From Salpingoeca rosetta (taxonomy: Eukaryota; Protista; Choanoflagellata): a stretch of DNA of 62,992 nucleotides. A model generated the notes under the pieces. That model was not told the origin of the DNA and ran no database searches. It was given only the letters and a program-made list of their open reading frames with translations. The stretch spans positions 1,285,580 to 1,348,571 of the forward strand of contig JAWQFM010000018.1 of NCBI GenBank assembly GCA_033442325.1. The letters run 5' to 3'. The position numbers and the translations under genes are program-made. Of the stretch, positions 1 through 62,992 are shown piece by piece (the stretch's first letter is position 1; each line of letters starts with the position of its first letter).

Positions 1-1
1 T

Positions 2-58
<57 letters not shown>

Positions 59-67
59 GGTGTTCAG

Positions 68-1472
68 GCGTCGATGGTGACGCGACTGCTGCACGCCAAT
101 GCTGCCGACCAGTTCTCAGCCATCCTCCTCTCGGTACAAACATGCACGCACACATACATGCTCATGTGCATACACACCCACACTCACACGCACACTCGCA
201 CACACACGCACACGCACACTTCACTGCCGCCTCAACTTTGCTTCCCGTGACTTGCTTCCGACGTCTCTCACCACCATCACCACCACCATTATCACCACCA
301 CCATCGCCACCACCATTGCCACCATGACGCAGGGCAACATCCGTGCGATCAAGGCGCTTGTGCGCATCTTTGCTAAAGGGATTGAGGCTGTGAGCGAGAG
401 CGCAGACGTGACGGCCGCCATGTCCGAGACGACAACAGCGCTCCTCACACACGTCATCGCCATCATCAAGAACAGGAAGTCAGTGCCGTTTGAAATTCCT
501 TTGCCGCGTGTTGTGGCTGTGCATTGAAGGTGGTTGTTTGTTGTTGTGGTTTGTACTGGTTACTTTGGATTGTGCGACGCAACACTTGTGTCTCCTTCTC
601 ACCCCTATCATGACTGCCACCACCATCATCACCATCATCATCACCACCACGACAACGACCCACCACCATCATCATGATCGTGATCATCATCGTCGTCGTC
701 GTCATCGTGATTGTTCGTCAGGGTTGGACTGGATGGTCGCGCTGCTGCCGTCAACGCCATCATGACAAACGCAAAGCGAGCCGACATTGCAAAGAGGTGT
801 GGATCGTCACTGTGTCATGACTGACTGCTTGACGTCGCATGTTCGTGCTTGCATGCTGGTGCTTACACACACTCTCACACTCACACACACATTCACTCAC
901 TCACTCACACGCTCACTCACTCACACTCACACTCACACGCTCGCACGCTCAAAACACACACCTCCATACACTCACACACCGTGGCATTACATCAGGTTCA
1001 TGACGCTTGGCGGTGTGCGTGCGCTGTTGATCCTCGCTGCCCTGAGCCCCTCCCCACTGCAGCATGCGCAGGCAGCAGCAGCAGCAGCAGAGGGGAAGAA
1101 GCAGGTGACCAAGGGTGACAAGAAGGAAGGAGATAAAGGCAAGGACGATACCGCTGGTGCTGGCGATGCAAATGACGGCGCGCTTGGACTGCGTGGTGCC
1201 ATCTCCGTGACCCTTCAGCGCATTCATGATGCAACCAAGGCCAAAGGACTGCCTGACGAGCAGTTTGTTGCCGACTGCCTCAACCAAGTCAAGTGCGTGT
1301 GTTGTTGCTTGAATCAAAGCTTCAGTGCTGGGTGGTGTGACGCTGCTTGTGTTGTGTGGTCTTGATGATGCACCCGCGGACACCACTTGACAACTGTCAT
1401 AAACTGACAGCAACTCAACGCCCCATGCGGCGCGCACACGTGTGTGTGTCTGTTTGTGCGTCTGTGTGCGTC

Positions 1473-1531
<59 letters not shown>

Positions 1532-1544
1532 GTGTCTGTGTGTG

Positions 1545-1576
<32 letters not shown>

Positions 1577-3251
1577 CATGTTTTCAGGTTTGTTGACGAC
1601 CCCCAGGCCAACCTGCCTGCCACGAATGTTCTCATCACCATCATGGCCGCTGTTGTTGATGTCGGCAACCAGGTGTCGTTTCCACACACAAACACACACA
1701 CACACACATGGATGCATGCACTGCTCATCACGCTTGCCCTTACATCATCTGTGCTGTTGTGCTGCACCTCCCATATGGCCATCCTCTCACGCACACGACT
1801 CCCATACACACCACCACCACCACCACCACCATCATGAACATGTGTCTGGCGCCGCAACAGATCCTGGAGCATGAGGATGTGTTTGCGCATCTGATGAAGA
1901 TGGCGCAGTCTTCGGATATGGAGGTGCAGTGTGCCGCTGCTGAGGCCATTGCACACGCCGCATCAGACAAGAAGCGAGCACGTGGAATCATGATGGAGGT
2001 GCGCGCGTGTATTCGCGTGTGTTGTGTTTATCTCTGTTGTGTGTGTGTGTGTGTGTGTGTGTGTTGACAGTCGTTTGTTGGAGTTTGCAACAGCTTCGGT
2101 TACAGTTCCTCAACGCCTCCCGCCCAACACACACGCAAACGCGTGTGCATTAGCTGCCGTTGTTCCCTCATCGCACCACATGCACCCCCCCCCCCAACAC
2201 CCAACGCGCCGCCTCTATCTAGGGTTTCCCGATCCTGAAGACGCTGTATGCAAAGGAGCTGCCTGATGTGATTCGTGTGCGGGCGCTGTGCGGCCTGTGC
2301 AAGATGGCGAGTGTTGGCTCTGGCGCCAAGAATCTTCGCTCCATGTCCGAACACTCCATGATCAACCTCGCAAAGAAACTCAGGCCGTGAGTTGCAATGC
2401 GTCTTGCTTGTAGTGCTGTATGTCTGTCGTGTGGTTTTGTTATGTTGGTGTTTTTGATGTTGGATTTTGTTTGGACGACGGGCAAGTCAATGACACTGTT
2501 GCGGTCGCGCAACAAGAGATCCATCCATGCAATTGCTGTTTCCAATGCTTGCAGGCATCACACGCTTGTCACATCCCCCGTCATGTGAGCATGTGTTCAC
2601 CACCACCACCACCTCGTCCTCCTCCTCGACCATGACAGGTTTCTGCTTGAGTCGTCGCACGATGACGATGTGCGCAAGTGGGCGAGCGAGGGTCTGGCGT
2701 ACCTCAGCCTCGATGCCGATGTCAAGGAGCTCATTTCCAATGACGATGCCGTCCTTAAGGCCGTGCACCGCGTCTGCGTCGGCCAAGGTGCGCGCACACA
2801 CACACACATACGCAGCAGCAACACCAACAGCAATAACACCAAGCACAAGAGCAACGACAACATCTTAAATCATAGTGGTGGTGGTACTGCTGTTGATGTC
2901 AGGAGTGTGTGGGGGGGGTGGTTTGTTTGGTTCTTGACACACTCGCACTCACATTCACTTCACCAACATGTTGTGTGTGTGCATACGTGCTGTTGCTCGC
3001 GCCAGACACGACCATCCAGTTTTCGCTGGCGAACATGCTTGTGAATTTGACCAACAGCTTCGACAAACCGGAGGCATCCGAGGAGCAGGAACAGCTGAAG
3101 AAACTCGGTGCTGTTGTTGTTTAAGTTGTTGTTTAAGTTGTTGTTGTTGTTGTTGTTGTTCGTGTGCTCGTGTGTTCGTGTGCGAGAGATAGCGCATCCC
3201 CTGCCTGCATTGACATGAGCGCATATGTGTGCGTGTGTGCGTGTGTGTGTG

Positions 3252-3344
<93 letters not shown>

Positions 3345-4480
3345 CGGACCCATGTTGCTTGCAGGCAAGTTTGCCGGAGAAAACATCCCCGAGCCGCATG
3401 AGAAGGACGCAGATGAGTTTGTCCAAAAGCGAGGTGCGTTCATCGTATGCATGTGTGTGCGTGCGTGTGTGTGTGTGTGTGTGTGAGAGAGTTTTCGCGT
3501 ATGTCACGGATGTCATGGCACACAAGAACACTCTCACACTCTCCTCGTGTTTTGTACACCCTCTCAATGGTTGCATTTCTTTATTGTGTGTGCGTGTGTG
3601 TGCAGTTGACCGGCTGGTTGAGCACGGGTTCGTGACGGCGCTGGTGCAGCTCTCAAAGACCCAGAGCGAGGGAACCCGCGAACAGGTATGCACACGCACA
3701 CATTCGCGCCGTCCACTACTTGTTTTGCACCCCCCCCCCTTCATCACCCACCACGTTCACCGCCGTCACCACGACTGTGCGGATGTGTGCCACAGGTTGC
3801 GCGTGTGCTGCTTGCGCTGACGGAGAAGCAGCAGCATCGTGGCACCGTTGTTGCCCAGGGCGGCGCGCGCGTACTGCTCGAACTCGCCCGCGAAAACACG
3901 GACAAGGGTACGCAGCACACACGCAGCTTTGTTTGCTTGTTTGCTTGCTTGGTTTGTTTGCTTGCTTGGTTTGTTTGTTTGTTTGTTTGTTTGTTTGTGT
4001 GCCTGTCTGTCTAAAGCCCATGTCCACATTCCTCCCATGTCAGTTTGCATTCGCCCCGCTCACGTGTTCCGATTTACTCATGTTGGATGTGGCAGGCATG
4101 ATCAAGGCTGCCCACGCGCTTGCAAAGATTGCAATCACCACAGACCCAACGTAAGCCCCGCTCTTGTTCTTGCTCACCATGTTACGATAGCCTGCTTTAC
4201 ATGTTGCGTGCTCACATGTGCACCTGCACACCTCCACCACTACTCCTCCCATGCACGTGCGCATGTTGTTGTTGTCTTCAGGATTGCGTTTCCTGGTCAG
4301 CGCGTCGCCGAACTCGTCAAGCCACTCGTCAAACTCTCAAGGTGACACACACACACACACACGTCACACATGCACACATACACACGCACACACCGAGCCG
4401 GATTGCTTGCACATTTTCATGCGCACAACATCAACCATGCCATGATCTGCCTTTTTTTCGTGGCGCTGTGGATGCTAACG

Positions 4481-4566
<86 letters not shown>

Positions 4567-6685
4567 CCACCACCACTGCCGATGGTTCAGGGAGCGCAAC
4601 GGGCTGATGATGTTTGAGGCGGCAATGGCCATGACAAACCTTGCTTCCATCAATGATGACCTCAGGTGCTGCTTTCGTGTCGTCGCAATCCCCTCATGTG
4701 CGCATGTGTGTGCATGCGTGTGTGTGTGTTGCGTATTCGAACGTGTGTTTGTACGTTTGTCCACGTGGCTGTTCGTGTGTGCAACTCCCTGTACCTCATC
4801 AACGTGACATCAACTACCACTGCCAGGAACAAGCTGCTGCGAGACAAAGCGGTTGCGCGGTTGGAGGACATGATGTTTGATGAGGATCCACTCATTCGCC
4901 GCGCAGCAACAGAGGGGCTCTGTAACTGCTTCTACTCGGAGAAAATCTTCGACCAGGTGACACAATGTGCATTATGGGGAGTGGTGCGTGTGTGGCGTGT
5001 GGCGTGTGGCGTGGAGAGAGGGTCGTGCGTTGTTTTTGGGCTTCACCGCATGTTGTGCAGTTGCCAGTGCGCATGTTAGCTATGGTGTGGCGCATTGTGC
5101 CGTGTCGTATGCACCACTTGCCTTCGTCTCATCTCTGGTGTCACCACGTGTACTCCTTTCCCCGCTGCTCTTGTTGTTGTTGCTGCTGTTCAACAGTTTG
5201 CGAAGAAGGATGGCGCGAGCTTTGAGCGACTGAAGCTCTGGATTCTCTTCGCCGGCGTTGAGCAGGACGACTTTGACCTCCGTAAGCACACAATCATACA
5301 CACACACGCACGTGCCGTTATATTCGCACGCATGCACTCGTGTAAACCTATGCACGCAAGCGCGCGCGCACACACATACACACTCACACTCATGCACACA
5401 CACACATACACACAACGCACTCACACTCATGCACACACATACACGTACACACACACACACAACGCACTCACACACATGCACACACATACACGTACACACA
5501 CACAACGCACTCACAAACACACACACACGCACACACACTCATGCACACACACACAATGCCATGTGTCTGCAGCGACGTGCCGTGCTGCGAGCGGCGGACT
5601 GGCGATTTTGTCCAGCAGCCCCGACGTGTGTCAGCGCATTGTGGACGAGAAGCAAGGCATGCAGGTCCTCAAGGAGCTCATGGTACGCCAAGGCAATGTT
5701 GGGGGGGGGGGAGGGTGGTTGTTTTGCTTGGGGGGGGGGGTGGCTGGTGCTTGCTCTGCACTGTGCTGTGGAATGCCTGTGGGCAGTCTTTAGTTCTGTT
5801 TCCCGATATGGGAGTGTCATGCGCAATTCACACACACACACACGCACACACACACTTGTGCAGGTGTGCGGAGAGGCTGAGCTGCAGCATCGTGGCCTCC
5901 ACATTGCTCGCAACATGGTGGCAACCAGCAAGGTCAGTGGCATTGTGAATTGTGACCGTTCATCCCGTGTTGCCTGCATGCACTGTCAAAAGTGGAGAAA
6001 TCAAAAACAACGCCCTCCATCTCATTCGTTGTTGTTCTGCCTTTGGCTTACACAGGAGATTGCACAGCATTTTACGGAGCAAGAAATGCTCGTGATCATC
6101 ACAGCACTGGAAGTCACGTCCACCAACGTCACCATCAAGCAATACACCCTCAACGTACGTCAACATCGCTTTGTCAAACACAAACACACAAACACGAACA
6201 AACAAACAACGCAAACACACCCACACCCACATACATATACACAAACAACGAAAACACACACACAAAAAAAAAAAACGCAAACGTGTGCTTCCCTCCCCTC
6301 CCCTCTTCCCTCCTTGTGTACATGCTCACAGATTCTGGAGCAGCTTGCCAAGTACGGGCTGGTTGAGTCTGTTGAAGCCGTGCGCAAGTCTGCCGTTGGC
6401 GCTGCTGCGGAGATACAGGCAATGCGCCAACGCTGGCAGGAGGAGGCAAAGGCGCGGCAGGAGGAAGAGGAAGAGGAAGAGGAACTGAGTGATGCCGATG
6501 ATGATGGTGATGACAAGGAAGAGGAGGAGGTGGAGGAGATTGAAGCAGACACGACGAAGAAGATGGAGAAGACGAAGAAGAAAGGCGACAAGAAAGCGGA
6601 TGATGTGGAGGAAGCGCCACAATACGTTGCGCCCGCACGCCCTGATGATGACACGGGACCCAAGGTGGAGATCCTCGAGGAATAG
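68..6685 (+). CDS. UNC45: UNC-45 myosin chaperone (central + UCS/ARM domain), multi-exon; 5' part (TPR) lies upstream of the window
   Basis: Spliced exons give UCS signature peptides [106 protein letters not shown] and [12 protein letters not shown]. Stop TAG at 6683-6685 follows an acidic tail. Confidence 0.93.
4481..4566. repeat. Intronic (CAT)n microsatellite
   Basis: Pure CAT run just upstream of an UNC-45 splice acceptor; a similar run lies at ~38422-38520 in DDX1. Confidence 0.9.
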
Positions 6686-6742
6686 CCAACGCACACAGCC
6701 ACGCACGCGCTTGTCTGTGTGTGTGTGTGTGTGTGTGTGTCT

Positions 6743-6774
<32 letters not shown>

Positions 6775-7738
6775 CTGTCTGACCTTGCCACCTCTATATG
6801 TGCCACCCTCCCCCCCCCCCTCAATCGTGCACACCAATCCCTTACCTGCGTCTCACGTGCTGCCTCCACATCCTCCCTCAACATGCTCAATTGGAGCTCT
6901 CGCATAAACCCCGGTCTCTTGTTTGCGTGTGTGTTATTGGAAGGTCACGCGGTGACAACAGAGATACGGAGAGGGCGCTCCAAACAACACACGCCCAGAA
7001 GCAAAAAGAGGAGGAAGAAGAAGAGAAGAGGGCATCTTACATGTTGTGCACAGCACAGGCAGAGATATAAGGGAAGGGTAAGGAAGGGAGACAATTATCG
7101 CTTGTCAAACATCGAACGCTAGTTGGGAAAGGGGGTAACGGATGCCTGCGCACACGCGTCAATGGCAATGTGTGCAGCAACAATGAGACACCGAGTGTGC
7201 ATCAATTTGCGGTCAGCAACAACAATGGACTAACCAAATCAAACAGAGCGCACACGCACAGGCGCTTGAGAGGGGAGGGATGGGTGGCACGTGAGGCGAG
7301 GTTATGTGATGTGAAAGCAATGCAACAACACAATAACAGGACAGAGACCAGCCGATACCAAAACAAGACCTCACGTGCATGTATGGGGAAGTGGACGGGT
7401 TGTGCACGTTGCGCGCCGTGCACGACATATGTACAGTGCCAATCCATCCACACCAACACGCACCAGGACACCAGCGAGTGCACACGGGGCTGTCACAGAC
7501 AGCGCGATGATGCGCACGCGTGCCATGGGAACTGATGGGTGCGCCACTACAACCGTGGGATGGTTGACAAGAGGATGGAACGAGGGGGTGATAATGCACG
7601 CAGTGGGCGTGAAACACATTCCATGGAGAAGTGGTGGTAACGAGGGTTGGAAAGGAGGGCTTGCCTTGACCAAAGCACAACGCAGAGGGTACGAGAGACG
7701 TGGGCAGGGTGAACGGTGTCCATGTTCGCGCCTTCACT

Positions 7739-8428
7739 TCAGTTGTCCCACATGGTGATGAGCTTCCACTCGCCCGGAATTTCGGACTTGATGTACACGA
7801 GACCGTTTGCCTGCGTGGACTCAATCTCCGCGTTGATGGCGGCGACAGACACGCCGTGTTGAAGCATGCCCTTCACAATCTGCCGCATAATCTTCTTCCC
7901 TGTGGATGTGATCATAACAACGGGGCAGCATGGGGGGGGGTGTGGAGGCGAGAGGGTGAGAAAACACTGAGTGATGGAGGACACAAGGTTACCGTCGGGT
8001 GGTGATGATATGAAGGCTGATTACAGAGGAGATGCAAGCACGTGCACAGCGTTTCGGATTCCAAAATACATGTGTGACCTACAGTAGGTGACGGAGAACT
8101 TGGCGTTTGAGCCCTCTGTGACCTTCACCTGTTGGTACACCTCGTGTTTGGACACCAGCTTGCCCAGGTGCTTGTGTAGATCGCGGGTGAAGTTGTTGAT
8201 TGTGCTGGCAAACTTTGCCTGCAGGCAAAACCAAATCCAAAGAGAAGCGCACGTGAAGCAGTGTGTGAGATTGTGTGCGACGAGTGGCAAGAGCCTTGCA
8301 GATGCACAACAAGCAGGTTGGGCCTCAACGTTCGTTCACGTGGCACACACACACATGCCACACATACATGCATACGTGCGGTTATATTCGCACACACACC
8401 CGTTCACACACACCCGTTCACACACACA

Positions 8429-8510
<82 letters not shown>

Positions 8511-10067
8511 GTACACGTACGAGGACGGGAAAGGACGGAGCCTGCGCAGGGGACCTGCCACCAGCGCTGCTGGCGCCACCAGTGGCAGCCACTACGGACG
8601 GCGATGCTGATGGTGACACTTCGTGGGACCGAGTGGTGTGGTGCTCGCGCCTCCGCTGTTGTCGCGCTTGCCGGCGCCTGCGGCCCGCACGCTGTGCTTT
8701 CCCACCACCAGCATGACGAGCACTGCTGCTGCTGCCGCTGTTGCCACCCATGGCGGTGGTGGCAACATCTGCAGTGGCTGCTGGAGCAAGGCCGGTTGGG
8801 CCGATGCTCGGGGAGTGGGGGCCGGGCATGGCGGAGGGCGCTTGTGTCTGCGCAGGAGGCATCCCGCCCTGGTTCGCAGCCACACCGCCAAACAAGAGGC
8901 GCGGATCTGGCATGCCAGGCGCCATGTCTGGCATGCGCTGCTGCTGTTGCTGCTGTTGTTGCTGTTGCTGTTGAAGCATCTGGAACTGAGCAAACACCTG
9001 CTGCTGCTGCTGGGCGAGGAGGGCGCTGACATGGGTGAACTGGTGCCGCTGCAGATGATGCACCAGTTGCTGCAGCAGCCGCGGCGATGACTGGGCCTGA
9101 TCCAAGGCAAGGGCATGCAGTGGAACGCCCTGGGGCTGCATTTGGGGCTGCTGGTGCTGGTGCTGGTGCTGGTGCTGGTGCTGGTGTGGCTGCATGCTCT
9201 GTTGGGGCTGCGACATGTCACATGCTGGCGGGAGCACGGGCGATGGTTTTGCCGTGTCCTGGGTCATGGCATCTGCGAGGTGATGTTGGACCTGCTCTTG
9301 CTGTTGCGGCTGGGCCGTGAACTGCTGATGAAGCGGGTGTGGCCGGTGGATGGGCTGCGGCGCTGCAAACGCTGTCAGCGGGGGCGACTGTCGTGCCAAC
9401 TGCTGCAGCATGGGGTCTGGCACGGGCGAAGGCGTAAGCATGAGGCCTGACATGGTGGCGTCGTCGGTGTGGGCTGCGTAGGCCTGGGCGTGCTCAAACG
9501 TGGTGGGGACGTGAACGGTGGACGATGCCGGTGCAGCGGGTTGGGACTGCGCTTGGTACTGGGGCTGCTGGTATTGGGATGTGTATGAACTGCTGTCTTC
9601 GGTGTGCGGTGACTGGTCAATGTCTGTGACCACCTGGGCCGGCGTGGGTTGGTGGAAGGATGGCAACTCTGCAAAATCGCTGGGTTCGTTCGTGCCAAAA
9701 GGGTGGGTCCTGTTCGCGTGCACAAGAGGAGCGATGCAAGGGCGAGTGCGGCGGAAGAAGAAAGAGGGGTGAGTACGAGCGTGAGCGTGGGCTTGCGCGT
9801 AAGCATGGGTACGAGCGTGAGCGTGGGCTTGCGCGTGAGCGACAACAGGGCATGTTCACAGGCAAGAACAAACCAACACGGCACACATACGCACATGTAG
9901 ACACGCGGGCGACAAGACACATACACGCACATTCTTCATACACATGTACATACATACGTACACACTCTCCTTCTCACTCACAGACCCGCACATACACACA
10001 TGCATTCATTCACGCATATTCGACATCTTACTCACATGACAGGCCGTTCGGCTATGGACGTTGACAT
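7739..10067 (-). CDS. Hypothetical protein: Q/P/H-rich low-complexity region, basic patch (RRRRQARQQRRR), ~100 aa globular C-terminal domain
   Basis: Phase-consistent exons: 10067-10036 (MSTSIAERPV, donor gtgagt), ~9709-8521, 8218-~8083 (AKFASTINNF...FSVTY), ~7899-7739 (WKKIMRQIVKGML...WKLITMWDN*). No family recognised. Confidence 0.7.
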
Positions 10068-12416
10068 TGCCTCTCACGCGAAATGCCAAACACAAAGCCA
10101 AGCGGAAGAATGCAAATGAGAGGGATCGAGGGAAGGTTGTTCGAGTGTTTGCACTGACACCTGACGGCGGTTGGTTGCTGGGAGCGGTGGGGTGTGCTGT
10201 TGCTGTGAAAACGGCGGGCGTTGCTGTTGTTACACCAGATGAAGATGAGCAAGACGGGTTGCTGGTCCTGGCAGTGGGGCTGCGCAGCCTTGTTGTTTCG
10301 GTGCGTAGCACGTGCGTGTGGGGGTGGTGTTTGTTTGTTGTTGTCCTGGTCACAGACACAGAAGTAATCCCTCAACTGAGTGGGGAAGTGGGTCGTTGCA
10401 AACGAGGTTGAAGCTGCAAGCTTCTCAACCAAAAGTGCACAGCACTGCGCGTGGCGCCGGGGGGGGGGGGTTGTTTTGTGTTTTCCCCTCCTGTGTGACG
10501 TCGTCGTGATGAACGCTGGCTCACGCGGGTGGAAGAGAGAGGTGTTGGAGGGGGGGGGGAGGAAGGGCTGATGGGACGAGACGGCGCCGGGCCGCAGCAA
10601 AGCAGGGGACTGCTGTTGAGCAGCGGTGTGAAGTTGCACGCAACGAGAGAGAGAGAGGAGGGAGAGAGAGGAGAGAGAGAGAGGAGAGAGCAAAGCAAGA
10701 AGGGAAGAGGTTCAGGAAAGTGGTGGTGATGCTGCTGCTGGTATTGAGCAGGCAGGCTGTGGGAAGGGTCGTGTCAAACAGCAGAAAGCACAGGGAGCGA
10801 ATGGAAGTGGGGGGGGGAGCGGCGTCAGTGTTACAAAGAGACGGAGCACGGAAACCCACGCGTGTGTTTCAAACACCACTCACGAGGACGTGGTTGTGTG
10901 TTTGTGTGAGTGAAAGGGATGGGAGGGGGGAAAAGGCAGGAATGCCTGGTATTGGGAATCAGGGTTCAAACGCACGCGCGCCACTGGCGCCAGCTTTGTG
11001 TGGCGGGCGTGCTTGAGAGTGGAACAAGAGAGGGATGTGGTGGCTTCAAACACGAAGACGACCACAACACAACACAAGGGCGAGCGAGCGGCAGAGGATG
11101 GCTCGACAAGCACCAGGCCACGTTCCCCAAAACACGTCGAGATGACGAGAGAGCCGGCGCGCGCCAACGGAATTCGACAAGGTTTGACACGTCTCACCAC
11201 CCAGACACACGTTGGGGGAAAGACCAGCAAAAGCAGAGAGGCACAGCAAAACAAGAAGTAAGCAAGCAAGCAGGCAAGCGCCACTTCTATCGTGTGTATC
11301 GCTTGTCGCTCTCGCGCGCGCAAGGACGAGGGGGGAAAAGTCGGTTGGGGGAGTGTGCTTTGTGGTGTGTGGTTGAGTGCAGAAGAAAGAGAGAGGCCAG
11401 CGAGCGAGCAAAAGAAGGAGAAGTGGGGAGAGACGCACAAGCATCCAAGCAAGAAGGGGAAGAAGAAAGAGGGAAAAGCAACAACCTCGCACATGCAACG
11501 ACAAGGAAAATGCAGGATGCTGGTGTGGCGATGAAAGGAGAGCTCGCGTGGACAGGGGACCTTGCTTGACTTGGTTGTGATGTTTGGTTTGGACACGCGC
11601 AATTCCCGCTGCAGCGCTCCCACGCCTTGACGTTGCTCGTGCTGTTGCTGCGCGTGGGTGACATGCAGCGCGCAGCATTGGTGGCCGTTGCCGTGCAGCG
11701 TGGGACAACCGCCAACGGTCACCTTGCTCACGCAACCCAAATGCATGCAGGCAACGGGTCAAAGCGGCCACCGAAGGCGAAAGGACGTGCTTTTTTCGTG
11801 GATGTACCACAATTTTTATCCCGGGTAGCGTATTGTCGCGAAGCGCGGCGCCCTTTGTTCGTTGTGGCCGTTAATGTCGCACGCACTCGAAACCAAGGTG
11901 TGCGTATTTTTTATTATTCTGGTGGTGCAAGCAGCAACTGCGCTTGTTGCCAGACAAGTGGCGAGCGAGGTGATCGGGAGCCAGGGAGGCAAGCAAGCAA
12001 GGCGGGAGACAAAGCAAGCAAGCAAGGCTGCAGCAGCAAGGCAGCACAGAAGTGTGACGTCAGAAACAAACGCCCCTTTTGTGGCAATGGTCGCTTGCTT
12101 GGGGATGTGGCATGTTGCCGTGGTATGATGAGGGGACGACAACAACAACAACAATGACACCCGTCGCGCCAGTGACGCCAGTGACGTGAGATTCGATCAT
12201 GGGAACGCTCGTGCAGCGTGTGTGTGGTGTGCGTGTGGTGTGTGTGTGGTGTGTGGGCGGTGAAGGTTGGGTTGCGTGAACGAGAGCCTAGGTTGCGAGA
12301 GTTGTAGGCTAACAATGAGGTGACGACAAGTCGACAGTGCACGAGCCGTGGCGTGAGCAGTTGTGCGCTGCAGCAAGTGCAGTGCCTTCGTGCTCTGCTC
12401 TGCTCTAGGCTGCCTG

Positions 12417-12455
12417 TTATGCTGATGACGAAGTTGTTGACACAGCATCCTCTCC

Positions 12456-12552
<97 letters not shown>

Positions 12553-13286
12553 GCTGCCGCTGGTGGTGGGGGTGGCGACGCTGCAAGCTCCTCCAACACC
12601 TTGTGCATGCGCTGGCGCGCCTTCTTCTTGTTCGACAGCGTCGCGTTCACAAGCTGCGTCAGCTGACGTTGCGTGTACATCTGCAAGTGTGTGTGTGTGT
12701 GTGCATGTACGTGTGTGTGCTTGGCGAAACGGAGCGTTCCAAATACACGTGCGAAGAAACAGGGGGCAGCATGGGAGCACACGCGTTGAGTGCACGCACC
12801 ATAAAGTGTTGCCGCAGCCACGCCTCGAGGTCGTCCTCCGCCAGGTAATACGCGGTGATGTAGTTTTGCACCAGCTCCACATTCGGCCTTGACATGTGTA
12901 CAGAGATCGTCAGATAGGCAGACGTGGAGCCGGTGGAGACGTGGAGAGAGGTAGAGAGGTGAACACAAACATTCATGTACACACGCACACAGACACACAG
13001 ATACACACACACACACACAGACACACATATACATACTCACACACATACACCCACTGCACGGCAAGTCAAGGCCAAAACTCACTTGACGGACGTGAATTTC
13101 TCGATTCTGTTGAGAAACTGCTTGTAGTCGAGCTGCATCAGCGCCCGCCCCTCGTTCGTGCATTTCTTCGCAAGCGCAAACCTACAAACACACACACACA
13201 CGTGCACACATACGCGTGACACGACATGAGCGTGCACAAATACGCACGACGCATCAGATGTTGAACGGAGACAGAAACACACTTCA

Positions 13287-13333
<47 letters not shown>

Positions 13334-13804
13334 CACGTACACACACACACCCGTCAACAAATGCGAGGTTTGTCTGCAAGAGCAGTTCCTGCCAAATCAG
13401 CTTCCTGGCGCCCTCGGGAAGTCGTTTTCTGTCGCGGGGTAATGCCACACGTGAGATAAATAACAACAAATGCAAAGCAAACACACACACATACATACAC
13501 ACACAATCCCACATACACACACACACAAACACACACAAACACACACACACACACACACATACATACACAACCCCGTGCATGGTGACTCACTCTCCGAGCG
13601 TGGCGAAGCGACCGTGGATGACTGTAAAATGCTGCACGAGCTCATCCACGTATGCGCTGTGCTCCGTCGTCACTTCTTTCTTGTCAAACCTGCCAGAACA
13701 ACGTTGCGTCAGATGTGACAGTGTGTGCGTGTGTGTGAGTTGCAAGAAATGATGCAGTCGTTGCCTCAACGGCTGGCGTTGCGTCATGCACACGAGCGAG
13801 GCAC

Positions 13805-13840
<36 letters not shown>

Positions 13841-14109
13841 GTGTACCTGGCGCGGGAGAAGAGGCCAACGACGTGCTGGTAATCCAGGATCCGTTGACAC
13901 ACGTGCTTGTACACAAACCAGCGAACCTCAACAACATGGTCCACAGTCTGTGCAGATTCCCGTGGGCACAGGATGGTGGATGAGGAGGTGGCGGGGGCGA
14001 GCAGTTGTGGTGGTGCGGCTCATGTCGCTGAAAACAGCATGCACAGCGAGGTGACAAGGGTGCACACACACACGCACACACACACACACACGCACACACA
14101 CACACACAC

Positions 14110-14189
<80 letters not shown>

Positions 14190-15418
14190 GCGCGCGCAAA
14201 AAAAAAAAAAAAAAAAAAGGCGCTCGTGCGCGTACGTTCGCGTAAAAGGCGGCGAGGTGCGGGTGTGCAGTGTCGGGGAGGCGGCGGAGCAGCGTGCGAC
14301 GCAGCGAGCGGAAGACCGTCCCCAGGAACATGCTGATGGTGTTGTGTGGGGGCAGACGTCAGATGGTGGCGATGAGAGGCAGGGCGAGACAGAGACGTAT
14401 CGAGACAGAGGTGCATACAGTATTGACTCATCTCGCTCACTCGCATGCGCCCATGCACACGCGCTAAACATGATGATCATGCACACAAACAAGCACACAA
14501 GCACACAAACAAGCAACCAACCAAACAAGCAACCAACCAAACAAACAAACAAACAAACAAGCAAACACAAACACACAAATACAAACAAACAAACAAACAA
14601 ACAAACAAACAAACAAACGCGAAGCGCGTGTACGTACAGCCCTTCCGCTGCGGTGACGCGGGCGTCGAGGGCAAAGACGTTTTGGGAGAGGTTGAGCGGC
14701 ACGGAATCAAGGAGCTGCGGATGTGTAATTGGTGGCCCGGATTTCCGACGCATCTTGGCCACGAGCGACGCAACAGAGGTCGATGGTGATGGCGGTGCTG
14801 TCGTTGCGCTGGTGGCGGTGTTGCTGCTGTTGCTGTCTGCCTCAGGCTTATTAGCTTCATCACCACCATCACCATCACCATCCTGCCCATCCTCCTCCCC
14901 CTCCTCCTCATCATCACCACCACCACCACCACCACCACCATCAGTTGTTGCGCGGCCGTCCTGCGGGTCCAGCTCCTCGCCGCCACCACCACCATCGCCA
15001 GCTGCCTCCTCCTGCACGTATGTGTGTGTGTGTGTGTGTGAAAAGGAGTTGATGCGTGTGAGAGAGTATGAGTGTGTACACGCATGCGTGTGTTGGTACA
15101 CTTGCTGGGGCGTGTGCTTTACACGCGTGCAAGTTGTTGGCTGTGACGTGAATGTAGTAGCACGCACACCAATAACCCCAAGCACCATCTGCAACGGCAA
15201 GCACAGCAGCTGCTTTCATCACATTGCGACTTTACCGCCGTGAACGCGGCAATGACGTCATCAGCGCGTGCAAGCGTCGCCCTGGCGGCCGGTGACAGAA
15301 TGCTGAGCGACAACTGCACCTGTAGTGGTCGTCGTCGTCGTCATTGTTATGGTGTGAATGGAGTACGCGCGCACACACACAATTTCTACACCACACACAC
15401 ACACACACGCACACACAC

Positions 15419-15460
<42 letters not shown>

Positions 15461-15791
15461 CACAACACACACACGCACACACACACAAACACAACCCACA
15501 CACACGCTTGCTCACCCCATCTTTTGTGAAAAAGTGGAAGAGGATGTGCACATACACATCGAGGAGCTCCTGCAGACAGAGAAACACGTGGTGCGAAATG
15601 GGAGGAAGCACATCCATCATCTCCACATATTGCCCTGTACACATGCATGTGCACAGCAGTCACAAAACACGCGCACATGTGAGAGACGTGTCGTGAGCTG
15701 ACACCATCAAAGCCCGTTGTTGGGAGCACACAACAACTCGAATGATTGCCGCACACAACAACTCGAATGATTGCCGCACACAACCATCATC

Positions 15792-15867
<76 letters not shown>

Positions 15868-16615
15868 GCCCGTGTACCCATTGCGCGAACGAGATTGAGG
15901 ACTGTTGGGCAGCAGTGCGGCGGCGGCGGCGGCTTCTTGTTGCCGGCACGCTGATGACGCAAAGCGATCACGGATGAGGTGATGGTGAGGTGAGACGTAA
16001 ATGAAAGCAGATATTGACATCAGGTCAAACTCACAACGTTCTCCCCCACCCGCCTTTCCTTTGTTCACCACGCTCGCGCCTGACTGCATGCGGACTCACC
16101 TGTGCAACTGCAGCACGCTCCTTTGCTGCTGCTGCACCATCACCGTCACTGCCACCGCCACCATGACCACCATCATCATCATCATGCGTCGCCTTTGCGT
16201 CAAATAGGTCTGGGTTGGCCCTGAAGTGTGCGAGTGTCATTGGTTCGGCTGCCTCTTCTTCTGTAAAGCTCTCTCCGCGTTGCAAACCCTGCGGTGGCAG
16301 CGGAACACACGACAACAATCGCACCCACGCGTGATGATGGGAGGTGAGGGTTCCAACAGCACTTGGATGACGTGTGCACGGCACACACACGCACACACGC
16401 ACACAATCATGAGTGTCGGGAATTGTTTGAATGACCATGCATGTAACACTACCAGCAGCAGCACCTGCTGCTGTTGTCTGCCGCGTCGAAGAAATGCAAA
16501 CTCCTTTTCAAAGAAGAAGTTGTAGTCCTGATGACACATCCACGGCGTCACAGTTGAAAGAAAAAGGTTGGACAGGGCAGCCACTGCACGTAAGAATTCC
16601 CAACCAGCAACCGAC

Positions 16616-16666
<51 letters not shown>

Positions 16667-18627
16667 GGCGCATGGGCGCATAGGCACACAGGCACACACA
16701 CACACATAGGCGCATGGGCGCATAGGCACACAGGCACACACACACACACGCACATGCACACACGCACATGCACACCACCATCACCACCTTGTCGACGTGT
16801 GCTGCCTGCCACTCCTCGGCGTTGAACTGGGTGACGAGGTTGTCGATGCTCCGGCAGTGGTGTGTCAGCGCATAGTGTAGCGTCTGCTGCCGAATCGCCC
16901 CGTCCACTGCAGCACGATGATGATGATGATGGTGGTGGTGATGATGATGATGATGGTGGTGGTGGTGAGGTTAAAGTGGTGGTGTGGTGGTTATGTCATA
17001 TGTGAGGCTGTTATCAGGCAGTAAGGTGCATGATACATTGTGTGGTAATTGCTTGCATTCAGGTGGGACATGCAACGGGTGCCGTTCACACGACGTACGG
17101 TGTGTTGCCTCCTCCTGTGCAAAGTCTCGTCCGACCTCCGTGAGCGTGCGCACGTGTCCGAGCACCTGCACATGTCCACATGTGCGACCGTGTGTGGTGG
17201 TCAGCGATAGCGGCAGTGATTTATGGAGAGCGCAGGCAGAGATGACGCGGTTGGCACAAGTCAAACCAGAGCGGCAGCAGCACGACGCACACACGCACAC
17301 TCCCTACGTACATTTACATGTACATACACATCGACAAACACACGCACACACGCACATACCTGTAGGTACTGCTTCATGTTGAGTGTGGACAGATCTGCAC
17401 ACGACAGGAAGATCCCAAACAGCCGTTGGATTTCCTGCACACGCAAGCAACGCACAGAGAGAGAGAGAGAGTGTGTGTGTGTGTGTGTGTGTGAGTGTGT
17501 GTGAGTGAGTGAGTGAGAGGGGGGGGGGTCATAGGCGTACACACAGACACACACATATGCAAACACATACACACATATGCGCACACACACACACAGACAC
17601 ACACATTCCCATACACAAAAGTGGATGAGAACCAAATGCAGCCATTTCACGCAGCTTTACACATTTCGAAACGCCACGAACGCTACCACCGCCACCACAT
17701 CCATTATCGACAAGTCTGATGACAACACTCACCCGCCACAGCTTCTTCCTTGTGTGCGCAAGCTTGATGTGCGTGTACCCCTGCACGGAATACCTGATAC
17801 AAGCACGCCAGACAGGACCACAGGAAATGAGGGTGGGGGTAATGATGACTGTTGGGAGGGGGTCAGCACAACGTACATGGAGACACAAACAAACCAGCAG
17901 TAGACACGCCGTGCGTTTGGCAAACCATCATCACCACAAGCACTATCACCAACACTAGCACGAGCGCGACCACTCACTCGTCTGCGCCTGTTGGCACGGC
18001 GCTGGCCGTTGTTCGGCGGAGGGTCTGCGTACCATCATCACCACTGTCACCACCATCATCAGCACCATTATCGTCATCATTGGTGGTGTTGTGGCCACCA
18101 TCGCTACCATCATCATCGCCACCACCACCACCACGGCTCGCGTCTTGGTCAACAAGCTTGGCGTGGAAGGTGTGGAATTCGTCAAATTCAGCCATGAGCT
18201 GGCATGCTGTTTTGCATAAGCGCAGCAGACACCGCTGGGATTTGGACTTTGGAATCTGCACGCAGAACGAGCGGAACGTTTGTCCGGATGACCCAAAGCC
18301 TGCAGGCAACACACCACCACGCACCGCAAATATCACAGCACGTGAGAACACGAGGCGTTGGTGTGTGCATGTGTGCGTGTGCATGTGCGTGCGTGTGAGT
18401 GTGTGTGTGTGTGTGTGCAAGTGTGTGACGGCATGTGTGAACTACAAGCACATTGTGAACAGGAGGTGAGGGGAAGACCACGAATGTGTTGCCTGCGGGC
18501 ATTCAATAGTACCTGATGCAAATCGAATGACGGCATCACGCATGCGCGTGCTCGCAAATCTCGGGAACAGCGCGCACATGTGTTCAACTGCGGACTTTGG
18601 CTGCCCGAGCGCCATAAACGCATCGGT

Positions 18628-18725
<98 letters not shown>

Positions 18726-20770
18726 CGAGCACACGTGGGCTGGGGGGGGGTGTTCTATGGCATCAATGACAGATCGGCCTGAGCCGACCAGCAAGCATTA
18801 CATCATCGACCCCACCATCACCACCATTGCATGCCACCAGTACATGCCAACACGACCCTCTCCCAATCGCGCCTCCGCACCTTCTTGTACTGGTCGTGGC
18901 TGAAGCCCTCCTTGACAATGGCGTTAATGCGTTCCTCGAGTGTGGTGCATATGAGCGTCTTGCCGTCGCCCAAGTTCGCCGCCAAATCCGTCACGCACGC
19001 GAACCCGTGGCCAAGCTGCACCAGCGAATTGCACTGCTGCCACAGCTGAGGATGCGCGTGGGGGAGGTTGTTGTGAGACGGCGGAGGTGGTATGTGTGTG
19101 TGTGTGGGGGACACACAGACGAGTGTAACATGAACAAACAACACCCTAGTGACACAAACGAACAAGCACACATGCACACACACGCGCACCTCGATGGCAG
19201 AGATGTATTCTTGGTTCTCCAACAGTTCTGAGAGCTTCGTGCTCGCCGTTCGCATGATGCCTGCAGGCAACACAGATCATCACGACAACACAGCAGTGAC
19301 TATGAATGGAATATAGCCACGATCCAAGGGAAGGACGCACAGAAGAAACTATTCAAGTCACTTACTTGTGCAATCCAATTGGCGAACATGTGCACACACA
19401 CACACACGCACACACATCACGCATACACACACACACATCACGCATACACACACATATGCACACACACATGCACACACATCACGCATACACACACATATGC
19501 ACACACACATTACGCATACACACATATGCACACACACACGCACACACATCACGCATACACACACACACACACATCACGCATACACACACACACACAACTA
19601 TGCAGTGCGACTCACTGATGCCCTGCAACAGCTTGAGGAGGTGCAGCATGCGCTTCTTCTTGCGGTGCTTATGCAGGATATGCAGCCCGCACCGCACATC
19701 ATTGTGGGCGCGCTGCAGCTGACGCCGCCCGTTCTTGCACACCACCAGCGTCATTGCTAGCTCTTGCTCAAGCTCCGTCACCCGCTGTGCGCATGTGGAT
19801 GAATGTGTGTGTGTGTGTGTTTGCATGTGTGTGTGTGTGTGCATGTGTGTGCATGTGTGTGTGTGTGTGCGTGTGTGTGTTTGCATGTGTGTGTGTGTGC
19901 ATGTGTGTTTGCATGTGTGTGTGTGCGTGTGTGTTTGCATGTGTGTGAGTGTGGTGGAGTGGAAACATGCATGCATGAGTGAGTGTGAATGTGAATGTGA
20001 ATGTGAATGTGAATGTGAGTGTGAATGTGAGTGTGAGTGGGTATGTGTGCATGTTATGTTGCATGGGAAACCAGCAAGTACCATCACATGGGATCAAACC
20101 CCTGTCATTGCACGCCCTCAATACAGCGCCGCAGTGCAGGGCAAGCAGAATACGCACCGTCAACTCCAACATGAACTCTTTGTGGTGCTGCAAGACAACG
20201 GTCGACAGCTGCTTCGACACCTGTTGGGGTCAAACGATCGTCACGCATTCATGCGTGGGTCAACAGCAAGTCATGCGTGCGTGTGTGTGTGTGTGTGCGT
20301 GGAAACAAAAATGAGTACCATCTCATGCAGGAGGGGCTTACGGCTTGCAGCTCCTGGTACTTTCGTGTTCGGATGGCATCCAATGCTTCAAGCCCTGACG
20401 ACATTGTGATCGCGGTTCGATCGAGCAGCCATTAAAAAGAGGAGTGAGTATGCAGTGGCGTTCGGGCGTTAGGTTTGATTCGCACCAACATGTGTTTGCA
20501 ACGCCACACATGTACACACATGTACACACATGTACACACATGTGCACACATATGTGCACACACACACACCGCTTGTGAGATCTTCTGGAAAGTCGTTGAG
20601 TGTGGCCAGCGTTGCATCAAAGGAGTCGTGATTGTAGTTGGGATCCAGTTCCTTCAAGAGCTATCATGCCGACAGCACATACAGGATGCCCAGGGGAGAG
20701 TGAGGTATCGAGTGCATCAACAACGTTTTTCTTCTGAACGCGTACACCTGTCGACTTTCCTTTTCACTTA

Positions 20771-20832
<62 letters not shown>

Positions 20833-21044
20833 ACGTCGTCTGGAGGAGCAACGTCGCGGATGACTCGGCGTGTGGGGCGGTTCACAGTCGGGGCGACAGA
20901 AGGCTTTTCATCGTCCTCTTTGTGGTCTGAGCTCGTGCCAGGGTGCGCAGCCGCGTCTGTCTTCTGCTCACATACCAAAGCAGCACGGAATGTCAGTGGA
21001 AATGGGTCGGCCAGCAACACACACACGTCTGCAACTACGTGCAT

Positions 21045-21085
<41 letters not shown>

Positions 21086-21251
21086 ACACCACACACACAG
21101 ACACACTCACACACACACACACACACANNNNNNNNNNNNNNNNNNNNNNNNNNNNNNNNNNNNNNNNNNNNNNNNNNNNNNNNNNNNNNNNNNNNNNNNN
21201 NNNNNNNNNNNNNNNNNNNNNNNNNNNAACGACAACGCCGATGAGGGCGGT

Positions 21252-21286
<35 letters not shown>

Positions 21287-21302
21287 TCCGTCGCCGAAAC
21301 AT
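12417..21302 (-). CDS. VPS50: VPS50 / syndetin (EARP complex subunit), ~20 exons, one intron spans a gap
   Basis: Exon peptides [105 protein letters not shown] and [11 protein letters not shown] match syndetin N- and C-terminal conserved blocks. Start MFRRRK/gtgtgt at 21302. Confidence 0.9.
12456..12551. repeat. (TTG)n/(CAA)n microsatellite encoding the VPS50 poly-Gln tail
   Basis: About 32 pure triplet units inside the last VPS50 exon. Confidence 0.85.
21128..21227. other. Assembly gap (100 N)
   Basis: N run. Confidence 0.99.
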
Positions 21303-21471
21303 GATGGCTTTGCTTGTTGTTGTTTGCTTGTGTTTGCTTTGTGGCTGTATCCACTATCTTTTTGAATGTCGCTGTCGTCGCCAATCCAATTCACCACCAC
21401 AGATACAAACAGCACAAGCGCACACACACACACCACCACCACCACACCACCGCACACCACCAGCAGCGACC
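21303..21471. promoter_or_regulatory. Putative bidirectional promoter between VPS50 and BRK1
   Basis: Only 169 bp separate the two divergent start codons; tandem CCAAT (ccaatccaat) near 21381. Confidence 0.5.
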
Positions 21472-21888
21472 ATGGCTGACATGCCCCCCACGCCGCAGAG
21501 CGCGATCCAGGCAGACTGGCAGACGCGCGAGTTTGTGGAGACCATCTCCTCGGGGATTCGCCGCATCACAGAGTTCCTGAACGACTTTGGTATGTTGCGT
21601 GCAGATGCAGAGTGCGTGGTGGTGTGTGTGGTGCTGGGTGTGATCATGTATGTTTGGTGTTGTGGACATGTGATGCTTACTTACTTGCTTGCTTGCTTGC
21701 TTGATGCCTTTGCTTGTTTGCTTACTTTACAATTGGTGTCGTTTGCAATGGCTTGGCTGTTGGATGGGTGGGTGCATGTGCCGTTGCAGACAACTCGACG
21801 CGGTACCGCCTTGCAGTGCTGAACGAGAAGCTTGGTTCGCTGGAACGGTCACTGGAGTTTGTGGAAGCAAAGGTGCGACTGTGTGTGT

Positions 21889-21967
<79 letters not shown>

Positions 21968-22229
21968 CGCTGTTTGTGTGTGTGCACTGTTTTACATTCT
22001 GTTGGTTGTGCGCGTGTGTGTCAGGTGTGTTCATTTGCACAAGCGTCGTAGTGTGTATGCTTCCGCGGTTCCTTTTTGACCTTTGCGTTTGCGTGCTTGA
22101 CCGCTTGTTTGCCGCCCAATGCTCAGCCTCACCCCACTCCTTGTCTTGCCATGCGCTGTTTTGTTTCCATCACACGTGTGGACACACCACACAACCCAGA
22201 TTGACAAGGCCACGAACCGGGACAGCTAA
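21472..22229 (+). CDS. BRK1: BRICK1/HSPC300, WAVE/SCAR complex subunit (3 exons)
   Basis: MADMPPTPQSAIQADWQTREFVETISSGIRRITEFLNDF / DNSTRYRLAVLNEKLGSLERSLEFVEAK / IDKATNRDS*. Typical IQxDWxNRE...LNEKLxxLERxxExxEA pattern. Confidence 0.93.
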
Positions 22230-22717
22230 ACTGCACCCCGTTCAAGCATTGCCCTTTGTGTTTCTTCGTGTTGAGCATCACGCTCATCTGCCTTCATGCC
22301 ATGTTGTATGTTTGCGGCTGTACCGCGCTCATGGCCTGACCCCACACCCCAACCCGTTCCACGTTTCCACCTTCACGCACCCACCTGCACATGCGTACGT
22401 ACTCTTCGTTGTGCTTGTCTGCCTCGCTGTTCGTCTTGTCGACTTTTGTTGTGTGTATGTGTGAGTGTGCGTGTGTGCGTGTCATTGCGTCAATCACGTG
22501 TCTATGTGCGGAGTGCATTCGCATTATTGAACACTATCTTCCACACAGAAGCACGTTGCTCTTCTCATCGCATGTCCGGACAGTGTTAGTTTAAGGAACG
22601 GAAAAGCTGGTTGGGAGGGAACAGAGCACCATCTTGGGCCTCGTTGAACAGATCGCGGCCAAACCACAGGCCACACACACACACACACATGCATACATGA
22701 AAGAGAAAGAAGAGCCG

Positions 22718-22778
<61 letters not shown>

Positions 22779-22849
22779 CGCCATGGCCGCCAGGCAGCAA
22801 CAGGACAACGGGACTGTCAACCCCTGCTAGAGGCAACATCAGCACTCTC

Positions 22850-23898
22850 TCAAGGAGTGCTGACCACGGCGGAGGTGGATGTAGACTCAAACGTGGTGCT
22901 GGTCTGTGAATCCGTGCTTGTGGCGGTGGTTGTGGTGGTGGTTGCCTGGGAGCTGGCTGTTGCGGCGACGGTGGTGGTGGCGCCCGGGAACGGCGGGCAC
23001 ACCTTGCACGCAAAGCGGCGGCGCGTCAAGCAGTCGGCGTCGTTCCACTCCTCGCCGCCGAACCGACGGAAGCCCATTGACACGCAGTCCTCGCCGTTGT
23101 TCAGGTTGTTGGGCTCCCCGTTAGCCCAGTTGGTAAACGCCCACGGCGTGCCGTCTGCCCACAGGAAGTTGCCCGTGGCCAGGTCGCGGTACCCGCCAAT
23201 CCACCGCGGGCGGTCCGTGGCGCCGATGGCATCGAACAGGCTGTCGATGTACGCGTTCTCCTCGATGCTCTCCACTGAGGCGAGGTCGGCGCTGGGGCCG
23301 CCAAGGCGCTTGCACTCCTGCCGCGCATCAAACCAGGACAAGCGCGGCCGCGTGTACACGAGGTAGTAGCAGCCCGTGGCCGGGTTCTGCACGAAGCCGT
23401 TGTCCAGGATGAAGCCGGGCGGAACGAGGTTGACCGAGCTCGTTGTGGTTGTGGTGCTTGTGGGGAACGGGGGCTGGATCGTGGGCTGCGGGGCAAGGCG
23501 CTTGCACACGTAGTTGCGGCGCTGGTTGCAGCGCGCATCGTTCCACAGACCAAAGAAGCCCTGGGTCGTGTGCCCCATGCGGATGCAGTCTTCGTTGGCG
23601 CGGTAGTTGTTGGGCTCGCCAACCATCCACAGCTCAAAGTCGAACGGGGTTCCGTCGACCCACGACCACCCCGATGGCGCGGCTGTATCGCGCTGGCCCC
23701 CGATCCACACCTCCACCCTGCGGTCGTTCCACAGCGAGAAGATGAAGTCGTGCTCCGCCAGCGAATGGATCGAGGCGAGCTGCCCTCCATAGTAGAGCTG
23801 GCACCGTTCCTCGGCAATGCGGAACGACTCCTTCTTGCGCACGTAGCCATACTCGTACACGGACGTTGCAGACGGGCGACGGAAGTCTACAGATAAAA

Positions 23899-23941
<43 letters not shown>

Positions 23942-24344
23942 GTTGTGCAAGTGTGGGTTAGAGAGAAGAGGTGTGATAAGTAAAGGAAGTGTGGTGTCTT
24001 GCGCGTCGTAAAGTTAACCGACGGAGACACAAGCCACACGCAATCAGAGAGTACATTGACTGCGTGCACCACGCACGTACATACAAAGAAGTACACAGGC
24101 ACACAGACACACAGACGCACAGATAGACACAGACACACACAGACACACACACACACACACACACATATGTACACAATGGCACCGAACACAAGATGTGGAA
24201 CGCACCGACAGCCACCTCTGAGGGAGCGCGTGTTGTCGTGGTGCTGGTTGCTGCCGCAGAGGAGGTACTCTGGGCGTAACCGCCACCGAGCAGCAGTGCA
24301 ACCACCGCCAGCGCGAGCACACAGCCGCTTGTTCCTCGCTTCAT
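22850..24344 (-). CDS. Secreted protein with two C-type lectin domains and Ser/Thr-rich linkers (~391 aa, 2 exons)
   Basis: Exon 1 24344-24206 (signal peptide MKRGTSGCVLALAVVALLLGGGYA); exon 2 23886-22850, phase 1. Two CTLDs: LASIHS..WIGG..WMVGEPNN..EDC..WNDARC..YVC and LASVES..WIGG..WANGEPNN..EDC..WNDADC..FAC. Confidence 0.9.
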
Positions 24345-24465
24345 CTTGGCCGCTTGGAACAAAGCCGCTGTAAAGACGAGAATTCACGAATGAAAATACG
24401 TAAATTTCTTTCGTTGTACGCGAAGGCCATTCCAGTGTCTGCTGGGTTGTTTGTTTGTTCCTTTT

Positions 24466-24538
<73 letters not shown>

Positions 24539-24939
24539 GTGTTGATCGACTGCTGCTGGGACATGTGTTCGTGTCTGACATTGTTCCAAGTTGCAATTGC
24601 TCCATGCAGCGATCGTGAAGCGACTCAAAGCAGAATAACAAAGGAAAGAGATGGGCACCCTGAACAAGCAAGGCAGTAACAGAACGCTCAGAAACATGGC
24701 AAAGGGCAAAAACGAAGCAGTGGCAGCTGCCATGCAGATGCAACAAAACAGGCCATTTGTAGAAACGAGCCGAAGTCACGACAGTGTCAATGCCGCAGCA
24801 ATAGCAACAGCAGCAACAGCAACGACGACGGCACACATACAGACGCACACGTCCAGACACACGTACAGGCAAAACACCTATCGCCACACAAACCCCCCCC
24901 CCCACACACACACACACACACACATCGAGCACAAGCGAC

Positions 24940-26631
24940 TCAAAGGGCGGTGTACGGGACCCGGACAGAGTTGTTCACGGAGACGACAACGTATAGGCCG
25001 GCCACATCCGCTGGCGCTGTGACAGCGACGGCCTGCGGGTAGGCGAGCGACGGGGTTGCGCCCTGCGCGCAAAACGACGTGTTTCGAAGCTGCTCGCAGC
25101 TGAGCACGCCCACGGCCTTGTCCCACGTGAAGCCATCCCGGGTGGTGGAGATGACGAGCGGGTAGCGGCGGTGCGGGCACGGGTTTGAGGCGAGGAAGAC
25201 GCGGCCATCAGGAAGGGTGCCCGCGTTGAGGTTGGAGCCTGCGTCCGGCAGCTCAGATATCCAGGGGATGCTCCACTGCACAGTTGTGTTTGGACGGTAC
25301 GTGAACGCCAGGTTGTTGCCCGTGCGGTGCAGGATAACGCCAGCGCTCGAGTGCGGCACGGTGTAATGCGTTTCCTCGCTCGATCCGCCGAGGGAACCAA
25401 GCCGTCCCCTGCTGCCTGCAAATCCACCACCACCACCACCACCACCACCACCACGACGACCACCATCATGCCTGTGGCCACCACCACGACCACCACCACC
25501 AGCAGCAGAAGCAGCAGCAGACGCAGCAGCAGAAGTAGCAGCACTACCATCAGCACGACCATCATCGACGTTGTCGCGGCGAAGAAAGTCGTCACAGCCG
25601 TTGAGGCACATCTCGCACTTGAGCGATGCGCTTCCGTTGGTGTTGCCGCAGGGCAGGTGGTTCCAGTTGTCCAGGAGTGCAAGGTCGGCCTGCGTCTCTG
25701 CATCCATCTGCGCAGAGGTGAGCACGCCGTTGCGCTTCGTTGCCTCCTCAAATCCGAAAGGGACAGTCGGGTTTGCCCAGAAGATGGGCCCCAGCTTGGC
25801 CGGAATCGTGTTGCCCACGCGCCGCAGCAGCAGCACGTATCCTTCGCCCACGTACGGGTATGGGAAGAGGCAGAACTGGTGCGGGCTGGCGGTGGCGTAG
25901 CGCCTGCCGTTGAGGATGACGGTCGGGCCTGCAAAGAGGGCGGCCGGGTTGCTGTTGCTGGACATGTTTGGGAAGAGCACGTTCCTGCCGTCGGTCGGGG
26001 TCCAGGAGAGCCCATCGGTCGACTGCGAGTAGAGGATGCGCTGGCCAGGCGTGTCCTCATGCAAGGGGGAGTTCTTCCACGAGACAAAGAAGTTGCTGTC
26101 GAAGAAGTCGATCATGGCTGCGTGGTTGTACATGCCAATCTCGGGCGTGGCGTGGTAGATGCGGCCGACGGGCGCCAGGGCGGGGCTCAAGGTGGGGAAG
26201 CCGCAGGCCGGGTCGCTCGTGTTTGGTGCTCCAGAGACTGCCCATTTAAGCTGCTTCGGGCTCGGTTCCGGCGGAGAGGGCACGTCGCCACACCTGGCAA
26301 CGGCCGAATCGATGCAGCCGCTGATGATGTGGTCGTTCACGAGGCCCGCCCACGAGGTGAGGTTGCTGTGGTAGCAGACGTGGAACAGCTCGTTGAAGCT
26401 GAACTGCAAGCATGCCTGTTGGTCGCACACGTCCATGCACTCCTGCAAGGAGCTGGCGGACACCTTCCACCCTCGCGGCACGGCATTGAATCCTTCAACC
26501 ACCGTAAACGACCGACCAGCACGGCTGCTTGCCGTGCCAGCCGCAGCCGCAGCGCCAGCCGTGCACGCCAACAGCAAGAGCAAGGCACTAGTCATGCACA
26601 CCGCCACAACCACAGGCGCAGCCAGCGTCAT
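24940..26631 (-). CDS. Secreted PAN/apple + BNR (Asp-box) sialidase-like beta-propeller protein
   Basis: Signal peptide MTLAAPVVVAVC...; PAN-like CMDVCDQQACLQFSF..VCY; Asp-boxes YSQSTDGLSWT and ISTTRDGFTWD; GTLPDGRVFLASNP; C-terminal YPQAV. One open frame, with a possible in-frame intron at 25416-25547. Confidence 0.8.
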   Translation of the reverse strand: MTLAAPVVVAVCMTSALLLLLACTAGAAAAAGTASSRAGRSFTVVEGFNAVPRGWKVSASSLQECMDVCDQQACLQFSFNELFHVCYHSNLTSWAGLVNDHIISGCIDSAVARCGDVPSPPEPSPKQLKWAVSGAPNTSDPACGFPTLSPALAPVGRIYHATPEIGMYNHAAMIDFFDSNFFVSWKNSPLHEDTPGQRILYSQSTDGLSWTPTDGRNVLFPNMSSNSNPAALFAGPTVILNGRRYATASPHQFCLFPYPYVGEGYVLLLRRVGNTIPAKLGPIFWANPTVPFGFEEATKRNGVLTSAQMDAETQADLALLDNWNHLPCGNTNGSASLKCEMCLNGCDDFLRRDNVDDGRADGSAATSAAASAAASAAGGGGRGGGHRHDGGRRGGGGGGGGGGFAGSRGRLGSLGGSSEETHYTVPHSSAGVILHRTGNNLAFTYRPNTTVQWSIPWISELPDAGSNLNAGTLPDGRVFLASNPCPHRRYPLVISTTRDGFTWDKAVGVLSCEQLRNTSFCAQGATPSLAYPQAVAVTAPADVAGLYVVVSVNNSVRVPYTAL

Positions 26632-26791
26632 CTTGGGTGCTGGCCGTGACGAAATGTAGATGAAAATATTCGATAATTTTCGGTAACCGCAGTTTTGGTT
26701 TGTCGTCAACGGACACAAGAGCACAACACAAACAACGGCGTGTTGGAAGAACGCAGGCTGACTGAGCTGAGCAGAGACTGGCACACCAACC

Positions 26792-27771
26792 ATGTGGGTA
26801 CAGATGTGTGCGTGTGCGTGTGCGTGCGTATGCGTGCGTGTGCGTGTGGCTGTATGTGTGCGTGTGTGTGTGTGTGTGTGTGGGTGCGTGTGGCTGTGCG
26901 TATGCGTGCGTGTGGCTGTGTGTGCGTGTGTGAGTGCGGATGAATGTGTGTGTGTGCGTGTGTGTGTGTTCGTGTGTGGTGCTTCTTGAGGATGTGTTCC
27001 GAAATCTGATGTACCACGCATANNNNNNNNNNNNNNNNNNNNNNNNNNNNNNNNNNNNNNNNNNNNNNNNNNNNNNNNNNNNNNNNNNNNNNNNNNNNNN
27101 NNNNNNNNNNNNNNNNNNNNNNACGCACACTCGCCATCACTGTATCGAAAGGTCGAAACGACCAACAACGGGGATGCGCGTGGGCACGTCGTATGGGCGA
27201 GCGGGCACGGCGCGCCTGAAGACTGGGATGCGCACAGGGACAGCACGCCTCGGCACCGGGCGCATGGGAACGGCACGCATGGGCACAGGCCGCCTCGGCA
27301 CGGCGGCGATGGGTGGGGGCATCGGCGGCGCGCTCAACACGCAAGTCACTGTCGGCGAGCGGCCCATGACCCAGCATGGCCTCGGCGGGACTCGGCCAAA
27401 GACACAAGGTAAATGGATGGAAGGGAAGGGTGGAGGGAAGGAAGAACGTTGGTGAGGGATGTGGTTGTGCATGTCGGTGTTTGTACACCTGCACTTGGGT
27501 CTCATGCGTTTGTGGTGCGTTTTCATCAACTCAAAGGCCCTGGCCGCATGGTGATGGACGAGTCTTACTTCCTTGGCGCTCTCAGGTGAGGGAGTGGTGT
27601 GTGTATGTTGTGATTGTGTGTATTGTGATTGTGATTGTGTTTGTGTGTTTGTGTGTTTGTTTGTGTGTGTGTGTGTGTGTGATGGATGTGTGTGTGTGAT
27701 GGATGTGTGTTTTTATGACATGTCCTCTTCAAATGCTCGGTCAAACGTGGCGCATATCAACCACAACACAC

Positions 27772-27803
<32 letters not shown>

Positions 27804-30300
27804 GACGTGTCCAGGGCCAAATCGACGGAGTTGACGGAGGAGATCAACAAGCTGCAGAAGGAGCTTGAGCAGCTGCAGCGGGACCACACGAGTTATACCA
27901 CATACGAGAAGAAGGCCGAGGCGCTCGCCAAGGAGATACAGGCGCTCTCCGGCCAGCTCGCAGACCTCAACGCCCTCGCCAACAACCTCAACGACAACGT
28001 CGATATTGACGACGTGAGCGGGAGGCACCTGCTGTGCTGTTGTTGAAATGGCGCTGTGCTATTGGCGCGTGGTCTTTGACGCATGTACGAGCAGCAATAG
28101 GTGTCATTGCGGCGTTGTGTCAGTGTGGTGTAGTCACTCGATCTCTCTTAACTGTGTCGCACTACATGGACCTGCTTTCTTGCTTCCTTAATTGCATCAA
28201 CCAAACCTATGACCACCACCACCACCACTGCTGCTGCTGCAGGTTCGTGCTGATGTGGATGAGATCCGTGCGCGAAACGACCGCGATGCAGCGGAGGTCG
28301 ACAACATCTTCTCAGACAGAAACAGGTGCGGTGGCGGTGATGGTGATGGTGGTGTGCACATGAGTTGTGCACGTGTGTATGTGGGCTGTGTTGTGCCCTT
28401 GTGCTGTGTGCGCGCGCGTGCGTGTTGAGGCATGTGTCGTGCATGTGTGTTGTGTTGTGCACAACACAATACACACACACACGTGCACATATGTACGTGC
28501 ATGCATGTGCGTACATGTGTGTGCCCCTCTATCCTGTGTTGAGGATCCCTCTCTCCGTCTCTCACGCGTTCCATCGACCTCGCATGTGCATCCATCCACC
28601 AGAGTTGAATCCCGCATCAAGGAGATTGAGGCGGAGATTGAGTCTGAAAAGCGCCGCACCGAAAACATCGTCACAGAGGTCCACAGATGTGCCATGATGG
28701 ATGCCGTTGCCCCGACACACATGGTGTCAACTTGCACGCGCACGCGTTCCAAATGCTGTTCATGTCATCTCATCCACGCCTGTGTGCATGTGGTGTGTGT
28801 GGTGTGTGTGCATGTGTGTGCATGTGCATGTGTGTGTGTGCTGGTGTGTGTGTGTGTGTGTGTGCTGGTGTGTGTGTGTGTGTATGTGTGCAGATGGAGC
28901 CGGACCAGCGACGCGAGTACGATGCATTGCACGAGGAAGCGGAAACGCTACAAAAGGTGCGCAGTAGCAGTGGTGATTTGTACGGTCACACACGCACACT
29001 ATCAAGTTGCGTATCGTGGCACTGAGCTCAAACAGCACAACTCCAGCTCATGCGACACACACACACACACACACACACACAACAACAACACACACACACA
29101 CACGCATACACACACACGCGCACACACACGCACACACACACACACAACACAACGCACACACACACACACACAACACACAACACAACACAACACAACACAA
29201 CGCACACACACGCACACACCGTCCACCACGGCTGCAGACGATTGAGACGCAGCAGTCGTCGCTGGACGAGTTGACGGCAGCGGCGGATGCACTGCAGCGC
29301 GAACTCGAGGCAAACCCGGTCAAGCGCGAAGCAGGTGCAGTCGTCGTCATCGTGGCGGTCTTGTTGGTTGGTGGTGGGGCGTGCGTTGTGTTGCAGGCGA
29401 AGAAGCACTTGTAGTACACCTTATTACAACCATCACCATTATCACCACCACTAACTCCCCCTCCCCTTTTGACCACCACCACCCTTCACCACCTTCACCA
29501 CCACCACCACCACCGCCAATGCCTTGCCACCAGCCGCGTTGCTTGACCAGATTGCGGCGCTTCGGAGCAAGCACGCCAAGGTGAAGGAGCAAACGGAGAA
29601 GGAGGCGCTCCTGTCGCCAGAGAAGCTGAAGGAGCAGCTGCTGGCGCAGGTCAAGGCCGACAACCAGGAGATCAGCGGCATGGAGCGCAAGTCCGTTGCC
29701 CTCTTGCGATCATCGTGGTGGTGGTGATTGTGGTGAGGGATGAAAGGTGGTGGTGGTGGATTTGCTGTTTGCCGCATGCCAGTGACAACACCTTTTTCGT
29801 GCGTGTGCGCGCGTGCATCTGTACGCCAGGATTGCGAATGTGCAGCAGCGGATCAACGAGATCAGCTCGGACGTGGCCGATCTCGACGCCGCCGAGGACG
29901 AGGAGGACGGTTCGTTAGGGGTGGGGGGCATGTGGTGCAGTGTGTGGTGTGGTGTGGTGCAGCGTGGTGCAGCGTGGTGTAGTGTGTGGTGTGGTGTGTG
30001 GTGTGGTGTGGTGCAGTGTGGTGTAGTGAGTGGTGTGGTGTGTGGTGTAGTGTGTGGTGTGGTGTATGTTGTCATCGTTGTTGCACGTCGACCTGTTACA
30101 GATGCACCACCGTCCACGTGACGCATGCAACAACGGTGCTCATTCTGAGGTCCACGATGCACACCTCCTGCTGGTGTGCATATGTGCGCGTATGTATGCG
30201 TGCGTGTGCAGATGAGAAGCGGCAGAAGTATCTGCAGCTCGTCAAACACGAGCAGGAGATGGACACGTTCCTGCTGTCCTTCGACTCAACCTACGATGAG
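26792..30300 (+). CDS. IFT74: Intraflagellar transport protein 74, apparently lacking the C-terminal ~200 aa in this assembly; start uncertain (gap)
   Basis: Basic N-terminus RPTTGMR...GTAR repeats, then [76 protein letters not shown] and [16 protein letters not shown]. About 385 aa recoverable. Confidence 0.88.
27023..27122. other. Assembly gap (100 N)
   Basis: N run. Confidence 0.99.
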
Positions 30301-30534
30301 GTCCGTGACCGCCACCACCACCTTTGTTGTCAGCCATGCGTGAACATGGCACCGAAGACTTGCGGGGCAGTGAGTGTTGTTGAAGGGAAGCAACCCCACC
30401 ATCACCACCAACACCACCACCGCATACAAGCGTGTCGTGCCTTGCACCTTCACACACACAAGCAGAAGCATGTGCACGCAATAACACAACCTTACAACAA
30501 TCCAACACACACACACACACGCACACACACACAC

Positions 30535-30610
<76 letters not shown>

Positions 30611-30927
30611 GCATGCACATACCCTGATTCTGACGTGTGTCAACCTCCCTCCTTTCCCCGAAGCCGAAGCCGGGCCCGTTCTGATGGGGATGCGCCTGCC
30701 GCTCGCGGGCGTGTGTTCGTCTGTTCGTCTGCACTGTCCGAGTGCGGTTGATGTTGATTTCAACTTGCGTGCTGTTTTGCTTCGCAACGCAGATAAATGG
30801 GTTTACTCACAACGAAGCGTCAATCAAACACAGACACACATACAGGCAGAAACACAACAACACACACAGACACAGACACAAACACACTCATACACGACAA
30901 AAAGCACAATCCTTTTCCTGGTGTTGA

Positions 30928-32439
30928 TTACTTTGGGCCCAATTTCTTCTTTGTCTTCTTCTTCTTCTTCTTTGGCGTGTCCTGTGCTGTCTTGCTCCTC
31001 TTCGCCGCGTTATCATCACCACCATCCCCATCGCTATCGGTGTGTTGCCTCTTCTCTGCTGCTGCTGCCTTTTTCTTCGGCGTCTTTGTCTTCTTCCCTG
31101 CCGGCGTGGCTGCTGCTGATTTGCTCTGTGTCTTCTTCGTCTTCCCCTGCTTTGCTGGTGTGTCTGCCTCCTTCTTCACCTTCTTTGCTGGCTTGCCTTT
31201 GCTCTGTGCCGATACGGCTGCCGGCTTGGTGGAGAGGGACGCTGTTGCGTGGATGGTGGCCGAGTGCTCAAACTTGGGGCGCTCTGGGATGGGCGGCAGC
31301 ACCGGTGTGAGCACGTCCAGCGGCGCCGACAGCGACACCTGCCCGCTGAAGTCGTGGCTCAGCTTCAGCTTGTTGCGCTTCACACTCGGCAGCAGCGGGT
31401 GGAACTGGCTCGAGCTGTCGCCTGTCTCGCCCTGCGTGTTGTCAGGTGTGCGTGTTGTGATGTGTGGTGTGTGGGCGTTTGTGTTCGTGTCAGCGTGTCA
31501 GTATGCGTGGGCGTGTTGTGATGCGTGTGTGTTGTGATGAGTGTGTGCGTGTGTGATGAGTGTGTGATGAGTGTGTGTGTGTATGTGCAAGTGTGCAAGC
31601 GTGTCAGTGTGCGTTGCCATGGCAAGAAGATGTGCAAAGACCCGAGCAAGCACACAAGCCCACGCATCAAAGTCCCTCCCATAATCCACGCAACCGGCAA
31701 GCTTGTGCACTCACAGCCGGCGTGACGGAGACGGCGTACTTTTGCTTGCGAATCTATCACATGTGTGTGTGTGTGCGTTGGGGGAGGAGGACCAGTCAAG
31801 AATGATAGTGTATCAAGCCCCACATACATGTCAGTCAAACTGCCACATGCAATCACGCGAAACACAGCACGAACGCAGAAGCCGGAGACCCAGCTCACTC
31901 ACCATGACATTGGAGTTTCCAGGGTTGAGGTTGATGCTGACGCCATTCAAATCGGATGCCTTCAGCTGCAGTGAAGCAGGCACGAACGACAGAAGCATCA
32001 CAGGGCGAGGAAGACACGAGATACCAGCGTGAGGGACATTGTGTTGTTGGGGAACAAACCACACCCGACATGCACGCAATGTGGTGAAGACGGCCAATCA
32101 CACTGCATGTATACTCAACGAAGCAAGGTACCCACGGGACCACACACAGGGATAGTATCATGCACAATCCCCCCCACACACCCGAACAACATGATGCGAA
32201 CATCCACACACGTAAACAAACAACATCATGCACACACACTCACGCACACTCACGCACACACACATTCACACACACACACACACACACGCAATGGCACACA
32301 CCGTCTTTGGGAGCCGAACGAGCCAGAGCTGGTCGCCTGTGCCAATGTCGTCATGTTTGAGGGCCGCATATCTGACATGATCCTTGAACGGGGTCACGTC
32401 AAACCCTTGCTTCTTCGCCTTGCTCTTGGGTACAGACAT
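30928..32439 (-). CDS. RNA polymerase I subunit RPA34/PAF49-like (4 exons, Lys-rich tail)
   Basis: MSVPKSKAKKQGF...DQLWLVRLPKT / LKASDLNGVSINLNPG.. / IRKQKYAVSVTPA / ..PLLPSVKRNKLKL..FSGQV..PPIPERP.. plus a K-rich C-terminus. Resembles the RPA34.5 LWLIxxP..NG pattern. Confidence 0.68.
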
Positions 32440-32619
32440 TGTCGTGCCTGCGCCTGCTGCTTCGTTTGCTTCGGGTGTCTGCGCTTGTGCTGATATCCAC
32501 GTGATTTGTGTCGCTTGTCGCTTCTGCCTTCTTCTCGCCTGCGAAAGAAATTTTGCTATGCCGCTGGGCCGCCATCACTTTTATATAAGCAATTTCTGCC
32601 ATATGAAACATCAAGAGTT

Positions 32620-32693
32620 GTTTCCGTGGTGTAGTTGGCTATCACATCAGTCTAACACACTGAAGGTCTCCGGTTCGAGCCCGGACGGAAACA
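32620..32693 (+). tRNA. tRNA-Val(AAC)
   Basis: Full cloverleaf GTTTCCG..TCAGT CT AAC AC ACTGA..TCCGG TTCGAGC CCGGA CGGAAAC A; oligo-T terminator downstream. Confidence 0.96.
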
Positions 32694-32810
32694 CACTCGA
32701 TCCATTTTTTGCGGTGCGCCTTGTTGGGGACTGTTTTTTTTTTTTTCTGCTTGCGTCTCTCGGGTCGTTTTGAAGTCTGGAAAATCCAACCGCCGTAATC
32801 AGCAAAATGC

Positions 32811-32884
32811 GTTTCCGTGGTGTAGTTGGCTATCACATCAGTCTAACACACTGAAGGTCTCCGGTTCGAGCCCGGACGGAAACA
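32811..32884 (+). tRNA. tRNA-Val(AAC), identical second copy
   Basis: Identical to 32620-32693; followed by an oligo-T run. Confidence 0.96.
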
Positions 32885-33040
32885 CACCTTCATTTTTTTT
32901 ACATTAGTCCATCACACACAGTGCACGCCGCTGCGTTTGCTTTGCTTCTTGTCTGTTACAGCAGCAAAGAGCATTCACATCAAGCCAGCAAGCGAGCAAA
33001 AGCAAGCACACAGACACCCACCCCCACACAAAGCGCAGGG

Positions 33041-39160
<6,120 letters not shown>

Positions 39161-40165
39161 CTGATGTGAACACACCACCACCACCACCACCACCACCACC
39201 ACCACCAGCACCATTGCTGTGTTGCCGCGTGTCGTGTTTTGTGTGTTGTATTGGCTACTTGCAGCAGTAAACAGAAGGAAGACAACATGAAAGGAGGCAA
39301 GGGGGGTCAATTGGCACAGCAGCAACAACACGTGTGTGCTCATCACGCACAGAATAAGACGAGAAAGGAACAACCCCACAGCACGGCACATGTGGTGACT
39401 GTTCATCGTTCCAACTAAGCAACGGACATGCACACACCGCCATAGCCTCAACACCTCCCACGACAGCCAGCCATGCACCGGGCAATGCACCCACCAAACG
39501 TTGCTGTTGGGCACCAGATGAACGCATGATGAGAGCGCAAGGCACCACCAACACCACCGACAGGGGCTTAATAGACAGGAGCAGAGGAAGACACCGGAAC
39601 CAAACAGCGAGACACAACACCATTTTGAAGCAACATAGCAGTGGTGGTTGCAACAGGAAAGTCGAAGGTGCAAGTGTGGGCCAAAAGCGGTGTGGTAGGG
39701 GCGATGACGATTAACACGCACGTGCATAAGAACACAATCACAACACACACACACACATGCACACGCACGCAAGAGTGGCAAACGTCATGCAAGCAATCAG
39801 CAAGGCAGGGGCGAAGCACGAAGAAATGAAACACAAGGGGCCCAGTATGTATTCGACCAAAGCGAAAGGAGCGAAGACGAGACATAAAGACAACAGGCAA
39901 CAGCAGGAAGGGAGGAAGGTTATAGGCGCATGGTGGCTGGAATGTGGATGAGCGAGGTAGGTGTGCTACATCTTGCAATCACCGATATCTGGAAACACAG
40001 CCAACAATGGCTAGCAGTTTGATGTCGCCCACAGCCTCGCGTTTGCTCTCCTCTGCCGCAGCCCGATCCGTGACAACCTAAAGTGGTGCGTCATGCGAAT
40101 GGCAGCGTGAGCCGTGAGGTGGCAGATGACAAAGCAACATGCGGCAGTTCCTTCATCAAAGTGCC

Positions 40166-42503
40166 TCATGGCAAGCTACCCGAAAGCAAGGCATCCGAGC
40201 CAACCTTGCGGCGTGCGGGCGGGACGGCCTTCCCCTTTGGCAGCGGCTGCATCGCCAGGGCGAGGCTGCGAGCATGGAACTTCATCCCCGTCCTGTAATG
40301 GCGCAAGGGGAGCAGAAGGGGGGGGGGGGTTGGTGGTGAGGGACGAGCGTGGTGAGGGACGAGCGTGGTGAGGGACGAGCGTGGTTGCAATGGGTGCAGC
40401 TGGTGTCGCGATGCAAGCATGACACACGCACGCGTGCGCAAACGAAAGACAAGGGCCAACGAGACAAATGAAACAAGCGCAACACAAACGACCAACAAAT
40501 CAAACGAAAGGCAAGGGGGAACGAAGACACACACAGACATACACAGACATACACACACATGCGTACAAACACACACACAGACAGACAGGCAGACAGACAC
40601 ACACACACACACATGCACACGCACGTTGATGAGGAGAGGCCGACTGCTGCGAGGATTCCGGAAGCGCGTGTCGCCTCGGCCTCCTTCTTTAATCGCTCCT
40701 TCTCCTCCACCTCCCGCTGCTGCGCTTCACTCATGCGCACAGCAAGATCTTGCATCAGTTCCCCTGGTGGTGGTAATGACGGTGACAAGTCGGAGATGGT
40801 GGCGTGTGAGCAAGAAAGCGGCGTGTACGTGGCGACGGCGCAGGGCATGGCAGTCTTGGGGGTCACTCGACACAGAAAACTTAACAAACACACACACACA
40901 CACAAAACCTAAACAAACACACATTCACACACACACACACAAAACCTAAACAAACACACATACACACACACGCACGCAGCGGGGGACGTACGTTGTGATT
41001 CGAGGGCTGTCTCAGCCTGTTGAAGGGCGAGGCTTGCGTCACGCTCCAGCTCGCGCGCGTTCTTGAGTTTTGCCTCACACCTCTTCACCTCGCCGGCGTG
41101 TCCGTCCAGCTGTGCCTCGGCCTCCTTGCGCTGCTGCACGACTGTCTCCAGCGAGGACACGGTCTTGTCGAGCTGCGCCTGCATTTCAGCGATCTTGCGC
41201 TCCGCCGCCGCGCGCTTCTCCCGCTTCTCGCGCTGGCGCTTTTCCTCCTCAGCCTGTACACACACACGCACACAGTAGGAGCAGCCATAGCAGGGGCAGC
41301 AGCATGACAGCACGCAGATCAGTGAGTGTGCGACACAAAGGAGTAGGAGGAAGACGGACGCGCAAGACGATGAATTGCTGTGATGGCAGTACCACGAGCA
41401 CCAGCACCAGCACTGGCACCACTGTGGTGAGGTTGTGCGCATACCGCTGCCTCGTCGTTTGCGTAGAGCTGGCCTGCGTTTGCGTCGGCCGTCACGCCTG
41501 CTGCGTTGCCCAGCACCTCCTGGTTGAAGTACTGCTGCTGCCCGGCCATCTGCTGCCGCCGCTTCTGCTCCTCCGCGTCCACCACAGCCTGGTTGCCGTA
41601 TGTCGACTGCCCCGGCAGCGCGTCGTTGTCGTACATGCCCTGCCCGGCCGTCCCCGCTGTTGTTGCCACGGGCGCACCGTACATGTCGCCAGCATCTGCC
41701 GGCGCAGGTGTGTTGTCCTCCTCTGCATCCTCGTACAACAGCTGCTGTTGTGCAATGGGCACGTGCTTCATCACGCTGTACTCGTTTGCGGGCTGCTCCC
41801 CTGCATCGTCGTCGTCGTCCTCCTCCTTGCGCTGCACCTTCTTCAGCTTGACGTGTCCAAACGGGTTGGCTGGTGGCTGCGACGACGACGCTGCTGCCGT
41901 CGGCTGCACAGGCGCCCCATACACGTCGTTCGGGTTCATTGGCCCGCCGTTCACGGGGCTGCCGTACGGGTTGTTGTCCTGCGCTGCACCGCCCTTTGCA
42001 GGCAGCATCTGTCCATACACGTCCTCCGACCCTTGCTGTTGCTGCTGCTGCTGCTGGGCTGTTGGTTGACTCTTTGGCGTGATGGGCGCCGACAGCTGTC
42101 CGTATGCACGTGCCTCCTTGGCCTGGAGAACCGCAGAGGGGGGGGGGGTGAGTGGAGGGAATGATAAGGGCGTGGTCATGGATGGGGAGGAGGACAAGAT
42201 GGGTGGTGGAAAACAAGTTTTGCTTCGAAGTGGGGCATGACAGCGTCGCCAACGCAAACACACACACACGCACACACACATGCACAAATGCACATGTGCG
42301 CACCTCTGGGACTTCTTCGTAGAGATCGCCCGTGATGCCGTCCTCGTCTGTCGCTGCAGACTGCTGTTTGATCGCCCGCTCAAACGCTGCAGGAGAAAGG
42401 GGGTGGGATGGTGGTCATAGATTGGAGCAAGGTGGTGGGATGAGGGCGGGGGGGGATGAGGTGGGGTGCAAGCAGCCGACTAAGAAGGCCCAAATACACT
42501 CCT

Positions 42504-42551
<48 letters not shown>

Positions 42552-44209
42552 AAGCAAACACACACACAACAGCAAACACACACACAACAGCAAACACAGA
42601 CCTTCTCTGTCGAATATGACGGCAGCGCTCTTTGCCTTGTCTGAGAGCGCCATGGTTGCCTCGACAAACTCGGCATAGAGGCTGCAGCCGGCGTGGGCGA
42701 GCTCAAACTGCTGCGGGTGCTGCACCAGCGCCACGCGGTCCTTGCGGATCGCCCGCACAATCTCCACGAGGTCGCACGCCTTGTTTGCCTCCAGCAGCTG
42801 GCACGCCATGTCCAGCGCAATGAGCGTCCCCGACCGTCCAACACCGGCGCTGCAGTGCGTCAACAGCGGGCCCCCGACAGACAGCTGCTGCTCAGACCTG
42901 TTAGCGCACATGAACGTGAGCATGTGTTGGGTTAGGGGGAGACGTGCGTGAATGTGTGTGTGTGAGTGTGTGTGTGTAGTTGTATGTGACAGAGTGTATG
43001 TGTGTGTGTGTGTGTGAGTTTGTCCAGTCGTGCTGGTGCCAATCATGCGCGCGGGCACTTTGAGCCTGAACGCACCCCAATCCACGTGCATGTACGCATA
43101 GTTCACCTGTGTGCGTCGCGAATGAGGTAGAGGAGATTTGTTGCATCGGGTTTGCCGTCCTCTGTCCGCGGCACGCCGTGGTCAGGCTGAACAGCAGCAG
43201 CAGCAGGGTGGAGAACAAGCATGAGAAAAGTGGAAAAGAGGGGGGAGCTGGCGACGCGGGGAGTGGTGCGCGTTGTCACAAGCAACAACAAGGACCAATG
43301 ACTAACAAGCACAAACCGTTCAGCCACACGATGGGACACGCATGCATACAAACTCACAAACTCACAGACACGCATGCATACAAACTCACAAACTCACAAA
43401 CTCACACACGCACACTCACACAAACTCACAAACTCACACACGCACGCACACACACACACACACACACTCACTCGCACACTGACATACTGACAAATACCCA
43501 CACCCACAAACACAACTCACAGACACACTCAATCACAACACGCGAGACGTACCCAGGAGTGGTACCAGAGATGCATGACTTTTCTGGTCTGGCCGCTGGT
43601 GTGTTGGATCTCAAGCAAGGTGCGAAGGTAGCCCTTGCCCTCACTGACGGCGACGGTGCGCACAAACATGTCTGCCACCTTCACCTTCTGACCGGGCTTC
43701 GGGGCCCAGTAGCGCTCACACTTTTTGACGCCCTTCTCCACAAGGCCCGTGACCATGGCAATGCAGGTGACCTTCTCCTGCCAGATCATGCGCCACCAGT
43801 TCTTGAGGGTCGCTGGCAGAGGACCCATGGCGCAGATGTAGTACTTTGGATTGCCATCCGCGCCGCGCACGTAGTTGGCGTTGACGTATGTGGTGGCCTC
43901 GTCGCCGTTCACCATGGGCAGCACAACGCGCGTGCGGGGATCAGGGAGCACGTCCATGTGCCTGTTGAAGCGCTTGTTGCGGACCACCTCTGGAATCACG
44001 TCGCGCGGCTGCACGTTTTGGCTGAGGCCCTGGAACCCTGGCATGTCGAGCGGGGTCATGGTCCACGAGCCGCGGTCGCGCACCTCGTCCTCGTTCAGGA
44101 AGTCGGCGCCCTTGCGCTCCGGCAGGTGCATTTGAACGGAGGACATGGAGGAGAGCGACGCCAGGGAAGATGTGCTTCCCGTGCGCTTCAGTGACTTTTT
44201 CCGGCCCAT
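40166..44209 (-). CDS. Classical protein-tyrosine phosphatase (N-terminal PTP domain) with a Tyr-motif-rich region and C-terminal coiled coil
   Basis: YVNANYV, YICAMGPLPAT..WWRMIWQE, KCERYW, W/PDHGVP, HCSAGVGRSG and RVALVQHPQQF; downstream exons are phase-consistent to ...GSLP* at 40166. Probable 5' UTR exon ends near 44597. Confidence 0.9.
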
Positions 44210-44460
44210 CCTGGCAGTCTGGGGGTTGTCAACGTCGAGGTGCGTGCGTGCACGATGAATGCAAAGGTGGTGGTGGTGGTGAGGGTGGTGGTGGTGAGGG
44301 TGGTGGTGGTGAGGGTGGAGGAACGGAGGAAGTTTGCTGTGCAGCACATGTTTTGATGTCAGCCATTCAACACTGCAGCCATCAACGAACACAACAGAGC
44401 AGATGGCCACAGCACAACAACTACACAACAACAGCACACAGACACACCACACGTGCACGA

Positions 44461-44519
<59 letters not shown>

Positions 44520-44523
44520 CAAC

Positions 44524-44587
<64 letters not shown>

Positions 44588-45019
44588 CAAGCTCACCTTC
44601 ACTGGCTTGTGCTCGCTCGCTGGCTAGCTTGGTCTGGGTGGGCGATGATGGGCGATGATACAACAACACGACAGCAAGCGAGCAAGCAACAACAATCTCG
44701 TCTGGGTTGTTGTTTTGTTGTTTGTTGTTGTTCGTGGGAGGGGGGCGGCGGTATTTTGATGTTTGTTGTGGGTGTTGATGCAGCTGCGGATAAGTTGCTG
44801 AAAACCTCCATAATTTTCCGCCACTCTCCATAACCTGAACTGGGTAATTGACCTGCCCAGTTTGGGTGCTGGTGACTGAGGTCAGTCGACTCAATGTAAG
44901 ACTGAACTGAGTCGCGGTACACAACCACACACACACACACACACACACACGACAACAAACAACAACCAAGAAAACCAACAACAAGCAAGAACAGCACCCA
45001 TCACCACCACACCACCGCG

Positions 45020-48223
<3,204 letters not shown>

Positions 48224-48235
48224 ACATCAAGAACT

Positions 48236-48309
48236 GTTTCCGTGGTGTAGTTGGCTATCACATCAGTCTCACACACTGAAGGTCTCCGGTTCGAGCCCGG
48301 ACAGAAACA
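48236..48309 (+). tRNA. tRNA-Val(CAC), with a C6-A67 acceptor-stem mismatch
   Basis: Same body as the AAC genes except anticodon CAC and 3' strand CAGAAAC; T8 terminator follows. Confidence 0.9.
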
Positions 48310-48373
48310 CACCATTTTTTTTGGCCCTGCTTTGTGTTTTGCGAAGCAAACGCGTGCACCAGCAGCATCATCC

Positions 48374-49645
48374 ATGTCGCGACAACAGCTCCACCTTCAC
48401 CTGCTGACGCTGCTGACGGCCACGGTCGTTGCAGCAGCGGTGGTGCTTGTGGGATGGGGTGGCAGCGTGTGCAGTGCCAAGGCTGTGCTGGTGGAGGACG
48501 GCGCCACGGGTGCCCTGCACATCAACACAAGCGACCCGACTCAGAGCCCCGTGTTTGTGAATGGAATGGACGTGATGAAGCTGTACGAGCTGGTGCAACA
48601 GCAGCAGAGCATGATTGAGGCCGGGAACGAGGTGAACCAGGCGCAGCAGCAGACGCTCGCAGCCCTGCGTGCCCGCGTGTGCCATCCCCGCATGAACCTC
48701 ACCGCCATCACAGGGGTGGGCACTGGCACGTACAAGTGGGTCGGAAGCGTGCTTGCTCCCAACGGGCTCATCTACGCCATCCCGCACGGCGCCACGGCCG
48801 TCCTCATCATCGACCCAGCGACAAACACAGCAGACACCACGACCATCACAGACCTCGGGCCCGGCTACAAGTGGGCGGGCGGCGTGCTGGCCGATAACGG
48901 GCGCATCTACGCCTTTCCCAACGACGCCACCTCCGTCCTCGTCATCGACCCGGCCACCAACGCCACCGACACCACGCTGGGATCCTTTTCGCCCGGCATG
49001 AGCCTGTGGAACAGCGGCGTGCTTGCGCCAAACGGACTCATCTACGGCATCCCCAGGCACAACGACTCTGCCCTCATCATCGATCCAGCCAACAACACAA
49101 CCGACATCACCACCATCACGGGACTTGGCACTGAGAGCAACAAGTGGTTTGGCGGCGCGGTGGCCAGCAACGGGCGCATCTACGCCTGCCCCATGGCCGC
49201 AGACGCAGTGCTCATCATCGACCCGGCCACCAACACCGCCGACACAACCAGCATCACGGGGCTCGGCGACGGCCTCAAGTGGACCGGCACCGTGCTCGCG
49301 CCCAACGGCTACATCTACGGCATCCCGCGCGCCGCGTCATCCGTGCTCATCGTGGACCCCAGCAGCAACACGGCAGACACGACCACCATCAGCGGGCTGC
49401 CCAGCGGCGACCGCAAGTGGTTTGGCGGCGTCCTCGCGCCCAACGGTAACGTCGTGGGCATCCCAAACTACGCCACGTCCGTGCTGTTTGTGGATCCCAC
49501 CACCGACACTGCAGACACCACGTCGCTGGGCGGGCTGCCAACAGGCGGCAACCTCTGGATTGGTGGCGCCGTGGCACCAAATGGACTCATCTACGCCACG
49601 CCCTACTTTGCAGACGCCGTCCTCATCATCGACTCAGACTGCTGA
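48374..49645 (+). CDS. Intronless secreted protein: short beta module + coiled coil + seven ~45-aa repeats (predicted 7-blade beta-propeller)
   Basis: Signal/TM segment, then seven repeats of consensus KWxGGVLAPNGxIYxIPxxAxxVLIIDPATNTADTTxIxGL; single 1.27 kb ORF. Confidence 0.85.
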   Translation: MSRQQLHLHLLTLLTATVVAAAVVLVGWGGSVCSAKAVLVEDGATGALHINTSDPTQSPVFVNGMDVMKLYELVQQQQSMIEAGNEVNQAQQQTLAALRARVCHPRMNLTAITGVGTGTYKWVGSVLAPNGLIYAIPHGATAVLIIDPATNTADTTTITDLGPGYKWAGGVLADNGRIYAFPNDATSVLVIDPATNATDTTLGSFSPGMSLWNSGVLAPNGLIYGIPRHNDSALIIDPANNTTDITTITGLGTESNKWFGGAVASNGRIYACPMAADAVLIIDPATNTADTTSITGLGDGLKWTGTVLAPNGYIYGIPRAASSVLIVDPSSNTADTTTISGLPSGDRKWFGGVLAPNGNVVGIPNYATSVLFVDPTTDTADTTSLGGLPTGGNLWIGGAVAPNGLIYATPYFADAVLIIDSDC

Positions 49646-49783
49646 TTGATGACGGCAGATTGCTGTTGGCTTGAGGGTGGGCAGGGGGCTGTGTTGGAAG
49701 ATTGGGGGGGGGGGAAGAGAGTGTTGCGAGTGTGGTCGTGATTTGCTCTGGTTACTTTGAGGCTTGACACTCGCTTGCTTAGG

Positions 49784-49831
<48 letters not shown>

Positions 49832-49944
49832 GTAGCTGTACATTGCTGTTGCGTTGACGTTGTTTTTGTATCTGCTGTCAACGTTGAGGGACTAGGCAGA
49901 GACACAATACACACGACACGATCAATCAATGCAATCGAATGCAA

Positions 49945-51186
49945 CCACGGAAGAAAAGAAAGTCTCGTCTCCAGGTTGATATCGTCCAGGGCCCGCGGTT
50001 GCCTGGGGGTGGTGGTGGGGGGGGGGGACATGGTGAGCCAGGTTGTGTGGTGAGGGAGGTTGGTGATTGGCGAGCCAAGGGTATGTTGTGAAGCCGTAGT
50101 GATGGTGATGAAGTATTCGAGAGACAAATGCACACGCTCTGGCATGCACGCACACATGCTTCCTCTCTCTCTCTCTCTCTCACCCGTAGCTGACGAAGAT
50201 GTCGTAGTGGTCCTGCAGGCCGAGGACTGGCAGGAGAGGGCCACATTTGGCGACCAGGTCATCGGGCGACAGCAGGTGTTCGTCCACCCACAGCCGCGTC
50301 TTGTCGACACGGAGCACGCCGTTGTCACCTGCATGCGCGCGATCATGTGATGAACATGCGTTGTGAGTTGGAGGTGGGAGGGTCAACACGGCCGCTGGTG
50401 TAGGTTGTTGACGCATCACACAAGCACCCGCTCGCACATACAACGGCTGCAAGGATATACACGTGCGTGCCAAGAAAGACAGCGCATGGCAGCCGCCTCC
50501 AATGACAGCTGTGCCCACGCTCACTTGAGTTGCGTGACAGCCGTGTTGTGCGTCAGCGCGTCTGCCAACGCCACAGCACCGTCCAGTGCAAGCTGTCAAC
50601 ATGCAAAGCAGTGGTCACTGGTAACGACGGAAAAGAGGAGCAAGGGGAGGGATCGTGAGTGGCAAGCGAAGGGGTAGAAGGGGACACTGACACCACACAC
50701 TGGCATCAGCCACTGGCTTCAGGTGTGCTGTGCCACAGCGTGGCATTGCGCTCAGCGGGCATGGGCTGTGCAATCACAACACACGCCAACGACGCTTCTC
50801 TCCCATGCATGGGGTGTGTCAAGACTCACTTGAGCCGCGCGATGGTCTTGTTGTGCTTCAGCCCTTGTGCCAACGCCGCAGCGCCCTTGGGGCTGATGTG
50901 GTTGCTGCTCAGGCTGTAGCCAACAACCAAAACCACGATGGTGGTAAGGGAAGGGGGAGGGGGAGGTAGGGGTGGTTGGTCATGAGACAAGGGCGAAGGC
51001 AGCACGAGGAACATGACATGGAATGATGGAAGCGGTGCGCGTGACGATAGCTGCTGCATCAGTGGCGCGTGTCGCATGCAATCCACGTGTGCACGCACGC
51101 ACTTGAGTCTTGTGACGGTGGTGTTGTCCTTGACAGCCACTGCAAGTGCGCGCATTCCACCATCGCTGATCCGTTTGAACTGAAAG

Positions 51187-51278
<92 letters not shown>

Positions 51279-51381
51279 TTGGCACAGCACACAGGACGCG
51301 ACGGCGTTCTGACGACGAGGCGAGGCAAGCACAGCAAGCACAGCAAGCCAAGCAGGACGCTCGCCTCGAACTGTTGCAGAC

Positions 51382-51418
<37 letters not shown>

Positions 51419-51554
51419 TCACTCACTTTGCGCGTGGCTCAGACGTGTTGTTGGCGATGGCGCGAATCAGGTCCTTCACCTCCTCATCTTCGGTCTGCGT
51501 CTGCGCCAACAGGCCCTCCACCTCCTCGCTCACTGTCTTCTGTCCGCGGGACAT
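49945..51554 (-). pseudogene. Decayed LRR (RI/NLR-type 28-aa repeats) ... TIR-domain gene
   Basis: Exon 1 51554-51427; 84-nt LRR exons 51186-51103 and 50913-50830; a 68-nt out-of-phase LRR exon 50592-50525; exon 50328-50184 ending HYDIFVSYG (TIR box 1-like, phase-incompatible); fragment ALDDINLET from 50002. Confidence 0.62.
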
Positions 51555-52677
51555 GGCCGATGATGGAGGGGGCTGCTGTGCGTGGTGGGTGGTGGGTGGT
51601 GCTTGAAGGTCGTGTCGTCAACGGCGGTTTGGCCGAAATTCCAAACAGCCAACGGTTGACAAAACCAGACGAGACACTGGCTGCTGCACGAACAAGCAAC
51701 AAGTCAACGAGTCAGAGGTGAGGGGGTGAGGTGCAGTGAGGGGAGGTGTCATTGGTTGTTGTGCGTGCCACGTTCCTTCCTTCCTTCCTTCCTTCCCTTC
51801 GTCGTCCTTCTCGCTGACGCATTCAAACACACGCACGCACACGCACACATGTGCAGGGAGGGTGTGCGCACCGTCTCTCTCCTCTTCTCCCCCCTTTCTC
51901 CCTTTCCATCCATCCATCCATCCTTCCATCGTTGTCCATTTCCTTCTCCTGTGATGCACCACGCACAACCAACCAACCAACCAACGACCACATACATGAC
52001 CCATCCATCGACAGGTGAGGGTGAGATTGAGTGCTCTCTGCGCACAGCAACAACAACCACCACCATCAACAACAACAACAACAACAACACAGCGCACGCT
52101 GTCATGGTGCGCACACATATGTAGACCACCACGCATCCATCCATCCATGGGTGGTTGGATCACAACCAACACACCACTGCGTGTGGCACACACAAATGTA
52201 CACACACACACACACACACATGCTCACCATTGCGTGGTGACAGAACAACTGCCATCAACCACCGTCATGCAGCGGCGACCCTGAGAATGGAGCATGCAAC
52301 CTCTCAACCAGTGAGCAGCACACACATGAGAGAGAGAGGAGGAAAATGACATCAACCAACGTCACAGCCAATGTGTGTGTGTGTGTGCACGGGTTGTGTT
52401 TCTTCTCATCCTCCTCCTCCTGTCTTGCTTCTTTCTGTCTGTGACACGCCTGCTCACTGCTGCTGCTGTTGTTGCTTGCTTGTTTGTGGCGGTGCGTGCA
52501 GATGGATGGATTCCATCATCATCATCATCAGCAGCAGCAGCAGCAGGTGCTGGCTGGTGCGTGAGGCAGTTGGCGACCCTCCACCACCCAACCCACAAAT
52601 GACTGCGTGCTGACGAATGAATGGGGATCGAATCACTGCACCACCCAGACAGGTGTGTGTGTGTGTGTGTGTGTGTT

Positions 52678-52729
<52 letters not shown>

Positions 52730-54672
52730 GACGTGCGTGTTCTCTTCTCCACCCACCCACACGCCATCATCACCTCCGCCTCATTTTCTTGTGTGTTTGC
52801 TCACCTCCTTCCCTCTCCCTCCTCACCACCAAGACCACCACCACCCTTCTCGTTTGTTTCTTTCTCCTTCCTTTCTGCTGTCGCCACACAGAGGGCCCTT
52901 GAGCCGGCAGCTGTCACCCCCTCCCCTCCACCAACCACCACTGCTCTGGTGGGATGAACAGACGGGCGCTGCCATGTGATGACCATCCAGCCACCCTTGT
53001 GCGGCTGTGGAAACAGCAACGCCAATACACACACCACAAACAAGCAAGCGAGCGATGAGCAACGTGAGTGCATCACTTTACATGTATGTGTGTGTATGCT
53101 GCGCACCGCACCAGTGTGCGTGTTTTGTGGTCGCTGTCTCTGTTGCTCCTGTCTCCCCCCTTGTTGTCCCACATCAATGTGCATGCATGTGTGTGGTGTG
53201 GCTGCCTGTTTTGCCTTGCTTGATGCGCTGTCTCATTCGTCGTTCTCACACACACGACTGCCTGCACACCTGCACATTCTCCACCTTGCAGCCGCTGCTT
53301 ATATTCCCCTCTCTTTCTCGCCCTCCCTGGCAGCCATCACAACAACAACAGCAGCACCAGCCAACACACCCTCCACCGCCGATGCTGCAGAGATGTGCAG
53401 GAGGAGGTGGACGCGACCACCAGCATCACTTGCAGCTGAACACATTCCCCAACCAACCAACCCATCGCCCGCTGCTGCTGCTGGCGGGAGCTGGCTGCCT
53501 GCAGCTGGGAACAGGTGGCGACAGCACAAGTTGCAATTTCGGCAGCAGCAGAGGTGGGCGAGAAGAAGAGGGAAAACGGAGAAGATGTGTGTTGGCTGGA
53601 TGGCTGGATGGATGGGATGAGGTGGGGTGGGGGATGCTGGGTGAGTGTGGTGTGGTGTGGTGTGGCTGGCTGGCTGATGGCAGGGGACGGTGGTGGTGTG
53701 AGGAAGAGGGATGAATGCATGGATGGGGTGCAGCATGTCTTGTTCCCTCCCTTCTGTTTTCTGTTTTCTCTCTCTTCCCTTTCTCCTTCACACACACATG
53801 CATGCACAACACCAGCAATGGCAGCAGCAGCAGTGTAGCTGCGCACATATCCATGCTCCCTCTTCCCTCCCACTCGCTCACCATGCTGGTGCTCGCACAC
53901 AACCACTTACAGGTGATACACACGCACAAGCAGCAGGATGAGAGAAATGTCGAGGATACTTGCCACGCGTGCCAGGTGCACTCGCCTCACATATGGTATG
54001 TGGGTGGTGATGAGTGGTTGGTTGGTGGTGTGATGGGGCTGTGACGATGCGGTGCGGTGAAGTGAACAAGGGAAGAGGAGTTGATGGGGGGATGGTCACA
54101 CACATTGACACACACACACGCACACACACACACACACACGTGGTGCGTGTGATGTCAATCACTCGTTCTGCTATGCTGACGTGATGGCTTGCTCTGTGCT
54201 TGTTGTGTTGTGTCCCCATCCACGTTCCCTGCAACCACACACATGCACATAAGCACAGGTGGTGAGGTACCAGCACACATCAGGATGGTAATGATGGAAG
54301 CGGGCTCGCATGCCGGCTGCTGCTGCTGCAACTTCCCCGATTTAGCTGCCGCCGCTGTGCTCATGCAGTGTTCCCATATGCGTGAGCAAGGTGAGCCCAT
54401 CGTGGATGCTTTGGATGGCGCATGGGTTGGTGTTGCTGCTGCTGTGTGCGCGGTGTTGCTGCTGCTGCTGTGCCTCGTGCAGCAGTGCAGCTGCGCCGCT
54501 CACATGTCACACGTGCGTGTGTGTATGCTTGTGGCTGCAAGGGGGGCGACTGTGTGAGGATCGTTGGAGGATGATGGGCGGTGCACACATGATGGATTGG
54601 GAGCAGCAGCTGTGGACACACACGTCCATGGTCATGGTGGACACATCCAACCACAGCGACGCAATCATGTGC

Positions 54673-54730
<58 letters not shown>

Positions 54731-55089
54731 CATGCAGTGCGGAGGGGGGAAAGCAGAGGAGGGGGCAGGAAGGTGAACACGTCTGCTGTGCTCACATGCC
54801 ATGCCTGTGTTTGTGCGTGATGATGTCGTTGTGTCTTGTCGTTGTGTGTTGGTTGCATGGGCACCAGGCCCACATCAGAGGAGGGGAAGGAAGCCGCCAT
54901 GAACGACACATCATCATCATTACCCTCCCCATTTCCCTCTCCTTTCTTTCTCTTCCACCTCAGCTCGGCCGTCACCGTCATCGCCATCATCGCCATCGAC
55001 TGCACAGCCGCCATCAACCGACCGACACCAGCCCCAATCTGGCGTGAGGCAGACATTGCACATGTCACTCGCTCTGATGAAGAGGTGAG

Positions 55090-55125
<36 letters not shown>

Positions 55126-58100
55126 CATGGTGGTGGTGAGTGGGGACAACATGTGTGCGTGTGGTTGTGTGTCAGTGTGGATGGTTGAAATGGGGCTGGC
55201 GTGTGGTTGATGATGCGTCGCTGTCAACCTCATTACCTGCATTCTTCCCATCTTGTGTCTGTGCACAAACATTTCACAGCGTTGAGGAGGCGCATGAAGC
55301 GGTGGAACCAATGATGATGGCGATGACGAGTGATGAAGGTGAGAGGGGCGACTGAGATGTGTGTGTGTGTGTGTGTTGGTTGACACGTTGTGTTTCCTGC
55401 TTCGCCTCCCTCTTTCCTTGTCTGTTCTGTCCACTCATGTGTCTCTTCTTCTTCTCTCCCTTTTTTCGATTGATTTGGACACAGGGCCATGCATCCGTCT
55501 GCATCCAACCGACCAACCAAGCAGCTGAGCGAGCAAGCAAAGGACACGGCGTGGCAAGGGGTCGTTTGTTTTCACCGTTTCCACCATCACCAGAAACAGC
55601 TGATATATTGCTGTATTTGGATGAACTGGCCTTCCGTCTCTCGTCCATCCCCTCCTCGTCCTCGTCCTCGTCGTCGTTGGTCACCAACAGCAGCGGCTGC
55701 GACTGTGGATGTGGAGGTGAGATGAATGGTGGTGGTGGTGGTGACGTGGGTGGTGTGTGATGTGTTGGGTGTGAACATCAGCATGTATGCGGGTGTGATT
55801 GTGCGGTGCTGGTTGGATGTCGTTGGGTTTGTTGGTGCTGGCAATGGATGTTGTTGTCGTTGATATCCTGATTCTGTGACAACTCACCTCTTTCTCCACA
55901 CGCACACGTACATGGGGTGTAATGTACGTCGATGTGCCGTTGCCTCGCATGACGACGATGATGATGATGGTGGTGAGTGATTTGTGGTGGATGTACGTGG
56001 CGCACGCACACGCATGTGCAGATGTGCTGCTTGTGGTGGTGGTGTGATCGTGGTGTGTGTCTGTGGGGTGATGTGACATGTGCGTGCACAGGTGATGATG
56101 TGGTGATGTGAACGTGGCAAACGAGGTGGACGTGGTTTGTTTCTGCCATGCTGGCTCACTTCGTGGTGTGATTCTTGCTGATTTGGTTGTTTGTGCTTGC
56201 GCGTGTGTACATGTGTGTGATTTGCACAGGACAGTGGCCGATCTCTTCCCAAGCAGCTCTCACGACACGAGCAGGTTGATACACGCACACACAAATGTGC
56301 AAGAAAAGAAGACACGAGGTGAGACGTTGGGGCTGTGTGTTTGTGTGTATGTGATGGGGTGGTAGTACACATACGCACGCACGCATGCACGCGCATGTAC
56401 ACATGCATGCCAACACATCAGAGCAGTCATTGGCTGTGGGGTGGTTGCACTGACGTGTGTCTCACATGAATCAATCTCACAACTCAAATGTGTGTGTGTG
56501 TGTGCGTGGCTGCAGGCGGACGTTGTGCGGGGTTCCCCAACCGTATCCTCTTTCTTCTTTTCCCAACCAATCGCCTCTGCTCTGTGTCATTATCGTCATC
56601 AGCCTTCCCCCAATGCGATGTGCAGCTGTTGAGGCGTGATTGAGACAGCGTCCAACACAGGTATTGCAGCAGTGGTGGATGTGGTGCATGTGGTGATATT
56701 TTGTGCCTGCCTGCTGGCTCGCTTGGTTGCTTGCTTGTTGGGTGCTTGCTTCGTTGGTCTTGTGTGTAGGTGACGCACCCCGCCCACATCATGCTGCATA
56801 TTCCCATGCGTGGTCCCTTGTGGCCCTCCTTTCCTGTCCTCACCATCACCGGTCATTGTTGTTCATCTCTGGTTGGTTTCTTCTTGCCTCACAGGCATTC
56901 ACGCAGGCAGGCTGCTGCTGCTTGCTGGTGCTGCTGTGATGATGGCCGTGCGCGTGCATGTGCGCTGTGCACCGTGTTTGGGCTGCACCGATGAAGACAA
57001 GGAGGGACACGGCCCGTGCCCACCACTCTTCCTCCTTCATCTCCTCTTTCTGCTCCATCAGCGATGACGATGGTGGCCGTGGCATGTGATTGCGCTTCCC
57101 TTGTCTAACTTTCGCTGTGGCCCATCGGCTGGCTGGCTGCATCAAGCACAGGTGAGGATGATCGTTGGCGGTTGGGTTGGTGGCTGGGTTGAGTCGAGTG
57201 GGGCAAGCAGGGGGAGGAGGGAAATGGCACGGTGAGGGGAGTGGTGGTGGTGGTGCGACGTGGGAGTGCAGAGCGAAAGGAGGGAGAGGGAGACGGAAAT
57301 GATTTGAGGGCGATGATGTTGGTTGGGGGATGAGGGGTGCGTGTACACATGCACGTGATGTCGCGTGGTGGTGGTAATATCACATGACAATGACACACAT
57401 ATCAGTGGCTCATTCATTTCGCTTGCACCTATGATTGTGATTTGTGTGATTGTGATGATGACTGCAGCAGGCAACACACGGCGGTGATGCTGGATTGGAT
57501 TGGCTGGTGTTGACTGGCCATCGTGTCGTGTCACCCATTTTTCTCCCTCCCCTTGCTCATCTCAACCGGGGACACACACAGCGATGTGTGCGTGCGTGCG
57601 TGTGCATGTGTGTGCATCGCCATCAATCACGCCGACAGCGACACGATGCACGAGGTGAGGGCACGCAATGGTGTGTGTTTGGTGGAAGGGATTGAGGGGA
57701 AGTGGGAGGAAGGCGTTCACCATGGCCATCATCACCACCACGGCTGTGCACCTGGTCATGTGACCGTGCATTTTGGGGATGGAGATGAGGGGAGATATGT
57801 TGTCGTTGTAATGCTTGTGGTGGTTGTGTTTGCATTGCTGTGCATTGGTGTACCGTCTCACTCTACAATGCCATGTGTGACTGTGTGTGTGTGTGTGTGA
57901 CTACAGATGTGCGTGCGCGTGTGCGCATATGCCAGGTAGATGCGTTGATCGACGACGAGGTGTATGTGTGTGACCTTTGTGTCCTTGTGCCATCACACAC
58001 AACGCACAACACCAAGCACATCATCACCATTGCACGCCCATGTGTCGTTGTCGTCGACTCACGCATGACATGCTCACTTCCACCCCCCTCCCCTTGCTTC

Positions 58101-61100
58101 TTCTCCTCCTTCTTCCTCTCCTGCTGCTGCCACCCCTTCCACTGTTTCCCTCCACCCCCTTTGCACACACAGAGGATCCCATCCACATCCAAACCCACAC
58201 CCACGCATCCAAGCATGCCACGCCATGGCGAGCTGTGCCACCTCAACCAACCCAACTCAACCCAGGCCAAGGAAGAGAAGGAGGAAGCAAGGACAGAAGA
58301 CGTGGGGCTCCCAACAGATGTGTGTGCGTGTGCATGTTGATGGACTGTGTTCTCCTTTTTCCCCCTCCATCGCCTCGCCGCTTTCTTCCATGGCGATCTG
58401 GCTGGGTGGCTGTTGCCCCCTCCCCTTGTTTGTTTTCTCTTCCAGCCTTGTGTGGCTGTTGGTTGTCTGTTGTGACCGTGAGAAGGAGGAGGGAGGAGGG
58501 AGAAGAGAGAAGAGAGGGCGCATGCTGTCCACAGCTGTGTGTGTGTGTGTGCTGTTTCTTCTTCTTTTTCCATCCCCCTTTCTTGTCCTTCTTCTCCCTG
58601 CCCTCCTCAGCCTGCAAGGCCTGTGAGCCTGCGTTGCATTCACACACACAGTGCTGTTCCCCTTCCCCTTCTCCTTCTTCTCCTTCTTCTTGTCTCATTG
58701 AAACCAAGCAACCAACCAACCAACCAAAGCAAGCAAGCAAGTCCGCCCTTCAACAAGCAAACGCAGCAGTTGCCGCACAAACGCAGCAGTGGGCGATTAT
58801 TTGTGGCATCTTCCACAAATCGTGCAAACACGAATCAACAAGACCAACAAACGCAACAAGCAAAAGCAGCAAGCGAAACGGGAATCAAGGTGCGTGTGTG
58901 TGTTGAGTGGGTGGGTGTGGCTTGCGTTGTTCGTGTGCGTGGCTGGCGCAGGGTTGGTGGAGAGGAGGGAGAGGGTGCGCGTTGTGACGGGCACTCACTG
59001 GCGGTCCTGTTGTGGGTGGTTTCGTTTGGTTCCATGGACTGTGTGGGGTGTGGTGGGTGATGGTGTGATGGTGCACAGGTGCAAACAGACAACACGCACA
59101 GCACCGCCCACACCATGGATGTGTGCAGGGCCAAAGGCATGCAAGGCGTTGCCCATGGTCGGTGAGGGTCACATATGTGCTGAACAGGCCCATGGCACGC
59201 TGGTACCGTGAGTTTGGGTGAGTTCTGTCGGTTGGTTTGACTGCTGTGCGGGTGCGCGTGTGTGTGTGTGTGTGTGTGTGAAGGAGGGAGAGGTGGACGT
59301 AGCTGTGGTGGGTGTTGTGATCTCACACGCACTCCTGCTGCTGTGGATGTATTTGACTCACGCACGCACAGAGAGGGATGATGCCCTACATCGACCCACA
59401 CACATGTGTGTGAACACACACACGCACGCTGACAGGCAGTCTGATGCCACCTCACGGTGCGTTGCACTTGCATGCTTGCATGTGATTGTGACTGTGACTG
59501 TGACTGTGTGCATGTCGTTCATGCTGTGTCTGCTTGTGATTCACACTGTGTGTGTGTGTGTGTGTGTGGTGGCCGCTTGCTTCTCTCTGTCTCACACGCC
59601 TGTGTGTGTATAGATGGTGACATGCACACGCAGACACAGACAATGAGTGGGTGTGCAGACGCACATCCCCGCACAGACAAGACAGGCAAAGCAGGGCATG
59701 CTCTTCCTTCTCTCTCTCTCTACTGCTGCCACCACCACCGCTGCTGCATGGATGTACCAGTGGGTGCATGGCATGTTGGATGATGCTGACTGGCTGGCGT
59801 TCTTCCCTTGGTGTGTGTGTGTGTGTGTTGCACTGCTGCTGCTCTTGTTTCCCCTGTTTGTGTCTGTTGTGCGTTGCTGCTTCTTTGTGCTTGTGTGTGT
59901 GTTCACCACAACCACGTCGTGTGCGCCCATCACCATCGTCTGTGCTCACGCACCTCCCATCTCTCCCTTGCTTCTTCTTCTTCTGTTCCCCTCCCTCTTC
60001 CCTCTTTGTCATCCCCTCACACGCACATGCACACATGGACGCATGGACGCTTGTGCAGGGGAAGTGCAGGCTCTGTGTTGGAACCCATGGCAAGGCATGA
60101 CACAACCAAGCAAGGACCACGAGCAAGCATGGACACAGGACAAGCAAGCAAGACGTGGGGCTGCCATGGACCACGCACCTCGCTGGAGAAGGAGGGGAGC
60201 GTGAGCGGGTTGTGTTGACTGTGTTGTGTTGTATTGTTGTGTCGTGTTGTTGTTGACAGCGTGCACGTCTCTCCCCTTGTGTCCTTCTGCCTTCCTCCCT
60301 CCTTTTCCTTTCCCTTTCTTTCTCTGTTCTCTCTTGCCACAACATGCACGCTGCTGCTGCTGCTGTTGTTGTTGTTGGCTGAAGTGGTGATGGCGGCTGA
60401 TGGGGGAGCGAAGCGGTGTGGCGCAGCATGGAGCTGTCGCTTGTTGTGTGTTGTGTTTGTGTTGCTTGCAGCTGATATGGGGATGCTTTCTCGCTTGTTC
60501 TCGCCACGTGTGCGTGTGTGTGTTTGCTTGCTGTCGTGTTGCTGAAGAGTGAAGTGGAAATAAACAATGCAACACGCATGTGCAGCTGTGTGTATCGTGT
60601 GGATGGTTGTTGGTGGTTGCGATGGACTCAACATAGTGTGTGTGTGTGATGTGATTGGATTGGTGGTGAGCTGGGAGTGTGGCTGTGGAGTGGTGTGGTG
60701 TTGCATGCAGGTGAGGACAGCAGCAGCTGTGAACGTGGGAGTGGGGGCAAGGATGAAGCGAGTGATGATTGCAGCGACTGGTGGTGGTGGTGTATGTGAA
60801 CAGGGCTGATGGTGAAGAAGGCGGCAGTGTGGGCTTGATGGGTTTACGATGTGCTGTAACACATGCAGCATGAAACATGAACGAGGCAGGAAGGGGGAAG
60901 GGGAGGGGAGGGAAGGAGTGGCGGCACAAAGTAGTGAGTGAACAGGGACAAGGGAAGGTATGCAAGCACATGGAAACAACAGCAGCAGTGGCAAGAATTG
61001 AAACAGGACAGGAGGGGCTGGAACGCAGGTGAAATTGACAAACAAGGCTTGTGGTGACAAGGTGGTGAAAGAAGGGGACGAAGGGAAGCACGAATGCACA

Positions 61101-61303
61101 CAGTGGGTTGTGTTGTGGTGCTGTGTTGTGTGAAATGAAGTGAAGGATGTGTGAGTGCTTGCGAGTGAGTAGACGGGTGTAGTGGAGTGAATCCAATGCA
61201 GGTAGAAGTTGTGAGGGTGTAAGGTTATTCTTTGAATTCCCCCTTCATCTTTTGTGTGTGTGCGTGCGTGTGTGCGTGTGTGTGTGCGTGCGTGCGTGCG
61301 TGC

Positions 61304-61401
<98 letters not shown>

Positions 61402-61426
61402 TCTCACTGCCTCGTGTCTAAGCTGT

Positions 61427-61539
61427 GACGGACTGCTAATCCGTTGTACTCTGCACGCGCAGGTTCGAATCCTTGATACGAACAAGCACAACCCCAGCAC
61501 ACTGCAGCTGGGGATCTGTCGAATGTCCTGCCGTTGTCG
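61427..61539 (+). tRNA. tRNA-Ser(GCT) 3' portion (positions 26-73) with a 56-nt T-loop insert (61470-61525); 5' portion absent; copy 1
   Basis: ACGGA CT GCT AA TCCGT anticodon arm, long variable arm (one mismatch), GCAGG TTCGAA[insert]T CCTGC CGTTGTC G, then T8 at 61546-61553. Confidence 0.7.
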
Positions 61540-61608
61540 CACTTGTTTTTTTTCTCTCCATCCAGGCTACTCCCCACACACTCCTTCACTGCCTCGTGTC
61601 TCAGCTGT

Positions 61609-61718
61609 GACGGACTGCTAATCCGTTGTGCTCTGCACGCGCAGGTTCGAATCTGCCAATTCAAGCACAACCCCAGCACACTGCAGCTGGGGATCTGTCG
61701 AATGTCCTGCCGTTGTCG
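61609..61718 (+). tRNA. tRNA-Ser(GCT) 3' portion with a 53-nt T-loop insert (61652-61704); 5' portion absent; copy 2
   Basis: As copy 1, with an intact variable arm GTGC TCT GCAC; T7 at 61726-61732. Confidence 0.7.
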
Positions 61719-61743
61719 CACTTGCTTTTTTTCTCTCTCCGTC

Positions 61744-61802
<59 letters not shown>

Positions 61803-62263
61803 AAGTCACACACTGCCACTCGCGCTGAAGGAGCAGCAACACTGGTCGCATGCAGGCATGTTCCCAACTGCAGCACAGCTGTTCTCTGCGTAGCTATGTG
61901 CTGTTGTTTTGCTCGTTGACATGAAGTCATAAACCATTCAAGTCTCATAACTAGCATGCATTGCATGCATGCAGGCACGCAATCTCGAGTTTGCTTGCTG
62001 ACGCCATACCACACAGGCCCCCATGCGTTCATGCTTGACTGCTTGTTGCTTATGGATGATCTACTACGACGTTGCGGTGTCAGGCCGGTAACGGGGAAAC
62101 GAAAGCGACGAAAGCGACGAAAGCGACGAAATAACACTCGCCAGGCAGGCAGAGAAGAAGAACACAGAAAGGTGGGGCGCACCAACCAGCGCAACGTGAA
62201 CGAAGAGAGGGGTAAGGCGTGACACACACATGCTGGTGGAGCAGCGTAAGCGAGTGACACATG

Positions 62264-62305
<42 letters not shown>

Positions 62306-62674
62306 CACAGAAGAGCAAGCAGCACCGGAGTGAACGGCCAGACGAAAGCAACAAAACACAGGCGCGGGCTTGGAACAAAACTCACATGCACTGTTTGGAA
62401 AGAAGCAACAGGAATGTGGCATTCTCACATGTGGCAGCAAAGACAACATAAGGAGAGGGCATCCAACCTTCACGAACGCCAAGAAACGCGGCGCTGCACA
62501 CCAGTTGGGCAAGTCAACGTGCCATTGTAGACGTGGGGGGGGGCAAAAGACAAACGATGAAAGCAGACATGAAAGGCAGAAAGGCAGAAAGTACGAAAAA
62601 GCAAACGGACAGCAACATCAACGAACAGAAAGTTCAACGGAAAGTTCACTAGTTCAACGGAAGCGACAATGCAG

Positions 62675-62947
62675 TCACATGAGGACACAGCAACCACCGC
62701 CCTCCTTGTTCTGAGCATCGGCTGCTGCACGATGCTCGTCAAAGCGCTGCATGAGTAAGCGTGCAGGGCCAGCACGAACACCCATTTCCTGCAGCTTGAC
62801 AGCGTTCACATCCCCAGCATCCACAAGCACGGTCAGCATATCAAAGTCTGCCGCGCCCACTTGGTGGAGAGCGCCCTGCACATGTGGCAGCAGCTTGTTG
62901 GCCGACAGCCACTCCTCAAACTCCGCGTCAAACGCGATGCCAGCTTC
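62675..62947 (-). CDS. Terminal exon of a gene entering from the right: SAM-like helical domain ending in a CaaX box
   Basis: Acceptor cag at 62948-62950; EAGIAFDAEFEEWLSANKL...KLQEMGVRAGPARLLMQRF...GGGCCVLM*. Confidence 0.75.
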   Translation of the reverse strand, partial: EAGIAFDAEFEEWLSANKLLPHVQGALHQVGAADFDMLTVLVDAGDVNAVKLQEMGVRAGPARLLMQRFDEHRAAADAQNKEGGGCCVLM

Positions 62948-62992
62948 CTGCTTGTTGTGCGTGCATGCGTGTTTGCGTGCAAGAGGAAAGAG

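What the first reader, a model, noticed from the sequence alone, without database searches (positions are those of the whole stretch)
61459..61718. tRNA-Ser(GCT) with an archaeal-type bulge-helix-bulge/loop intron in the T-loop (59/60), present twice
Seen: both copies read GCAGG-TTCG-AA|T...insert...CGAA-TG|T-CCTGC. GCAGG pairs with CCTGC, TTCG pairs with the insert's CGAA (4-bp central helix), TGT forms a 3-nt bulge, and AAT opens the opposite bulge/loop. Cutting each after its second nucleotide (the known BHB rule of tRNA splicing endonucleases) removes 61470-61525 and 61652-61704 and restores an exact TTCGAAT T-loop. The tRNA-derived segments of the copies differ at 1 nt. The 5' part of the insert differs strongly (TCCTTGATACGAA vs TCTGCCAATT), while its CCCCAGC/GCTGGGG hairpin and splice-junction complement are conserved. 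The outer helix is imperfect, so the motif is the relaxed bulge-helix-loop form. Known: eukaryotic nuclear tRNA introns normally sit at 37/38; BHB introns at other positions are described from archaea and some algae such as Cyanidioschyzon. Inference: a holozoan TSEN may process non-canonical introns, which standard eukaryotic tRNA scans would miss.
Basis: partly seen in the sequence, partly recalled or inferred. Interest (0 to 1): 0.88.

Follow-up and report, generated by a model that had tools for sequence, protein, structure and literature searches.

The report
T-loop intron in tRNA-Ser genes
In this choanoflagellate genome (a close unicellular relative of animals) every gene for the serine tRNA that reads AGC/AGU, every phenylalanine tRNA gene and the only U6 snRNA gene carry an insert shaped like an archaeal-type tRNA intron at an unusual place; the two copies in this window carry it too but lack the front part of the tRNA and are probably dead copies.

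Summary
Both window copies read GCAGG-TTCG-AA|T…CGAA-TG|T-CCTGC. Removing 61470-61525 and 61652-61704 restores a TTCGAAT T-loop.

ARAGORN finds no tRNA in them even after excision, so they are probably relics.

The genome appears to be Salpingoeca rosetta, because its tRNA spacings match a published table. It holds five copies, and two are complete (C34:503053-503204 and C9:1700930-1701083). Excision at 59/60 turns these two into a perfect tRNA-Ser(GCU). The scan's first readers had already flagged both (s1-431371, s1-433343).

I found no uninterrupted Ser(GCT) gene. All four tRNA-Phe(GAA) genes carry a 41-nt insert at the same T-loop site. The single U6 gene carries a 66-nt insert with bulge-helix-bulge geometry. 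Two TSEN catalytic-domain genes and RtcB are present.

Because these RNAs are essential, the inserts must be removed. Splicing was not seen directly: RNA-seq gave 22 reads, some running from exon into the insert, none spliced.

Verdict: a real non-canonical tRNA intron family, new for Holozoa. The window holds its defective copies.

The parts
61253..61399 (.). (GC/GT)n-(GT)n microsatellite that abuts copy 1 where a 5' tRNA half and promoter-proximal region would be expected
   Evidence: in the paralogous C9 locus this position holds the true 5' half
61404..61427 (+). Copy 1, degenerate 5' segment (TCACTGCCTCGTGTCTAAGCTGTG). It is only remotely like GCCGAGTGGTTAAGGTG, with no acceptor 5' strand, no D stem and no A box
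   Evidence: ARAGORN finds no tRNA before or after excision
61428..61469 (+). Copy 1, exon-1-like body: anticodon arm (GCT at 61435-61437), long variable arm (G>A at 61448 breaks one pair), T stem 5' strand and T-loop 54-59
   Evidence: 1 difference from the functional genes
61470..61525 (+). Copy 1, 56-nt T-loop insert (type 1), identical to the insert of the complete gene on C34. It contains the CCCCAGC/GCTGGGG hairpin and the 3' CGAA that pairs with TTCG 54-57, followed by TG of the 3-nt bulge
61526..61539 (+). Copy 1, exon-2-like: T60, T stem 3' strand CCTGC, acceptor 3' strand CGTTGTC, discriminator G
   Evidence: identical in all five copies
61546..61553 (+). T8 run, Pol III terminator-like, 6 nt after the tRNA-like 3' end
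   Evidence: T runs follow all five copies
61554..61585 (+). Spacer between the tandem units, shared with the C9 locus
61586..61609 (+). Copy 2, degenerate 5' segment (TCACTGCCTCGTGTCTCAGCTGTG)
61610..61651 (+). Copy 2, exon-1-like body (anticodon GCT at 61617-61619), identical to the functional genes
61652..61704 (+). Copy 2, 53-nt T-loop insert (type 2), 1 nt different from the insert of the complete gene on C9
   Evidence: the hBH fold is in the unconstrained MFE
61705..61718 (+). Copy 2, exon-2-like (T60, CCTGC, CGTTGTC, G)
61726..61732 (+). T7 run, terminator-like
61747..61801 (.). (GT)n microsatellite downstream of copy 2

Best explanation
The insert is a genuine non-canonical tRNA intron at T-loop position 59/60 of the nuclear tRNA-Ser(GCU) gene family of this choanoflagellate. 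The complete genes lie on C34 and C9. They have an intact A box (TGGCCGAGTGG). Their B box stays intact at the DNA level because the insert begins TCC/TCT. A T-run terminator follows. From this I infer Pol III transcription of a 135-138-nt precursor.

In that precursor the T stem (GCAGG:CCUGC) is extended by a 4-bp helix between U54-G57 and the CGAA at the 3' end of the insert. This leaves a 3-nt bulge (U-G|U60) at the 3' splice site and puts A58-A59|U in a loop at the 5' site. This is the relaxed hBH form of the bulge-helix-bulge motif. It is the geometric copy, in the T arm, of a canonical 37/38 intron in the anticodon arm, including a U54:A(-3) pair that stands in for the anticodon-intron pair.

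I infer that the tRNA splicing endonuclease cuts both sites in a mode that does not depend on the mature tRNA domain, and that RtcB joins the halves to give an 82-nt type II tRNA-Ser(GCU).

The two units in this window carry the same intron and tRNA body. Their first ~25 nt are degenerate: no acceptor 5' strand, no D arm, no A box. They are most likely non-functional tandem relics in a segmental duplicate of the C9 locus. Gene conversion from the working genes would keep them nearly identical from the anticodon stem onward.

Shown: the sequence anatomy, the copy census, the absence of intact genes, the parallel cases and the presence of the enzymes. Inferred: transcription, cleavage by TSEN, ligation, and the non-function of the window copies.
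For: Anatomy and coordinates.

Copy census: five copies at three loci. Two have the full 5' half GACAACGTGGCCGAGTGGTTAAGGTG, complementary to CGTTGTC.

In-silico excision at 59/60 makes ARAGORN call tRNA-Ser(gct) for C34 and C9A, and nothing for the window copies or C9_B.

The unconstrained MFE of the C9A precursor is the cloverleaf plus T stem/UUCGA:UCGAA helix/3-nt bulge.

No uninterrupted Ser(GCT) gene:
- GGAYTGCTAAKCC hits only the five copies.
- Two anticodon-loop-to-T-loop patterns give only the five copies plus chance hits at control level.
- BLAST of the 5' exon gives the five copies plus three Ser(AGA) genes.

An independent tRNAscan-SE run on the older S. rosetta assembly (PMC6188563, Table S4b) lists only two Ser(GCT) calls, of abnormal length (74 and 77 nt; the 3-nt difference equals the insert-length difference). 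It flags all four Phe(GAA) genes as pseudogenes. It marks AGC and UUC as optimal codons.

Second family: tRNA-Phe(GAA) at C7:861987, C7:877880 and C9:847874, plus a degenerate copy at C9:842525, has a 41-nt insert between TTCGAT and C-CTGGG. Excision gives tRNA-Phe(gaa). No intact Phe gene was found.

Third case: the only U6 gene matches Rfam U6 only to position 68. It has a ~66-nt insert whose fold gives outer helix/UGCG:CGCA/3-nt bulges. Cutting after the second bulge nucleotide restores CCCCUGCGCAAGGAUGACACGC.

Enzymes: two PF01974 loci and one RtcB gene.

Reads: RNA-seq reads contain exon 1 joined to the insert of both complete genes, at a depth of only 1-7. Contigs of a deep Hi-C DNA run show no intron-less joint.

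Window relics: the window flank is 87% identical to the C9 locus over 1647 nt, but body plus insert differ by 0-1 nt from the working genes.
Against: No spliced read or contig was seen. Only 22 reads from three 101-nt paired RNA-seq runs fell on the locus, and such libraries do not capture mature tRNA.

The 5' splice site lies in a 17-20-nt loop, not a 3-nt bulge, so the motif is not a strict hBHBh'.

Eukaryotic TSEN normally places the 5' cut by measuring from the mature domain, and a T-loop insert disrupts that domain.

The MFE of the C34 and Phe precursors is not the cloverleaf/hBH fold. The constrained fold is 7-8 kcal/mol higher. The Phe central helix has only 3 Watson-Crick pairs plus G.A.

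There is no covariation: the five Ser copies are nearly identical in the paired parts, and no relative was found in metagenomes.

The genome-wide tRNA census is incomplete. The Rfam search scored only 63 of 498 candidates, so absence rests on pattern and BLAST searches.

The near-identity of the window copies to working genes could also mean they are under selection rather than dead.
Confidence: 0.8

Rival explanations
1. All interrupted Ser(GCT) and Phe(GAA) genes, and the interrupted U6, are pseudogenes with insertions. The working, uninterrupted genes sit in sequence missing from the assembly.
For: tRNAscan-SE flagged all four Phe genes as putative pseudogenes (PMC6188563). A review states that T-arm insertions in eukaryotic tRNA genes are usually taken as pseudogenes (PMC4090602). 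The assembly has N runs, for example beside the C9:842525 Phe copy. No spliced read was seen.
Against: Two independent assemblies lack any intact Ser(GCT), Phe(GAA) or U6 gene. The pseudogene argument in the review applies when one of many synonymous genes is hit; here every gene of the family is hit. The interrupted genes keep perfect cloverleaves after excision, plus promoter boxes and terminators. Three unrelated inserts all have the complement to the 4 nt after the helix in the exact register (chance 1/256 each). Contigs of a deep DNA run show no intron-less joint.
Confidence: 0.05
2. The insert is real and is dealt with after transcription, but not by TSEN/RtcB splicing at a BHB-like motif. 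Either another nuclease/ligase route removes it, or it is kept in the working RNA as an expansion (more thinkable for the U6 stem-loop than for a tRNA T-loop).
For: The 5' site is not in a canonical 3-nt bulge for Ser and Phe. The eukaryotic ruler mechanism should not work on a T-loop insert. No cleavage data exist. RNA-seq reads do contain the insert.
Against: The 3' sites of all three RNAs show the exact helix/3-nt-bulge geometry and the A-I-like pair that the endonuclease uses. Cutting by the BHB rule restores the canonical mature sequences to the nucleotide. A 53-56-nt insert in the T-loop would abolish the T-loop/D-loop interaction. Insert-containing reads are very rare (depth 1-7), which fits a short-lived precursor better than an abundant mature RNA. 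In the red alga Cyanidioschyzon, BHB-type T-loop introns are removed in vivo (PMC3728597).
Confidence: 0.08
3. The two window units are not dead. They are maintained, expressed elements that make an RNA without a tRNA 5' half, for example a tRNA-like 3' fragment, a source of the intron RNA, or a regulatory transcript.
For: From the anticodon stem to the 3' end, intron included, they differ by 0-1 nt from the working genes, while the flanks are only 87% identical to the paralogous locus. The B-box-like sequence and T-run terminators are kept. The same degenerate 5' segment is kept in three copies with 1-3 differences. A few RNA reads cross the terminator, the spacer and the 5' segment of such a unit.
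Against: Concerted evolution by gene conversion explains the identity without function. There is no A box and no acceptor stem. Copy 1 has a G>A that breaks a variable-arm pair (61448). The reads cannot be assigned to the window rather than to C9: at the three positions that separate C9_B from the window's copy 2, the Hi-C contig matches C9_B at two and differs only at 1627. The only alternative fold, an Rfam tRNA hit at 61412-61482, scores 21.8 bits, below the 29-bit threshold, and is absent from copy 2.
Confidence: 0.12

Closest known systems
Archaeal non-canonical tRNA introns with bulge-helix-bulge motifs (Crenarchaeota, Nanoarchaeota), including position 59/60
   Same: Same position (59/60 is listed among archaeal non-canonical sites, PMC4090602). 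Same logic: outer helix, 3-nt bulge, 4-bp central helix, cut after the second bulge nucleotide, exact restoration of the mature loop.
   Different: Here the host is a eukaryotic nuclear genome with a heterotetramer-type TSEN. The 5' site lies in a large loop (relaxed hBH) rather than in a second 3-nt bulge with an inner helix.
[quoted passage not shown]
   Same: Nuclear eukaryotic tRNA genes with introns in D and T loops that form strict or relaxed BHB motifs. Removal was shown by RT-PCR (PMC3728597; PMC13578239). In both cases whole isoacceptor families depend on them.
   Different: Those cases are all algal. This one is a choanoflagellate (Holozoa), where reviews up to 2026 report none. Only two tRNA families are affected here, against 63% of genes in C. 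merolae. No permuted genes were seen. Splicing has not yet been shown.
Canonical eukaryotic 37/38 tRNA introns (hBH motif with anticodon-intron pair)
   Same: The T arm (5-bp stem, 7-nt loop) mimics the anticodon arm. The insert sits between loop nucleotides 6 and 7. The first loop nucleotide pairs with the intron nucleotide 3 before the 3' site. The 3' site lies in a 3-nt bulge. Canonical introns exist in the same genome, for example Ile(TAT) and Arg(CCT).
   Different: The position lies in the T loop, so the mature-domain ruler that sets the 5' cut cannot apply. The precursor cannot form the T-loop/D-loop elbow before splicing.
tRNA pseudogenes with T-arm insertions, and 5'-truncated tRNA relics
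   Same: The two window units fit this class: no acceptor 5' strand, no D arm or A box, one stem-breaking substitution, flanked by microsatellites.
   Different: The insert they carry is not a disabling lesion. It is the same intron as in the only working genes of the family, and the body is kept almost identical to those genes.
Introns in U6 snRNA genes of Schizosaccharomyces and some basidiomycete yeasts (mRNA-type; recalled from memory, not checked in a paper here)
   Same: The U6 gene is interrupted near the catalytic stem-loop. A B-box-like sequence (GGTTCGATGCC) lies inside the insert of the U6 gene noted in passing.
   Different: The S. rosetta insert has no GT...AG boundaries at any register that restores U6. 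Instead it has BHB geometry.

Membership tests
Functional nuclear tRNA-Ser(GCU) gene (type II tRNA) | 7-bp acceptor stem: a 5' strand complementary to CGTTGTC | tested here: not met
   Window copies: no G[AG]C[AG][AG]CG upstream, and no tRNA by ARAGORN even after excision. Met by the paralogues on C34 and C9 (GACAACG).
Functional nuclear tRNA-Ser(GCU) gene (type II tRNA) | D arm carrying the Pol III A box (TRGCNNAGTGG) | tested here: not met
   Window copies read GCCTCGTGTCTAAGCTGTG instead of TGGCCGAGTGGTTAAGGTG. Met by C34 and C9A.
Functional nuclear tRNA-Ser(GCU) gene (type II tRNA) | Anticodon arm with GCT, long variable arm, T arm and discriminator G after removal of the insert | tested here: met
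   Copy 1 has one variable-arm mismatch (A at 61448).
Functional nuclear tRNA-Ser(GCU) gene (type II tRNA) | B box and downstream T-run terminator | tested here: met
   GGTTCGAATCC (copy 1) and GGTTCGAATCT (copy 2) are kept across the exon/insert border. T8 and T7 runs lie 6-7 nt after the 3' end.
BHB / hBH intron of the tRNA splicing endonuclease | 3-nt bulge at the 3' splice site directly next to an exon helix (h) | tested here: met
   U-G|U next to CCUGC of the T stem. It is in the unconstrained MFE of copy 2, C9_B and C9A.
BHB / hBH intron of the tRNA splicing endonuclease | 4-bp central helix (H) between the two cleavage sites | tested here: met
   UUCG(54-57):CGAA, perfect in all five Ser copies. 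UGCG:CGCA in U6. UUC:GAA plus G.A in Phe.
BHB / hBH intron of the tRNA splicing endonuclease | Second 3-nt bulge with an inner helix (strict hBHBh') | tested here: not met
   In Ser and Phe the 5' site lies in a 17-20-nt loop with a small variable hairpin. This is the relaxed hBH/BHL form, the usual form of eukaryotic nuclear introns (PMC3728597). U6 comes close to the strict form.
BHB / hBH intron of the tRNA splicing endonuclease | Cutting after the second bulge nucleotide restores the canonical mature RNA | tested here: met
   TTCGAAT T-loop and ARAGORN tRNA-Ser. TTCGATC and tRNA-Phe. Canonical U6 CCCCUGCGCAAGGAUGA.
BHB / hBH intron of the tRNA splicing endonuclease | The insert is absent from the mature RNA in vivo | tested here: inconclusive
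   Three RNA-seq runs gave 5, 8 and 9 reads. Reads with exon 1 joined to the insert were seen, and no joints. The libraries are unsuited to mature tRNA.
BHB / hBH intron of the tRNA splicing endonuclease | Cleavage by the organism's TSEN and ligation by RtcB | not testable with these tools
   Only the presence of the genes was shown: two PF01974 loci on C13 and RtcB on C16.

The most novel reading that the evidence does not exclude
Salpingoeca rosetta has a general splicing activity on BHB-like motifs that does not depend on the mature tRNA domain, acting on Pol III transcripts. The cell depends on it for decoding UUY (Phe) and AGY (Ser) and for making its only U6 snRNA. [quoted passage not shown] The abnormal 74-nt Ser(GCT) calls in Monosiga brevicollis hint that the Ser intron predates the split of the two choanoflagellates.
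Probability: 0.6. Interest if true: 0.9.

Novelty: new variant of a known kind. Interest (0 to 1): 0.8.

Why it matters
Textbook and recent reviews (PMC4090602; PMC13578239, 2026) place eukaryotic nuclear tRNA introns at 37/38. They report exceptions only in a few algae and nucleomorphs, and they tie the eukaryotic enzyme to a ruler that measures from the mature tRNA body.

Here a genetically tractable relative of animals has its sole genes for two essential tRNAs and for U6 interrupted at other places. Each insert has the geometry that the archaeal enzyme needs. If confirmed, three things follow:
- It extends non-canonical tRNA splicing to Opisthokonta.
- It gives a natural, essential substrate set for studying the mature-domain-independent mode of TSEN, an enzyme whose human mutations cause pontocerebellar hypoplasia.
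- It shows that standard tRNA annotation mislabels such genes: all four Phe genes were called pseudogenes, and Ser(GCT) was called at 74-77 nt.

It would also be the first BHB-type intron proposed in a spliceosomal snRNA.

Tried and rejected
1. Alternative tRNA fold in copy 1. Rfam tRNA matches 61412-61482 using TCGTGTC/GATACGA as the acceptor. It scores 21.8 bits against a 29-bit threshold, has a vestigial D arm, and is absent from copy 2 and C9_B. Rejected as chance.

2. Mobile element or SINE. The 161-nt unit has only five genomic matches at three loci. Rfam finds no other family in the insert. Rejected.

3. Permuted or split tRNA. Complete colinear genes exist, so this is not needed.

4. 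Spliceosomal intron in U6. No GT...AG register restores U6. Rejected.

5. Relatives in metagenomes. One pattern scan returned four ordinary uninterrupted Ser(GCT) genes with chance downstream CGAATG. This is uninformative. I did not take these contigs for human and did not pursue them.

6. Whole-genome tRNA census with Rfam. Only 63 of 498 candidates were scored, so I used pattern and BLAST searches instead.

It gave too few RNA reads to see splicing. An odd contig in run X12 is a Hi-C ligation junction (GATCGATC), not a variant intron. The G>A at L004:1627 is a strain or assembly difference at C9_B. It is not proof that the window copies are expressed.

8. Other Pol III RNAs. 7SL, RNase P RNA and 5S are not interrupted.

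9. A pattern search for tRNA-Thr(AGT), which is absent from the published table, found nothing. Left open.

10. Thermodynamics. The cloverleaf/hBH fold is the MFE only for C9A-type precursors. It is 7-8 kcal/mol above the MFE for C34 and Phe. This is weak evidence either way.

11. Two paper searches failed on term syntax, and one paper reading failed the same way.
Full report
**Observation**

In copy 1, GCAGG (61459-61463) and TTCGAA (61464-61469) are followed by a 56-nt insert (61470-61525). The insert ends in CGAATG. After it come T (61526), CCTGC (61527-61531), CGTTGTC-G (61532-61539) and, six bases later, a T8 run.

Copy 2 repeats this 182 nt downstream, with a 53-nt insert (61652-61704). 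The two units are direct repeats.

From the anticodon stem to the discriminator base they differ at one base (A at 61448). The inserts differ in their first 10-13 nt and share the CCCCAGC/GCTGGGG hairpin and the 3' end.

Unconstrained folding of copy 2 pairs GCAGG with CCUGC and UUCGA with UCGAA. UGU is left as a 3-nt bulge.

Upstream of the anticodon stem there is no 5' acceptor strand complementary to CGTTGTC and no D arm. Both copies read TCACTGCCTCGTGTCT(A/C)AGCTGTG. Copy 1 directly abuts a (GT)n tract.

ARAGORN finds no tRNA there. Rfam's tRNA model gives only sub-threshold hits of 21.8 and 14.9 bits. Removing the insert in silico does not help. So the window does not hold two tRNA-Ser genes. 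It holds two 5'-defective units.

**The family in the genome**

The window's genome (55.4 Mb, 68 contigs) has five copies at three loci. Two of them are complete:
- C34:503053-503204 (minus strand), with the type 1 insert.
- The upstream copy at C9:1700930-1701083 (minus strand), with the type 2 insert.

Both start GACAACG-TG-GCC-GAGTGGTTAA-GGT-G and continue with the same body. Both share about 45 nt of upstream sequence and end in T runs.

After excision at 59/60, ARAGORN calls an 82-nt tRNA-Ser(gct) in both. For the C9 gene the unconstrained MFE is already the cloverleaf plus the extended T-arm helix and the 3-nt bulge.

The third 5'-defective unit lies just downstream of the complete C9 gene. 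The window from 61425 to its end is 87% identical to that C9 locus over 1647 nt. The window locus is therefore a segmental duplicate.

The tRNA-like bodies and inserts of the window copies differ from the working genes by only 0-1 nt. I read this as gene conversion. Selection is the alternative.

**Organism**

Three spacings of tRNA genes match the S. rosetta table of Southworth et al. 2018 (PMC6188563, Table S4b):
- The two tRNA-Val(AAC) genes in the window lie 191 nt apart.
- The Ser(AGA) pair lies 6648 nt apart.
- The Phe pair lies about 15.9 kb apart.

So this is Salpingoeca rosetta, in a newer assembly.

**Is there an ordinary gene?**

I found none.
- GGAYTGCTAAKCC occurs only in the five copies.
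- Two patterns that link a GCT anticodon loop to a T-loop return the five copies plus chance matches at the level of the reversed-pattern control.
- BLAST of the 5' exon returns the five copies and three tRNA-Ser(AGA) genes.

The published tRNAscan-SE run on the older assembly lists only two Ser(GCT) calls, 74 and 77 nt long. Normal Ser tRNAs there are 82 nt. The 3-nt difference equals the difference between the two insert types. The same table marks AGC as an optimal codon.

Contigs of a deep DNA run show no intron-less joint. That run is X12, a Hi-C library, as its GATCGATC junction shows.

**Other genes with the same feature**

Three low-scoring Rfam tRNA hits (31.4 bits) turned out to be tRNA-Phe(GAA) genes. 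They read …CCCAG-TTCGAT-[41 nt]-C-CTGGG-TGACGGC-A plus a T run. A fourth, degenerate copy lies next to an N run.

Excision at 59/60 gives ARAGORN tRNA-Phe(gaa) with T-loop TTCGATC. No uninterrupted Phe(GAA) gene was found. The published table flags all four S. rosetta Phe genes as putative pseudogenes, whereas Monosiga has four normal 73-nt ones.

Following an earlier first-reader note (s1-432374), I also looked at U6.
- The conserved core ACAGAGAAGATTAGCATGGCCCCTGC occurs once in the genome, allowing up to 3 mismatches.
- That gene matches Rfam U6 only up to model position 68.
- It carries about 66 nt between GCGCA and AGGATGACACGC, with no GT...AG register.
- Local folding gives an outer helix, a 4-bp helix UGCG:CGCA, a 3-nt CAA bulge followed by an inner helix, and the 3' bulge.
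- Cutting after the second bulge nucleotide restores the canonical U6 sequence.

7SL, RNase P RNA and 5S are not interrupted.

**Mechanism**

The T arm (5-bp stem, 7-nt loop) has the same shape as the anticodon arm. Position 59/60 is the T-arm counterpart of 37/38.
- In Ser, U54-G57 pair with the CGAA that ends 2 nt before the 3' junction.
- U54 pairs with the intron nucleotide at -3, which is the analogue of the anticodon-intron pair.
- The 3' site lies in a 3-nt bulge next to the T stem.
- The 5' site (A59|U) lies in a 17-20-nt loop that holds a small, variable hairpin.

This is the relaxed hBH motif that Soma et al. describe for nuclear introns (PMC3728597). A canonical Ile(TAT) intron of this genome shows the same logic on hand inspection of the sequence.

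The genome encodes two TSEN catalytic-domain proteins and RtcB. I therefore infer cleavage by TSEN in a mature-domain-independent mode, followed by RtcB ligation.

At the DNA level the insert begins TCC or TCT. This keeps the B-box consensus GGTTCGAATCC across the junction, so Pol III promoter function should survive.

**RNA evidence**

Three 2026 RNA-seq runs (101-nt pairs, about 1.5 Gb read from each) gave only 5, 8 and 9 reads on the C9 locus and no joints.

Some reads run from exon 1 into the insert. Four reads in X18 continue into the type 1 insert, so the C34 gene is represented too. Some reads include the 5' leader, or cross the terminator and spacer.

This shows rare insert-containing transcripts (or trace DNA), which fits a short-lived precursor. 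It says nothing about the mature tRNA, because such libraries do not capture it.

The G>A at L004:1627 is a strain or assembly difference in C9_B, so these reads cannot be assigned to the window.

**Weighing**

The case for real, removed introns rests on essentiality. Phe(GAA) is the only decoder of UUY, Ser(GCU) the only decoder of AGY, and U6 is indispensable. In two assemblies each exists only in interrupted form.

It also rests on three unrelated inserts sharing the exact endonuclease geometry, with nucleotide-exact restoration of the mature RNA.

Against it: no spliced RNA has been seen, the 5' sites are relaxed, there is no covariation, and my tRNA census is incomplete.

I put 0.8 on the combined statement: a real TSEN-type T-loop intron family whose window copies are defective relics.

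**Comparison and novelty**

59/60 is a known archaeal non-canonical position (PMC4090602). Ectopic BHB-type introns in eukaryotic nuclei are reported only from Cyanidioschyzon, Chondrus, some green algae and nucleomorphs.

Full-text searches linking Salpingoeca, Monosiga or choanoflagellates to tRNA introns, and U6 to bulge-helix-bulge, found no report. The only trace is the 'pseudogene' flag in PMC6188563.

I class this as a new variant of a known kind: the same mechanism class, in a new lineage (Holozoa), with a possible extension to an snRNA.

First readers in this scan flagged the two complete Ser genes and the U6 gene on other pieces of this genome (s1-431371, s1-433343, s1-432374). Those are unchecked AI notes, and I re-derived each point here.

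Noticed in passing
L041:1501-1683 (G000:C9:815095-815277, + strand): The only U6 snRNA gene of the assembly is interrupted in the loop of its internal stem-loop by about 66 nt with near-strict BHB geometry (UGCG:CGCA helix, CAA and UGA bulges). There are no GT...AG borders. A TATA-like box lies at about -30, a T run follows, and a B-box-like GGTTCGATGCC lies inside the insert.
   Followed up: partly
L057, L058, L059 (G000:C7:861987-862052 -, C7:877880-877945 +, C9:847874-847939 +) and L064 (C9:842525 -): All tRNA-Phe(GAA) genes carry a 41-nt insert at T-loop 59/60. The three good copies differ by one base, in the hairpin loop. The fourth is degenerate and lies next to an N run. No uninterrupted Phe gene was found.
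   Followed up: yes
window 32620-32694, 32811-32885, 48236-48310: Three ordinary tRNA-Val genes (AAC, AAC, CAC). Their spacing matches contigs cont1.1603/1605 of the older S. rosetta assembly, which identifies the organism.
   Followed up: partly
G000 contig ends, e.g. C1:6594, C8:5747, C9:36632 and C9:1932849, C18:1367194 (about 19 kb beyond the window end): 5S rRNA genes sit a few kb to about 60 kb from many contig ends, often at both ends. This suggests a subtelomeric 5S gene on most chromosome arms.
   Followed up: no
whole genome G000: The published S. rosetta tRNA table lists no tRNA-Thr(AGT), although ACC is a major codon. The pattern TAGTAA-N13-22-GTTCRA finds none either. The gene may carry an intron that hides it, or the two 96-nt 'Thr(TGT)' calls may be mislabelled.
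   Followed up: partly
PMC6188563 Table S4a (Monosiga brevicollis scaffold_10:212569-213069; scaffold_26:250951-252741; scaffold_36:54631-54796): In Monosiga both Ser(GCT) calls are 74 nt (other Ser tRNAs are 82 nt). Five Lys(CTT) calls, four of them 91-93 nt (scaffold_26) and one spanning 166 nt (scaffold_36), are flagged as pseudogenes. These are candidates for further hidden non-canonical introns.
   Followed up: no
window 61253-61399 and 61747-61801; also L002 and L004 flanks: Long (GT)n/(GC-GT)n microsatellites flank the tRNA-Ser units at all three loci. In the window one of them replaces the position of the 5' half and promoter-proximal region of copy 1.
   Followed up: no
L004:1683-1690 and spacer 1645-1682: In run X19 seven RNA-seq reads cross the T7 terminator of the complete C9 Ser gene into the spacer. 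This suggests terminator read-through or an overlapping transcript.
   Followed up: no
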